64,000 bases of DNA from Leptospira sp. GTDB lineage: Bacteria; Spirochaetota; Leptospiria; Leptospirales; Leptospiraceae. Numbering within the stretch: the stretch's first letter is position 1; each line of letters opens with the position of its first letter. A program made the translations under genes and the position numbers. Positions 1 through 64,000 of this stretch are shown one piece after another. The notes below the pieces were generated by a model. It had not been told where the DNA came from. It made no database searches and was given only the letters and a program-made list of their open reading frames with translations. The stretch covers positions 192,001 to 256,000 of the forward strand of contig JAWXAQ010000027.1 of the NCBI GenBank assembly GCA_034439575.1, read 5' to 3'.

Positions 1-838
1 CTCTGACTTTATGCAAAACCATCTGATTGATCCCGAAACAGAAATCAGTGTCGCCTGCAATGCCGTTAGCGAAGACCAAGTGCATGGTTTGGGAATTGTA
101 AAAACGGGAGTGGGTGGATTTATCCAAGAATTTATAGAAAAACCGCAAGATATTTCCCAAGTAGAATCCTGCCGGCAACCCTCGGATTTGTTTTTAGCAA
201 ATATGGGGATTTATATTTTTAATACCCGCACTCTAGTCGAAGTCTTAGAAGATCCAACCATGACTGATTTTGGCAAGGAGATCCTGCCAAAAGCGATCAG
301 CGAAAAAAAAGTCAAAGCCTATGTATACGACGGTTATTGGGAAGATATAGGAACCATACGCGCCTTTTACGATGCCAATTTGATGCTAACAGATGATATC
401 CCTAAGTTCAATCTTTACCTAGAAAAAACTCCCTTTTATACGAGGGCACGTTCCTTGCCCCCCACTAAGATTAACAATGCGATTGTCAATAAAGCTCTGA
501 TTTCCGAAGGAACGATATTGAATCACTGCGAAATTCATCGTTCGGTGATCGGCGTTCGGCAATTTATTGACCATGGCACTAAAATTTATGATTCGGTTAT
601 TATGGGACTTGATAATTACGGTTCCTTTGATCGTAAATCAGGTAGAATTCCCAATGGGATCGGACCTGATTGCGAAATTCGAAATGCCATCGTGGATAAA
701 GACTGCGCCATCGGAACAGGTGTTAAGTTGCTGAACAAAAATCATTATTCAGAATATGAAGATGAGTTTGTGCGCATACGTGATGGCATCATTGTTGTGC
801 CAAGACATACGACAATACCTGATGGGTATGAAATTTAG
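1..838 (+). CDS. glgC: glucose-1-phosphate adenylyltransferase, 5'-truncated by window edge
   Basis: ADP-glucose pyrophosphorylase motifs FIEKP, ANMGIYIF, DFGKEILP, GYWEDIGT and a C-terminal beta-helix; the N-terminal part of the protein is missing. Confidence 0.93.
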   Translation, partial: SDFMQNHLIDPETEISVACNAVSEDQVHGLGIVKTGVGGFIQEFIEKPQDISQVESCRQPSDLFLANMGIYIFNTRTLVEVLEDPTMTDFGKEILPKAISEKKVKAYVYDGYWEDIGTIRAFYDANLMLTDDIPKFNLYLEKTPFYTRARSLPPTKINNAIVNKALISEGTILNHCEIHRSVIGVRQFIDHGTKIYDSVIMGLDNYGSFDRKSGRIPNGIGPDCEIRNAIVDKDCAIGTGVKLLNKNHYSEYEDEFVRIRDGIIVVPRHTTIPDGYEI

Positions 839-851
839 CATTGCACAAAAA

Positions 852-865
852 TGACATAAATGTCA
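852..865. promoter_or_regulatory. perfect inverted repeat TGACAT-AA-ATGTCA, possible operator upstream of the EAL gene
   Basis: 6-2-6 palindrome in the glgC-EAL intergenic region; no cognate regulator identified. Confidence 0.3.
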
Positions 866-956
866 CAAATTGATCCTTTTTTGACACTCAAAAACTAAAT
901 TTTCCTTGCCAACCCTCGTGATAACCCGAATCTATCCTTAAGAAATTAAGCGAACT

Positions 957-2195
957 ATGTTCATCACAGAAACAGAACAAGGAAATCAATTTTGGAATGA
1001 GAATCATTTTGTGCCTCATTTCCAACCGATCGTGAACGTGATCAATCGTTCGATTTCGGCATACGAAGTTTTAGGTAGGCAGTTCAATCCAGAAGAGAAT
1101 TCCTACCATTCCCTGGGCGGACTTTTTCATAGCCGAGAAAAAGATATGGTTCCGATCTACAACATTGACCGCATCCTCAGAGAAAAAGCGGTTCTCTCCC
1201 TCAAAGAATCCAATCTTCGCACAAAGCTATTTTTTAATATGATGCCGAATTTCCTTTCCCGAGTGCATCATACCGATTTATTTGCGGAAAATTTTCATAT
1301 CATTCAACTCATCGAAAAGTATGGAATCAATAGAAACCAAGTCGTAATTGAGATCACAGAAGACGAATTTGAAGGATCCATAGAAAGGTTGATCCAAATT
1401 GTCCAGATATTTCGTGATTATGGCTTAAAGATTGCCATTGATGATTTAGGAACTGGCTTTTCCAATTTGGAAAGGATAGGGTATTTGCACCCGGATATCA
1501 TGAAGGTTGATATCCAAATTATGCGTGAGAGTTTAAATAAAAACTCTTTCAAGCAAGTACTCGGTGCAATTTCTGAAATGTCCCAAAAATTGGGTTCGCA
1601 ATTATTATTTGAAGGAATTGAGACCGAGGAAGAAGTAAACCTGGCTCTTTCCATGGGTGCAAATCTTTTGCAGGGGTATTACTTTTCCACAGCTAATCCT
1701 CATTTTTTAAACCGAAATACATTTTCTGATAAAATGACTACAGTTCTTGAAAACTTTACCAAACAAAGATCTAAAGAACTTTACGAAAAAGGTTCCAGAG
1801 AGCAGGTAATTATTGACCATTTAAATGCGGTATTATCTGGCTTTGATGCCTCTTTGGAAGATGATTTTATCAGTCACTTCGGCACTATTCTCAAGACCTT
1901 ACCCAAAAACATTTTGAAGATCTTTGTCTGCGATAAGGACGGTTATCAAATCACACCCACATATGATTTGGACCGGATGTCTGGTGGGTACCATGAAAAA
2001 AGAAACCAAATTGGGAATAATTATTCTTGGAAACCCTATTTCTTGAAGCATAAAGCTGAATCCCTTAGGTTTCATAAAAAATGGGGTGTGACCTATCCTC
2101 TTTATGATATCCGAAACCAAAACCAATATGTTATTTTTACTTTTTCCCTATCCGACGATCGTGTACTGATTGCACAAGTCGACTGGACAGATTAG
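957..2195 (+). CDS. EAL-domain c-di-GMP phosphodiesterase with a C-terminal YkuI-like associated domain
   Basis: FQPI, YEVLGR, IEITE, AIDDLGTGFSNL, MKVD, EGIE and QGYY motifs; C-terminal GYQITP...NYSWKPYF segment resembles YkuI_C. Confidence 0.88.
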   Translation: MFITETEQGNQFWNENHFVPHFQPIVNVINRSISAYEVLGRQFNPEENSYHSLGGLFHSREKDMVPIYNIDRILREKAVLSLKESNLRTKLFFNMMPNFLSRVHHTDLFAENFHIIQLIEKYGINRNQVVIEITEDEFEGSIERLIQIVQIFRDYGLKIAIDDLGTGFSNLERIGYLHPDIMKVDIQIMRESLNKNSFKQVLGAISEMSQKLGSQLLFEGIETEEEVNLALSMGANLLQGYYFSTANPHFLNRNTFSDKMTTVLENFTKQRSKELYEKGSREQVIIDHLNAVLSGFDASLEDDFISHFGTILKTLPKNILKIFVCDKDGYQITPTYDLDRMSGGYHEKRNQIGNNYSWKPYFLKHKAESLRFHKKWGVTYPLYDIRNQNQYVIFTFSLSDDRVLIAQVDWTD

Positions 2196-2289
2196 GAATC
2201 ATTTGTTTTTTTAAGAGGTTCGTATTTCCTGGTAGTAGGGAATCGTCTATATATAGAATCATTCTAAATATAGGTAAAGGATAACGAAT

Positions 2290-3042
2290 TTGGCCACTTT
2301 TCTGGAAATCCGTGACTTACATGCCAGCGTTGGCGAAAAAGAAATTCTCAAAGGTGTCAATCTAAGCATTGGGCCTGGGGAAGTTCATGCCATTATGGGA
2401 CCGAATGGTTCGGGCAAAAGTACTCTTTCAAATATTATACTGGGACATCCCAAATACACTGTCACCTCTGGTGATATTAAATTCAAAGGTGAATCTATAT
2501 TGCCTCTTCCTACAGACGAAAGGGCAAGGCTAGGTATATTTTTATCTTTTCAGTATCCGACCGCCTTACCTGGCGTTACTATTGGTAATTTTTTAAAATC
2601 CATACTCAAAGCCCATAGAGGAAAAGACACACCTGTTAAAGAGTTTAAAGCAGAATTGAAATCCGCAATGTCATTGTTAGATGTTCCGGATTCGTTTATA
2701 GCTCGTTATGTGAATGATGGGTTCTCTGGTGGCGAAAAGAAAAAAGCAGAAATTTTACAATTAAGTTTATTAAAGCCCATTCTTTCCATTTTGGATGAAA
2801 CAGATTCTGGTCTGGATATCGATGCTTTGCGTATTGTTTCTGAAGGCATCACTGCTAACAGATCAAAAGATAGATCCATTTTACTGATCACGCATTACCA
2901 GCGTATGTTGAATTATGTGATACCAGATTTTATCCACGTCTTTGCTGACGGTAGGATATTAGAAACTGGTGGAAAAGAGTTATCTTTAAAACTCGAAGAA
3001 CAAGGTTATGATTGGATTTTAGAAAAGGCAGGTATGAAATAA
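2290..3042 (+). CDS. sufC: Fe-S cluster assembly ABC ATPase SufC
   Basis: Walker [44 protein letters not shown] start after AAGGA. Confidence 0.96.
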
Positions 3043-4227
3043 TTGGGATTACCTGTTTTACAATCGGAATTGAAAAATAATTTGATTCCCAGTGAAATAA
3101 TCATAGAATTTAAGAAAGATGTACTTGTTCATTTTGAAAAATTAAAATATCCATTGAGTTCTGATGAGTCATGGAGAAAGTTTCCTCTTCACCAATTTGA
3201 TTTTGCTGAACTAAAAAATCAAAATCCGACACAATCTCTAGTTCCAAATTCAAATTTTAAAACCTCTAACCATGAACCTTTAGAACTAAAAGGTATAAAA
3301 TTAAAACTTGAGACACTTCTGGGAATTGTGCGAGAAAATTATTTTGCCCTTTATACTTTGTTACATGCTGAAAATTATTATTTTTATACACTGCAATCTA
3401 TTTCAGAGTCGAATCCTTTAAATGAATTTGAATGGGCCTTAGATCAAAAATCAAATGGATTCAATGTTTTTTTGGTTTCAGTTCCAGAAGGAGTGCAAGG
3501 CAAAATCAAAGAGACGTATCATTCTAAAATCGAAGGTGACTCAATCCATTTATTTGGAAACCTTTCCCATTATTTTTTAGAGGACAATGCACATCTAGAT
3601 GTGTTAATCGAAGAAGAATATGATGAAAATCTATACAATTTTCGCTTTGTAAGTTCTACCCAAAGTAGGGATTCAAACTTAAATATATATTCCTTTCCGA
3701 TTAGGGGTTTTCGTAGTAAAACATTTTATACTCCCTATTTGGATGGTAAAGGTTCAAATTTCCTCCTAACTGGCGTTAGTTCTTTATCTGGAAGATCAAT
3801 ACTTGATATAGATGCAAAAGTAACTCATCTGGGTGACAATACACAAAGTAAAATTTCCTATAAATCTATAGTTTCTGGTCGTTCGCATCATATCTTTACT
3901 GGAAATCTTTTTATACCTTCCAGTGTGAAAAAAGTAAGTGCGCACCAAGAGTCCCATAACCTATCCTTAAGTAAAAAAGCTCGTGCTGAGGCCAATCCCA
4001 AACTTGAAGTATTGGCAGAAGATGTTTCATGTACACACGGGGCTACTGTTGGCGACATTGACGAAGAACAGTTGTTTTATCTTTTGACTCGCGGATTGAC
4101 ATTGGATGAATCAAAATCTCTACTCGTTTCTGCATTTTTTAAAGAAATAGTAGAAGCTATTCCATTTGCGATAGAAATTAAAGAAAATATTTCCGATAAG
4201 ATCGGAAAATCCTTACTCGGTAATTAA
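3043..4227 (+). CDS. sufD: Fe-S cluster assembly protein SufD
   Basis: ESWRKF near the N-terminus; C-terminal PKLEVLAEDVSCTHGATVGDIDEEQLFYLLTRGL; directly follows sufC. Confidence 0.88.
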   Translation: MGLPVLQSELKNNLIPSEIIIEFKKDVLVHFEKLKYPLSSDESWRKFPLHQFDFAELKNQNPTQSLVPNSNFKTSNHEPLELKGIKLKLETLLGIVRENYFALYTLLHAENYYFYTLQSISESNPLNEFEWALDQKSNGFNVFLVSVPEGVQGKIKETYHSKIEGDSIHLFGNLSHYFLEDNAHLDVLIEEEYDENLYNFRFVSSTQSRDSNLNIYSFPIRGFRSKTFYTPYLDGKGSNFLLTGVSSLSGRSILDIDAKVTHLGDNTQSKISYKSIVSGRSHHIFTGNLFIPSSVKKVSAHQESHNLSLSKKARAEANPKLEVLAEDVSCTHGATVGDIDEEQLFYLLTRGLTLDESKSLLVSAFFKEIVEAIPFAIEIKENISDKIGKSLLGN

Positions 4228-4228
4228 A

Positions 4229-4540
4229 ATGGCCTTCACTAAATTAACAAAAATCAACCTAGTTCTTGAAGGTAAAATTTTAGTTATCAAAACAAAATAT
4301 TGTAATGTCGCCTTAACTAAATTAAACGGTGATATACTTGCCTTCGAAGATGTTTGTACTCACGATGGCGAAATTATTTCTTGCGGGAAATTAGAAGGCG
4401 AAATCATAACATGTCCTAGACATTTTGCAAAATTTAATATTATCACTGGATCGGTTGTGGCAAAACCCGCAACAGAACCTTTGGCGGTTTTTAAAGTAAA
4501 TGTGAATGGTGATGATGTCGAAGTGGATTTGGAGAATTAA
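4229..4540 (+). CDS. Rieske [2Fe-2S] ferredoxin
   Basis: CTH...CPRH Rieske ligand motifs; lies within the suf operon. Confidence 0.9.
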
Positions 4541-4542
4541 TC

Positions 4543-5787
4543 ATGCCATTTGACGTTTACCAATTGCGCAGAGACTTCCCCATCTTAGATATTAAAAATC
4601 CAAATGGAAAACCTCTTGTTTATTTGGATAATGCAGCGAGTTCCCAAAAACCAAATTCTGTAATTTTAGCAACAAACAAATATTATTCGGAAGAGAATGC
4701 GAATATTCACAGAGGAGTTTATCACCTCTCTCAACATGCGACAGAACAATTCGAAAAAACAAGAATCAAAACATCAAACTTTTTTCATGCGCAATGTGCA
4801 AAGGCTATCATCTTCACGCGAGGGACAACGGATGCTATTAATCTAGTCGCACAGTCATGGGGAAGAACTAACGTAGGTGAGGGGGACGAAATTGTGCTTT
4901 CAGTCCAAGAACATCACTCAAATTTAGTTCCTTGGCAAATGTTGGCTTTAGAAAAAAAAGCACGCCTGAAATTTATTCCTATACTTCCTGATTCCACTTA
5001 CGACTTACGAAATCTAAACGAAATTATCACACGCAAAACAAAAATAATTGCTATCTCTCAAATGTCAAATGTGACTGGAACTATCCATGATCTCTCACCT
5101 ATCATCGAACGTGCAAGGCAAGTCGGTGCTAAAATTCTTGTGGATGGTGCTCAGTCCGCATCTCACTTAAAAATTGATCTAGTGGGGATGGATGTAGATT
5201 TTTTTGCTTTTTCTGCGCATAAGATGCTCGGGCCTACTGGAGTAGGTGTATTATTTGGCAAAGAAGAAATACTGGAAGAAATGCCACCTTGGTTAGGTGG
5301 TGGTGATATGATTGAAAGTGTAGAACTTGAAACTTCTACGTATGCAAATTTACCAGCTAAGTTAGAGGCAGGAACGCCGAATATTGCGGGAGTGATTGGT
5401 TTTTCTGCGGCTTTGGATTATTTGACCAAGGTCGGAATGCAAAATATTCACGAACACGAATTAGAAATAACTTCTTATGCATTAGAAAAATTAAATTCCC
5501 TGGGTGGTGTTACCATTTACGGAACAGAAGATTTGGCAAAACGGGGAGGGGTCGTATCTTTTACCTTAGATGGTGTTCATCCACATGACGTAGGTTCCAT
5601 GCTTGATGAGGAAGGTGTCGCCATTCGCGTTGGCCATCACTGCTGTCAGCCTCTCATGAAACAATGGTCAATTCCTGGAACTTGCCGTGCTTCCTTCTAT
5701 CTGTACACAACGAAAGAAGAGATAGATGCATTGGTATTTGGATTGGAGAAAGTTAAATCCATTTTCTCTCGTGTCGCAAAAAAGTAA
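4543..5787 (+). CDS. sufS: cysteine desulfurase SufS
   Basis: [24 protein letters not shown] (PLP Lys), RVGHHC (group II catalytic Cys). Confidence 0.95.
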
Positions 5788-6190
5788 GGAACAAATAGAA
5801 AAGTTCCTTTATTGGAAGGAACTTGGAAACTGGGAAACATCTCCGAGTGAAAAACAAATTGTTTCACTCAAAAATCCACTTTGTGGTGATGAAATTCATC
5901 TAGCATTAAACCAAACAGACGAGGGGATACAAATTGTATCTTTGAACGGTGAAGCCTGCAGTGTTTGTTTGGCAGCGGCGGGTTTACTTTATTCGAAGAA
6001 ACATAAGTGGAAAGAAGATAGTCTAATATTATATGAAAATCAAATCAAAAACTACCTAGATGGCAAAAATGAATTGATGACCTTTCCACTTGACGAAGTA
6101 GAATTTTGGGAGATTATGAAATTGCACCCAGGTCGACATCGATGTGCTTTTTTACCGCTACTTGCTTTAAAAAAAAGTTTACAGGAGTAA
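5771..6190 (+). CDS. SufU/NifU-N family sulfur-transfer or scaffold protein
   Basis: [15 protein letters not shown] and RHRCAFLP give the three conserved Cys plus Asp; start placed at GTG 5771 overlapping the sufS end (ORF open from 5726). Confidence 0.75.
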
Positions 6191-6193
6191 ACA

Positions 6194-6517
6194 ATGTTAT
6201 CCGAACCAGAAACAGAAAAAGAATGGGAAGTTTATCATAGCATTCGTTCCGTGGACGACCCAGAGATTGGTATTTCTCTCGTAGAACTTGGGTTAATATA
6301 TGAAGTTAAAGTGGAAAATGATAAAGCTTTAATTAAAATGACTTATACTTCACTAGCATGTCCATCTGGACCTGAGATGAAAAAAGATATCGAAAATCAT
6401 GCTTTGCGAGTAGAGGGAATCAACGAAGCAATCGTGGATATTGTTTGGAATCCAAAATGGGATCCAAGAGAAATGGCAAGCGATGAGGCGAAAATGGAAA
6501 TGGGGATTTTTGATTGA
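6194..6517 (+). CDS. DUF59/SufT metal-sulfur cluster assembly factor
   Basis: [21 protein letters not shown] and WNPKW motifs. Confidence 0.9.
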
Positions 6518-8289
6518 ATCAAAATAATTTAAGATTATTCTCAATTAGATTATCGCTCATCCTTTTAAGTTTTATCTTCCTTTTTGTTTCCTGTGGTCAA
6601 ATCCATTTTTTAAAACCACAAAAAGAGGAAACAAATTCAAATTCTATACTTCAAATTGAAGGTTCCGCAGAGAAAAGATCACGCTACGAATTTACAGGAA
6701 AAGAAATTGTTATCGCTACAGATCATCCATTGGCATCACAAGCAGGTATCAACATTTGGAAAAAAGGTGGTAATGTAGTAGATGTTTTTGTTGCGGCGAG
6801 TTTTGCTATTTCCGTTTTACGACCACACTCGACTGGATTGTTAGGAGGCGGTTTTGCTGTAATTAATATTGATGAAGGAAAAACACGAAAAGCTTTTGAT
6901 TTCAGAGAAAGGGCTTCCGAAAAAGTAAACGCAAAACTTTATGTGGATGAAAAGGGAGTCCCGATTAAAGATAAAACGATCCATGGACCCTTTAGTGCAG
7001 GTGTTCCTGGTATGATTCCAGGGCTTTTATATATTCATAAGAAATATGGTAAATTGAGTTTAGCGGATGTCACTGAACCTGCGTTAGATATTTGTTCTAA
7101 AGGGTTTTCTGTATATTCAGATTTAGCAAAGAGCATTGAATCAAATTGGAATTATATGAATCCAGAAATGATTCAAATTTTTGGTAAAGAAGGAAGACCA
7201 CTTCGGACTGGTGAAATTTTAATCCAAAATGATGTATCCCAATTATTAAAAAGAATGGTTCAAAATGGGGAAGCTGAGATTCGAACGGGTGAAAGTGCCG
7301 TAAGAATCGCAGAATATTATTCTAAGTATGATCAATTTATTTCACTTGAAGATTTAAAAAAATATAAGGTGAAGGAATCGGAACCGATTCAAGGTGTAGC
7401 ATTTGGTAAAAAAGTAATCACCATGCCTCCACCATCTTCTGGAGTTCATTTAATCACCATTATGCGAGTTTTAAAAGAATTAATGGACAAAAAAAGTTTT
7501 CCTGAAGGGCAAGTTGGCGAAATTATGCGTTTAACGGAGAGTATGCGCGTGGGTTTTAGAGATAGAGCCAAATTGGGAGGGGATCCGGAGTTCACAAAAA
7601 TCGATGTAAACAATCTTTTATCCATTCCCTATGCGAAAGATGAAGCGGAAGAAATTGAAAGAAAAGTAGTATCTGGTGCATGGACATATAACGACTCAAA
7701 TTTAAAAAAAGAATCATATAACACTACACATATTTCGGTCATGGATTTTTTAGGGAATGGAGTTTCGTCGACTCAGTCTATTAACGGCAGTTTGGGGGCA
7801 AAAATTGTGGTTCCTGGAACTGGGCTTATCTTAAATAATACGATGGATGACTTCGCTGTCGCTCCCGGAATTCCGAATATTTACGGTTTAGTTGGGTCAG
7901 AAGCCAATTCTATACAAGCGGGCAAAACACCTTTATCGAGTATGTCACCTATGATTTTTTTAGATGAATTTGGCAAAAGTGAAATCATAATCGGTGCCCC
8001 CGGCGGTTCACAAATTCCCACTACTATTTTAAATACATTATATTATTATAAAGTGAAAGGATTATCACTTTATGAAAGTGCATCTTATCCAAGGTTACAC
8101 CACCAATTTATGCCAGATGTATTATTTGTTGAACCAGAAGCAAAACCTACGTTTCCTGAATCTACATTGACCTTTTATAAAGTCCAATATATGAGACATA
8201 GAGCAAAAGTGTTTGTTGTCGCACGGGAAGGAAAGGATCTGATTGGAGTCTCTGATCCGCGGGGTGAAGGAATCCCTTTAGGTTATTAA
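6514..8289 (+). CDS. ggt: gamma-glutamyltransferase, probable lipoprotein
   Basis: GGNVVD, FDFRE, PPPSSG, autocleavage [34 protein letters not shown] lipobox; TTG start overlaps the upstream stop (TTGA). Confidence 0.93.
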
Positions 8290-8293
8290 AATA

Positions 8294-9889
8294 ATGAAAT
8301 TACTCGCAAAAAATTATAAACAAACGGCAAAGAGTCTACTTACAAAAGATCGGGTTAATTGTTTACTTTCCGCAAAACACGGATTAGAGAGAGAAGCCTT
8401 GCGTATAGATTCAAAAGGCATGCTATCAAAAAATGATCATCCACAATCTCTCGGTTCAAGCTTAACCCATCCCTTTATTAAAACTGATTTTGCTGAACCG
8501 CAAATTGAGTATGCAACTAATCCTCATAAAAATATGGAAGATACTTTAAATGAATTATTGAATCTTCATTCTTTTACATTCAAAAAACTAGAAGGTGAAA
8601 CATTATGGCCTTTTAGTATGCCAAGTCCATTGCCAATTGAGGAGAAAATTCCCGTAGGTAAATATGGCACGAGTAAAGAGGGCCGTAAAAAAACAATTTA
8701 TCGTAAAGGCCTCGGGCATAGGTATGGAAAAAATATGCAAACCATCTCTGGTGTGCATTATAATATGTCTTTCGACAAATGTTTGTTATCGACTGTATCT
8801 GAAATCAGATATAAAAAACCCCTAGAAAAATTTTCTCAATCTGAAATCTATTTTGATACCATTCGAAATTTTAATCGAATTTCACCAGTTCTCATGTATC
8901 TCTTTGGTGCATCTAGTATCATTGATGAATCTTTTATTGAGAATCATTCTGGATTAAAAGGATATGGAAAAAAAACATTAAATGCTCCCTATGCTACAAC
9001 ATTGAGATTATCTAATATAGGGTATACAAGCAAAGTTCAAGCTAAGGTTCCTATCTCTGTCAATTCACTGAAAGAGTATTCCTATTCCATGTGTGCGGCT
9101 GTTTCTAAACCTTATTCGGAATATAAAAAATACAATTTAAAGGCCGAAGAGCAACTAAATGATCATTATTTACAAATTGAGAACGAATATTATTCCTTAG
9201 TGCGTCCCAAACAAGTTCCTGAGGGTGAAGAAAGAGTGATCGATGCACTTACTGAAAGAGGTGTTGAATATTTGGAAATTAGGCTATTGGATGTTAACCC
9301 TTTTTCACCTATTGGTGTGGATGAAACCCAATTGAGATTTGTACATTTGTTTTTAATCTATTGTTTATTAGCAGAATCACCAAAGGCAGATAAGGTGGAG
9401 ATGTCAATTTGGCGAAAAAATCAAGAAAAAATGACCTGGTTAGGTAGAAATTCCAGAACAAAAATGACTGTATTTGGGAAAGATTGGTCTGTTTCAGATC
9501 TTGTACATCAGATACTTGTCGAATTACAACCGATAGCTGATCTTTTGGATGGAAATGATGCAGAAAATGGGAAATATACAAAAGCATGGGATGCACAATG
9601 GGAAAAGTGGAATGACCCAAGTTTACTTGGATCGACTCAATCTGAGATTGATTTAATGATTAATAAAATGTCTTTTCATGAATTTGGCTTAAACTTAAGT
9701 AAAAGCCATTCTAAATATTTGAAAGATTTACAATTGTCTCCGAAAATAATGTCATATTATGAGAGTTTGGCGACAAAGTCTCTTCTAGATCAGAAAACAT
9801 TGGAATCAAATGAAGGTTCAAATATTAAAAAGAACCAAAAACCTATCATTTTAGATCCCATAAAATTATGTGCGGAACAGGTATCGTGA
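8294..9889 (+). CDS. gshA: glutamate--cysteine ligase
   Basis: GLEREALR, TDFAEPQIE, WPFSMP, QTISGVHYNMS, LQIENEYYSLVRPK, GVEYLEIRLLD. Confidence 0.93.
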   Translation: MKLLAKNYKQTAKSLLTKDRVNCLLSAKHGLEREALRIDSKGMLSKNDHPQSLGSSLTHPFIKTDFAEPQIEYATNPHKNMEDTLNELLNLHSFTFKKLEGETLWPFSMPSPLPIEEKIPVGKYGTSKEGRKKTIYRKGLGHRYGKNMQTISGVHYNMSFDKCLLSTVSEIRYKKPLEKFSQSEIYFDTIRNFNRISPVLMYLFGASSIIDESFIENHSGLKGYGKKTLNAPYATTLRLSNIGYTSKVQAKVPISVNSLKEYSYSMCAAVSKPYSEYKKYNLKAEEQLNDHYLQIENEYYSLVRPKQVPEGEERVIDALTERGVEYLEIRLLDVNPFSPIGVDETQLRFVHLFLIYCLLAESPKADKVEMSIWRKNQEKMTWLGRNSRTKMTVFGKDWSVSDLVHQILVELQPIADLLDGNDAENGKYTKAWDAQWEKWNDPSLLGSTQSEIDLMINKMSFHEFGLNLSKSHSKYLKDLQLSPKIMSYYESLATKSLLDQKTLESNEGSNIKKNQKPIILDPIKLCAEQVS

Positions 9890-10890
9890 ACCAATTTGAC
9901 CTCCCCAAAGGATGGGAAGATTTCGAAATTTCCACTCAAATCATCGTAAGGGAAGCACTGAAAAGTGGCATTGATATCGAGATCATTGATCGTAAAGAAA
10001 ACTTTTTAAGATTAAAGAATGGTGGCCATACGGAATTTATCAAAGAGGCCAGTAAAACTCGTTTGGATAGTCTTATGACATATCTTGTCATGGAAAATAA
10101 AATAGCATCCAAACTTGTGTTAAGTGAAAATGGCATTCGTGTACCAATTGGCAATCATTATGATAGTTTAGAATCTGCTCTCTCTGATTATAAAAAATAT
10201 CATGATATAAAAAAAGTGATAAAGCCTGCCACGACCAATTTCGGTCTCGGGATTGGAATTTCTGGAATCGGTGATTCCATTCAAAATTATAAATCATTTC
10301 TTGAGATCGCTTTTTCTTATTCGCCATCAGTGATAGTGGAAGAATTTATTGAAGGGCCTGAATACCGTTTTTTGGTATTAGGTGATGAAGTTGTCGCTGT
10401 ATGTAATCGAGTTCCTGCGAATGTGGTCGGAGACGGGACTTCAAGGATCAGGACTTTAGTTGAGGTAAAGAATAATGATCCGAGAAGAGGTGAAGGTCAT
10501 AAAACTCCTTTGGAAAAAATTCAACTAACTCAAGTGGAGTCAAAGGTGTTAGCTGAAGTAGGATATGATTTTGATTCTATACCTAAATTAAATGAAATTG
10601 TATATCTCAGGAAAAATTCTAATATTTCCACGGGCGGAGATTCTTTGGATAAAACGGATGAAGTGCATCCTGAATTTAAAGAAATAGCTTTAATGAGCGC
10701 GAAAGCTGCGGGTGCAAAAATTTGTGGAATCGATATCATTTCATCTGAAATCAGTGCAAAACCAGATCCAAAGACTTATGCCATATTAGAAATCAACTTT
10801 AATCCAGTGTTGTACATTCATGAATTTCCCTACCAAGGCAAGCCTCGATCAGTAGGTCGGAAAATTTTGAATCTGCTCGGTTTTGATTAA
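9886..10890 (+). CDS. ATP-grasp protein matching the glutathione-synthetase half of bifunctional GshF/GshAB
   Basis: GWEDFEISTQ, VIKPATTNFGLGI, EYRFLV, RVPANVVGDG, NSNISTGGDS, CGIDII, ILEINFNP; GTG start at 9886 overlaps the gshA stop (ORF track gives ATG 9868). Confidence 0.85.
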   Translation: MNQFDLPKGWEDFEISTQIIVREALKSGIDIEIIDRKENFLRLKNGGHTEFIKEASKTRLDSLMTYLVMENKIASKLVLSENGIRVPIGNHYDSLESALSDYKKYHDIKKVIKPATTNFGLGIGISGIGDSIQNYKSFLEIAFSYSPSVIVEEFIEGPEYRFLVLGDEVVAVCNRVPANVVGDGTSRIRTLVEVKNNDPRRGEGHKTPLEKIQLTQVESKVLAEVGYDFDSIPKLNEIVYLRKNSNISTGGDSLDKTDEVHPEFKEIALMSAKAAGAKICGIDIISSEISAKPDPKTYAILEINFNPVLYIHEFPYQGKPRSVGRKILNLLGFD

Positions 10891-11129
10891 TTATACTTTT
10901 TCTTTATATACTGTATAATATCCTCAGATTCATACATCTTTACATTTCCATCTACGAGAAAAGGCACCTGAGATATACCACCTAACTGAACCACTTCTTC
11001 GCGTCCGGGTGTTCCCCCGGATGCGTTGATTAGATCATAGTCTTTACCGGATTTTAATCCCAATGTTTCCATAACACGCAATACACGTTGGCAATAGGGA
11101 CAACTTGAATATTGGTATAATTTTAACAT
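10887..11129 (-). CDS. dithiol glutaredoxin / GST N-terminal-domain protein
   Basis: CPYC active site, QVPFL and YESEDII. Confidence 0.85.
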   Translation of the reverse strand: MLKLYQYSSCPYCQRVLRVMETLGLKSGKDYDLINASGGTPGREEVVQLGGISQVPFLVDGNVKMYESEDIIQYIKKKYN

Positions 11130-11137
11130 AAAAATTT

Positions 11138-11446
11138 CTATCCGATTAGTTTTGTAAGTTCTCCAGAATTTGCCATCTGAACTGTAATGTCATGACCGCC
11201 CACAAATTCGCCCTTGATATAGAGCTGAGGGATCGTTGGCCAATTGGCAAATTCTTTGATTCCTTCACGAATATTCATATCTGATAGAACATTAAAAGAA
11301 TCAAAATCAATATTCAATTGTTTCAATACACCGACTACACCAGCAGAAAATCCGCATTGTGGCATTTCTGGTGTTCCTTTCATAAAAAGAAATACCGGTT
11401 TTGTTTTAATTAATTCTTCTATTTTCGTTTTCACACTTGGTTCCAT
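11138..11446 (-). CDS. grxD: monothiol glutaredoxin (Grx4)
   Basis: FMKGTP..PQCGFS, WPTIPQLY, GGHD. Confidence 0.95.
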   Translation of the reverse strand: MEPSVKTKIEELIKTKPVFLFMKGTPEMPQCGFSAGVVGVLKQLNIDFDSFNVLSDMNIREGIKEFANWPTIPQLYIKGEFVGGHDITVQMANSGELTKLIG

Positions 11447-11670
11447 TATTCACTCCTTGTTTCTAATGCTAATGCATGTATTTCTGCTTTCAACTCATCT
11501 TTTAATGTGGCATATACCATTCGATGTTGTTCTATTAATGACTTGCCCGCAAAGCCCTGATAGGTGACAAGTGCCTTTATATGAACACCATCTTTATAGG
11601 GATCAAGAATTTCAACCTTAGCACCGGGTAGTCCTGTTTCAATTTTATTTTGGATTTCTGGAAGAGTCAT
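11446..11670 (-). CDS. BolA/IbaG family protein
   Basis: DGVH, FAGKSLIEQHRMVY, EIHALAL. Confidence 0.9.
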   Translation of the reverse strand: MTLPEIQNKIETGLPGAKVEILDPYKDGVHIKALVTYQGFAGKSLIEQHRMVYATLKDELKAEIHALALETRSE

Positions 11671-11674
11671 AAAT

Positions 11675-12349
11675 TTATAAAATTCCTCCTAAATAGGAAT
11701 TTTGATTTTTAATGTATTGTATAAAACCAGCAGGAACTTCAGGTAAAACGGATTCTTGAACAGATGTTTTGTTTAAAAGTGTTTTAACCCATTTTTCTAA
11801 TTTTGGGAGCCCTTTATATAAATCCAAAAAGTCTGGTTTAACATCGATTAAATATTTGATTCTACCGAAGAAGGGAGCGAAAGCTGTATCTACCAAATGA
11901 AAGTTAAGGCCTGCGAAGTATTGGATATCTGAATTTGTATCTGGTAGAATATTTTCCAATTGAACAAATTTATTTTTGATAGATTCTCTATATTTTAAAT
12001 AATCTTTTTCTTCTTTTGATACACATAACATATATTGATCAGCAAGTAGGCTGCTTGCAAATTCTGTCCAAGATCTATGTTTAGCTTTAACAAGGGGATC
12101 CTTTGGATGAAGGCTTGGGGGTGTCACTTCATTTAGATATTCGTTTATGACGGCTGACTCAAACAAAACTTCCTCACCGACTTGAAGAGCCGGTACTCGC
12201 CCAAGTGGGGAAATTTTCAAAAACCAATCTGGTTTATTTGCCAGATCAATATATTCTATATCGAAAGGTATATTTTTTTCTTTGAGTGTGATCACCGATC
12301 TTTGCACATAAGGACATAATTTAAAGCTAATCAATTTGGGTTTAATCAT
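11675..12349 (-). CDS. glutathione S-transferase (omega/tau-like)
   Basis: CPYVQR, KPDWFLKISPLGRVP, FESAVINEYL, FHLVDTAFAPFF. Confidence 0.9.
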   Translation of the reverse strand: MIKPKLISFKLCPYVQRSVITLKEKNIPFDIEYIDLANKPDWFLKISPLGRVPALQVGEEVLFESAVINEYLNEVTPPSLHPKDPLVKAKHRSWTEFASSLLADQYMLCVSKEEKDYLKYRESIKNKFVQLENILPDTNSDIQYFAGLNFHLVDTAFAPFFGRIKYLIDVKPDFLDLYKGLPKLEKWVKTLLNKTSVQESVLPEVPAGFIQYIKNQNSYLGGIL

Positions 12350-12358
12350 AGGTACTAA

Positions 12359-12640
12359 TTAGACTGAATTTCCATCTACTTCTGTGTCAATTTCCAAAGC
12401 ATGCAATCCAGATTTTAATTCATGGGATAGTAACTCATATATTTTTCTATGTTTGGCAAGGACGCTAAGCCCTGCGAGTGAGCTTGCCTTAATCCTTACT
12501 TGGTAATGGGTTTCCCCACTCGGGGATGCGCCAACATGACCCACATGCGCTAAAGAATTGTCAATGACTGAAAGATATTCCGGATGCAGGGCATTTTCTA
12601 TAATTTTCCGAATGCGTTCTAATCTAGTTTCTAATTCCAT
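12359..12640 (-). CDS. bolA: BolA family protein
   Basis: DNSLAHVGH..GETHY, HRKIY, GLHALEI. Confidence 0.85.
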   Translation of the reverse strand: MELETRLERIRKIIENALHPEYLSVIDNSLAHVGHVGASPSGETHYQVRIKASSLAGLSVLAKHRKIYELLSHELKSGLHALEIDTEVDGNSV

Positions 12641-13394
12641 AACCTTTCTGCATCAAACGAACGTTAATTAAAAATAAAACTACACTCAAAATGGAAAGTA
12701 TGAAAAGGGAAAGATATACATTCACATCACTGATTCCTAAAAATCCATAACGAAATGCATTGACCATATAAAGGATAGGATTTCCAAAAGAAATCATTTG
12801 CCAAACCTCCGGCAAACTATGAATAGAATAAAAAACTCCGCCTAAATAAGTAAGGGGTGTGAGTATAAATGTGGGAATGATGGTGACATCATCAAATTTT
12901 TTAGCAAATAGTGAATTCAAAAAACCACCAAGGGAAAATAAAATGGATGTCAACAATACAGTGAACAATATCAAAAATCCATTATGAATCCGAAGTTTTG
13001 TGAAAAACATAGAAGTAAGGGTCACTAAAAATCCTACAGCCAATCCTCTAACAACACCACCAAATGTATAACCTAAAACGATCGTATAAGAAGAAGTAGG
13101 TGAAACGAGTAGTTCTTCTATATTTTTTTGCCATTTTGTGCCAAAAAATGAGGATACCACATTGCCATAAGCATTTGTAATCACACTCATCATAATGAGA
13201 CCTGGAACAATAAATTCTATATAAGTGAATTCACCGATTTTCCCAATTTGACGACCTACGAGTTCGCCAAAGATTAAAAAATAAAGTGACATGGTAATAA
13301 CGGGGGGAATCAGAGTTTGAATCCAAATTCGTATAATCCGAATCCATTCTTTTCTAACGATTGTTAATAGAGAGATAAGATTTTGTTTAAACAT
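12624..13394 (-). CDS. ABC-2 type transporter permease (YadH-like)
   Basis: RIWIQTLIPPVITMSLYF, FIVPGLIMM, LTPLTYLGGVFY, NPILYMVNAFRYG; multiple TM segments. Confidence 0.88.
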   Translation of the reverse strand: MFKQNLISLLTIVRKEWIRIIRIWIQTLIPPVITMSLYFLIFGELVGRQIGKIGEFTYIEFIVPGLIMMSVITNAYGNVVSSFFGTKWQKNIEELLVSPTSSYTIVLGYTFGGVVRGLAVGFLVTLTSMFFTKLRIHNGFLILFTVLLTSILFSLGGFLNSLFAKKFDDVTIIPTFILTPLTYLGGVFYSIHSLPEVWQMISFGNPILYMVNAFRYGFLGISDVNVYLSLFILSILSVVLFLINVRLMQKGYGIRN

Positions 13395-14328
13395 TTGAGC
13401 CTCTTTTATTGGTTAGGCTAAGAAATAGTTCTTCTAAGCGATTTGATTTGTTTCTTAAACTAGAAACTTGAATTTTTAGTTTTGATAACTCAGAAAAAAG
13501 GTCATTGATCGATTGGCCTTTTTTGATTTGTACTTCTAAAGTTTTTTGATCTAACCATTGAAACGGAAATTTTTTGGAAATAGGATTTTTTTGCGGACGG
13601 TCCTTAACATCAATGACAAACGTTTCTTTGTTTAAGCTTTGAAGCAATTGTTTCATGGAAGTGTTTTCAACGATTTTTCCATGATCGATAATGGCGATAT
13701 TACGGCATAAGGACTCTGCTTCTTCTAAGTAATGAGTGGTAAGAATAATCGTTTTTCCTTGTGAGTTCAGATCGATCAAAAATTCCCACATGGACCTGCG
13801 AATTTCAATATCAACTCCCGCTGTTGGCTCATCCAGAATCAATATCTTCGGATCATGGACAAGGGCTCTTGCGATCATTAGGCGGCGTTTCATACCACCT
13901 GAAAGTTGGCCTGATTGGGATTTCCTTTTGTCGTATAGCGAAAGTTTGTCTAAAAAATAGTTTACTTGTTCAATGGCATTTTTTCTAGGTATTCCATAAT
14001 AACCCGCTTGATTGATTAAAATATTTTCGACAGACTCAAAGATACCAAAATTAAATTCTTGAGGAACAATGCCGAGAAAAGTTTTTGAAAGTTCCGGTGA
14101 TTCATCAATATTTACACCGCATATTTTGACTGTACCTTTCGTTTTAGTCACAAGAGAACTGAGTATGCTAATCGTTGTGGATTTACCAGCACCGTTTGGT
14201 CCAAGCAATGCGAAAAAATCACCATATTGTATTTGTAAGTCGATGGAGTTTAGTGCACGTACACCACTGGCATAGGTTTTTTCTAATCCTTGGATGTCGA
14301 TTGCATATTTTGAGGAGAGTTCTTTCAT
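13387..14328 (-). CDS. ABC transporter ATP-binding protein (YadG-like)
   Basis: GPNGAGKS, LSGGMKRR, ILDEPTAGVD, TTHYLEEAE. Confidence 0.9.
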   Translation of the reverse strand: MKELSSKYAIDIQGLEKTYASGVRALNSIDLQIQYGDFFALLGPNGAGKSTTISILSSLVTKTKGTVKICGVNIDESPELSKTFLGIVPQEFNFGIFESVENILINQAGYYGIPRKNAIEQVNYFLDKLSLYDKRKSQSGQLSGGMKRRLMIARALVHDPKILILDEPTAGVDIEIRRSMWEFLIDLNSQGKTIILTTHYLEEAESLCRNIAIIDHGKIVENTSMKQLLQSLNKETFVIDVKDRPQKNPISKKFPFQWLDQKTLEVQIKKGQSINDLFSELSKLKIQVSSLRNKSNRLEELFLSLTNKRGSNV

Positions 14329-15374
14329 TATTTTCCGACCAGTTTTCTTGTTAAGTGATGTGTTTCATAAGAATGTTTCATACCTAGTTTTCGTAATTTT
14401 CTTTGTTCTTCGTCAGGTAATTGAATCAATTGTCTACAGGATTCAGAACAACAATTTTCCATTTTGATTTCGCATTCTTCACATTGTACGAACAAAACAT
14501 GGCAACCTAAATTGGCACAATTCGTATGACGGTCGCTAGGTTTTCCGCACTCATAACAAACAGTGAGTACATCATCAGTGATTTTTTCACCCAAACGGTC
14601 ATCGAAAACAAAGTTTTTGCCTATAAATTTTGACTTTAACCCATGTTCTTTAATGACTTTTGCATATGAGATAATTCCGCCTTGCAATTGGTGTACATTG
14701 GAAAATCCTTTGTGTTTCAAGTAGGCACTAGCTTTTTCACAACGGATCCCACCCGTACAGTAGAGTAATATTTTTTTTTCCTTTTTATCGGCTAATGCTT
14801 CTTCCACCATTGGCAATTCTTCCCGGAATGATCCAGCATCAGGACAGATTGCATTTTCAAAATGACCGACTTCTGATTCATAATTATTGCGAAGATCAAC
14901 TACCAAGACATCCGGTTCAGCCAAGGCATTATGAAACTCTAGTGGTGAAAGGTGGGTTCCCACATCACTTGCGTTAAATGAATCGTCATTGAGTCCATCG
15001 GCTACGATTTTTTTACGAACTTTGATTTTTAATTTTAAAAATGAATCTTTTTTATCTTCTACGGCTTCATTAAAGTAGATATTGGCTAATTCTGGTATGG
15101 AATCAATTTGGCTTCGAAGATGATTGTATTCGTCAATAGGGATTGAAATTTGTGCGTTGATACCCTCAGAAGCTAGATAAATCCTGCCGAGGGTCCCAAG
15201 TGCAAATAAATTTTCATATAAAAAATCTCTAAACTCTATGGGATCATTGATTTTTACATATCTATAAAAGGATAAAACTTTTCTTTCTCTGGGATCACTT
15301 AGCACTTGTTTTTTGAGAGTTTCTTTGTCATATTTATTAAATAGTAGTTTTTTTTTCATTTTAATAAACCTCAT
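14328..15374 (-). CDS. trhO: rhodanese-domain tRNA uridine(34) hydroxylase TrhO (YceA/UPF0176)
   Basis: SFYRY, GRIYLASEGINAQIS, DLRNNYESEVGHF, YCTGGIRCEKA, GKNFVFDDR, C-terminal Cys cluster. Confidence 0.88.
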   Translation of the reverse strand: MRFIKMKKKLLFNKYDKETLKKQVLSDPRERKVLSFYRYVKINDPIEFRDFLYENLFALGTLGRIYLASEGINAQISIPIDEYNHLRSQIDSIPELANIYFNEAVEDKKDSFLKLKIKVRKKIVADGLNDDSFNASDVGTHLSPLEFHNALAEPDVLVVDLRNNYESEVGHFENAICPDAGSFREELPMVEEALADKKEKKILLYCTGGIRCEKASAYLKHKGFSNVHQLQGGIISYAKVIKEHGLKSKFIGKNFVFDDRLGEKITDDVLTVCYECGKPSDRHTNCANLGCHVLFVQCEECEIKMENCCSESCRQLIQLPDEEQRKLRKLGMKHSYETHHLTRKLVGK

Positions 15375-16744
15375 TTTATAATCTGTGATTTTACTTTTCG
15401 AAAAGCATTTCTTGTGACTTCAGGAAGCGCTGGATGTATATAAATCATATTTAGAAGCTGGTCTAAGTTGGCTTTTAGATCCATAGCCAAGATCAATTGA
15501 TGGATCATATCACTTGCTTCGTCGCCGATGATATGTGCACCGAGGAGAGTTTCGGTTTCTTTATCTATTAGCACTTTTACAAAGCCTACATCAGACATTC
15601 TAGCCATTCCCATCGCAGAGGAGGAATAACGATTCACTCCCTTATAATACGGAATGTTCTTTGAAATTATTTCTTCTTCTGTTAGGCCCACACTTGCAAT
15701 CTGGGGATGAGTGAATACCGCAGAGGGTATGGATGGATATTGAATGGGTTCGCTAACATTTGCCTTGTAAAGATTTCGAAAAAGATATTCCCCTTCATAA
15801 TTTGCTGTATGTCGGAAAAAATATTTTCCTATCACATCACCAAAGGCAAAAACATCTTTAACATTCGTTTCTAAGTATTCATTTACTTGGATAAAACCTT
15901 TCTCATTCGTTTTGATCTCAGTATTTTGTAGATTCAAATTTTCTGTATTTGGTTGAATGCCAGTCGCCAAAAGTAACTTCTCTGCCTTGGAAGAAAATAT
16001 AGTTCCGTCTACTTTTGTTCCCGTTAGATGAAATTCATTGTCTTTGAATTCAATATGATCAATTGTAAAATGAGAATGGATCGGGAAGGGGAGAAACGCA
16101 TTCAATTCTTGTCGAATCTCACTATCCGCACCTCTTAAGATTTCAGTGCGAGTAAAACCTTCTACTTTACAACCATATCCTTGGTAGGCGGCACCTAACT
16201 CAAGTCCTATAAATCCAGCACCAATCACGATCATGGATTTAGGTAAATTTTTTGCTTGGAGGGCATCACGGGATGTCCAGTAAGGGGTATTTGCTAGACC
16301 TGGAATCTCAGGAATATGGGGTCTAGTCCCTGTAACAATGAATATATGTTTGGCGGTAAAATTCTTTCCGCCCGCTTCGATTACCTTATTTGATATGAAC
16401 TTGGCCTGCAGGGGAAAATAATCAATGTTTGGATTTTTTTCATAAGCCTCGGGAATTGATGCCGCATCCTGAGCAACGGTTTGATTCACCCTAGATATGA
16501 TTTTCGAAAAATCCGCAACCGGACGATTTGCAAAATGTATCGGGAATTTTTTTGAAGTGTCACTCGCGAAGAGTAGTTCAGTGGGATAGATTAACATCTT
16601 GGAGGGAATGCAACCGCGATTCAGGCAGGTTCCCCCTGGCGTTTCCATTTCAAAAACGGCAACTTTTTTGCCTATTTGGGACGGCGGTGTGACAAGTTTT
16701 GTACCAGCACCCGCGCCAATGACGATGATGTCATATTCTTTCAT
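15371..16744 (-). CDS. flavoprotein disulfide reductase (mycothione/glutathione reductase or Lpd family)
   Basis: GAGAG FAD motif, GGTCLNRGCIPSK redox disulfide, GAGFIG, AFGDV, IYIHPALPEV. Confidence 0.85.
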   Translation of the reverse strand: MKEYDIIVIGAGAGTKLVTPPSQIGKKVAVFEMETPGGTCLNRGCIPSKMLIYPTELLFASDTSKKFPIHFANRPVADFSKIISRVNQTVAQDAASIPEAYEKNPNIDYFPLQAKFISNKVIEAGGKNFTAKHIFIVTGTRPHIPEIPGLANTPYWTSRDALQAKNLPKSMIVIGAGFIGLELGAAYQGYGCKVEGFTRTEILRGADSEIRQELNAFLPFPIHSHFTIDHIEFKDNEFHLTGTKVDGTIFSSKAEKLLLATGIQPNTENLNLQNTEIKTNEKGFIQVNEYLETNVKDVFAFGDVIGKYFFRHTANYEGEYLFRNLYKANVSEPIQYPSIPSAVFTHPQIASVGLTEEEIISKNIPYYKGVNRYSSSAMGMARMSDVGFVKVLIDKETETLLGAHIIGDEASDMIHQLILAMDLKANLDQLLNMIYIHPALPEVTRNAFRKVKSQIIK

Positions 16745-16813
16745 GGTCGTTTGTTACATGGAATGAAACCTAGTATTTTCTGTAAATCCAGCTAAAACCA
16801 AAGTAAACAATTT

Positions 16814-17575
16814 TCAGGGAATAAAAGGATTTTTACGGCCTTGGATTCGTTCTATAATTTCATTCTTTCGTATCTCGAATGCATCTGCAGGGTCAATTTC
16901 ATTCCAATTTTCATAGAGTTTACGTTTGTCATTGGCAATTGGAATCGCCCATTGTTTTTCCATATATAAATAAATGCGAGCAATGTCTCCCCGAATGGTT
17001 TCCCTCGGTTCTGCCAATTTTTCTTTGAAGTCTACTTCAAAATCACAAATCCCATAGTTTCGTTTTTCACCAGGAATGATTCCAAAATCATAATTGCCCC
17101 GATCATTATTGATCTCACCGGGAGCGGGAACTAAGTTGTGTAAGTCGGCCTCGATTTCACGAAAGACAGGATCAGTTCCTTCACAACACTTACGTCCTTT
17201 TACTTTTTTTCCAGAGACTTCGCAATTCGTATCTGTCCAACAGCTTCTATTTTTTCCAAAGGCATGAGCAGGGACAATATGTTCCCATTCAATTAAAAAA
17301 CTTCGATCACTACCCGTTCTGGATTTTAATCCACAGTCATCATGGATTTGAAACCTTCCCTCCAAATCCTTGTGAGGTGAAAACTGACATCCACAATAAA
17401 ATTCCACTCCAACATTTTTATAAATTCGCCTGAGGAATTTTTTTGCCCTTTGAAAATCAGAAACAACAGTTTTTTTAGAAGGTGTTTCTTCGCCAATGAT
17501 TTGAGAAATAAAAATGGAAATAAGTAGCAATGAAAATGTGAGAAAAACAAAAATGAATTTGTTAGATTGATTCAT
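16814..17575 (-). CDS. exported endonuclease I (EndA/Vvn family)
   Basis: signal peptide, FYCGC, EWEHIVPA, EADLHNLVP, NNDRGNY, RGDIAR, QGRKNPF. Confidence 0.9.
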   Translation of the reverse strand: MNQSNKFIFVFLTFSLLLISIFISQIIGEETPSKKTVVSDFQRAKKFLRRIYKNVGVEFYCGCQFSPHKDLEGRFQIHDDCGLKSRTGSDRSFLIEWEHIVPAHAFGKNRSCWTDTNCEVSGKKVKGRKCCEGTDPVFREIEADLHNLVPAPGEINNDRGNYDFGIIPGEKRNYGICDFEVDFKEKLAEPRETIRGDIARIYLYMEKQWAIPIANDKRKLYENWNEIDPADAFEIRKNEIIERIQGRKNPFIP

Positions 17576-17588
17576 ATTAAATTTTATT

Positions 17589-18392
17589 TTACCATTTATC
17601 TCGGACAGAACGCAGGTAGATAAATAAATTTTCTTCAGATTTTAAAACATCTGGTGGCATATTCTGAAAATACTCTGGGTTACTTTCCATAACTTCCCTT
17701 AAACGAAAGAAAGGGTTTATTTTTAGTTCTTGGCCATACTCTGAGACGAAAGGTGAAGTTTCGCTATGATAGGTTCGGATTAAATTTTCTATTTCCGTGA
17801 GATAATGATTTTTCGGATCTACTTCTTTTGCAAATTTGATATTGTTTTCCCAATAGTCATGACCTGGATATAATTTCATTTCCAATGGAAATTGATTCAA
17901 TTTATTCTTTATGGTTTCAAATAATACTTTTGGTTCCCCACCTCGGTAACAATTTCCGACACCTGCATTAAAAAGAGTATCTCCCGAGAAGAGTGCCACA
18001 GTTTTTTTGGAAGTTTGTAGCACATAACAGTGATGACAAAAGGTATGGCCAGGTGTCTCAAGAGCAATTATCTTTGATTCATCATTTTCAAAGGCGATTT
18101 CATTATCTTTTATGACTTCATCTAGACCTGGTATTTTTTCTTTGGCACCAGGATGAGCTTTAACAATGGCACCTGTTTCTTCTTTTAATTCTAAGTTGCC
18201 TGCAACATGATCATGGTGTTCATGTGTATTTAAAATACTAACTAACTTTAGTTTTTTTTGTCGCAGAAAAGTGATTACGCTTTTTGATTCGAAAGGATCT
18301 ATACAAATTGCCTCTCCGCTTGTGTCAGAATAAACTACATAGGTATAATTCCGAAGCGGAGAGTGAGTGTAAATTTGTTGTACACTCAACAT
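17589..18392 (-). CDS. gloB: hydroxyacylglutathione hydrolase (glyoxalase II)
   Basis: THEHHDH, TPGHT, FSGDTLF, PGHDY, ELKINPF, LRSVRDKW. Confidence 0.85.
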   Translation of the reverse strand: MLSVQQIYTHSPLRNYTYVVYSDTSGEAICIDPFESKSVITFLRQKKLKLVSILNTHEHHDHVAGNLELKEETGAIVKAHPGAKEKIPGLDEVIKDNEIAFENDESKIIALETPGHTFCHHCYVLQTSKKTVALFSGDTLFNAGVGNCYRGGEPKVLFETIKNKLNQFPLEMKLYPGHDYWENNIKFAKEVDPKNHYLTEIENLIRTYHSETSPFVSEYGQELKINPFFRLREVMESNPEYFQNMPPDVLKSEENLFIYLRSVRDKW

Positions 18393-18398
18393 AAGAAT

Positions 18399-19622
18399 TT
18401 AATATAGAATTCTTGTTCTTATGGAATTTGGATGCGCCTTAATTTTGTTTTTTAACTCATCACCGAGATTTTTATCAATTTCCATAGACAGATAACCTAT
18501 GTTTGCTGATGTACTTAAGTTTTGGGTTAAAATATTTCCACCGAGATCAGAAATGATATGATTAATATCTCTTAAAAAACCTGGTTGGTTTTTATGGATA
18601 TTGAGTATTCTGTGGTGAGCTGGTTTCAAATTTCCAAGTTCAATGTTCGGAAAATTGACTGCAAAAGTTGTGGATCCATTATTGATAAATTTCAATAATT
18701 TCTGAGCCACTTCAGTTCCAATGTTTTTTTGAGCCTCTTCCGTCGAACCACCAACATGCGGTGTTAGAATCACATTTGGTAATCCTTGCAATGGGCTTTT
18801 GAATGGATCATCATTTGACTTTGGCTCTTCTGGAAAAACATCAATGCCCGCACCAGCAATTTTTCCCGATTTTAAACCTTCTGCCAAAGCTTCGATGTTT
18901 ACTACTTTACCTCGAGATAAATTTAATAGATATGATCCTTGTTTTATGATGTTTAAATGTTCTTTTCTAAAAAGATCTTGGGTCTCTGGAGTTTCGGGAA
19001 CATGATAGGTAATAAAATCTGAAAGTGTTAATAATTCTTCGTATGTTGCCACCGAACTCGCATTACCCAAAGGCAACTTTGACATCACATCAAAAAAAAC
19101 AACTTTTAGACCCATAGATTCTGCAAGAACAGAAACTTGCGATCCGATATGTCCATAGCCTACAATTCCTAAAGTTTTTCCTCTAACTTCAAAACATCCT
19201 TTGGCGATCTTATTCCACTTGCCCAAATGGACATCTCGCGATTGGTCTGTAGCCTTTCTTGCAAGCATGATGATCTCGGCTATAACGAGTTCGGCGACAG
19301 AACGAGTGTTGCTATATGGTGCATTAAAAACAGGAACGGCAATTTTTTCTGCCTCTTCCAAATCTACTTGATTCGTCCCAATACAAAAACAACCGATGGT
19401 TAATAGTCTTCTTGCATTTTTTAGAGCTTTGGCAGTAACGTTTGTTTTACTTCTAATCCCTAGAACATGTACTTCGCCAATGCGTCTCGTTAGTTCATCT
19501 TCTTCGAGAGCATCTTTTTCTAGAGTCACATCGAAGCCGTCTCTTTGAAAAATTTCATAGGCATCTTTGTGAATATTTTCGAGTAATAGGACTTTTATTT
19601 TTCCCTTAGGGTAAGATTCCAT
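18399..19622 (-). CDS. serA: D-3-phosphoglycerate dehydrogenase (E. coli type, with ACT domain)
   Basis: GIRSKT, GCFCIGTNQVDL, NAPYSNTRSVAEL, GYGHIG, TPHVGGSTEEAQ, HKNQPG. Confidence 0.95.
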   Translation of the reverse strand: MESYPKGKIKVLLLENIHKDAYEIFQRDGFDVTLEKDALEEDELTRRIGEVHVLGIRSKTNVTAKALKNARRLLTIGCFCIGTNQVDLEEAEKIAVPVFNAPYSNTRSVAELVIAEIIMLARKATDQSRDVHLGKWNKIAKGCFEVRGKTLGIVGYGHIGSQVSVLAESMGLKVVFFDVMSKLPLGNASSVATYEELLTLSDFITYHVPETPETQDLFRKEHLNIIKQGSYLLNLSRGKVVNIEALAEGLKSGKIAGAGIDVFPEEPKSNDDPFKSPLQGLPNVILTPHVGGSTEEAQKNIGTEVAQKLLKFINNGSTTFAVNFPNIELGNLKPAHHRILNIHKNQPGFLRDINHIISDLGGNILTQNLSTSANIGYLSMEIDKNLGDELKNKIKAHPNSIRTRILY

Positions 19623-19680
19623 ATAAGAACAAGATTTTTTCCTTTGCGAAAGCTTGCATCTCGAAAAAGATGAGAATCAA

Positions 19681-20229
19681 ATGGAAAGATTTCGTAAAAT
19701 TAGTTCGGTAATTTTTGTTTTTAGCCTTCTTTGCCTATCCTTTGTAAATTGTTCGTCATCAAAAGCCTATACGATACAGTATGAGCCCACACTCGAACAA
19801 TTGGTCTCAGAAACAGAGGAAATCTGTTTGAATCGAAGACTTTTTATCTTCTCTGCAAGGCCTTGTCTTATTTTACGTGGGGAAAAAGACAATGCTTCCT
19901 CCGTCATTCAATACTACCTTCGTTATGAGATTGGTTCTTTTGATGTAGATCTTCCTCTTGGAATTTCCATGAAGTTTGGAGATGTGTGGCACAATTTAAA
20001 AAAATCTGCGACAAACTATTCTGATACCATAACCGTCGTTTCACTTTTTACAAATGAAGATTTGTTGGCACTCACTTCCTCATCGAAAATGGAATTGAGT
20101 TATACGAACAGAGCAAAGACAGAAAATTTCAAACTAAGTGACTCAGATGTTTCTAAAGTAAAGGATGGATTTGTCAAAATTCAAAGATTACTAGAATCTG
20201 AAAAAAAAATGACGATCTTAAAAAAGTAA
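19681..20229 (+). CDS. hypothetical lipoprotein
   Basis: basic N-terminus, hydrophobic stretch and SFVN-C lipobox; ATG 19681 preferred over TTG 19654. Confidence 0.65.
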   Translation: MERFRKISSVIFVFSLLCLSFVNCSSSKAYTIQYEPTLEQLVSETEEICLNRRLFIFSARPCLILRGEKDNASSVIQYYLRYEIGSFDVDLPLGISMKFGDVWHNLKKSATNYSDTITVVSLFTNEDLLALTSSSKMELSYTNRAKTENFKLSDSDVSKVKDGFVKIQRLLESEKKMTILKK

Positions 20230-20235
20230 AACTAA

Positions 20236-20255
20236 ATGGGGAGAGGGCTCCCCAT
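20236..20255. terminator. hairpin between convergent genes, probable bidirectional terminator
   Basis: ATGGGGAG-AGGG-CTCCCCAT perfect 8-bp stem flanked by A/T runs. Confidence 0.65.
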
Positions 20256-20265
20256 AAAAATTCTC

Positions 20266-21762
20266 TTATACTTCTGGTCGCATCAATGGAAAGAGAATGG
20301 TATCTCTTATTGAATGAGAATCCGTAAGTAACATCACCAAACGATCGATTCCGATGCCAAGTCCACCTGTTGGTGGAAGACCATATTCTAATGCACGAAT
20401 ATAGTCTTCATCCATCATAAAGGCTTCATCGTCCCCAGCTTCCCTTTGTTTTACTTGTTCTTCAAATCTTTCTTTTTGATCAAATGGATCATTTAATTCA
20501 GTGAAGGCATTGCCAATTTCTCTACCAGCCACATAAGGTTCAAAGCGTTCCACATAACGAGGGTCATCTTCCCTTGATTTTGCCAATGGTGATAATTCTT
20601 TTGGAAAATCAGTAATGAATATCGGCTGAATTAAAAATGGTTCGACGAGTTTGCTGAACACTTCATCACAAACTTTCCAAATAGATACGCATTCATCGGC
20701 ATCCACTTTTACTGCCTTAGCCTTTGACTTAGCTTCTTCTAAAGTTTGGATCAAACTAAAATCGATGCCTGAATATTCTTTGATGATATTAACATACTTG
20801 ATACGTTTCCATGGGGCGGAGATATCGATCATTTCTTTGCCATAGGCAAATTTTGTCCCTTTACCAATAGCCTCTGCCACAGTTATTATCATTCGCTCTG
20901 TTAGGCTGAGCATGCTTTCCATATCACCAAACGCCATATAAGCTTCCATCATGGTAAATTCAGGGTTGTGTTTTGTGGAAATTCCTTCATTACGAAAGTT
21001 TCTATTGAGCTCAAAAACACGATCCATTCCACCGACGATGAGCCTCTTTAAATAAAGTTCTGGTGCAATTCGTAAAAATAAATTCAAATCTAAAGTATTA
21101 TGATGTGTGACAAAAGGTCTTGCCGCAGCACCCCCTGCAATTGGTTGCATCATTGGGGTTTCTACTTCCAAAAATCCTTCGTTAGTCAAAAATTTTCGTA
21201 TTTCAGATACTATGCGTGAACGCATTTTAAATGTTTCACGGACTTGGTCATTCACAACTAAGTCCACATAACGCATACGATACCTTTGTTCTACGTCAGA
21301 AAAAGCATCAAAAATAACACCATCTTTTTCTTTTACGACTGGTAATGGTCTGACACATTTTGCAAGCAATGTGACAGATGTTAAGTGTAATGTGGTCTCG
21401 CCTTTTTGTGTTTGAAAAAGCCATCCCTCTATACCAATCCAATCTCCTAAATCGAGTGATTTGAATAGGGAATAATTTTCTTCCCCGAGATCATCTCTTG
21501 TTGCATAGAGTTGAATCAATCCGTCTCTGTCTTTTAGGTGAGCAAAACTAGCTTTACCCATAACACGTTTGCCATGTAATCTGCCACCTAACTTAAAACT
21601 GACTTTTTCTGTCTTTGTGGCATCAAAATTTTTTATTAAGTCTAAAGAATACGCGTTTGGAAAAAATCGAAGAGGGTAGGGATTTATTCCCTTAGCCTTA
21701 CAATCTTTTATTTTTTGGATCCTTTGTTGGATTAATTCATTTGTGTCTTTTACTTCATCCAT
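20266..21762 (-). CDS. lysS: lysine--tRNA ligase (class II)
   Basis: OB-fold N-terminus, [48 protein letters not shown]. Confidence 0.97.
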
Positions 21763-22397
21763 TAGATGATACCTCTAAACATATAATATAAATACTTAAT
21801 ACCTTCAAAACATACATCTTTCAGGCCTTCTTCAGATAAAAACCAATTGGAAGCCGAAAAATCCGAAGGAAATGGAAACATCGAAATTTGAACTGGCAAA
21901 GATGCCAGATTCTTTTGGTAGACTCGTAAAATACGTTTTGATTCAAATTCTTTTGTTAATACAAGCACTGATTTGATATTTTCTGAAACTGCTATTTTCA
22001 AAAGTCCTTTGGCCGCTTCGTCCGAATCCACATTTTTAGAAAGTGGCAAACGAACAATTTGAATCTTGTCTGCATCTATTTTTGTTGAAACTAAATAACT
22101 GATTAATTTTTCTTCTTTTTCGTTAACACTTATTAAACTAAAGTCCACTTTGTCTTCACGTAAGAAAATTATTAGTTTAGAAAATGTTTTCTTTTGATAG
22201 AGATTTCCGACTGCATTTAAGAATTTTTTGGAAGGCAATGAATTTGCTTCCAATACAGCTAACTCTGATTTATGAAATGGCTCCGATACTTTCAAAAAAT
22301 ATGGTGAGGCAAAAAGTAATCCCAAGCCTATAAAAATTGGGCTCAAAAAACCAAATGTGATTAATTTTAAACGAAAGTACAAATCGGATACTTGCAT
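21762..22397 (-). CDS. membrane-anchored protein with a degenerate YdcF/DUF218-like domain
   Basis: N-terminal TM helix; [15 protein letters not shown] resembles the DUF218 VTSxxHxxR segment; C-terminal EGIKYLYY. Confidence 0.5.
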
Positions 22398-22459
22398 AAG
22401 GACTCTACCTCTACCTTAACCTTGTAGGTAAGGCCTGTGACAAGAGAAAATTGAACTCC

Positions 22460-22487
22460 TTGACGAAAGAGGGCTTTTTCTTAGCCT
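22460..22487 (+). promoter_or_regulatory. putative sigma70 promoter for tRNA-Leu
   Basis: TTGACG-16 nt-TAGCCT about 25 nt upstream of the tRNA; same layout precedes tRNA-Asp. Confidence 0.45.
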
Positions 22488-22512
22488 GACCAATATAAGA
22501 TCCATACTCATC

Positions 22513-22594
22513 GCTCGGATGGTGGAATTGGTAGACACGCTACTTTGAGGTGGTAGTGCCGCAAGGTGTGGGGGTTCGAGTCCCCCTTCGAGCA
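22513..22594 (+). tRNA. tRNA-Leu(GAG)
   Basis: cloverleaf: acceptor GCTCGGA/TTCGAGC, anticodon arm CTACT-TTGAGGT-GGTAG, long variable arm, GGGGG-TTCGAGT-CCCCC; CCA not encoded. Confidence 0.95.
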
Positions 22595-22814
22595 AACACC
22601 GGTTCAACGAAATAATTTTAAATACTAATAAAAAATGAACTCGAACAGTGGCGCGAGTTTTAAAATTGCGACCCATAGGGAGTAAATTTTAAAACAAGGA
22701 AGCCAAGGATGGCTTCCGTCGAGTGCCGCCGTGCCTCGGAGCGTTTCATCACAGGAAGTGATGAAAGCAGAGAGGTCAGAGTCCAGTATTTCTTAGCAAA
22801 CACCGGTTCAACGA
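22591..22814 (+). repeat. 20-bp exact direct repeat AGCAAACACCGGTTCAACGA (22591-22610 and 22795-22814) including the tRNA 3' end
   Basis: both copies read directly from the sequence, 204-bp period. Confidence 0.9.
22620..22791 (+). ncRNA. candidate structured non-coding RNA or miniature element with GGA-loop hairpins
   Basis: nested stems GTTTTAAAATT/AATTTTAAAAC, GGAAGCCA-AGGA-TGGCTTCC, TTTCATCAC-AGGAA-GTGATGAAA, closed by AAATACT/AGTATTT. Confidence 0.55.
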
Positions 22815-23084
22815 TAGTTCGTAAAATTTAACTTTCTTAAAAATAGAAAACTAACTTTTTCTTTCATAGTTTTGCATAAACGTGTTATATATGGATTTAT
22901 GATTTATATGTGTCTACAGCTTAAATTAGGATGTAAATCGAAAGGAAAGTTTTTATAAAACCAATCAAGAGTTTAGGTACGATCTAATGGAGAATTATGT
23001 ATGAACTAATCGTTTCGATTCGCACATATTCTCTACTATTGTTAAAGAAATATATAGAATATCATAATAGAAACTTTGATATTG

Positions 23085-23597
23085 CTAAATGGACGACCCC
23101 CCATTTCCTTGAATATTTTCTAAATTTCGCATAAGTTTGGTTAATAGATCATTGAGAGTTTTTATTTCGTTTTCATTAAAACTTGACAAACACCTATTTT
23201 CATTTTCTGTATGCACCTTTACTGCATCTTCAATCAATGAAAATCCTTTTTTCGTGAGTATTACATTGACAACTCTTCTATCTTTCTCATCTGGTTTTCG
23301 TTCGATCAGCCCCTTTTTCTCCAATCGATCCAAACGATTTGTCATTGCCCCTGAAGATAATAACATTCCTTGCCATAACTGAGTTGGATTCAATTCATAG
23401 GGAGTGCCAGAGCGTCGAAGAGAAGCTAGTACATCAAATTCTCCCAATTTCAAATCAAAGGGTTCTAGAGCCTTTTCGACAATATTTAAAGTTCGAAGTG
23501 CTACTTGGCCAATGCGCCCAAAGACTTCCATTCCTGAAAGAGAAAGATCCGGAATTTCATTCTTCCATTGCTTTAAAATTTTATCAATTGCATCCAT
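23085..23597 (-). CDS. MarR-family regulator, PecS/UrtR-like
   Basis: N-terminal helix QWKNEIPDL, EFDVLASLRRSG, SGAMTNRLDRLE, DRR wing motif. Confidence 0.88.
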   Translation of the reverse strand: MDAIDKILKQWKNEIPDLSLSGMEVFGRIGQVALRTLNIVEKALEPFDLKLGEFDVLASLRRSGTPYELNPTQLWQGMLLSSGAMTNRLDRLEKKGLIERKPDEKDRRVVNVILTKKGFSLIEDAVKVHTENENRCLSSFNENEIKTLNDLLTKLMRNLENIQGNGGSSI

Positions 23598-23602
23598 TGT
23601 TT

Positions 23603-23663
23603 TATCTTCATATTAATTATCTTGACGTCAAAACAAATAGAAAAATATCTTGATGTTAAGATT
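23603..23663. promoter_or_regulatory. tandem palindromic operator boxes between marR and the divergent hydrolase gene
   Basis: TATCTTGACGTCAAAACA (23618-23635), TATCTTGATGTTAAGATT (23646-23663) and a weaker TATCTTCATATTAATTAT (23603-23620). Confidence 0.7.
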
Positions 23664-23679
23664 CTTAATGGAGAGATAA

Positions 23680-24639
23680 ATGAATTTTAACAGAATTTTT
23701 TCAATTTTCCCGATCATTTTAGCTGGATTGAGTTCTTATGCTTGTTTTTCCAGAACTGCTATTCCGTACAAACAGGAAATTTTACCAATATCCTTGGAAA
23801 AACCGAAAAATGGGCTTCGTATGGAGGTTTTTTTAACCGGGAGAATGTTCGTTGATGCTTGGGCCGCTTATATCGGTGGCAAAGGCAAACTATTAATGGA
23901 CCAACCTGCCTATTTAATCACTCATCCTACTTATGGTCAAATCGCGTTTGAGGCCGGTCATCATTCGGAGATTGCGACTTCTCCTTCCGAACATTTGGGT
24001 TGGATTTATAAATTTGGACTAATGCCAATGGAACAAGACATTGGACAAGATTTCAGACAACAATTAATCAATAAAGGCAAAGATCCAAATCAGATAAAAG
24101 ACATCATCATATCTCATTTTCACCCCGAGCATGTGGGGGCAGTTGAAGAATTTCCAAAGGCGAGAATTGTAGCCGACAAGAAAGAAATCGAACATGGAAA
24201 GAAAGCACCTAACTATAACTATGTGCCTTCGGAATATGATCAAGTTCCAAATTGGTATCCGATTCAATTTTCCGGGTCACAACAATTCGCACCGTTTGAA
24301 GGTGTTTATGATTTGGTAGGAGACGGATCCATTTTGGTATTATCAACTCCAGGGCATACACCTGGTCACATTTCTTTGTTAGTTAATTTAGAATCAGGTC
24401 CCATTTTGTTAACAGGCGATATGGCATGGACAGAATTCAATTTACAAACTGCTTCGATTGGACTTCCTTTTATTTCTTCGGATGGAGAGAAGGCAAGGGT
24501 TTCACTTGGTAAGCTTTTAAAGTTCCAAAAAGTGAACCCAGATGTTTTAATTGTTCCTGGGCATGATTTAAATCCATTACGTCGTATAGATCGTAAAGGT
24601 GTAATTCTTCATCCTTGGACTTCTCAAATTGTGAGATAA
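23680..24639 (+). CDS. MBL-fold metallohydrolase (AHL-lactonase-like), probably exported or a lipoprotein
   Basis: SHFHPEH, TPGHTPGH, LTGD, VPGHD; hydrophobic N-terminus ending SYAC; GGAGA RBS. Confidence 0.85.
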   Translation: MNFNRIFSIFPIILAGLSSYACFSRTAIPYKQEILPISLEKPKNGLRMEVFLTGRMFVDAWAAYIGGKGKLLMDQPAYLITHPTYGQIAFEAGHHSEIATSPSEHLGWIYKFGLMPMEQDIGQDFRQQLINKGKDPNQIKDIIISHFHPEHVGAVEEFPKARIVADKKEIEHGKKAPNYNYVPSEYDQVPNWYPIQFSGSQQFAPFEGVYDLVGDGSILVLSTPGHTPGHISLLVNLESGPILLTGDMAWTEFNLQTASIGLPFISSDGEKARVSLGKLLKFQKVNPDVLIVPGHDLNPLRRIDRKGVILHPWTSQIVR

Positions 24640-24647
24640 TGAAATAC

Positions 24648-24691
24648 TAACAAACATTTGTTTTATTTAAAATATAAGACAATGTTTGTTA
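24648..24691. terminator. AT-rich inverted repeat downstream of the hydrolase gene
   Basis: TAACAAACATT...AATGTTTGTTA arms with additional inner pairing, between convergent genes. Confidence 0.45.
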
Positions 24692-24792
24692 ACCGCTATG
24701 CGAAAAAGGACAATGTCCAAACTAAGTATACTAAAGGAAATTTTCAATTTGGCAAAGTTAATGCTAACTTATTGACCATAGAATCGGTCGTT

Positions 24793-25983
24793 TCACTTTA
24801 CTAGCCCCTTTACATCTTTTAAAATCATCATCAAACGAAACATCATTTCAAAACTTTTATCTATATCAGTTGTGCTACCAAAATTAGCGATGATATGGGC
24901 ATCATATTCTGGCGAATAAAACATTAAGGTGGACAAAAGTCCAGAGTGACCATATAATTCTGGAGTGCCAGCCATCAAAAATAACATATCGCCGTATTTA
25001 ACGGTCATTAGGCCATAACCATAATAAATCCCATCGTGGAATTCATTTTTTCCTTTCATCTTTTGATAAATTTCAGGTCTTACTAATTTCCCACTAACTA
25101 GAGCTTTGTGGAATTTGAGTAAATCTTCTGTGGTGGAAATCAAGCCACCGCCGGCCCAGTCAGCACTCACACTTTTAAACTCGGTCACATTTGTATTTTC
25201 TAAAAACATTTGCGAAAGGGGGAGTTTTTTCGGATTTTTAGGCTCACTACGAAGATACATATAAGTGTCGTCCATTCCAAGCGGATTAAAAATTTTGTCT
25301 GAAAAGAGTGCTTCCAAATTTTTCCCAAAATGTTTTTCTAAAAGGATGCCAAGTAGTACATAACCCGTATCAGAATAATGAAATGCATCTCCAGGCTTAG
25401 ACAATGCTTTTTGATTTTTTCTAGTGAATTCAATTAATTCGAGTGGAGTCCAAAAATGGTCAGGATTTTTTGTGATTTCATGTATGACGGAAGTATTTGT
25501 TTCTCCTTCTGTTGATTCAAAATAGTCTGCGATCCCAGAAGTATGACTTAACAGTTGTCCTATGGTAACCTTATCCTTATAATCGATACCTTCAAAAACA
25601 AATAAACCATCTAGAATTTCATAACCTAAAACCTTAGAAATTGGAGTTTCTAATGTTAATTTTCCCTTTTCAATTTCTTGAAAGACCAAAACACTTACGA
25701 TAATTTTGCCAATACTTGCAATGTGAAAAGGTTGGTCTGGACTTGTGGGAATCTCTTTTCCTTCTTCCAAAACATGTCCGTAACTTTCTTTCCAATGAAG
25801 CTTCATAACATCCGAATGAACAAGTAAGCTTGCGGATTTGATTACTTTTGAATCCTTTGCTGTTTCTAGGAATCTGTTTTGTGTTTGAGTTTTAGCTTCT
25901 TCTATTGATTTGATTTGGCAGTTGAATAAAAGAAAAGGTGTTAGTAGAAAAAATAAAAATTTTGTGAATTTGGGAATGGTCAT
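24793..25983 (-). CDS. serine hydrolase, beta-lactamase/D-Ala-D-Ala peptidase family, lipoprotein
   Basis: ASIGK (SxxK), LLSHTSG, FHYSDTGY, YGHSG; LLFN-C lipobox; ATG 25983 preferred (ORF open from 26004). Confidence 0.88.
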   Translation of the reverse strand: MTIPKFTKFLFFLLTPFLLFNCQIKSIEEAKTQTQNRFLETAKDSKVIKSASLLVHSDVMKLHWKESYGHVLEEGKEIPTSPDQPFHIASIGKIIVSVLVFQEIEKGKLTLETPISKVLGYEILDGLFVFEGIDYKDKVTIGQLLSHTSGIADYFESTEGETNTSVIHEITKNPDHFWTPLELIEFTRKNQKALSKPGDAFHYSDTGYVLLGILLEKHFGKNLEALFSDKIFNPLGMDDTYMYLRSEPKNPKKLPLSQMFLENTNVTEFKSVSADWAGGGLISTTEDLLKFHKALVSGKLVRPEIYQKMKGKNEFHDGIYYGYGLMTVKYGDMLFLMAGTPELYGHSGLLSTLMFYSPEYDAHIIANFGSTTDIDKSFEMMFRLMMILKDVKGLVK

Positions 25984-26014
25984 ATAACACCTAGCGCAAA
26001 TCATATTTTTGAAA

Positions 26015-26692
26015 TTAAAGCTGTTTGAATATTTTGGCTTGTTTTTTGTTTTCGGGATCGATCACTGTTTTTTCTGGATGAAAGACTATATTCCAGTATC
26101 TAATGATATAAACCACCATCCCTATTAAAACGACTAGTAACAATATATAGGCGGAAATTTCGGGCTTTAATAACAAAGAATTTTTATCTATTTCACCGAG
26201 TAGTAAATTTGGCAAAAGCATATACCATAATACAGATATGGCGACGATTCCCACTCCGAATTTCCCCCACCAATTAGGCCTACCTTGCAGTCCACGTTTA
26301 AGATACAAAAATCCACCAAGCCAAACCCCGAGAATTTCCCGAATCGTATAAACAACCAATACCCATATTGGAAATCCAAAATGATAACAAGCTACACCAA
26401 GTCCACCTAAGGTCACAAATTTATCGCAAACTGGGTCAAGGTAACGTCCGAGATTACTTTCTTGGTGGAGTAGGCGAGCAAAAAGACCATCCAGAAAATC
26501 AGTGAGAACTGCCGCCAAACAAAGCGCTATCGAAGAATAAAAGAATGTTAAATTTTCAGGAGCCTTAGCATAGGCAGATGTGGTATAAAAAAAGAAAGGT
26601 AACATAAATACTCTCGAGACAGATATTAAATTCGAAAGAGTAAAGATGCGATCTTCAAAAATTTCTTTGGCTTTTTTCCCTTGGAGTGGCAT
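26015..26692 (-). CDS. CDP-alcohol phosphatidyltransferase (PgsA-like)
   Basis: TLSNLISVSR, TDFLDGLFAR...GRYLDPVCDK signature; multiple TM helices. Confidence 0.9.
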   Translation of the reverse strand: MPLQGKKAKEIFEDRIFTLSNLISVSRVFMLPFFFYTTSAYAKAPENLTFFYSSIALCLAAVLTDFLDGLFARLLHQESNLGRYLDPVCDKFVTLGGLGVACYHFGFPIWVLVVYTIREILGVWLGGFLYLKRGLQGRPNWWGKFGVGIVAISVLWYMLLPNLLLGEIDKNSLLLKPEISAYILLLVVLIGMVVYIIRYWNIVFHPEKTVIDPENKKQAKIFKQL

Positions 26693-26755
26693 AGGTCTAG
26701 CACTTCCAGTATTTTAAAAATGTTCAAGGTGGCAAGAAAACAAATGATTTTAAAT

Positions 26756-26783
26756 TTGACTCGGAAGCCTTCCAAATTAGTCT
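26756..26783 (+). promoter_or_regulatory. putative sigma70 promoter for tRNA-Asp
   Basis: TTGACT-16 nt-TAGTCT just upstream of the tRNA. Confidence 0.45.
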
Positions 26784-26797
26784 GACATACGAATCAC

Positions 26798-26874
<77 letters not shown>

Positions 26875-26878
26875 TGAT

Positions 26879-27898
26879 TCATTCCACATATTCCTCTTTA
26901 TCTTTCTTAAATAGTATCAGCTTTTCATCTTCTAATTCCCGAGCTACTTGAATGATTTTATTTCTAGCTTCGTTTATCTCACGTAATGTGACGCGAGGTT
27001 TTAAATCCAATGCATCTAAGATATCGGCTGACCTATTGGCTGACATATTCTTTAAAAACTTGGCCCTTAATTCATCACCCGCTCCACGAATGGCAAGAGA
27101 GATTGAAGTATCATCTGCCAATCGATTGATAAGCACACGCATTTCTTTCGCATCCAATTGCAATATATCTTCGAACGTATAAAGTTGTTCTCTGACTTGG
27201 CTTGCCACATCCGGCGATGCTTCGTCTAATTCTTGTAATATGGATTCTTCGATTCCTTTTTCCATAAAATTGAGAATATTTGCAAGGACATGTGCACCGC
27301 CAGCTTCGGAAAATTCTCTTTTGTCCCTTTCCTCGTACCTTTTTTTAAGAATACGAGCTATGTTTTGCATCACATCGGGGTGAGTTTTGGAAGTAGTCGC
27401 GAGTCGCATGGCAATTTTGGCCTGGTCAGCCTTTGGAAATACTTTCAAAACATCGGCGGCTTTTTTGGGATCCAGATTGGAAAGGGTTACGGCAATGATT
27501 TGCGGTGATTCCGCCGCGAGTATGGCTTGTAAAATTGTTGGTTCCACACCATTTAAAAATTCAAAATCGTTTTTTGTTTCTTCTTTGTTGATTTTCTTTA
27601 AGATTACGTTGGCTTTTTCGGCTCCGACGGATCGTTCTAACAGAGTTTTGGCGGTATCTAGGCCACCTTGGGCTCCGTCTTTCAATTCGCTAATCGTTGA
27701 ATGAAATTCTGATAGAACTTGGGCTCTTTCTTCTTTCGAAATGCTTCGGATTTTTGACATTTCTAGAATCACCGCTTCAAGCATGGTATCGTCCAAGTGT
27801 TTTAGGATTTCTGCCGCCTGGTCTTGACCGAGAGAAAGAAGTAAAAGGGCGGACTTTCGGACACCTGAGGGCGTAGATGCTTGGTTGAATTTCTGCAT
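26879..27898 (-). CDS. fliG: flagellar motor switch protein FliG (stand-alone paralogue)
   Basis: KSALLLLSLG, ESPQIIA (EHPQ-like), GG linker, LYTFEDI (MFxF-like), FLKNMS. Confidence 0.88.
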   Translation of the reverse strand: MQKFNQASTPSGVRKSALLLLSLGQDQAAEILKHLDDTMLEAVILEMSKIRSISKEERAQVLSEFHSTISELKDGAQGGLDTAKTLLERSVGAEKANVILKKINKEETKNDFEFLNGVEPTILQAILAAESPQIIAVTLSNLDPKKAADVLKVFPKADQAKIAMRLATTSKTHPDVMQNIARILKKRYEERDKREFSEAGGAHVLANILNFMEKGIEESILQELDEASPDVASQVREQLYTFEDILQLDAKEMRVLINRLADDTSISLAIRGAGDELRAKFLKNMSANRSADILDALDLKPRVTLREINEARNKIIQVARELEDEKLILFKKDKEEYVE

Positions 27899-28029
27899 GA
27901 GACATAATTCTTTCTTATCTCATGTTATGTCAAAAAAAACTTCACTAATGAGACAAAATTTTCTCAAGGAAACCTAAAGTCTGTACGATACCCTTTGTAA
28001 GTTTAAAAACAAAAATAGGGAAGCACCAG

Positions 28030-28239
28030 ATGGACAAAGCACACAAATTCAAAAATACATTAGAAAGATACATTCACTACAGAGGAATCGATATCGTTTT
28101 GCACTTAAAAGACGGAAAAGTCATCGAACTCGATAAAAATCGCCAAATGGAAAATGACATTGTCATTGGAAACCTTGCCAACGGCGTAGTCCGCATCCCG
28201 ATCGAAGATATTAGCAAAGCGGATTTTTTCGCCGCCTAA
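28030..28239 (+). CDS. small hypothetical protein (69 aa), possible Sm-like fold
   Basis: AGGGA RBS, isolated ORF divergent from fliG, followed by a hairpin. Confidence 0.7.
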   Translation: MDKAHKFKNTLERYIHYRGIDIVLHLKDGKVIELDKNRQMENDIVIGNLANGVVRIPIEDISKADFFAA

Positions 28240-28253
28240 TTATTGTTTTAAAA

Positions 28254-28293
28254 TCCTTTGCCATGACCGGAATCCCGTATCCTGGCGAAAGGA
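28254..28293. terminator. imperfect hairpin between convergent genes
   Basis: TCCTTTGCCA...TGGCGAAAGGA arms. Confidence 0.4.
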
Positions 28294-28301
28294 ACTTAGA
28301 T

Positions 28302-29654
28302 TTAGATACCACTTAAGAGGGCTGGATTTTCTAAGAAGGCCCGAAGAGTTCTAAGAAACTCCGCACCGATCGCTCCATCGACGACTCTGTGATCACAAGA
28401 TAACATCAGAGACAACATTTTCCCCGCAACAACTTGGCCATTTTCCACAACGGGTTTTTCTTCTATGGCACCCACCGCGAGGATTGCACTTTCTGGCTCA
28501 TTGATAATCGCAGTAAAGCGACTAATGCCGTACATTCCCAGATTGGAAATCGTAAAGGTACCGTTTGTAAATTCTTCTGGCTTTAACTTTCTATCGCGAG
28601 CTTTCTTTGCCAAATCTTTCACTTCTGCTGAAATTTGTAAGATGCTCTTTTTATCTGTATTCCGAATTACGGGTGTAAGTAGGCCACCATCCAGTGAGAC
28701 TGCAATTCCCACATCCACTCGCCCATACTGAATGATAGAATCCTCAGCCCAACTTGCATTGACTTTCGGGTGGAGTCGCAAAGAAGATGCCACCGCTTTG
28801 ACAATGATATCATTGATACTAATTTTCGGGGCTGTTTCTGGCAGATTTTTTTCTCGGAAATCATTCAATTCTTTACGAAAGTTTTCTAGATTCTTCGCAT
28901 TGATATCTGCATTTAAATAAAAATGTGGTAAATTGAGTTTAGAATCTTTTAGGCGCTTAGCAATTGTTTTACGCATGCCGCCAAGGCTAATTTTTTCATC
29001 ATTCGGCACTTCACTATTAAATGAAGAACCATTTGTTTTACCCGCTTGTTTGGAACCAAGGGAATCAAGCACATCCTTTTTTGTAATACGGCCTTCTGGA
29101 CCCGTGCCAATAATGAGATGGAGATCTAAACCTTGTTCAATGGCGATTGATTTTGCTAGAGGGGATGCAAGGACCCTTAGGTTTCCTTTTGATTCTAAAC
29201 TAGGGGTTTCTCGTTTGTTTTCAGAATCTACACTTCTTGGTAAGGAGTTTGATTTAGTTTCTCGAATGGTCTGAGTTTCTACCACAGCCTGTGTCTTTGA
29301 TTCTATTGGGACTATTTCCACCTTTTCAGAGTTTGGTGCAATGGGCGCACTTGTCTCGGTCATGGATTTCGGGGCATTGGACATTGCATTTTTTAGGAGT
29401 TCTGTGATATCCTCACCCGGTTTTCCAATAATGGCAAGCGCCATGCCAACTTTGAGTTTGGCACCTTCGCCTTCTACGATTTTAAGTAAGACACCAGAAT
29501 CATAGGCCTCCATTTCCATAACGGCCTTATCTGTTTCTACTTCGGCAAGCACGTCACCCGCTTGTACTGCTTCGCCTTCTTTTTTGATCCATTTAACAAT
29601 GGTACCCTCTGTCATCGTTGGGGAAAGTTGGGTCATTTCGATTAATTTAGCCAT
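28302..29654 (-). CDS. pdhC: pyruvate dehydrogenase E2, dihydrolipoamide acetyltransferase
   Basis: lipoyl domain VETDKA, E3-binding ASPLA..GTGPEGRI, catalytic DHRVVDG. Confidence 0.93.
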   Translation of the reverse strand: MAKLIEMTQLSPTMTEGTIVKWIKKEGEAVQAGDVLAEVETDKAVMEMEAYDSGVLLKIVEGEGAKLKVGMALAIIGKPGEDITELLKNAMSNAPKSMTETSAPIAPNSEKVEIVPIESKTQAVVETQTIRETKSNSLPRSVDSENKRETPSLESKGNLRVLASPLAKSIAIEQGLDLHLIIGTGPEGRITKKDVLDSLGSKQAGKTNGSSFNSEVPNDEKISLGGMRKTIAKRLKDSKLNLPHFYLNADINAKNLENFRKELNDFREKNLPETAPKISINDIIVKAVASSLRLHPKVNASWAEDSIIQYGRVDVGIAVSLDGGLLTPVIRNTDKKSILQISAEVKDLAKKARDRKLKPEEFTNGTFTISNLGMYGISRFTAIINEPESAILAVGAIEEKPVVENGQVVAGKMLSLMLSCDHRVVDGAIGAEFLRTLRAFLENPALLSGI

Positions 29655-29663
29655 ATAAAATTC

Positions 29664-30638
29664 CTACTTTAACATCTCGCGGATTGCCGCACAAACTCGG
29701 TCCACATTGGGAAGAGTTTCTCTTTCTAAATTTGCCGCATACGACATGGGAACATCTCTTTGAGTTACCCTTTCCACTGGATGGTCCAAATAATCGAAGG
29801 CATTTTTTTGAATCAAATAGGCAATCTGAGCTCCAAATCCCGCCACAGGCCAACCTTCTTCAATCACCAAAACTTTGTTTGTTTTTTTTACGGATTCATA
29901 AATGATCGCTTCATCTAATGGGCGAAGGGTTCTTAGGTCCACAATCTCAACACTCACACCTTCTTTTTCCATTACTTTCGCCGCTTCTTCTGCGAATATT
30001 AAAGCACGAGACCAGGTAACAATCGTTAAGTCCGTTCCTTTTCTTTTGATTTCACCTTTGCCAAAAGGGATACTATATTCTTGATCGGGAACTTCGCCTT
30101 TGACTCCATATAACACTTCTGATTCGATAAAGATGGTTGGGTTATTGTCCCTGATGGATGTTTTGAGAAGCCCACAAGCATCCTTCGGTGTTGCGGGACA
30201 TACGACCTTCATACCAGGGACATGGGCATACCAAGATTCAAAGGCCTGCGAGTGTTGGGCACCAAGCCTTCCACCTACACCACCTGCACCACGAAATACG
30301 ATAGGCATAGGAAACTGGCCGCCACTCATATAATTTAGCTTAGCTGCTGAATTGATAATTTGATCAATGGCGACAAGAGAAAAATTCCAAGTCATAAATT
30401 CAATGATAGGCCTAAGTCCAGTCATGGCAGAACCAATGCCAACACCAGCAAATCCATTTTCAGAGATAGGTGTATCTATCACTCTATCTTCGCCAAATTT
30501 TTCGAGCATTCCTTGAGAAACCTTGTAAGCACCCTGGTAATGTCCTACCTCTTCCCCCATAAGATAGATTAGGGGGTCTTTTTCCATTTCTTCGACCATG
30601 GCTCGGTTTAAGGCTTCGCGGTAAGTGAGTATCGCCAT
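29664..30638 (-). CDS. pdhB: pyruvate dehydrogenase E1 beta
   Basis: DTPISE, FMTWNFS, GAQHSQ, DLRTLRPLD. Confidence 0.95.
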   Translation of the reverse strand: MAILTYREALNRAMVEEMEKDPLIYLMGEEVGHYQGAYKVSQGMLEKFGEDRVIDTPISENGFAGVGIGSAMTGLRPIIEFMTWNFSLVAIDQIINSAAKLNYMSGGQFPMPIVFRGAGGVGGRLGAQHSQAFESWYAHVPGMKVVCPATPKDACGLLKTSIRDNNPTIFIESEVLYGVKGEVPDQEYSIPFGKGEIKRKGTDLTIVTWSRALIFAEEAAKVMEKEGVSVEIVDLRTLRPLDEAIIYESVKKTNKVLVIEEGWPVAGFGAQIAYLIQKNAFDYLDHPVERVTQRDVPMSYAANLERETLPNVDRVCAAIREMLK

Positions 30639-31625
30639 TTATTTATCCTCCGCGTAAACACTTTGAAATAGTTGGGAGAGGGGAGGTTCTGGCGATTTTT
30701 CGGCAAATTCATAGGCTTCGTCCACTTGTTTTTGAATCGTTTCATCTAAAGAGTCTAATTCTTGTTCGCTGAGGCCAGCTGATACAAGTTCGGCTCTTGC
30801 TCGAAACATAGGATCTTTCTTTTTATAACTATCCAATTCTTCTTTGGTGCGATACTTGGCAGGGTCACTCATGGAATGGCCTCGAAACCTATAAGTTGAA
30901 ACTTCGATTAAAGTCGGACCTTCCCCGCGACGGGCACGGTCAACGGCTACCTTAACATGATCTCGTACCTTTCTCACTTCATCCCCTTCAATATGGTCAC
31001 GGGCTATATCATAAGCCGTAGCTCGAATGGATACATCTTTGACAGCTAATGCACGATACTCGGGTGTTCCCATCGCATAATGATTGTTTTCACAGATAAA
31101 AACCACTGGAAGTTTCCAAATCGCCGCTAGATTTAAACCTTCGTGAAAAGAACCGATGTTTGCCGCTCCCTCCCCGAAAAAACAAATAGTGACCGAATTG
31201 TCCTTTTTGTATTTAGATGCAAAGGCGATTCCTGCCGCCAAAGAAATATGACCCCCAACGATTCCATGACCGCCCATAAAATGAGCATTTTTATCAAAAA
31301 AGTGCATAGAACCCCCATTGCCTTTAGAAATTCCTGTGGCTTTTCCGAATAATTCCGCCATTAATGCATTGGGAGAAAGACCTCTAGCGATCGCATGACC
31401 ATGGTCACGGTAAGTGGAAACAATATAGTCTTCTGGTGTTAGGCTTGCGATGGCTCCGACGCCAACCGCTTCCTGGCCAATGTATAAATGCAAAAATCCA
31501 CCAATTTTTCCAACGCTATATGCTTTTGCGGCGGCTTCCTCAAATTTTCGTATGAGAACCATTTGTCTGTAAAACTCTTTTAACTCGGCAATCGACTTTT
31601 GATCTTTCGGTATAGAAGAAACCAA
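30639..31625 (-). CDS. pdhA: pyruvate dehydrogenase E1 alpha
   Basis: GFLHLYIGQEA, YRDH, GGSMH, GEGA..ENNHY ThDP motif, YRFRGHSMSDP; TTG 31625 follows GGAGG. Confidence 0.95.
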   Translation of the reverse strand: MVSSIPKDQKSIAELKEFYRQMVLIRKFEEAAAKAYSVGKIGGFLHLYIGQEAVGVGAIASLTPEDYIVSTYRDHGHAIARGLSPNALMAELFGKATGISKGNGGSMHFFDKNAHFMGGHGIVGGHISLAAGIAFASKYKKDNSVTICFFGEGAANIGSFHEGLNLAAIWKLPVVFICENNHYAMGTPEYRALAVKDVSIRATAYDIARDHIEGDEVRKVRDHVKVAVDRARRGEGPTLIEVSTYRFRGHSMSDPAKYRTKEELDSYKKKDPMFRARAELVSAGLSEQELDSLDETIQKQVDEAYEFAEKSPEPPLSQLFQSVYAEDK

Positions 31626-31733
31626 TTGAACCTCCAAAAACCAACAAAAACTACCACATTTAGACGAGAATAGAAAGCAAAAATCTTGCGATCTCATCTC
31701 GTATTCAAGAAACTTCCAATATAGCTATATTTC

Positions 31734-33011
31734 ATGAAAATTACAAGTAACGGCATAGAATTCCAAGATTTCCCCGAGTTTAGGCGATTCGTTCTAGAAT
31801 ATGAATTGTTAGGTTCTGTTTCTTTGAGTGAACCAATAGTAGACAAGAGTGGCAATGTTTTGTTAAAAGAGAAAGTTGCCATCAAAGAAAATTTAATCAA
31901 AAAACTAGAAGAGATGGACGGTAAGTTTATCCCTTCTTTTAAACTGGCTATGTCAAAAGATTTGATGCGAATGCTTAAGATGGTACTTGCGAAAGCAGTC
32001 CTCAATCGCATCGAAGATAAAACGAATTTGTTTATCAAACATCTCTATGAAAGTAACCCAGAGAAGATGGCGAGTCTAAAAGGTATCGTTCAAAATTCAT
32101 TTTATACAAAGTCATTGGCCTTAGCTTTTTTTCGTCTCCTTGTGAATGAAAAAGAATTTTTTATTCATCTTGCAGATATGGGTTTACTCGCATTAGGTGC
32201 AACAATTCAAAAACGATATCATTTTAAAATGGTAAATCGATATTCATTTTTGGCAGGACTCTGTGCAGATATCTCTACTTCAAAAGATGGTATTTATAAA
32301 AAAACATTAGTCGGTCCTGTATTAACCACAACCACTGCACTTTCTATGGAAATTACTCGTAAGTTTGCTCTTCCAGAAGAGATCATGGCGGCAATCAATG
32401 GGCATCCTGTCAGTAATTTTGAAATTCCTAATAGTGATCCACCAGAAGTGACTGCGGATGAATTGCGAAAAAACCAAATCAACCAAGAACTGTTAGCTGG
32501 CACGCCCATGGAAGATGAGTCTACAGATGTAGAAGATGAATCCGAAGAATATGCAGAAGAGACAGCAGGTGTTGTCCTTGCTTCTTTAAAGATCGCTAGG
32601 TTTATCAAAGAAAATTTAAAAGTCAGCGTTGATAAAGAACACATATCCGAAAAGTTACTTGTTATGTTTACGTATAACTCAGAGAAGGGGGTATTTCGTA
32701 AAGACATAGCAGACCCTATGCTGAATCGGTTTACTGAGTTTGATCAAGCAATAAAGAAGATTAGAGTTATTGCCGAAATTGAAAACAAATGTAAGTTTCC
32801 GCCTTCCGCTTGGGCTTACCCGAAACCGAAGTCGGCACAAGTTCTTTGCAAAGATAAAAATTACCATTGTCCACTCATTGTCAATGGATGGGATTTGAAG
32901 ATCATTTCGGCACAAGATCCCTATGGATTTATAGGCACGACACTGGACGTAGGAACCTATCCTAAGTGTGCATTGGAAGAAGAATTACACGAGAAAGTAA
33001 AACTAGATTAG
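31734..33011 (+). CDS. hypothetical protein (425 aa) with an acidic linker and Cys-containing C-terminus
   Basis: long ORF divergent from pdhA; no confident family assignment. Confidence 0.75.
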   Translation: MKITSNGIEFQDFPEFRRFVLEYELLGSVSLSEPIVDKSGNVLLKEKVAIKENLIKKLEEMDGKFIPSFKLAMSKDLMRMLKMVLAKAVLNRIEDKTNLFIKHLYESNPEKMASLKGIVQNSFYTKSLALAFFRLLVNEKEFFIHLADMGLLALGATIQKRYHFKMVNRYSFLAGLCADISTSKDGIYKKTLVGPVLTTTTALSMEITRKFALPEEIMAAINGHPVSNFEIPNSDPPEVTADELRKNQINQELLAGTPMEDESTDVEDESEEYAEETAGVVLASLKIARFIKENLKVSVDKEHISEKLLVMFTYNSEKGVFRKDIADPMLNRFTEFDQAIKKIRVIAEIENKCKFPPSAWAYPKPKSAQVLCKDKNYHCPLIVNGWDLKIISAQDPYGFIGTTLDVGTYPKCALEEELHEKVKLD

Positions 33012-33018
33012 AACAAGG

Positions 33019-33045
33019 AGAACCAATCCAAATAGGATTGGTTCT
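33019..33045. terminator. bidirectional terminator-like hairpin
   Basis: AGAACCAATCC-AAATA-GGATTGGTTCT perfect 11-bp stem between convergent genes. Confidence 0.75.
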
Positions 33046-33058
33046 GTAATCGGTGAGA

Positions 33059-33307
33059 TTAAGGAAGTTTTGTTTTCATGGCATCTGTAGCAGCTTTTGT
33101 GCCTTCAGTCGTTGCCTTTTTAACTTCAGCTTCCGCAGCTTTTTTAGCTTCTGCAGCTTTTTTTTCTGCTTCAGACATTACTTTGTTTGCTGCATCTTCT
33201 ACAACAGTTTCCATTTTTTCTTCCGCAGCAGGCTCTTCTTTTTTGCAAAATACAAGTCCAGAAGCAAGTGTAAGTCCTAAAGCTAAAATTAGAAGTTTTT
33301 TAGTCAT
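33059..33307 (-). CDS. small Ala/Lys/Glu-rich lipoprotein
   Basis: MTKK + hydrophobic core + LVF-C; AAGGAG RBS; helical EAKKAA repeats. Confidence 0.75.
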   Translation of the reverse strand: MTKKLLILALGLTLASGLVFCKKEEPAAEEKMETVVEDAANKVMSEAEKKAAEAKKAAEAEVKKATTEGTKAATDAMKTKLP

Positions 33308-33390
33308 AATTGAAATCTCCTTCGTTATTACGAATGGACAAATTCTAATTTTGAATCTTTATGAGGGAAGAAATAAATTTAAAAACTCAT

Positions 33391-34425
33391 CTAAATCTTT
33401 TTAATAAAGGTCAAAAATTCTTCCACTTCACGTTTGCTTCCAATGATTAAGGTCGTTCTTTCGTGTAATGTTTTTGGATCTAGGTCTAGAACTCTTTCCC
33501 CTTTGACAGTCACAGCCATTCCACCAGCTTTTTCCGCCAAATAGGCCATTGGTGCCGCTTCATACAGTAGGCGAAGTTTTCCATTTGGATATTTCGAAGA
33601 CTTTGTATCGTTTGGATAAAGGAAAATCCCACCTTTTAAAAGGTTTCTATGGAAATCCGCTACGAGTGAGCCAATGTATCTTGCCGTTTTAGGTTTTTTC
33701 CCGTTTTCTATGGATTTGATATGCGAAATATAAGATTTAACTTCCTCGCTCCAATAACTTGCGTTACCTTCATTGACAGAATATATATCTCCTTTTTCTG
33801 GCATGACCATTTCTTCATGTGATAAAAGAAACTCTCCAAGGCTTGGATCCAAAGTAAATCCAACGACAGATTTTCCTGTGGAAATCACAAGCATAGTGGA
33901 TGATCCATAGATTATGTATCCTGCGCATCTTTGCAAAGATCCTTTTTGCAATAGGTCTTTCTCAGTTCCTTGTGCCTTTGAATTGATATCTAGTCTTTGG
34001 TGGATAGAAAAAATGGTACCGATAGAAACATTGGTATCTATATTAGAAGATCCGTCCAAAGGATCAATGGCCATCGTGTATTTGCCGACAGCATAACCAT
34101 TAGGAATGGGGATAATTTCTTCATGTTCTTCACTGGCAAGCACGCATAAGTGCCCACAAATCTTGAGAGAATGGTTGAAGGCATTGTCCGCATACTGGTC
34201 CAATTTCATTTGCGTTTCGCCTTGGACATTTGTATCTTCGGTGGACCCTAAAATATCATGAAGTAAACCTGCTTTTCTAACTTCTCTCGCAACGATTTTT
34301 GCGGCATAGACTAGATGATTGAGTAGGGCGGAAAATTCGCCAGAGGCATGTGGGATTTTGAGTTGCTCTTCTATGATGAATTGAGAAAGAGAGATCTGCT
34401 TCTTCTGTTTTGGAATTGAATTCAC
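33391..34425 (-). CDS. fbp: fructose-1,6-bisphosphatase class I
   Basis: NVQGETQMKLD, SEE, DPLDGSSN, RYIGSLVADFHR, GKLRLLYE. Confidence 0.96.
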   Translation of the reverse strand: MNSIPKQKKQISLSQFIIEEQLKIPHASGEFSALLNHLVYAAKIVAREVRKAGLLHDILGSTEDTNVQGETQMKLDQYADNAFNHSLKICGHLCVLASEEHEEIIPIPNGYAVGKYTMAIDPLDGSSNIDTNVSIGTIFSIHQRLDINSKAQGTEKDLLQKGSLQRCAGYIIYGSSTMLVISTGKSVVGFTLDPSLGEFLLSHEEMVMPEKGDIYSVNEGNASYWSEEVKSYISHIKSIENGKKPKTARYIGSLVADFHRNLLKGGIFLYPNDTKSSKYPNGKLRLLYEAAPMAYLAEKAGGMAVTVKGERVLDLDPKTLHERTTLIIGSKREVEEFLTFIKKI

Positions 34426-34528
34426 GGTTTTGCCTTAGTTTTTTCTTCATTTTGAAGGCTAGACCAGGGTGGCAATCCTTTCTCCTATTCTTCGGTGAAC
34501 CAGTTTCCGACAATAAAGTGAGACCCTT

Positions 34529-35350
34529 ATGGAATCGACTATCAATTACCACGTTAGCCCCGAGCTCAATCTAGCTGAATACCATATTCGAAAAATCACG
34601 CAGGCATTTTACGGATTGGGTGCCGTATATGGATTTCTTTTTATCGAAAACGAAAATGTATTCCGTTTAGGCAAATCTCCAAGAGAAGCCAATTTTTTAA
34701 ACCAAATCCAAAACAATTATGATGCTTTAAAAAAATCAGCGAAAGACCTTCATCCAGTAAAAATTTCCAATTGGGCGGAAGAAGGCCAAAATCTGCAAGC
34801 AGTGCTTGTTCGCCTTCCCCATAGAGAATTATTTGTTTTTGCTATTATCATTCACAATGCGGGGGAAGAATTTCCTAAAAATCGATGGTCCTTTCTTGCA
34901 AATTCGACAATGACCTACCTTTCGGTTGGGATTTCCTCCCGCGCCAAAACTTTGTTGAGTTTTCGTAGCTTTACGGAAGTTTTCCGAAGGAAAGTCTGTG
35001 ATTCTCTCACAGAATTTGACTCTGGGGTCCTAGTTTTGTTCTATTTGCAGGACCTTTCTCCCTTTTTCAAACCACTTGGCATAGTCAAAAGCCAAGAAAT
35101 ACTCAGGGAAGTCGCATCTACTTTGCAGGCGGCCATAAAACCGGGAGAGTTATTTTTCCAATTGAATGTACGTTCTTTTTACCTTTTTAGCCCCGGTGAA
35201 ATCGTTGCGAATTTGAACGAAAGAATGGAAGGTCTCTATTTTCCTTCCAAACACTTGATTTTGGACTATAAATTGAAATTATATTTGGTTTCTAAGGTTG
35301 TTGCCGAAGATCCGAACCAATTTTCTGATCTTTTCATGGAAAATTTGTAA
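34529..35350 (+). CDS. hypothetical protein with a degenerate GGDEF-like C-terminal domain
   Basis: LVLFYLQDL..LG...QEILREVASTL..IKPGELFFQLNVRSF follows the GGDEF-domain pattern without the catalytic residues. Confidence 0.6.
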   Translation: MESTINYHVSPELNLAEYHIRKITQAFYGLGAVYGFLFIENENVFRLGKSPREANFLNQIQNNYDALKKSAKDLHPVKISNWAEEGQNLQAVLVRLPHRELFVFAIIIHNAGEEFPKNRWSFLANSTMTYLSVGISSRAKTLLSFRSFTEVFRRKVCDSLTEFDSGVLVLFYLQDLSPFFKPLGIVKSQEILREVASTLQAAIKPGELFFQLNVRSFYLFSPGEIVANLNERMEGLYFPSKHLILDYKLKLYLVSKVVAEDPNQFSDLFMENL

Positions 35351-35367
35351 AATCATAATTGGCGGAA

Positions 35368-35397
35368 TTGACAGCAAGGGCTCTCTCAGATTATTGT
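35368..35397 (+). promoter_or_regulatory. putative sigma70 promoter of the rpsU-dnaG-rpoD operon
   Basis: TTGACA-18 nt-TATTGT upstream of rpsU. Confidence 0.45.
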
Positions 35398-35429
35398 AAA
35401 ATTTACACTATTTACAAGAGGACAGTTAT

Positions 35430-35654
35430 TTGTCTATGACCCCACAAGTAGGGATTTATTTAAAAGAAGGGGAATCGATCGAGGCAGCGCTTCGTAGATT
35501 CAAAAGAGATTGTGCTAACGCAGGTATCATGAGCGAAATCAAACGTAGAGAATACTTTGAGAAGCCAAGCGTAGTCAAGAAAAAAGCTGTGGAAGCTGCC
35601 AAAAGAAAAAGAGACAAAAAGAAGAGATTGTTTGCTAAAAAAGACAAACTCTAA
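35430..35654 (+). CDS. rpsU: 30S ribosomal protein S21
   Basis: ESIEAALRRFKR, REYFEKPS; start may be ATG 35436. Confidence 0.95.
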   Translation: MSMTPQVGIYLKEGESIEAALRRFKRDCANAGIMSEIKRREYFEKPSVVKKKAVEAAKRKRDKKKRLFAKKDKL

Positions 35655-35675
35655 AATTCTCTCTGAATTTCTCTG

Positions 35676-36131
35676 ATGACACTCCAAGAGACCATCAATT
35701 CTGATCTGAAACAAGCTCTTAAATCGAAAGATGAGCTTGTCTTGGGAACCTTACGTCTGATCAAAGCCGACATTCAGTATGAACTTACAAAAACGGGTGC
35801 TTCGGAACTAACGGATGTAAATGTTATGCAGATATTGAAATCAAATTTCAAAAAAAGAAAGGATACTGCGATTGAGTATGAAAAAGCCAATCGTGTTGAC
35901 CTTGCTTCCAAAGAACGCGATGAAGCAGATGTGATTTCTCGTTACATTCCCGCAGAAATTTCCGAATCAGAAATTCAAAATGCAGTGACAAATGCCATCC
36001 AGGAGATGGGGGCGAAGAGTCCAGCTGACATGGGTAAAGTTATGGGCAAAGTGATGGCTGTATTTAAAGGACAGAATATCGACGGCTCAAAGGTTTCTCT
36101 AATCGTAAAACAATCATTATCCGCGAATTAA
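35676..36131 (+). CDS. GatB/YqeY domain protein
   Basis: DLKQALKSKD, RVDLASKE, DMGKVMG; typical rpsU-yqeY-dnaG context. Confidence 0.9.
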   Translation: MTLQETINSDLKQALKSKDELVLGTLRLIKADIQYELTKTGASELTDVNVMQILKSNFKKRKDTAIEYEKANRVDLASKERDEADVISRYIPAEISESEIQNAVTNAIQEMGAKSPADMGKVMGKVMAVFKGQNIDGSKVSLIVKQSLSAN

Positions 36132-36140
36132 TAAAAGCCT

Positions 36141-37961
36141 GTGAATCCCTATCAGAATTTCAAAGAAAGAGTTCGCAGGGAAGTCTCTATAGACTCCTAT
36201 ATTGGACGATTTGTTCCTCTTCGTAGGGCGGGTCGTAGCCTAACGGGTCTTTGCCCTTTCCATAATGAAAAAACTCCCTCGTTTTCCGTAAATCCAGAAT
36301 CCGGTTTTTATCATTGTTTTGGCTGTAAGGCAAGCGGTGATATTTTTCGATTTGTTATGGACCATCAAAAAGTTGATTTTCTAAAATCACTTGAGATACT
36401 TTCCGAATATTCAGGCATTCCCTTATTAGAAAGAACTAAAGCGGAAGAAGAAGAAGATCGTAAAAAAGAATTTTTATATCAAATATCAGAAAGAGCAAAA
36501 AATTACTTTCAAAAAAATTTCCAAACCACTGCTGGAGAACAAGCCTTAAAATATCTCGAAGAACGAGGCTTATACGAAGAAGATATTAAGATTTTTGGCA
36601 TTGGCTTTGCTTTGCCAGGATTTTCTAATATTTTAAGAGATCTTTTTCGAAGTGAAGTGGAAGCTAAGTTAGGTGAATCGCTTGGCCTACTAAAAAGACA
36701 AGATGCCAATAAAGATCCATATGATTTTTTTAGAAACCGCATCATGTTTCCTGTCATTGATCCAAAAGGGCGTACCATAGCATTTTCTGGAAGGATTATC
36801 GGAAATTCGGAAGAAGCAAAATATATCAATAGTCCCAATTCCGCAATCTACGACAAAAGTAGAAGTTTTTATAATCTCAATTTAGCACAAGACATGGTGC
36901 GTAAGTCCCGTGAGGCAATTGTCGTAGAAGGTGTGTTTGATGCCGTGGGACTATTTCGAAAAGGAATAGAAGCCGTTGTCGCACCACTTGGCACAGGCTT
37001 TACCGAAAACCATGCACGGATCTTAAAAAATATGGCTGATAAAGTCATACTTATGATGGATTCCGATTCGGCTGGTGCAAAAGGTGCCTTTCGCGCGGTC
37101 ACTTTTTTAAATAAGGAAGGAGTCGATGTACGTGTTGCCTCAGTTCCTGAAGGAAAAGATCCCTTCGATTTTTCTAGAAATCATAATAAATTAGAAATTC
37201 GTGAACTTTTAGAATCGGCAGGTTCCGCATCACAGTTTATGATCTCACAAATTCTTGCCGGCACAACTTCTAGTTCTGTTCCAGAAGCAAAACAGGCAAG
37301 TGTGCGTCGGCTCATGGAATTTGTAAAGACCATGGAAAAGGAAACGGACAAACAAGTTTACCTCCAAGAAGGCGCAAAACAGCTCGGAATTTCATTTTCT
37401 GCAATTTTTCAGGACTTTGCAGGGCCTGGACAGAAAAGTTCCACCCCCCTAAGTGTCGATACTAAGAAGACAAATAGAAACATGCCCGCTCTGCGTGTGA
37501 GCTCCATTCAAGTTTGTGAAAGAAAGATGATAGCCAAACTCATACAAAACCAAGAACATTTTGAGTTCTCTGACGAGATTCTAAATCTTGAATTTAAAGA
37601 TGAGACATCTAGTTTTTTGTGGGATTATATTTACACGAAGTACCTTCAAAATGAACCTATTTCAGCAGCTGAGATTTTATCCAAAGAAGATATTCCACAA
37701 GAATTTTTGGGACTTATCGCAGAACACTTTGATACGGAAGAAACAGAAAATCAGAACAACAAACAGTTGTTTAGAGAATTGTTATTAAATCATAGAAGAT
37801 TTCATTATGATAATCAAATGAATGAACTAATGGCAAAGATGAGCGAAACATCCTTAACACTAGAACAAAAGAGAGATATTCTCTCTGAATTTACGTTTTT
37901 AAAGAACGAACGAGATAAGATTTCGGAGTATCTAAGAAAACTCCAACCGCAAGAAGTTTGA
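36141..37961 (+). CDS. dnaG: DNA primase
   Basis: CPFHNEKTPSF..CFGC zinc finger, FRNRIMFP, KYINSP, TOPRIM VEGVFD / DSDSAG. Confidence 0.96.
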   Translation: MNPYQNFKERVRREVSIDSYIGRFVPLRRAGRSLTGLCPFHNEKTPSFSVNPESGFYHCFGCKASGDIFRFVMDHQKVDFLKSLEILSEYSGIPLLERTKAEEEEDRKKEFLYQISERAKNYFQKNFQTTAGEQALKYLEERGLYEEDIKIFGIGFALPGFSNILRDLFRSEVEAKLGESLGLLKRQDANKDPYDFFRNRIMFPVIDPKGRTIAFSGRIIGNSEEAKYINSPNSAIYDKSRSFYNLNLAQDMVRKSREAIVVEGVFDAVGLFRKGIEAVVAPLGTGFTENHARILKNMADKVILMMDSDSAGAKGAFRAVTFLNKEGVDVRVASVPEGKDPFDFSRNHNKLEIRELLESAGSASQFMISQILAGTTSSSVPEAKQASVRRLMEFVKTMEKETDKQVYLQEGAKQLGISFSAIFQDFAGPGQKSSTPLSVDTKKTNRNMPALRVSSIQVCERKMIAKLIQNQEHFEFSDEILNLEFKDETSSFLWDYIYTKYLQNEPISAAEILSKEDIPQEFLGLIAEHFDTEETENQNNKQLFRELLLNHRRFHYDNQMNELMAKMSETSLTLEQKRDILSEFTFLKNERDKISEYLRKLQPQEV

Positions 37962-37979
37962 TAGAGGAACTATAGAATC

Positions 37980-39746
<1,767 letters not shown>

Positions 39747-39769
39747 AATTTTCGCTTGCCCATGTTCAT

Positions 39770-39807
39770 AGAAGTCCTATTTTCAAATTAAATAGAATAG
39801 GACTTCT
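39770..39807 (+). terminator. terminator-like hairpin after rpoD
   Basis: AGAAGTCCTATT...AATAGGACTTCT 12-bp arms. Confidence 0.7.
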
Positions 39808-39811
39808 TTGA

Positions 39812-40876
39812 ATGAAATACTCTTTATCCTTCTCACTACTTTTAATCATCCTTACTCATAATTGTGGACCTAAAACAGAAAAGGCACTAAGCTATGTGAG
39901 TGCTGGCTCTGTAGGCCAATTGTATCCAGAACAACCGTGGAGATATAGCCCCGAATACGTGTTTGATGGAAAACAAAGCACGGCGTTTTGTGCGGATTCA
40001 AAACAAACAGATTCTGGATTTACAATTTATTTATCAAACCATTCTGAATTTTCAGCCATTTCTTTTATCAATGGATTTGCGAAATCGTCTCTAGATGCTT
40101 CGCAAAATGCACAGGTAAAAAAGTTAAAAATAACTGCCATTGTTCAAGCTGTATCAGATAATAAAACTAAAGTGAATTCGGAAGATTCAGTGATTGTCGA
40201 ACTTCCTTTAGCTGTATTTTCCGGAAATGAGGCAAAAGTTCAAAGTGTAGATTTAAACAAAACCTTAAAAGGCAATGTGATACGATTTGAATTTTTAGAC
40301 ACTCACAAGGGATCAAAATTTACAGATGTTTGCCTGAGTGAACTTATCATAGGCCAAAGGAAAGATAACCAATTTCAAAAATATCCTGTTTCCAATGAAG
40401 AACGAATCAAAACTTTGATCGCAGGATATGAAGAGGCATCTCGACATTATTATGCTTTTAAAAAATTAATCACCGCGAACGAGGTTGGATCTATTAATTT
40501 TTTAAATCAAAATTTGGTTCTCCCAGTATTTTTTAAACCAGATTTTACTTTCAGTTTTTCCGAAATGTATGGTGGTAACCCGGAAGCTGGCATGGGTGGG
40601 ATGGACAGCGCCAAACAAGGAAGTTATACTATACTTTCTTCCAGTGCTCATGGAATTGAGATCAATTTAAGTTATTTTGATGCGAATGGTTTAGAAAAAA
40701 ATGATACATGGATTTTCCGTCGAGCGAGTGCTGGTGATGAAGATTTTGAATATTTTAAAACGAAACTCGGCACAACTTTTTCGGAAGTTTACAATCCAAA
40801 GACCCATTATTTGTTATTTCTTAAAGAAGTAAATACTAGTTCCTCCTATTACAATTATGAAATTCCTTTCAAATAG
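39812..40876 (+). CDS. hypothetical lipoprotein with a discoidin-like/glycan-binding beta-sandwich
   Basis: LTHN-C lipobox; YSPEYVFDGKQSTAFC, INGF and DVCLSEL motifs. Confidence 0.65.
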   Translation: MKYSLSFSLLLIILTHNCGPKTEKALSYVSAGSVGQLYPEQPWRYSPEYVFDGKQSTAFCADSKQTDSGFTIYLSNHSEFSAISFINGFAKSSLDASQNAQVKKLKITAIVQAVSDNKTKVNSEDSVIVELPLAVFSGNEAKVQSVDLNKTLKGNVIRFEFLDTHKGSKFTDVCLSELIIGQRKDNQFQKYPVSNEERIKTLIAGYEEASRHYYAFKKLITANEVGSINFLNQNLVLPVFFKPDFTFSFSEMYGGNPEAGMGGMDSAKQGSYTILSSSAHGIEINLSYFDANGLEKNDTWIFRRASAGDEDFEYFKTKLGTTFSEVYNPKTHYLLFLKEVNTSSSYYNYEIPFK

Positions 40877-40959
40877 TTTGCACTATTTAAAAAAGAATAA
40901 TTGTGTATAAACAAATTAGTCTAGATATTAAATGTAATCTAAAAAAAAACGATCGGCTG

Positions 40960-42564
40960 TTAAGCGATCGTTTTTGAAAGAGCAATTACCACTTCATTAA
41001 ATTCTTTGAGAGAGGATTTTTTCTGTGCTTCCGTCCAGGATTGGCATTTTGATAAAATCTTACTTACTGGTTCAGCAAGTTTTGTTGCAAGTTCCAAATC
41101 CAAAAATAGAACTCTCCATCTTCTAGCTAAGATATCACTTACGGAAATGGCAAATTCATTTTTAACAAAATGAATAATCTCCTCTTCGAAATAACCCGTT
41201 CCTTTTTTGATCTCTTTTGGTTTTTTACCAAGGATCATTTCTGCTTCGCCACCTAAAGAATCTGCTAATCTAATGGCAACTGACTCTTCAAATCCATAGA
41301 TCCATTGTAATTTTCTATATAAATCTTTTGTATAACCGATAGCCCCTGGGAAACTATAATTATAAGTCATACATTCATTTTTGGAATCCAGACCACCTTC
41401 ATCGATTAGGCGATTTGTAAGGTCTTCGCCCATTTTGCGGTAAGTAGACCATTTGCCACCAGACATGGTCACAAGGCCTGAATCAGAAACGAGTATAGCT
41501 TCTTCCCTAGAAATGGATTTTGTATTTTGATTTCCTTCAAGTGAGATAAGTGGGCGAAGGCCACTAAATACGGATTGGACATCGTCTTTAGTCAGTTTGG
41601 CGTCTAAATAATCATTCCCTGTTTTAAGTAAAAAATCTACTTCTTCTTTTAAGGGAAGTGGTTCATCATCGATGGATTTGATCGGTGTATCCGTTGTCCC
41701 CATAATGACCTTACCTTCCCAAGGGATGATAAATACCACACGTCCGTCAGCCGTTTTGGGAATGATCATCGCGGTTTTACATGGAATTTTTTCTTTTGAA
41801 AATACCAGGTGGATGCCTTGGCTTGGGCTTAGGACATTTGATGCGTTTGGTTCATCTAATTTGCGTATGGCGTCAATCCAAACACCAGTTGTATTTGCGA
41901 TGACCTTGGCATAAATATCTATTTTCTTTTTTGTTAGTAAATCAATTGCTTGAACACCAATAATGCGACCATCTTTTTTGATAAATCCTTTCACTTCGAC
42001 TCGGCTTAAAATGTCAGCACCAGCATCTTTTGCACCGCGTATGGTAGCAATGTTCAGTCTCGCATCATTGAACTGGGCATCGTAGTATTTGATTCCGCCT
42101 TTGAGTCCCTCTTTTTTTAAGGAAGGAAATAAATCTAAGGCTTGGGTTTTTGAAACTCTTTCGTGTCCAGGGACAGTGGAAGAACCAGCTAATAGATCAT
42201 AAAGAGTCAAGCCAATGGAGAAGTAAGGTTTCTCATACCATTTGTAAGTGGGCATGACAAAGGGAAGAGGTTTGACCAAGTGAGGTGCATTCTTTAAAAG
42301 TCGTTTTCTCTCCGTGAGAGCCTCATGTATCAATTTGAAATGCAATTGTGCTAAATAGCGCACACCACCGTGAATCAGTTTGGTTGATCGAGAGGAAGTG
42401 CCGCTTGAAAAATCTTTTTTGTCAAGTAGGGCAACTTTGTAGCCACGAAGGCTCGCATCAAGTGCTGTGCCTGAACCCGTCGCACCCCCACCAAGGATGA
42501 GAATATCATACTTTGTTTCGGAGAGTTTTGTGAGAATTTGTGATCTTTCTTTTGATAGTGCCAT
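40960..42564 (-). CDS. glpD: FAD-dependent glycerol-3-phosphate dehydrogenase
   Basis: GGGATG, GTSSRSTKLIHGGVRYL, GTTD, SGLRPL, GGKWSTYR. Confidence 0.93.
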   Translation of the reverse strand: MALSKERSQILTKLSETKYDILILGGGATGSGTALDASLRGYKVALLDKKDFSSGTSSRSTKLIHGGVRYLAQLHFKLIHEALTERKRLLKNAPHLVKPLPFVMPTYKWYEKPYFSIGLTLYDLLAGSSTVPGHERVSKTQALDLFPSLKKEGLKGGIKYYDAQFNDARLNIATIRGAKDAGADILSRVEVKGFIKKDGRIIGVQAIDLLTKKKIDIYAKVIANTTGVWIDAIRKLDEPNASNVLSPSQGIHLVFSKEKIPCKTAMIIPKTADGRVVFIIPWEGKVIMGTTDTPIKSIDDEPLPLKEEVDFLLKTGNDYLDAKLTKDDVQSVFSGLRPLISLEGNQNTKSISREEAILVSDSGLVTMSGGKWSTYRKMGEDLTNRLIDEGGLDSKNECMTYNYSFPGAIGYTKDLYRKLQWIYGFEESVAIRLADSLGGEAEMILGKKPKEIKKGTGYFEEEIIHFVKNEFAISVSDILARRWRVLFLDLELATKLAEPVSKILSKCQSWTEAQKKSSLKEFNEVVIALSKTIA

Positions 42565-42654
42565 TCTTCGTTTTTGCTTTTCTTGCCTATAGAGATTCTT
42601 AGGTAAGTATTGTCATATATCACCATTTCATCCATCCAAAATTAAAAGACTTAC

Positions 42655-43887
42655 ATGAAAACTGACGCACAAATTGAATTAGAAATCGAAAAAATCCGCA
42701 GAGGTACTGTGGAGATCATTTCCGAAAATGAACTGAAAGCAAAATTAAAAAAGAAAGTGATTCTAAAAATCAAAGCTGGGTTTGATCCTACAGCTCCAGA
42801 TTTGCACCTTGGACATTTTGTATTGCTTAGAAAACTAAGACACTTTCAAGAACTCGGACATGAAATAATATTTTTGTTAGGTGACTTTACTGGAATGATA
42901 GGAGACCCAACTGGAAAGTCAGAAACTAGGAAACGACTAACAAAAGAAGAAGTCTTAGTTAATTCTCAAACTTACCAAGACCAAGTTTTCAAAATTTTGG
43001 ATAAGTCAAAAACCAAAATCGTTTATAACTCCGAGTGGTGTTCACCGATGAAAATCGAAGATGTCTTAAGTCTTACTGCAAGATACACCGTTTCACAAAT
43101 GTTAGAGAGAGATGATTTTACAAAAAGATATAAGTCTGGTAGTCCAATTTCAATTATTGAATTTTTATATCCATTATTCCAAGGATATGATTCTGTTGCG
43201 ATACAAAGTGATGTAGAGTTAGGTGGAACTGATCAAAAATTCAATTTGTTAATTGGTCGGGATCTGCAAAGAGAATACGGTCAAGATCCACAGTGTGTAG
43301 TCACTATGCCTCTACTTGTTGGCCTTGACGGGACTAAAAAAATGTCTAAGTCACTTGGCAATTATATAGGAATTACCGAAGCACCGCTCGATATTTACGG
43401 TAAGGTGATGTCTATCTCTGATGATTTAATGTGGAATTATTTTGAACTTCTGACCGATCTCCCTAAAACAGAAATCAGTGCCCGTCAAAATGGGATTAGG
43501 GAAAAAGCTCTCCATCCCAAAGAAGTGAAAACAGAACTCGCTCTTTTAATTATGAACCAATTGCATCCTGCATCTGAAAATCAAAATGCCATCGAAGAAT
43601 GGGCTCGCATACATAATACAAAAAATCGTGCTTTGCCAGATGAAATTCCGACGGAAACTCTTGGCTCTGAGTTTTTTAGTGAAAAACCTCCCTTACTATT
43701 AGCTATATTATCCCAATTCAAATTTATTCCCTCCACATCGGAAGGACGAAGGCTCATCCAAGCCGGGGGACTCTATTTGGATGAAGAAAAATTAACAGAC
43801 CCAAATATGGTTCTTGCAAAGGGCAAAGAGTATCTGATCCGCCAAGGGAAAAAAGGAAAATTTTTACGTATAATTACGAATGCTTAA
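42655..43887 (+). CDS. tyrS: tyrosine--tRNA ligase
   Basis: [32 protein letters not shown]-terminal S4-like domain. Confidence 0.97.
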
Positions 43888-43943
43888 AATGAAGATTCAC
43901 CCCTCGAATGTCCGATATTTAGAATAAGGATTCTTATATCTAA

Positions 43944-45131
43944 ATGCCTCTCGATCCGACACAAGAAGAAAAAGAAATTCAAGACATTGTTCATGAATTG
44001 TCAAAAGATATAGAGAAGGATCGACATTTCGCCAAACAATTGCAACGTGTGTTATTGCTTTTACTTGCTGGTTTTTTGGCAGCAGGTTTGGTTGTACTCC
44101 TCAGTTATTTACTCTATTTAAATTTTTCAGTTAACAAACTACAAACGGAAGTCAAACAAAAAGAAAAAAGTTTACAAGAGTTAGAGGAAAGTCTCTTTTC
44201 ACTCATGTATCAGGAACAATTAAAGGAAGAACAATACCTTCCCTTAGATTCAGATGCAGATCAAAATTTCAGAAAACAAGTCGAAGAAAATATCTCCTAT
44301 TTAAAAGAAGTAACTAAAGGTGTGAAGGGCAAAAATATCCTTCGAGGTAATGAAAATCACAAAGAGATATCACTTACCTTTGATTTGGCGACTGGTGAAG
44401 AATTAGCTACCTTACTTCAATATATCAAAGAATACGATATTCGTGTGACTGTATTTCTTTCCAATGAAAGGCCATCCGATACTAGCGGTTCTTTTTTCGT
44501 CCGTCAAAACTTAGATCTGATCAAAAAAATGTCAAAGACTGGAAAAGTGGAATTTGCAAATCACACTTGGAGTCATTTTAATTATTCACGTTCTGTCACG
44601 GAAACATCACAGAAAAAAAGAACTGTTCTGGATTATCTATCCAAACAAGTATTGGATCTTCCGAGAATGGCTGAAGAATTAAAAAGGGTAGAAGATATTT
44701 TTTCTGCTCTCACCAAACAAGATTTAAAAAAATACTATCGATTGCCATATGGTGCGATCAACCAATTGATTTTAGATGCTCATGCGAGTATCGGATATAC
44801 GGATCATGTTATGTGGTCAAGAAATAACAAAGGATCTTTAGATTTACCAGATTATATTCATAAACAATTTTTATACAAAATTCATAATGGGAAAAAGGAA
44901 GTTGTGAAAAATCCCTATTACAAAACGAGTGGGGAAACTTTAGAATATTTGGATGCTTGGGAATCTGTTGATAAAAATGGAATGAACGGTGCGATCATTC
45001 TTATGCATTTAGGTGGACCTAGAAAATTTGATAAACTGATTTATATATTGCCTGAATTTGTGAGACGAATGCAAAAGAAGGGCTACAAATTTGTAACCCT
45101 AAGTGAAGTTCTAAATAACGAAGCTGATTAA
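43944..45131 (+). CDS. membrane-anchored polysaccharide deacetylase (CE4/NodB) family protein
   Basis: TM helix plus coiled coil; LTFD, NHTWSH, YRLPYG, IILMH. Confidence 0.8.
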   Translation: MPLDPTQEEKEIQDIVHELSKDIEKDRHFAKQLQRVLLLLLAGFLAAGLVVLLSYLLYLNFSVNKLQTEVKQKEKSLQELEESLFSLMYQEQLKEEQYLPLDSDADQNFRKQVEENISYLKEVTKGVKGKNILRGNENHKEISLTFDLATGEELATLLQYIKEYDIRVTVFLSNERPSDTSGSFFVRQNLDLIKKMSKTGKVEFANHTWSHFNYSRSVTETSQKKRTVLDYLSKQVLDLPRMAEELKRVEDIFSALTKQDLKKYYRLPYGAINQLILDAHASIGYTDHVMWSRNNKGSLDLPDYIHKQFLYKIHNGKKEVVKNPYYKTSGETLEYLDAWESVDKNGMNGAIILMHLGGPRKFDKLIYILPEFVRRMQKKGYKFVTLSEVLNNEAD

Positions 45132-45162
45132 CTTTAGTAATATCTTTTCAGATATCGAAACC

Positions 45163-48100
45163 TCAAACAAACTGAGATTTTTTTCTTTTAGTTTTCCACT
45201 TGTCTTGCATCCAATGCACAAAGTCATAGGTCGTGAGATAAAAGACAGGAACCATGATCAAGGTGATAAAAGTGGCAAAGGCTAGGCCCCAACCAAAGGC
45301 AAGTGCCATTGGGACAAGGAAAGGATCTCGGCCACCGATACCGTAAGCTGTGGGTAGTAGTCCCAAAACAGTTGTTACTGTGGTGAGAATAACAGCCCTT
45401 AAGCGAATGGATCCTGTTTCTACCAATAGATCAAAAGTTTTTATCTCGGGGTTTTCTAATTTTAATTGGTTGGCACAGTCCACGAGTACAATGGAGTCGT
45501 TGACGACTACCCCCGCAAGTCCGATGATCCCAAGAAATGAAAGAAAAGATAAAGGCTGTCCGTGCAATAAAAAGGCAAATATAACACCTATGACACCAAA
45601 GGGAATCGCACTCATTACCACAAAGGGTTGGAGTAGGGATTTGAAAAGGGAGGCGAGGATCATATAAATGATAATCAAACCAACCAAAAATGCTCGCCCT
45701 AAGGATGCCATTGACTCTTCTGTATCTTTGTTTTCCCCAGAAAAACGAACTGTATATCCTGGATACTTAAGAATGATTTTTTCACCGAGCACTTTCGCAT
45801 CTGTGTTTACTTTACGTGATGTGGTTACCGTCTCATCAATGTTTGCCGTTACAGTCAAAAGACGTTTCCCATCCAAATGATTGATGGATGCGCGTCCTGG
45901 TGAACGGTCATATGAAGTTAATCGGGAAACTGGTATCATATTACCGGCAAGATTATTTACATATACTTTATTTAAGTGCGTAAGAGAGGTTCTATATTCT
46001 TCTGGAAAACGTACGCGAACATCTACTTCTTCCTCTGCCCGTTTGATTTTTGTGGAAACCGCCCCTTGCAATGCAGTATTGATGGCGAGAGATACGGATT
46101 GGACACTAACGCCCGCAAACGAAGCTAGAGATTCATCAACGGTGACTCGTATCTCATCTTTTCCTTCATTAAAATCATCCCCTATGTCAACGACACCAGG
46201 CACTTTATTTAAAATCAATTTATACTCCTCGGCAATCTTTTGTAAGGTGGAAAAATCATCTCCTTTGATTTCTATGGCCACTGGTTTCCCAACAGGTGGT
46301 CCACCTGCCAATTTTTCAAATTCTAAATTGATAAGTTTTCCTTCTAAAGCTTTGAACTCACTCGGTATAGGAAGGGTTTCGAATTTTTCATCCTTACTTG
46401 CATTTTGATTTTCTTTCGCAATTTTTTCTTCAAGTAATAACAATGCTTTGTCGTTTAGCATGTACTTTGTGTTGTGCCGAATGTATTCGATAACTTTTTC
46501 TGTGCTTCTATCTCTCGACTCTTCTGGTGTGAGATAGACTAAGACCTGCGCATAGTTTTTGCCACGTTTGGTGAATGGATCATTTGGATCTTTTTGGATG
46601 ATGCCCACTCTCGAGATATAGTTTTCCAATTCTTCTTTTGGCAAAGTTTTTAAGGAAAATTCAATTGCTTGAATGAACTTATCTGTTTGTTCCAATGTAA
46701 GTCCCGTTTCGGCAGTGACTCTCACTTGGAACGTTTCAATGGCACCTGGGAATAGTTTGAATTTCCCGAACATACCTTGCAAAACTATCGAAAATACAAA
46801 TAATCCCAAAAGTAAAGAAATCATCTTTAACTTGTGGTTTAAGGCAAATCTTAAAACGGGTAAATAATAGTTTACTTTGAAATTCGTAAACCAATGTGAT
46901 TCATCTTTCACTTCACCTTTTAAACTAGTTGTTTTACTAATATCATAAAGGTGGGAAGGAAGCATAAAAAATGCTTCGAACAAAGAAGAAGATAAAGATA
47001 AAATCACAACCATCGGTATGGAACCGATGAATTTCCCAAAAATCCCAGTCATAAACAACATTGGTCCAAATGCAGCAATCGTAGTCGTCACTGTTGCCAT
47101 AACGGGTGCTAAAACTTCGGATGTTCCGCGCAATGCCGCTTCGAATGGTTCTTCGCCCATTTCCAGGTGACGATATACGTTTTCACAGATAATAATGGCA
47201 TCATCTACTAATATACCTACGACGATGATTAGTCCCATCATAGATATAAGATTCAAAGTCATTCCAAAGTAACTCATGGCAACAAAGGTCATGGCTATGG
47301 AAATAGGAATCCCGAGTGCGGTCATGAGTGCCATGCGCCATCCAAGGAAAACGAATAGGGATGCCGTCACAAGAAGTAGCCCAGACATCGCGTTCGATGT
47401 CAAAACCCCAAGTCTTCTTCTGATGTATTTGGATAAGTCATTTACAAACGCATGACGAATGGTGCCATTTGCACTGGCGATAAACTCATTCACAACTTTT
47501 TTGGATTCGTCTACGACAACAATCGCATCGGATTTTTCTCGTTTAATGACTGTCAGTGCAATAGCAACTTCGCCATTTGATTTATCTAAATAATCCGAAT
47601 CTTCAAATCCTTCCGTCACTCGTGCTATGTCTTTGACTCGCACTGATCTGCCTGCATCATTTGTACGGACAAATACATTTTCTATCTGTTCGGCGGTGTC
47701 AAACTCGCCCACAGTGCGAACGATAATCTCTTTCGAACGTTCTGAAATATTACCACCAGGAAAGTTAATGTTTCTTAAGCGTAGAGCGTTTACTACTTGA
47801 GTTGAGGAAATGGAAAGTGCTGTCATTTTATCTGGAAATAGATCCACTTTCATTTCACGATCACGCCAACCGCGTTTGGTTATCCTTGCTACAGTTGGTA
47901 AACTTTTGAGTTTATCTTCTAAAATTTTCGCTTGGTCACGCAATTCTTTTGGAGATAAGATTTGTTTTCCATCTTTCAATTCACTTGTTAAATGGATTTC
48001 AATGACAGGTTGTCTAGCTGTTGTGATTTCAGTGACGATCGGATCTTCTACATCATTTGGCAAATCTTGCACTCGGTCAATGGCTGATTTGATATCATCT

Positions 48101-48423
48101 ACAACTTTTTGCGTGTTTTTGACATTTGGGTCAATTGTGATGATAATTCCTGAACGATTTTCAAGAGATGCTGAGCGGTATTCTTTGATGCCATCTACTT
48201 CTTTAATAGCATCTTCTATTGGTTTGGTGACAAGTTTTTCAACGTCGGAGGGAGAGGCGCCGACATAAATTGCTGTAACACTAACAATGTCGAAATTGAT
48301 ATTGGGGAATGCTTCTCTGTTCATCGTTGCTGCAGTGAAACCACCAACGAGTAAAATCAAAAATGTAAGTAAGTTTACGAATAAACTTTTGGATAAAAAA
48401 TATTCAACGATGGATGATCGCAT
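45163..48423 (-). CDS. RND-family (AcrB-like) transporter
   Basis: [51 protein letters not shown]; 12-TM RND layout. Confidence 0.92.
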
Positions 48424-48443
48424 GCTTTTGCCTATTTAGAAAT

Positions 48444-48983
48444 TTAGTCTAGAAGTTTTCCGTCGGTATCAACATCTTCGTTATAACCGAAGAGTTTAGT
48501 ACTTTTAAGTCTGTCCACATACAATACACCAAATAAGTGATCACATTCGTGTTGCATGACTATGGCTCTGTATCCTTCGATAATTTCTTCATGCGGTTCG
48601 AAGTGCTGATCTCGCCATTTCAATTTGATTTTATCTGGCCTTTCGACATACCCACGCATCCCAGGAACTGACAAACATCCTTCCCAAAATCCTTCACCGG
48701 GCGCCGAAAGTGGGGTGATTTCTGGATTGATAAGGACTTGTTCTGGAACGGCAGGCGAGCCTTTGTACCTGTTGTTGTCTTCTTCTGATCCAACAACTAC
48801 GATCTTTTTCATCACCCCGATTTGAGGAGCAGCAAGACCCACTCCTTCGGCGAAGCGCATAGTTTCAAACATATCGCGTAATAACTTTTTAAATTCTTTA
48901 GTTCCAATTTCAGATTCTAGAACATCCTCTGAAATTTGTCTTAAGAGTGGATTTCCGATGCGAAGTATTTTTCTGACTGCCAT
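48444..48983 (-). CDS. def: peptide deformylase
   Basis: [20 protein letters not shown]. Confidence 0.96.
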
Positions 48984-49105
48984 AGATACTAAGGATTAGA
49001 TTTTAAAATCCCTCTCCTAGATCAAGTGAACTAGCGGTTTCTATAGGAAAAAGCATTTGACAGTAGGACAAAAAAGGAAAAATTTTAAGGAAATTCGGGA
49101 TTTGT

Positions 49106-49178
<73 letters not shown>

Positions 49179-49253
49179 GAAGCACTTGCCAAAGTGCTAA
49201 ACGGACAAGCCATGTCAACAGAGAAACATATAGAGAAAGGGGAATCAGTTCCA

Positions 49254-49565
49254 ATGAGTCAAGAAATTATAGACGACCTAAATAAAAAATTGAAAATTCA
49301 ATCAGATATTATTCGAGGTTATGAAAAAGTCCTAAGACTCAACGAACAAGAGTTATCCAATGCGGATGAAATCATTCGCATGTATGAACAAATCAGCGAC
49401 TACTCCCGGTCAGAATTAAAAGAAGCCAAGGAAACTGTCCAAGCAAGTTCAATGGTTTCAAACCTAAGCCGTGACGAGCTTATGTCTGCTTTTGATAAAA
49501 TCAAAGCGTTGGAAGAGGCAAATCGCAAACTCCGCGAAGAATCACTGAAGTTTAACAAAGATTAG
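49254..49565 (+). CDS. small coiled-coil hypothetical protein
   Basis: ATG 49254 follows AAAGGGG; the longer ORF start overlaps tRNA-Ala; heptad-rich, two IIRxYE repeats. Confidence 0.7.
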   Translation: MSQEIIDDLNKKLKIQSDIIRGYEKVLRLNEQELSNADEIIRMYEQISDYSRSELKEAKETVQASSMVSNLSRDELMSAFDKIKALEEANRKLREESLKFNKD

Positions 49566-49571
49566 ATCCTA

Positions 49572-52319
49572 GTGAGTCAATCATTGCTTCCTCCCTTAGT
49601 CCAGAAATCGGCAGAAGGTGGATACTTCGTAGCGTCAACGACTGAATTGGTTGACCTATACCATTTTATTTTAAGCCAAGCAAAGCGATTAGTATCTGCA
49701 AAATCAGCTGGCTTTTATTTAAAAAACGAACGTGGTAATTTAACGCGTGTCGGTCTTGTCAAAGATGCACAGTCTTCGGCAAGAATTGCAAAACATGTAT
49801 TTAAAACTCAAAAAAGTTTGCTCCTGAAAAAGGGTGCGCATATCACTGCGAATGCGAATCCTTTAGAAGAATCAGTGATTGCCTGTTATATTGGAGAAGA
49901 GGTCGGCGAACTTTCGTTGGGTGTCTTGGTTATTGAAGGTATAAAACACTTTGATAATTTTTCCGAACAAGACTTAGACCTTATTAATTATTTTTCTTCA
50001 AATTTAACAGCCCTTTTTAAAGACACGATTTATTCCGAAGGTGAAAACCAATTTTTCAATTCCCTTGCGACATCCATACTATTACTTGTTGATAATTCAA
50101 ATATCCATAACAACAACAATCGCCTGCAATACTTTTTGGAAGAAATCATCAGAGTTGCAGTTCTTATCAATACAAGTTTAGACATTGATAAATTATTAGA
50201 AATGGTGATGCATTCTGCAAAATCCGTTTTTAGAACTGAGGCTAGTTCTTTACTTTTGTTAGACGAAAGAAAAGAATATTTAGTTTTTAATACAGTAACT
50301 GGTGATAAAAAAGAAGAAGTTGCCAAGGTAAAAGTGCCAATTGGTCAAGGTATTGCAGGAAATGTAGCGATCACCAAACAACCTATGATCATCAATGATG
50401 CCCAAAATGATCCGAGAGTGTTTCGGGACGTAGACAAGGCATCAAATTTCATCACTCGTAATATTTTGGCGGCCCCCTTGATTGTAGGCGATGAAGTGAT
50501 TGGTGTCATTGAAGCGATCAATACCATAGATAGAAATAATTTTAGCCAAAATGATATAGATTTCTTTTTATCATTTTCTTCTGCTTGTGCTGTCGCCATT
50601 CAAAAGACAACCTTACTCAATAATTTAAACATAGCAAACATTGAACTCAAACAAAAGTTAAGTACTCTCGAATCACTCTTTGAACTTGGGCAAGCAGTTC
50701 TTGAATCCCACGATGAGCTGGGGCTAATGTCTAGGTCTCTTGCCATTCTTTCTAAAGAATTGGATGCGGAAGATGCAGGCATGGTGATCTTTCTGGAAGG
50801 AAAAAAGAAAATCATTCAAGTCTATGCCAGGCAGAATGGAGTGGTTTTTGAATCATTTTATGATGTCACTGAAAGTAATTTAATCCTCAGTTCTATTGAA
50901 TCCAAACAACCTTTACTTGGAACTGTCACACTCGAATTAGCAAATGATTTTTTAGGATTAGAATCCTTTGTGTTAAAAGAATCTTATTTGGTTTTACCCG
51001 TGTCACCGAGCGGAAGTTCATTGAAGGCGGCACTATATGTTTGTGGTAAAAGAAAAAGAACAGGATTTGGGGAAGCTGACCTCCGTATGTTCAAAACGAT
51101 TTCTAGCCCTCTTGCCAAGGCTTACGAAAATTTAAGATTAAACCAGGAAATTATCACAAAAAAATCTATAGAAAAAGAGATTGAGATCACTCGTAATATC
51201 CAGAACAATATTTTACCAAATTCACTTCTTAAGTCTTCCCAATTTGATTTAGGTGTTAAATCAGTTGCCGCCAAGGAAGTGTCAGGTGACTTTTATGATT
51301 TCCATCAATATGGAACCCATAATTTTTCATTTTTAGTTGCTGATGTCTCTGGAAAAAGTTTACCCGCGGCCATTTTTATGGCCATGTCATCTTCGATTAT
51401 TCGTACTCTCTCACGCACAACTGAATTATCACCTTCGGAATTATTAAAAAGAGCCAATCAATTAATATATGAGGATTCCCAGTCAGGGATGTTTGTTACT
51501 TTGTTTTTTGCTAACTTTGATTCGGTGACAAAAAAGATTCGTTTTGCCTCAGCAGGTCACAATGATCAAATTTGGATACGTGCCGATGGAAGTTATGAAT
51601 TATTAAAAGGGAAGGGTGCTCCCCTTGGTGTTGTGCCCGTAGGAAAGTATATCGGTGGCGAAATCGATATGGTCCCAGGCGACATGCTTGTTTTTTATAC
51701 AGATGGTGCGATAGAAGAGAAAAATAAAGAGGACGAAGAATTTGGATTAGATAGACTTATCAGTGAGATCATATCTAGAAGAGATAAAAGTTCCCAAGAA
51801 ATCATCGAAGAAATATATAAAATCATTCGTGAATTTTCCGAAGAATCAGAACAATACGATGACTTTACAGTCATGATCTTAAAATTTCCAGAAACCAATT
51901 CCGAGTTTTATGCCAAAACCTTCCCTGCATTATCTTCGGAAATCCCTAAATTGCGCGATTTTCTTGCAGAAAAATTAAGAGATAAGGTGACAAGAGAACA
52001 TGCTTTCGATGACATACTTGTTTCCCTAGATGAAGCCGCGACAAATATAGTTATGCATGGTTATGCGGGAATTTCAAATGACGAACCGAGCTTTGAATGT
52101 AAAATTCAAATTGAAGGTGAAGTTGCCATTTTCACTCTGGTAGATGAAGCCAAGGCATTTCAAAGGGAATTTGTTCCCACACCTTCTTTAGAGGCAAATT
52201 TAAAAGGGGAAAGACGCGGTGGTTTTGGCGTTTTCTTAATGGAAAAACTAATGGATAAGGTCTCTTATCATTATGATGGCAAAAAGAATTATACCTATTT
52301 AGAAAAGAGGATTATATGA
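49572..52319 (+). CDS. multi-GAF + SpoIIE/PP2C phosphatase + RsbW-like HATPase kinase fusion
   Basis: GAF (GQGIAG, DAQNDPR, VIGVIEAIN), PP2C (VSGDFYD, ADVSGK, SAGH, YTDG, DDFT), HATPase (DEAATNIVMHGY, GGFGVFLM). Confidence 0.9.
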   Translation: MSQSLLPPLVQKSAEGGYFVASTTELVDLYHFILSQAKRLVSAKSAGFYLKNERGNLTRVGLVKDAQSSARIAKHVFKTQKSLLLKKGAHITANANPLEESVIACYIGEEVGELSLGVLVIEGIKHFDNFSEQDLDLINYFSSNLTALFKDTIYSEGENQFFNSLATSILLLVDNSNIHNNNNRLQYFLEEIIRVAVLINTSLDIDKLLEMVMHSAKSVFRTEASSLLLLDERKEYLVFNTVTGDKKEEVAKVKVPIGQGIAGNVAITKQPMIINDAQNDPRVFRDVDKASNFITRNILAAPLIVGDEVIGVIEAINTIDRNNFSQNDIDFFLSFSSACAVAIQKTTLLNNLNIANIELKQKLSTLESLFELGQAVLESHDELGLMSRSLAILSKELDAEDAGMVIFLEGKKKIIQVYARQNGVVFESFYDVTESNLILSSIESKQPLLGTVTLELANDFLGLESFVLKESYLVLPVSPSGSSLKAALYVCGKRKRTGFGEADLRMFKTISSPLAKAYENLRLNQEIITKKSIEKEIEITRNIQNNILPNSLLKSSQFDLGVKSVAAKEVSGDFYDFHQYGTHNFSFLVADVSGKSLPAAIFMAMSSSIIRTLSRTTELSPSELLKRANQLIYEDSQSGMFVTLFFANFDSVTKKIRFASAGHNDQIWIRADGSYELLKGKGAPLGVVPVGKYIGGEIDMVPGDMLVFYTDGAIEEKNKEDEEFGLDRLISEIISRRDKSSQEIIEEIYKIIREFSEESEQYDDFTVMILKFPETNSEFYAKTFPALSSEIPKLRDFLAEKLRDKVTREHAFDDILVSLDEAATNIVMHGYAGISNDEPSFECKIQIEGEVAIFTLVDEAKAFQREFVPTPSLEANLKGERRGGFGVFLMEKLMDKVSYHYDGKKNYTYLEKRII

Positions 52320-52657
52320 GCGAACACACGATTAGTATACGTTCCGAACTTATTGGCGATAAACTTGTCGTTCATTTTCAAGGAAATTTGGACGTTCATA
52401 ATACGCATCAAATTGAACAGGATCTAATGAATATGGTAAAATCGGCTAAGACCTCTATCGTTTTTAATTTAAGCGATGTTCAATTTATATCTTCGGCAGG
52501 ACTTCGGGTGCTTGTGACTTCACTCAGGCTTTGTCAAGATCTAGGTATCAAAATAGCAATTTGTTCGCTTCGACCAGCGGTAGAAAAGGTTTTTGATATC
52601 ATAGGTATGCAACAGTTATTTACCATTCATTCGGATCTGAATGCGGCCCTTTCTTAA
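52316..52657 (+). CDS. STAS-domain anti-sigma-factor antagonist
   Basis: GNLD, VQFISSAGLRVL phospho-Ser motif; ATGA overlap with the upstream gene. Confidence 0.9.
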   Translation: MSEHTISIRSELIGDKLVVHFQGNLDVHNTHQIEQDLMNMVKSAKTSIVFNLSDVQFISSAGLRVLVTSLRLCQDLGIKIAICSLRPAVEKVFDIIGMQQLFTIHSDLNAALS

Positions 52658-52706
52658 AATAAACTTTTCTCAGTGTCAAATATAAAAAAATTGGAAAAAA
52701 CAAACT

Positions 52707-54359
52707 ATGGAAACTAAGTTATACTCTCTAGATAATCCTTTTCAAAACAAAACTTCCTCCGATTCCGAGTTTCCCAAGGGCATTTATGATGATGCATTAA
52801 AACTCGGAAAAGAACTTATCGAAAAACCCGTCTTAGGTGGTGGTGAAGATAGAATTCGAGTTCAACATTCTAAAAACCGAATGACTGTATGGGAACGAAT
52901 CAAAGTTCTTACCGATGCTGAACCAAATATCACATACCAAAACTGGGGTCCAAATTTGGATGGCGCTTCGATAGTTACAGGCATTCTAAATATTGAAGGA
53001 AGAGATGTAGCCGTTTACGGTCATGATTTTACACTTCGCGCAGGTTCCATGGACGCGACTAACGGAAGTAAGCTTGCCCGTTTGATCCTAATGGCAGGTG
53101 AACAGGGAATCCCACTTATCGGTATGAATGATTCAGCGGGAGCCTATGTTCCAGCGGGTGTCGGTGGTCTTGATGGATATTCCGAAGCCTTTACAGCACT
53201 ACGAAAGATCAGTGGTGTTGTTCCTTCCATCATGTTAATGTTTGGTTTCAATGCTGGAGGCGGTGCCTATCTTCCAAGACAAGGATCATTTATGATCCAG
53301 TGTGATAATACATTCTTTGGTCTAACAGGGCCGGGCGTTGTTAAAACTGTGCTTGGTGAAGATATCTCTGCTGAAGATTTGGGTGGACCAAAAGTCCATG
53401 GCCAATCAGGCGTTGTGGACTTGGTGACAAATGATGAGCTTGGTTCTTTACGAACTGCAATTCGTCTTCTTTCTTATTTACCAGATAACAATCGTTCAAA
53501 TGCACCTTTTTATCCAACATCGGATTCATTGGATCGTTTTATCTACGAAGAAGATATTTTGTTCCGTAAAACGTTTAATAGTCCGACAGGAATGAACACT
53601 CCTTTTGACATTACACTTTATCTCCAACAAATTTGTGACCATGGTGAGTTCTTTGAAGTGCAACCGCAAAGAGCTCGTAACATCGTGACGGCCTTTGGTC
53701 GGATCGGTGGTCATGTAGTGGGTTTTCTTGCCAACAATTCGGCAGTGTCTTCCGGTCAAATAGACATTGGGGCTTCTAGAAAAGGGACTCGTTTCGTTCG
53801 GTTTTGCAATTTGTACAATATTCCTATGGTGTTTGTAGAAGATACGACAGGATTTTTACCAGGTCGCGACCAAGAACATAATGGAATCGTTTTGGAAGGT
53901 CGTAAATTATTGGATTCGATTATTGATTTACGAACACCTAGATTAACTTTGATTATACGAAATGCTTTTGGTGGGGCTTATGCGACATTTAACTCGTATT
54001 TTACGGGAGCATCTGCGGTATTCGCATTGCCAACCGCAAGAATTGCCGTAATGGGACCTGCGGGAAAAGAATATGTATACAAAGATGAAATCACAAATAT
54101 CCAAAAGGAATACCTAGCTAATTTAAAAAGTGGTAAAAATGAAAAGGACGCTATTTCCATTCGCGATGCAAAACTTTTAGTGATTAACCAAAAGTATGAA
54201 AAAGAACTTATGAATCCAAAAGAAGCTCTTTCACTTGGATCTGTTTCTTCCATCATCCTACCAGGTTATACTCGTAAGGTGCTTGCAAAAAATCTAAATT
54301 TCTTAATGTCAAAATATAAACCCGCTCCAATGGGCGGCCCTCAAAGGGAGTTTGAGTAA
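52707..54359 (+). CDS. acyl-CoA carboxylase carboxyltransferase subunit
   Basis: [46 protein letters not shown]. Confidence 0.9.
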
Positions 54360-54364
54360 ATCCT

Positions 54365-57118
54365 ATGCTCGACAAAAATTTCAACCGTTTAAAATTTCAA
54401 GAATCGAATTCCGAGTGGATTAGATCGTTTTCCGTAGATTCTATAAAATGTCTTATCGTTTGCCGAGGCCCTGTGCGTAAAGAAACGATGGATGTCTTTG
54501 ACCTAATTGGCGTTAAAGAATATGGAATTTTACTTTCTGAAAAGGATTCCATTGTTTATCCAAAAGCACTGGCACCTGAATTAAGAAATTTTAGATTTCC
54601 AGAAAATGTGCACCGAGTCCCAGATTATATGGGTGCCGGGAAAGAAGAAAAAGAACAAAGAATTAAACAAATTATTTCGATCGCAAAAGACAATGGTTAT
54701 ACGCACCTTTTTGCTGGTTATGGATTTATGGCAGAGGATGCCGAGTTTATAGAAGCCATTGAAGATTCTGGTCTAACGTTTATGGGCCCAAGTTCACATG
54801 TTGCTAAGGGAGCAGGGGCTAAGGACGAAGCAAAAAAATTGGCTCGGTCTTTGAAAGTTTCTGTCACTCCTGGTGTAGATAATATCACTGCGCTTGCACT
54901 TGTTCGTAAAGTTGGAAACAAAGATGGCCTTTTAAAAATTGCAAAAGATAACCAAATTGATTTCAAATTTAATGATTCCTTAAGTATCGAAGACAATGCG
55001 GAACTCCTTCTCCAATTGTCTTATGAAAAAACAGTAGACCTAACATCGATTCCAGATTTGCAAAAAGAATCGCATATCCTATGTGAAGATATTTGGAAAC
55101 AATATCCTGGTAAGAGGATTCGTTTTAAATATATTGGTGGTGGTGGCGGTAAAGGCCAAAGAGTCATCAATGAAAAATCGCAAATTGATGCAGCAGTAAT
55201 GGAAATTTTAGCCGAGTCTAAAGTAACAGCTATTGGTTCAAACAGAAATTTCCTTATCGAATTAAATATTGAAAATACAAGACACAATGAAATTCAAATG
55301 ATAGGAAATGGTGAGTGGTCACTGTCCCTTGGTGGACGTGATTGTTCTTTGCAAATGCATGAACAGAAGTTACTCGAAATTTCCCTAACGCAAGAATTAT
55401 TAGAGAAAGAAGCGAATGCAGTTAAGTCCTCTAATCCGAAAAAAGCTGAAATTCTCCTGAAAGATTTAGAAACCTTAAAGGATATGGAACATCAGGCGGA
55501 AGTATTCGGAAAAGCCATTCGTTTGAATAGTGTATCTACTTTCGAGTGTATAGTGGAAGGTAATAGCTTTTTCTTTATGGAAGTCAATACGCGCATCCAA
55601 GTGGAACATAGGGTCACTGAGATGGTTTACCAGCTAAAGTTTGTTAATCCTTCTGATCCAAATGACTATTTTTATGTAGATTCCCTTGTTGAAGCTATGG
55701 CCATTTTGTCCATTCACGCAAAAAGAGTTCCAAAACCGGAAAGAATTCTTCGTAATGTTTCGGGTGCAGAAGTGAGAATTAACGCCACTAACCGCGCCTT
55801 ACAGCCACATGCGGGTGGTATCATTCAAAACTGGTCAAAACCGGTTGAAGGTGAAATTCGTGATGACCAAGGCATTTGCACTCGCAATCCAGATACTGGT
55901 GCCTTTGTTCACTACAACCTTGCTGGAGCCTATGATTCAAATGTGGCGCTAATTGTGAGTTATGGGGAAGACAGAACACACAATTTAGAGATTTTGGGGA
56001 ACATACTTCGTAAAACTGTGTTACGTGGTCAAAACCTAGAAACAAATCTACTTGTTCATTATGGATTGATACAATGGATTTTAGGTAAGGACTCCATGTT
56101 TAAACCATCTACTGCGTTTATGATTTCCTATCTAGCAGGCATTGGTTCTTTACAAGCGATCATAAACGATATAGATTTAGAATATCTTTGGAGCGAAAAA
56201 GTCAAAAAAGCTGATCCTGAATTGAAGAAAGTTTTGTCAAAAAAGCTTACTCTTGTTCTACGACCAATTGAAAAGCTCTTAGCAAATCCTCATGTATTGG
56301 GTGGTTTTTTAGGTTATTATGATGGTAAATTGTGGGATAAAAAGAATGGAAAATTATCTTTCTCTGAAAATCCTATTAACTTCTTAGAAAAACTTTACTA
56401 TTACCTAAATCTGGAGGACGTAAGTACAAAGCCTCCTTCTGAAAAAATTTGGGATCACGATCTTAAGCTTTTAACAAATGCCAAGGCTTTTTATTCCGAA
56501 TTACAATCGCGTTTGGGTATTACTAGCTGGATTGATTTAGATGAAATACTAAAGTCTTCCAAAAATCCAAAACCGGGAGCCATTTCAGATGTAGAATGGA
56601 GCTCTTCACTTGCCGCTCACAATGGATTTCAAGCGGGACTAGAGGTTCTTCTCATCATTCCTAATTTAGGAATCAAATCAAATTTCTTTGAATTAGGAAT
56701 GGATAACAATTTGGAAGGTGTGATTCCTGAAGCATTCAAAAAAGCAGAAACTCGTGATGCTTTGATTAAAACTTTAAATCCACCTCCAAAAATGAGCGGA
56801 GATGAAATTGTTGCCCCAATGGGTGGAATGTTCTATTCAAAAGAAGCACCTAACTTACCTGCAATCATTGAAGAAGGACAAAGATTTGTAGCGGGCCAGC
56901 CTTTATTCATTATTGAAGTTATGAAAATGTTCAATAAAATACTTGCGCCTGTTAGTGGTACTGTTGTGAAAAATCTTATGGTGGATTCGGATGGAAAAAT
57001 CGTTACAAAAGGACTGCCAATTTTTAAAATTAAGCCTGACGAAATTTTAAAAGAGGAAACGCCGGAAGAAATCCGCCTTCGAATGATTAAAGTTACAACG
57101 GAGATTTCTACTTTTTAA
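54365..57118 (+). CDS. biotin carboxylase fused to biotin carboxyl carrier domain
   Basis: [38 protein letters not shown]-terminal EVMKM biotinylation motif. Confidence 0.9.
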
Positions 57119-58161
57119 GTATAACCGACGATTGCTTTATGCATTTCGCGGAGTGGTAGGACGTTATCTGCTGCTCCGCGTTTGATTGCCTCTTTCGGCA
57201 TACCAAAAACTACACAAGATTCTTCGCTTTGGGCGAAGGTACCTGACCCTGATTCTTTCATTTCTAATAGTCCAGCCGCACCATCATCACCCATACCTGT
57301 CAAAATGATACCGCGTGCATTTTTCCCTGAATTTTTAGCAACAGAACGAAATAAGACATCCACAGACGGACGGTGACGATTGACTAAAGGTCCATCTTTA
57401 ATTTCTATAAAATACTGCGCTCCAGATCGTTTTACTTGCATATGTTTATTGCCAGGAGCAATGAGAGCAAGGCCTGGTGTGACTCGGTCCCCATCTTTAC
57501 CTTCACGCACATCGATTTCGCAAATGCTATTTAATCTTTTGGCAAATGCTTCGGTAAATTTTTCAGGCATATGTTGGACAATGACGATTCCTGGAGTTTT
57601 ATCTCTAGGTAATTTCATTAGTATTTCTTCCAAGGCAATCGTGCCTCCAGTGGATGTTCCGATGGCGACTATTTTTTCTGTAGCTTTGATCTGAGAAATA
57701 TCTGTCTGGATTTTGATTTTTTCTACATGAGTGAGAGTGCGTGGTGTCATTCTACTTAAAATAGTTTCAGAGGCTCCAATGACTGCATCCACAAGTACCA
57801 TGGACGTTTCATTTAAAAAATCTTTTAAACCTACTTTTGGTTTGGTGATGATTTCGACGGCACCGAGAGATAATGCCATGAGTGCTGTGTCAGATCCTTC
57901 TTCTGTTAAAGTTGAGCAGATAACGATAGGAGTCGGCCTTTCTGACATTATTTTTTTTAAGAAAGTGATTCCATCCATTCTTGGCATTTCGATATCTAAA
58001 ACAATCACATCTGGCCAATTTGAATTCATTTTTTCCATTGCAAATATGGGATCGGAGGCACTTCCTAAAAATTGAAAATGTGGATCTTTTGAAAATATGT
58101 CAGTTAATACTTGTCTGACGACAGCAGAATCATCGACTACAAATACTTTAATTTTTCTCAT
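57115..58161 (-). CDS. cheB: chemotaxis methylesterase CheB
   Basis: receiver domain [38 protein letters not shown]. Confidence 0.96.
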
Positions 58162-58679
58162 GCATTTTCATGGTGTGTTTCTAACCAAACTTCACCATCC
58201 CAAATTGTAAAAAAAACCTTTCTGTGCCCATTGCCACCAGTATTTTCAGAAGTGATTTTTACAGAGTGTTCATTTAAAATATCTTTTGCGAATTGGATAT
58301 TTTTCATACCGACTAACATTGAATTGCTAGCCGAAATTTCATCTACAAGGCTACGTTCAACTTTTGAAAACATATTTGAACCTCCAAAAATTTTTGCTTG
58401 GTAATCCGAGATCGGGGTGTGATTTACTTTTGTTGATTTTAAAAAATAATTAAATGCCTCATCACCGTATTTACCTTCTAAACCAGGCGAAATAGGTTTA
58501 TCTGATTTATGCGAAAGGAGGTAATGGCACATCCCTCCGATATGTAATTTTGGATGCCATAAGATAATGGAAACACAGGATCCAAGCAAAGTTCGGACTC
58601 GGACATTTGGACCACCAAAGTAAAGTTCGCCGGGATTTAAATAAATATCCTTAACTTCTTTTGGTGGCGCTAGAGTCAT
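58158..58679 (-). CDS. cheD: chemoreceptor glutamine deamidase CheD
   Basis: [29 protein letters not shown]. Confidence 0.92.
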
Positions 58680-59170
58680 ATTTCGCTAGTTTGTGCTGAT
58701 AAATTTGCACTTTCTTGTAAAGTAGCTAACTCATCTAAATTTAGAATTTGCTCAATATTTAAAAGAATTACAAATTTTTCATCTACCTTTCCGATACCTT
58801 GCATAAAATCTAATCGTATTTTGGCTCCAAAACTTGGTGCATTTTCTACTTTATCAGGAAGGATATCAACAACCTCATTTACTGCATCTACAAGTAGACC
58901 GACATCTATGGATTCTTTTTCTAAAGCTACTTCCGTAATGATAATACATGTTTTGCGACCAAATTCGGTTTTACGTTTGTAAAACCTATGATTCAAATCG
59001 ATAACAGGTACAACATTGCCACGAAGATTGATGACACCAGGAATGTATTCTGGCATCATCGGCACATGCGTGACTGATTCAAATTCAATGATTTCTTTGA
59101 TATGTAATATCCCAATACCAAAAGTTTCATTTGAAATTAGGAAAGTTAAAAATTGTATTTCTTGCAACAT
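58676..59170 (-). CDS. cheW: chemotaxis coupling protein CheW
   Basis: FLTF, GVINLRGNVVPVIDL, GLLVDAVNEV. Confidence 0.95.
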   Translation of the reverse strand: MLQEIQFLTFLISNETFGIGILHIKEIIEFESVTHVPMMPEYIPGVINLRGNVVPVIDLNHRFYKRKTEFGRKTCIIITEVALEKESIDVGLLVDAVNEVVDILPDKVENAPSFGAKIRLDFMQGIGKVDEKFVILLNIEQILNLDELATLQESANLSAQTSEI

Positions 59171-59181
59171 ATTTAACCTAC

Positions 59182-61896
59182 CTAAAATTTTTGAAACTTA
59201 TCATGATTCTCACCAGTTGTTGATAATCTAGATCCTGGATTTTGTTTTGAAACTGGAGTTCTCGTCGGTTGAATTTTTTTTGCATTTGATTGCGTAACAC
59301 TTTGTGCTACTTTAAAAAAACTTATTGAACCGAGCAATTGTTCGGCGCGAGCTTTTAATTCTTCGGCAATGGCAGCTAATTCCTCTGAGGCGGAGGCACT
59401 TTGTTGTGAAACTTGGTCGAGTTGCGACATAGCCTTATTCACCTCATTGACACCAGAGGATTGTTCTTGACTAGCAGCTGCTATTTCTTGTACCAAGTCA
59501 GCGGTTTTGTTAATAGCTGGCACAATTTCTTCGATTAGTTTACCGGCCGCTTCTGCGATTTGAACGGAACCACCAGCAAGGGAACCAATTTCATTTGCTG
59601 ATTTCTGACTTCTTTCTGCTAGTTTTCGCACTTCTGAAGCGACAACGGCAAAACCTTTCCCATGTTCACCGGCACGAGCCGCTTCAATAGCGGCATTTAA
59701 TGCCAGTAAGTTGGTTTGATAGGCGATATCTTCTATGATGGATATTTTATCAGCAATCTCTTTCATGGCAGAGACTGTATTTTTTACTGCTTCTCCACCT
59801 TGTTTTGCTTCTCTGGCTGATTTTGTCGCAATGGAATCGGTTTGTTTTGCATTTTCTGCATTTTGATCAATAGATGCTCCCATTTCTTCGAGGGATGCTG
59901 TTGTTTCTTCAACAGAAGCTGCCTGTTCACTAGCACCTTGAGATAATGTGCCAGCAGTGGAAGATACTTCTTCTGCCGCATTGACTAGGGCATCCGTATT
60001 CAATTTTACTTCGTCTATGATTTTGATTAACGTTTTTGTCGTGTTGTTAAATGAATCACGAAGTTTCGCAAAACCAAAATCGTATTCGTTTTGAATTTGT
60101 GCTGTGAGATCACCAGCTTCTAATGCGGATAGTCCTACAACTAAATCTTCTACGATTCGATTTGTTTCTATTGATAATTTTTTCTGATCAGTAATATCAG
60201 TTGCAAATTTGATAACTTTGTAAGGTTTTCCATTAAAATCCAATATAGGATTGTATGTTGCCTGTAACCAAACTTCTCTTCCACCTTTTCCTATTCTTTT
60301 ATATTCAGCAGTTTGAAATTCGCCACGATTTAAAGCGGCCCAAAATTGACGGTATTCTTCCGAATTTACTAACGAAGGTTCAGCGAACATACGGTGATGT
60401 TGACCTTGTATTTCATTTAGAGAATAGCCCATAGTTTGTAGGAAAATATCATTGGCAGTGATTATTGAGCCATCCATATTAAATTGAATGGTCGCTTGCG
60501 ATTTACTGATAGCTTGGATTTGACCTTCATAATCCAAATTCTTCTTTTTCTGATCAGTGACATCACTTGCAAATTTAATAACTTTATAAGGTTTACCTTG
60601 TGTATCAATGATGGGTGTATAAGTAGCTTGGAGCCAGACTTCTCGGCCACCTTTTGCGATTCGTTTGTATTCAGAAGTTTGAAATTCCCCTCGGTTTAAA
60701 GAAGCCCAGAATTGACGATACTGTTCAGTATTAACTTCATTAGGATCCACGAACATTCTGTGGTGTTGGCCTTTAATCTCTGTTAGACTGTAGCCAATCG
60801 TTTTTAAGAAATTTTCATTAGCTGTTTCTATTGTTCCATCCATTTTGAATTCAATGGTCGCCTGAGATTTATCTATAGCTTTTTGATTAGCATTTTTTTC
60901 TGTAGAATCTGCCCACTCAACAACACTTCCTAATCTTTCACCTGATTCAGTGATGATGGGATTGGCAATTAAATCAAATTCACGATTTCCGATTTTGATA
61001 CTACTTCTAAATTCAGAAGTGAATGTACTTAACAATCTTCTTTGATGGCTTGGATCTTTATGATAACTATCTATATTGCTATTCATTAATTTACCTAATG
61101 AAAAGTGTGTCAGCTGTGTTTTGATGTCCATCTCAGATTTGGCAAACATAGATTGTATCGCTTTGTTCATATAATTAACGTTCAGATCTTTGTCCGCCAT
61201 CATGATGTTAGTAGAAACATTGTCGAGTGCGCTTTTAATAATTTTGTTCATCTTATCTTGCTTTTGATAGATATGAAAGATGTAGTAGGTGAAAAGAAAA
61301 AAGATAAGAGAAAATAAAATCGAACTGCCAAGAATTAAATAATAAGGACTTTCGGAAGTTGTCGAAGATTCCAGTGAATTTGCTGGGCTAAATTTAGATT
61401 TTTCATTCAATATAAATTTAACTTGCGAAGATATCGATTCAATAAGTTTAGTTTTGAATTTTTCTTTTTTGATTAATTTATCTTCTTCAGTTAATATTTC
61501 AGTCGCTAACGAAAGTGATGTGGATGTTATTGAATTTTGAGTTTCAATGAATTCATTCCAATCATTAGTAGCTTTTTCGTTGGGTTCAATTTTTTTAAAT
61601 TCTGTGACCAGATTTTTCATCTCTTCGCTTATATCTTTTATTCTTTTGTTGAAAGATTGTGAATCTTCATTCGTCTGAGAAAAGATTAAAGAATCAATAT
61701 TTGATTGAAGCAAAAAAAGTTTTTCGGTAATTTGTGTGAGGATTTTTTCTTTTTGTCCAATGGATTTTTGATTTAACAAATTGATATCAGAGACCTGGTC
61801 AATTTTATGAACCGAGGCAAATGATATCCAAATTGTATATCCGATTGTAAGAACCGAAAGTAAGGTTAGTTTGGTTCCGATAGTAAAATTTTTCAT
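59182..61896 (-). CDS. methyl-accepting chemotaxis protein with two TM helices, three PAS domains and a C-terminal pentapeptide
   Basis: [40 protein letters not shown] signalling tip; three PAS domains; ends KFQKF. Confidence 0.95.
60184..60885 (-). repeat. intragenic tandem duplication of a PAS domain (366-bp period)
   Basis: two near-identical units SQATI.F.MDG...GQHHRMF...[32 protein letters not shown]...[10 protein letters not shown]. Confidence 0.85.
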
Positions 61897-61908
61897 AGTA
61901 TCCTCATT

Positions 61909-64000
61909 CTATTGTTTTATTTTTTCTAAATTAATGGTTCGCTGAAAAAGCGAAGGTAAATCAACGATCAGCGCAACACGGCCGTCAGCAAGGATCGATG
62001 ATCCACTGACACCTCGAACATTTTGAAAAACACTGCCCATAGGTTTAATTACAGTTTGAAATTCGCCAAAAAGTTTTTCTACTACGATACCCGCCTTTTT
62101 GTCACCCGATCGAACTATAACAATGTTTTGGCGAGCATTCACAGAGGGTTCTTCTATTTCAAAGACGTCCTTCATTTTTATATAAGGAATCAAACTTCCT
62201 CGCAATGGAAAATATTGATTTTGTAAATCATTGGATTCGATATTGAATTCTAAACATTCCAATACCATTTCCATGGGTAATATATAGTAGGACGAACCTA
62301 CACCAACCAAAAACCCATCTATAATAGCAAGTGTTAAAGGAAGACGAATTAAGAAAGAACTTCCTTTGCCAAAGGTTGATTTGATTTGTACGAGTCCACG
62401 TAAGGATTCTATATTCTTGTGAACTACATCTAAGCCGACACCGCGACCAGATACATTTGTGATAGAAGAGGCGGTAGAAAAACCAGGATGAAATAAAAAC
62501 TTAAATATTTCTTCTTCTGAATCAGGCTTTAATCCTGAAGCTAATCCTTTTTCGATCGCTTTTTGCCAAACCAGATCAGATTGTATGCCACGTCCATCAT
62601 CTCTAATTTCAATGACCACCGAACCCGTGTCATGGTAGGCATTTATCCAAAGATTACCTGCCTTAGGTTTTCCGTTGCGAATTCGCTCTTCCGGAGATTC
62701 TAGTCCATGATCACATGCGTTTCTGACTATATGAACGAGAGGGTCACCTAATTTATCGACTATGTTTCTGTCTAATTCAGTATCTTTACCTTCAATGTGT
62801 AAATTGATTTCTTTAGATAGATCATTTGCTAGATCACGCACAATTCTCTGGTATTTTTGTAATACGTCCCCAATTGGAACCATTCTTAATTTGAGAGAAA
62901 TTTCTCTGACTTCGTTTAAAAGTCGACTAACAAGCATAGCCGATTCTTGCAGTGCGGAATCATTTTTCCCACTTACTGATTGATTTAAGTTAGCTGATGC
63001 AACTACTAATTCGCCAACTCTATTGATTAAAGTGTCCACTCTTTTTGCATCTACGCGAAGAGTTCCACCTTTTGCGTTTGTTTCAGATTTATTTGATTGA
63101 GTGGTACTTTCATTGCTCAATTGGTTTTGAGAAATAGAATTTAAAGATTCTAAATTTTGATTTTCTCCAGAAAGTATTTTTAAATACGTGACCAATTCTT
63201 TTTCATTGATCATACCCATTTCTTTCCAGACATTTCCAAGATAAATTTCTTCTTCTGGCAATTGACCTGCAAGTGAAACAAGGTCCTCGATTTCTGCGAG
63301 TGGGGGAAGGATATGTAAAAAACTATCTGATTCTACAAAATCAAAAGCATTTCGTATTTTTTGAATATCTTCTTTAGATGAAAAAAGAATTTCGAAACCT
63401 AAATAACACTCTTCGGGATTAAAACTTTCCAAAACAGGGAAATTGTTCGTTATCGTTTTTAAGTAAGTAATTTTACCAAGTTTTTTTAAATATACAATAA
63501 AAGAATACGGATCAAGTCCAGATTGAAAGACGGAAGCGTAAGGTCGAAATGATATTAAATAATTCGAATTAACTAATGAAGGCGAATTTGAGTTTTGTGA
63601 TTGAATCGAATCTAATTTTTCATTTTGAATGGAAATTGTTTCTTTTGAGTTATTGACGGCAAGTAATGGCTCAATAGAACTAAGCAAATTTTGACCAATT
63701 TTTGTTCTTTCGTCTGAGATATTTTTTATAGGTTCTGCTTGGACCAAATAATCTAATTGATCTTTTACCTGCAATAGAAGGTCTGTTAGTTGTTTTGTGT
63801 AATTAACTTTTCCTTCACGTACATCATCAAGCAAGTTTTCAACTTTGTGTGCGAATTTGACGGTTTGGTCAAAACCAAACATGCCTGCGGTTCCTTTGAT
63901 GGTATGTACTGATCTAAAAAGAGCATTTAAGTCTTCTGATGTTGGATTTTTTTTCTCCATATCGAGGAGAATTTCTTCCATATTAACGAGCAATTCTTTG
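61909..64000 (-). CDS. cheA: chemotaxis histidine kinase CheA, 5'-truncated by window edge
   Basis: Hpt HTIKG, HIVRNACDHG, DDGRG, GFST..SGRGVGLD, LPLTLAI, C-terminal CheW-like domain. Confidence 0.96.
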   Translation of the reverse strand, partial: KELLVNMEEILLDMEKKNPTSEDLNALFRSVHTIKGTAGMFGFDQTVKFAHKVENLLDDVREGKVNYTKQLTDLLLQVKDQLDYLVQAEPIKNISDERTKIGQNLLSSIEPLLAVNNSKETISIQNEKLDSIQSQNSNSPSLVNSNYLISFRPYASVFQSGLDPYSFIVYLKKLGKITYLKTITNNFPVLESFNPEECYLGFEILFSSKEDIQKIRNAFDFVESDSFLHILPPLAEIEDLVSLAGQLPEEEIYLGNVWKEMGMINEKELVTYLKILSGENQNLESLNSISQNQLSNESTTQSNKSETNAKGGTLRVDAKRVDTLINRVGELVVASANLNQSVSGKNDSALQESAMLVSRLLNEVREISLKLRMVPIGDVLQKYQRIVRDLANDLSKEINLHIEGKDTELDRNIVDKLGDPLVHIVRNACDHGLESPEERIRNGKPKAGNLWINAYHDTGSVVIEIRDDGRGIQSDLVWQKAIEKGLASGLKPDSEEEIFKFLFHPGFSTASSITNVSGRGVGLDVVHKNIESLRGLVQIKSTFGKGSSFLIRLPLTLAIIDGFLVGVGSSYYILPMEMVLECLEFNIESNDLQNQYFPLRGSLIPYIKMKDVFEIEEPSVNARQNIVIVRSGDKKAGIVVEKLFGEFQTVIKPMGSVFQNVRGVSGSSILADGRVALIVDLPSLFQRTINLEKIKQ

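What the first reader, a model, noticed from the sequence alone, without database searches (positions are those of the whole stretch)
22620..22791. tRNA-Leu-linked multi-hairpin RNA with GGA loops: candidate CsrA-binding sRNA or new structured element
Seen: about 25 nt after tRNA-Leu lies a ~170-nt non-coding segment, GC-richer than its flanks, that is almost fully paired. Outer stem: AAATACT/AGTATTT plus GAACTC/GAGTCC. Inner stem: GTGGCGC (22648-22654) with GTGCCGC (22723-22729), using two G-U pairs, which favours the + strand RNA. Hairpin 1: GTTTTAAAATT (22657-22667)/AATTTTAAAAC (22685-22695) capped by CCCATAGGGA. Hairpin 2: GGAAGCCA-AGGA-TGGCTTCC (22698-22717). Hairpin 3: CCTC..GC.TTTCATCAC-AGGAA-GTGATGAAA.GC..GAGG (22733-22775). 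There are five GGA motifs, two of them in hairpin loops as CAAGGAUG and CAGGAAG. Known: this loop pattern is the CsrA/RsmA binding signature of CsrB/RsmY/RsmZ RNAs, while spirochete CsrA is generally described as controlled by the protein FliW. Inference: an RNA co-transcribed from the tRNA promoter and released by tRNA 3' processing could sequester CsrA; alternatively it is a REP/MITE-like tRNA-targeting element.
Basis: partly seen in the sequence, partly recalled or inferred. Interest (0 to 1): 0.8.

Follow-up and report, generated by a model that had tools for sequence, protein, structure and literature searches.

The report
Structured element clamped to tRNA ends
Just after a leucine tRNA gene lies one copy of a conserved, strongly folded non-coding element that in this bacterial family always sits behind tRNA-type genes and carries copies of the tRNA's own end, which looks more like a small tRNA-homing element than a CsrA-binding RNA.

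Summary
It is a family, not a one-off. A covariance model (R1) finds it in 90 of 114 genomes of the bacterial family, and no Rfam family matches it. Of 107 placed copies, 71 lie within 172 nt behind a same-strand tRNA or tmRNA gene and 29 follow another unit in a tandem array; one further copy follows a 5S rRNA gene.

The 5' end is complementary to the T arm of the gene in front. The 3' end is a copy of that gene's 3' end, starting at T-loop C56 and typically 18-19 nt long. In the window the 3' copy is decayed, but it is flanked by an exact 20-nt direct repeat.

GGA in the two loops is only a majority state (70 of 102 and 63 of 96; CGA or UGA otherwise). CsrA is also present in genera that lack the element.

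My best reading (about 0.45) is a non-autonomous, T-loop-anchored duplicating or mobile structured element that is read through with the tRNA. A CsrA sponge is about 0.1. Transcription and the moving enzyme are not shown.

The parts
22513..22594 (+). tRNA-Leu(GAG) gene, the anchor. CCA is not encoded. The T arm reads GGGGGTTCGAGTCCCCC.
   Evidence: ARAGORN; Rfam tRNA, 50.3 bits
22591..22610 (+). Direct repeat, copy 1: the last 4 nt of the tRNA plus 16 nt of trailer.
   Evidence: Exact 20-nt repeat with 204-nt spacing
22595..22636 (+). AT-rich trailer or spacer between the tRNA and the core. Relatives have 17-64 nt here in most copies. It holds AAATACT (22620-22626), one arm of a stem seen only in this window.
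   Evidence: distances
22637..22646 (+). Anti-T-arm, the 5' strand of closing helix P1. ACTCGAAC is complementary to GTTCGAGT of the tRNA's T loop and stem.
   Evidence: 8-nt exact complement in the window. Across the family the cognate mean is 8.7 nt (up to 15) against 6.2 for non-cognate pairs. Position 57 covaries, C-G in 29 and U-A in 11.
22648..22729 (+). P2 (22648-22654 with 22723-22729), which encloses hairpin 1 (22657-22695, apex GACCCATAGGGA at 22670-22681) and hairpin 2 (22698-22717, loop AAGGA).
   Evidence: MFE fold. Compensatory changes in every pair. The apex tetranucleotide CATA is kept in 78 of 102 copies.
22733..22775 (+). P5 (CCTC 22734-22737 with GAGG 22772-22775) carrying hairpin 3 (22744-22766, loop AGGAA).
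   Evidence: P5 covaries: U-A in 78, G-C in 10, C-G in 6.
22774..22798 (+). T-arm copy (GGTCAGAGTCC, the 3' strand of P1) followed by a decayed copy of the tRNA 3' end that finishes in TTAGCA.
   Evidence: Relatives carry an exact 18-19-nt copy from T-loop C56 to the discriminator base in 28 of 86 copies.
22795..22814 (+). Direct repeat, copy 2.

Best explanation
The segment is a solitary copy of an undescribed family of about 155-nt structured, non-coding elements. They live in the DNA just 3' of stable-RNA genes (many tRNAs, tmRNA, one 5S rRNA gene) and always lie on the gene's sense strand.

Shown: the core folds into P2 with two hairpins, plus P5 with a third hairpin. It is closed by a 'T-arm clamp', in which a 5' segment complementary to the anchoring gene's T arm pairs with a 3' copy of that T arm.

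Shown: the repeating unit runs from T-loop position C56 of the gene, through its 3' end and trailer, to the end of the core. Each unit therefore ends in a copy of the gene's 3' end, and units can stack into tandem arrays.

Inferred: the family spreads, rarely, by duplication or recombination at the T loop. It behaves as a non-autonomous mobile or duplicating element. Both of its ends become matched to the local gene, possibly by repeat homogenisation and inverted-repeat correction.

Inferred: it is read through passively as part of the tRNA precursor, and the fold on the sense strand (as RNA or as single-stranded DNA) is what selection or the copying mechanism keeps.

Not identified: the enzyme that moves it.
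For: Structure. 92.0% of cells pair against 66.6% in shuffles, all 38 pairs show double changes, and slid controls pair at 32-45%. On a MAFFT alignment made without the model, 25 of 38 pairs show double changes.

Strand. G.U/U.G pairs number 119 against 51 A.C/C.A, and one P2 position is U.G in 42 copies.

Placement. Of 107 distinct placed copies, 71 are first units 0-172 nt behind a same-strand tRNA or tmRNA gene and 29 follow another unit. Four have the tRNA farther away (two because an IS was inserted between) and 3 have none in the locus. The anchoring genes are Gly-TCC 27, Leu-TAG 15, Leu-GAG 14, Arg-TCG 4, Leu-TAA 3, Leu-CAG 2, and Asp, Met, His, Arg-CCG, Tyr and tmRNA 1 each. A 5S-linked copy in the window's own genome has a closing helix built from the 5S 3'-end copy.

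Direct repeat. The exact copy of the gene's 3' end starts at C56, and its commonest length is 18-19 nt (28 of 86 copies). At tRNA-Leu-GAG in L079, L104 and L105 the copy runs from the T loop to the tRNA's last base (18-19 nt) and the sequences behind the two copies differ. The window has an exact 20-nt repeat.

Arrays. Arrays of near-identical units have a 201-212-nt period.

Presence and absence. At tRNA-Leu-GAG the element is absent in 2 of 11 loci inspected. At tRNA-Gly-TCC it is absent in G030 and G031.

Tree. Within the window's genus copies group by tRNA type. However, Arg-TCG units nest inside the Leu-GAG clade, and in another genus copies behind six different tRNAs form one clade. The tree needs 25 label changes where 12 is the minimum.

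Anti-T-arm. It matches the cognate tRNA better than others, 8.7 against 6.2 nt.

Context. No protein-coding mobile gene lies next to the window copy.
Against: No transposase, integrase or reverse transcriptase is linked to the element. The IS1595-family gene seen in some loci is a separate insertion with its own 9-nt duplication.

Copy number is low: 1 strong and about 6 weak copies in the window's genome, and 2-14 matches in the ten genomes searched in full. Within the genus most copies sit at the same tRNA genes, which fits long vertical descent of a useful RNA as well as it fits mobility.

The repeat length is not fixed: 18 nt, 18+14, about 62, and more than 100 nt. This fits array expansion and collapse better than a transposase's target duplication.

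The junction lacks the one or two T-loop Ts (T54/T55), which simple conservative site-specific recombination would keep.

Invariant unpaired motifs (GACCCAUAGGGA, CCGUGCCUCG, GCGGAGAGG) suggest a protein or tertiary contact, that is, a function.

Compensatory changes could partly come from DNA-level correction of inverted repeats rather than selection. That is my inference and was not tested. No clean empty-site comparison with conserved flanks on both sides was obtained.
Confidence: 0.45

Rival explanations
1. A host-beneficial structured RNA that is not a CsrA sponge. It is made from the 3' trailer of stable-RNA precursors and binds a protein or acts on its own tRNA. For example, the anti-T-arm could pair with the tRNA's T arm while the 3' copy acts as an internal lid. 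In this reading it is inherited vertically, and the repeats and arrays are by-products of local duplication.
For: The fold and the unpaired motifs are kept across at least seven genera. Orientation is always sense, and G.U exceeds A.C by 119 to 51. Within the genus copies group by tRNA type. At tRNA-Leu-TAG the anti-T-arm keeps 13-15 nt of complementarity to the real tRNA while the 3' copy has decayed to 9 nt in the same loci, as if pairing with the tRNA itself were under selection.
Against: Some species lack it at the same tRNA gene. Copy number and the set of tRNAs occupied vary between genomes. Some copies lack hairpin 1 (L049, and the Gly copy in the window's genome). Seven genera of the family lack it. 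No transcript was shown, and no promoter-like or + strand terminator-like site was found.
Confidence: 0.27
2. A CsrA/RsmA-type sponge RNA. GGA motifs in the two hairpin loops and in unpaired stretches would sequester CsrA, with output tied to tRNA transcription.
For: The window's loops, CAAGGAUG and CAGGAAG, and the family's commonest GGA-containing loops, CAGGAUG and AGGAU, resemble the published CsrA site RUACARGGAUGU (consensus quoted in PMC8668096, passages read). GGA is the majority state in both loops, 70 of 102 and 63 of 96. csrA is present. Tandem arrays would multiply the sites. A 'CsrA-like ncRNA' was predicted by GGA density on chromosome I of L. biflexa (PMC4863578, passages read); I could not see its coordinates.
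Against: The first G is C or U in about a third of loops, often between close relatives. Of 92 evaluable copies, 11 have no loop GGA. GGA is only 1.3-fold enriched, and CGA and GAG are commoner trinucleotides. No Rfam Csr/Rsm family matches, and no promoter-like or + strand terminator-like site was found. fliW, the known protein antagonist, sits next to csrA. csrA is present in 111 of 114 family genomes, including genera without the element. This reading explains neither the T-arm clamp nor the repeats.
Confidence: 0.1
3. A scar of integrase-mediated traffic at the tRNA gene: the attL/attR remnant of a genomic island (a CIME-like leftover) with no function or mobility of its own.
For: An 18-19-nt repeat of the tRNA's 3' end is the classic footprint of tRNA-targeting integrases (recalled knowledge, no call). 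Synteny with other species ends at this tRNA. tRNA 3' ends in this genus are also hit by an IS.
Against: A scar would not keep a 38-pair fold with compensatory changes across seven genera. It would also not carry the same core behind at least twelve different tRNA-type genes. No integrase lies nearby in the window or in 20 kb of L109.
Confidence: 0.08

Closest known systems
CsrB/CsrC and RsmX/Y/Z sponge RNAs
   Same: About 110-370-nt multi-hairpin RNAs with GGA in loops, and some rsmX genes stand in tandem (recalled). The window's loops resemble the consensus quoted in PMC8668096.
   Different: GGA is not conserved across the family. No promoter-like or + strand terminator-like site was found. 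It is tied to tRNA genes, with a T-arm clamp and target repeats. No Rfam match.
tRNA-gene-targeting integrative elements and their integrase-less derivatives (CIMEs)
   Same: The insertion lies at the 3' part of a tRNA or tmRNA gene, with a 17-20-nt direct repeat of the gene's 3' end and tandem accretion (features recalled; the repeat was measured).
   Different: It is only about 200 nt long and has no genes. It has a conserved single-strand fold. The repeat can extend far into the trailer. The junction lacks T54/T55. A 5S rRNA gene is also used.
MITEs, REP elements and IS200/IS605-derived palindromic elements, and integron attC sites
   Same: Small, non-coding and hairpin-rich. Structure is conserved more than sequence, one strand is favoured, and the elements are non-autonomous (recalled). 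Leptospirales are reported to be very rich in MITEs (PMC11602168, passages read).
   Different: It is found only behind stable-RNA genes. The terminal inverted repeat is a copy of the local target's T arm. Copy number is low. No parent IS shares these ends.
tRNA 3' external-transcribed-spacer RNAs such as 3'ETS-leuZ of E. coli
   Same: A non-coding RNA that would be released from a tRNA precursor's trailer (recalled).
   Different: Those are short spacer fragments acting by base pairing with sRNAs. This is a 155-nt conserved fold with target mimicry. Its release from the precursor is not shown.
IS1634/IS1549-type elements with long direct repeats of variable length
   Same: The flanking direct repeats are long and variable (recalled, no call).
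   Different: Those are kilobase-sized IS elements with transposase genes. This element has none.

Membership tests
CsrB/Rsm-type CsrA-sequestering sRNA | Several GGA motifs in hairpin loops, conserved among homologues | tested here: not met
   GGA occurs in 70 of 102 hairpin-2 loops and 63 of 96 hairpin-3 loops. Of 92 evaluable copies, 11 have none. The alternatives are CGA or UGA.
CsrB/Rsm-type CsrA-sequestering sRNA | Strong over-representation of GGA | tested here: not met
   5.45 GGA per element against 4.27 in shuffles.
CsrB/Rsm-type CsrA-sequestering sRNA | Own regulated promoter and intrinsic terminator | tested here: not met
   No promoter-like site between the tRNA and the element, and no + strand terminator-like site. 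This is a consensus scan only.
CsrB/Rsm-type CsrA-sequestering sRNA | Sequence and structure match to a curated Csr/Rsm family | tested here: not met
   Rfam 15 gives only tRNA at E up to 10 (window) and up to 0.1 (eight relatives).
CsrB/Rsm-type CsrA-sequestering sRNA | High-affinity, GGA-dependent binding of CsrA | not testable with these tools
   csrA and fliW are present at C7:1770-1925 and 1971-2333. Binding needs a gel shift.
tRNA-targeting integrative element | Direct repeat made of the 3' end of the tRNA gene | tested here: met
   The commonest exact copy is 18-19 nt, starting at C56, in 28 of 86 copies. In the window it is decayed, with a 20-nt exact repeat.
tRNA-targeting integrative element | Integrase encoded in or beside the element | tested here: not met
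   Pfam on 11 neighbouring ORFs of the window and 7 of L109 finds none.
tRNA-targeting integrative element | Excision to a circle and re-integration | not testable with these tools
   Only contigs, not reads, were available for laying.
MITE | Terminal inverted repeats | tested here: met
   The anti-T-arm and the T-arm copy pair over a 6-bp core in most copies and up to 15 nt in some. The repeat is target-derived, not family-constant.
MITE | Target-site duplication of fixed length, and a parent IS with the same ends | tested here: not met
   Repeats run from 18 to more than 100 nt. The only IS seen (IS1595 family) has other ends and its own 9-nt duplication.
Conserved structured RNA (general) | Compensatory base changes and a strand-specific excess of G.U pairs | tested here: met
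   Caveats: the alignment was fitted to the model and the sequences are related.
Conserved structured RNA (general) | A transcript covering the element | tested here: inconclusive
   Contigs from RNA libraries of two organisms carry a relative of the core (83% identity over 22639-22743). Depth is like that of neighbouring DNA, so the signal may be DNA.

The most novel reading that the evidence does not exclude
The element homes to the T loop of stable-RNA genes by nucleic-acid guidance. In this reading its 5' anti-T-arm (8-15 nt complementary to the local gene) is a guide that selects the target. The folded sense strand, as RNA or single-stranded DNA, presents a double-stranded mimic of the target's T arm to a host recombinase or repair enzyme. 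Retargeting would need only a change of the guide. That would make it a gene-less, programmable insertion element of a kind not yet described.
Probability: 0.1. Interest if true: 0.9.

Novelty: new variant of a known kind. Interest (0 to 1): 0.62.

Why it matters
If the reading holds, a whole bacterial family carries an unrecognised class of structured elements bolted onto its tRNA, tmRNA and 5S genes. I did not verify names, because the genome handles bear none.

For RNA biology it is a new, well-supported fold with invariant motifs and no assigned partner. For mobile-DNA biology it is a gene-less element whose two ends copy its target in inverted and direct orientation. No standard transposition or integration scheme explains that arrangement.

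In practice, these elements explain contig breaks and variable tandem arrays behind tRNA genes. They should be masked when intergenic regions are screened for sRNAs by GGA density. Array copy number could serve as a strain marker.

Tried and rejected
- RNA evidence. No run held half of the sampled words of the stretch (best share 0.11). Four runs were laid and only contigs were available. The window's element had no cover of its own; a relative's core appeared in two RNA libraries at DNA-like depth. Nothing can be said about transcription.
- Prior findings. The search of earlier findings was not open.
- Integrase or island next to the element. None in the window or in 20 kb beside the G028 copy.
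- The IS1595-family transposase as the element's mobiliser. Rejected. It is an independent insertion into the tRNA 3' end with its own duplication of CCGCCCGCA. No R1 hit lies next to the copies in the window's genome.
- Published sRNA LIC1nc80 as a tRNA-Gly-linked copy. Rejected, because the two lie 225 kb apart (PMC3953431 supplement file 2).
- Phage origin. The composite pattern gave 0 hits in viral contigs. The 16-mer gave 5 hits, none near a tRNA, which by my rough estimate is no more than chance.
- A type III toxin-antitoxin reading of the 36-nt array that carries the hairpin-1 motif. Pfam finds no toxin-like ORF.
- Flavo-1 as a relative. It is a different neighbouring repeat.
- Phyletic link to CsrA. 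None found.
- Literature. Five full-text searches and passages of six papers gave no description of this element. It lists a predicted 'CsrA-like ncRNA' of L. biflexa and may bear on novelty.
- A clean empty-site comparison. Not obtained, because flanks behind the tRNA genes are not conserved between the species held.

Full report
**What is in the window**

ARAGORN and Rfam place tRNA-Leu(GAG) at 22513-22594 on the + strand.

- Window 22611-22800 folds at -63.9 kcal/mol on the + strand (shuffles -39.6 +/- 3.8, z -6.4).
- It folds at -65.7 kcal/mol on the - strand (z -7.7).
- The five GGA sit at 22679, 22698, 22707, 22738 and 22754.
- G+C is 44.8%, against 37.3% for the window, 25.2% downstream and 41.7% upstream.

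- An exact 20-nt direct repeat lies at 22591-22610 and 22795-22814. Its first copy begins with the last four bases of the tRNA.
- The stem GAACTC/GAGTCC is made of an inverted and a direct copy of the tRNA's own T arm.

**It is a family**

BLAST finds one copy in the window's genome. It also finds 70-81% identical matches in 31 of 36 genomes of the same genus and in 0 of 24 genomes of the neighbouring family.

I aligned 28 full-length copies (A1). RNAalifold gave 38 pairs, of which 25 have double changes. A covariance model built from A1 (R1) gave these results:

- In the window's genome it finds the query (138.9 bits) and diverged copies behind tRNA-Gly-TCC (40 bits) and tRNA-Tyr (30 bits). 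Weak hits lie behind tRNA-Leu-TAA and tRNA-His, behind a 5S rRNA gene, and in a 23S-like fragment.
- Across the bacterial family it finds matches in 90 of 114 genomes. By genus: 40 of 40, 24 of 24, 19 of 22, 2 of 5, 2 of 2, 1 of 1 and 1 of 1. Seven genera have none, including one with 0 of 8.
- Rfam 15 has no family for it in any genus tested.

**Structure and strand**

I aligned 119 hits (102 distinct) to R1 (A3).

| Measure | Observed | Control |
|---|---|---|
| Cells forming a standard pair | 92.0% | 66.6% in shuffles (0 of 500 as high) |
| Pairs with double changes | 38 of 38 | - |
| Pairing with partners slid 1-3 columns | - | 32-45% |

The alignment is fitted to the model and the rows are related, so these figures overstate the case. 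The model-free alignment points the same way.

G.U/U.G pairs number 119 against 51 A.C/C.A, and one P2 pair is U.G in 42 copies. This favours the tRNA-sense strand as the folded one.

The unpaired motifs GACCCAUAGGGA (hairpin-1 apex), CCGUGCCUCG and GCGGAGAGG are nearly invariant within the genus.

**Link to stable-RNA genes**

All 29 first loci had a tRNA gene, lying upstream of the match on the same strand. The 107 distinct placed copies break down as follows:

| Placement | Copies |
|---|---|
| First unit, 0-172 nt behind a same-strand tRNA or tmRNA gene | 71 |
| Follows another unit in an array | 29 |
| tRNA farther off (two because of an inserted IS) | 4 |
| No tRNA in the locus (one at a contig end) | 3 |

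The genes in front are Gly-TCC 27, Leu-TAG 15, Leu-GAG 14, Arg-TCG 4, Leu-TAA 3, Leu-CAG 2, and Asp, Met, His, Arg-CCG, Tyr and tmRNA 1 each.

A 5S-linked copy ends in a copy of the last 19 nt of 5S rRNA. Its closing helix uses that copy.

**The T-arm clamp and the repeats**

- Each unit ends with a copy of the anchoring gene's 3' end that begins at T-loop C56. The commonest exact length is 18-19 nt (28 of 86 copies).
- One or two of the T-loop Ts (T54/T55) are missing at the junction.
- The unit's 5' end is complementary to the T loop and the 3' strand of the T stem of the cognate gene. The mean exact complement is 8.7 nt, and up to 15, against 6.2 nt for non-cognate pairs.
- Position 57 covaries, C-G in 29 and U-A in 11.
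- The repeat may stop at the gene's end (L079, L104, L105). It may add 14-16 nt of trailer (G004 and the window). It may cover the whole spacer: about 62 nt at the Gly copy in the window's genome, and more than 100 nt behind tmRNA.
- Arrays of two to four near-identical units have a period of 201-212 nt.
- In the window the 3' copy has decayed to GGTCAGAGTCC...TTAGCA. It shares the TTAGCA ending with the copy in G027 (L049), so this decay is old. The 20-nt repeat behind it is exact and species-specific, which points to ongoing homogenisation of the repeats.

**Spread**

- At tRNA-Leu-GAG the element is present in 9 of 11 further loci inspected and absent in G030 and G024.
- At tRNA-Gly-TCC it is absent in G030 and G031, and G024 carries a different variant.
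- In a FastTree of the 102 copies, those of the window's genus group mostly by tRNA type. Three Arg-TCG-linked units nest inside the Leu-GAG clade (support 96-99). The two units of one Arg array belong to different clades.
- In another genus, copies behind Asp, His, Arg-CCG, Leu-TAG, Leu-CAG and Met form one clade (support 96).
- Overall the tree needs 25 label changes where 12 is the minimum.
- The window copy is nearest to Gly-type copies (74% identity) and to L049.

The core has therefore moved or been exchanged between tRNA loci, with both ends fitted to the local gene.

**What moves it is unknown**

The window's neighbours are a class II aminoacyl-tRNA synthetase, an unknown ORF, MarR, two beta-lactamase-fold proteins, a CDP-alcohol transferase and FliG. 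Twenty kilobases beside the G028 copy hold no recombinase.

An IS1595-family transposase (PF12762, 27.4 bits) lies between tRNA-Leu-TAG and the element in L046 and L047. IS1595-like sequence also follows the repeat in L104 and L106. It has its own 9-nt duplication of the tRNA end. It shows that tRNA 3' ends are insertion hot spots here, not that it mobilises the element.

**The CsrA reading**

The motif resemblance is real. The window's loops are CAAGGAUG and CAGGAAG, and csrA and fliW are present. The family does not back it:

- GGA is in 70 of 102 hairpin-2 loops and 63 of 96 hairpin-3 loops. Of 92 evaluable copies, both loops have it in 47, one loop in 34 and neither in 11.
- Enrichment is 5.45 against 4.27 per element.
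- No promoter-like site, and no terminator-like site on the + strand, was found.
- csrA is in 111 of 114 family genomes, including genera that lack the element.

Passages of PMC8668096 say that Leptospira has no csrB or csrC homologue and that FliW is the likely antagonist. They also cite a 'CsrA-like ncRNA' predicted in L. biflexa. PMC4863578 found that RNA by a GGA-density algorithm (passages read). Its coordinates are in a supplement I could not open, so it may or may not be a copy of this element.

**Verdict**

The segment is a real member of a new, family-wide class of structured elements anchored to the T loop and 3' end of stable-RNA genes.

| Reading | Confidence |
|---|---|
| Non-autonomous duplicating or mobile element, read through with the tRNA | about 0.45 |
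| Host RNA with a function still to be found | about 0.27 |
| CsrA sponge | about 0.1 |
| Integration scar | about 0.08 |

Shown: the fold, the strand bias, the placement, the clamp, the repeats, the arrays, the distribution, and exchange between loci. Inferred: transcription, the copying mechanism and any function.

Noticed in passing
L046 1673-2866 (+); also L047, L104, L106; window's genome C20:62932-64017: An IS1595-family transposase gene (PF12762) is inserted exactly at tRNA 3' ends with a 9-nt duplication, CCGCCCGCA. The copy in the window's genome is not next to a tRNA gene, yet it ends with an antisense copy of the last 20 nt of tRNA-Leu-TAG.
   Followed up: partly
L148 1454-1752 (G093): A perfect tandem array, 36 nt x 8.3 copies, whose unit contains the hairpin-1 motif GCGACCCATAGGGAGC. 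Shorter solitary copies of this hairpin lie beside several elements. Hairpin 1 may therefore be a separate small module. Pfam finds no toxin-like ORF beside the array.
   Followed up: partly
L036 about 1670-1735, and dozens of places per genome: A repeat of about 60 nt (GGTATCCCCGCCCGATTTAGGGAGGGGAACTAGACCCGCC...) follows the tRNA-Gly element in many species. It occurs up to about 30 times per genome and looks like a MITE or REP element.
   Followed up: no
L062 1247-1312 (+); L065 2252-2347 (-): Rfam Flavo-1 RNA (RF01705) scores above its gathering threshold (44.3 and 55.5 bits) a few hundred bases behind two tRNA-linked elements of the window's genome, on the strand opposite to the tRNA.
   Followed up: partly
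L095 (behind tmRNA), C36 of the window's genome (behind tRNA-His), L043 and L059: A two-hairpin repeat with CCATCC loops (GGCCATCCATGGCC ... CCCATCCTTGGG) often lies between the stable-RNA gene and the element. Its loops are complementary to the element's GGAUG loops.
   Followed up: no
Window's genome C25:1-270: A contig starts with a fragment resembling the 3' end of 23S rRNA (my reading; Rfam gave no hit at gathering score). The fragment carries the GACCCATAGGGA hairpin on the opposite strand and is followed by a terminator-like hairpin.
   Followed up: partly
Window 22815-23700: Similarity to the same locus of other species ends at the tRNA or the element. The 25% G+C stretch and the MarR gene behind it match elsewhere or nowhere in relatives.
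   Followed up: no
Window 22698-22717 (- strand): Read on the - strand, hairpin 2 is followed by TTGTTTTAAA and is scored as terminator-like. No convergent gene ends there, and I saw no sign that it is used.
   Followed up: no
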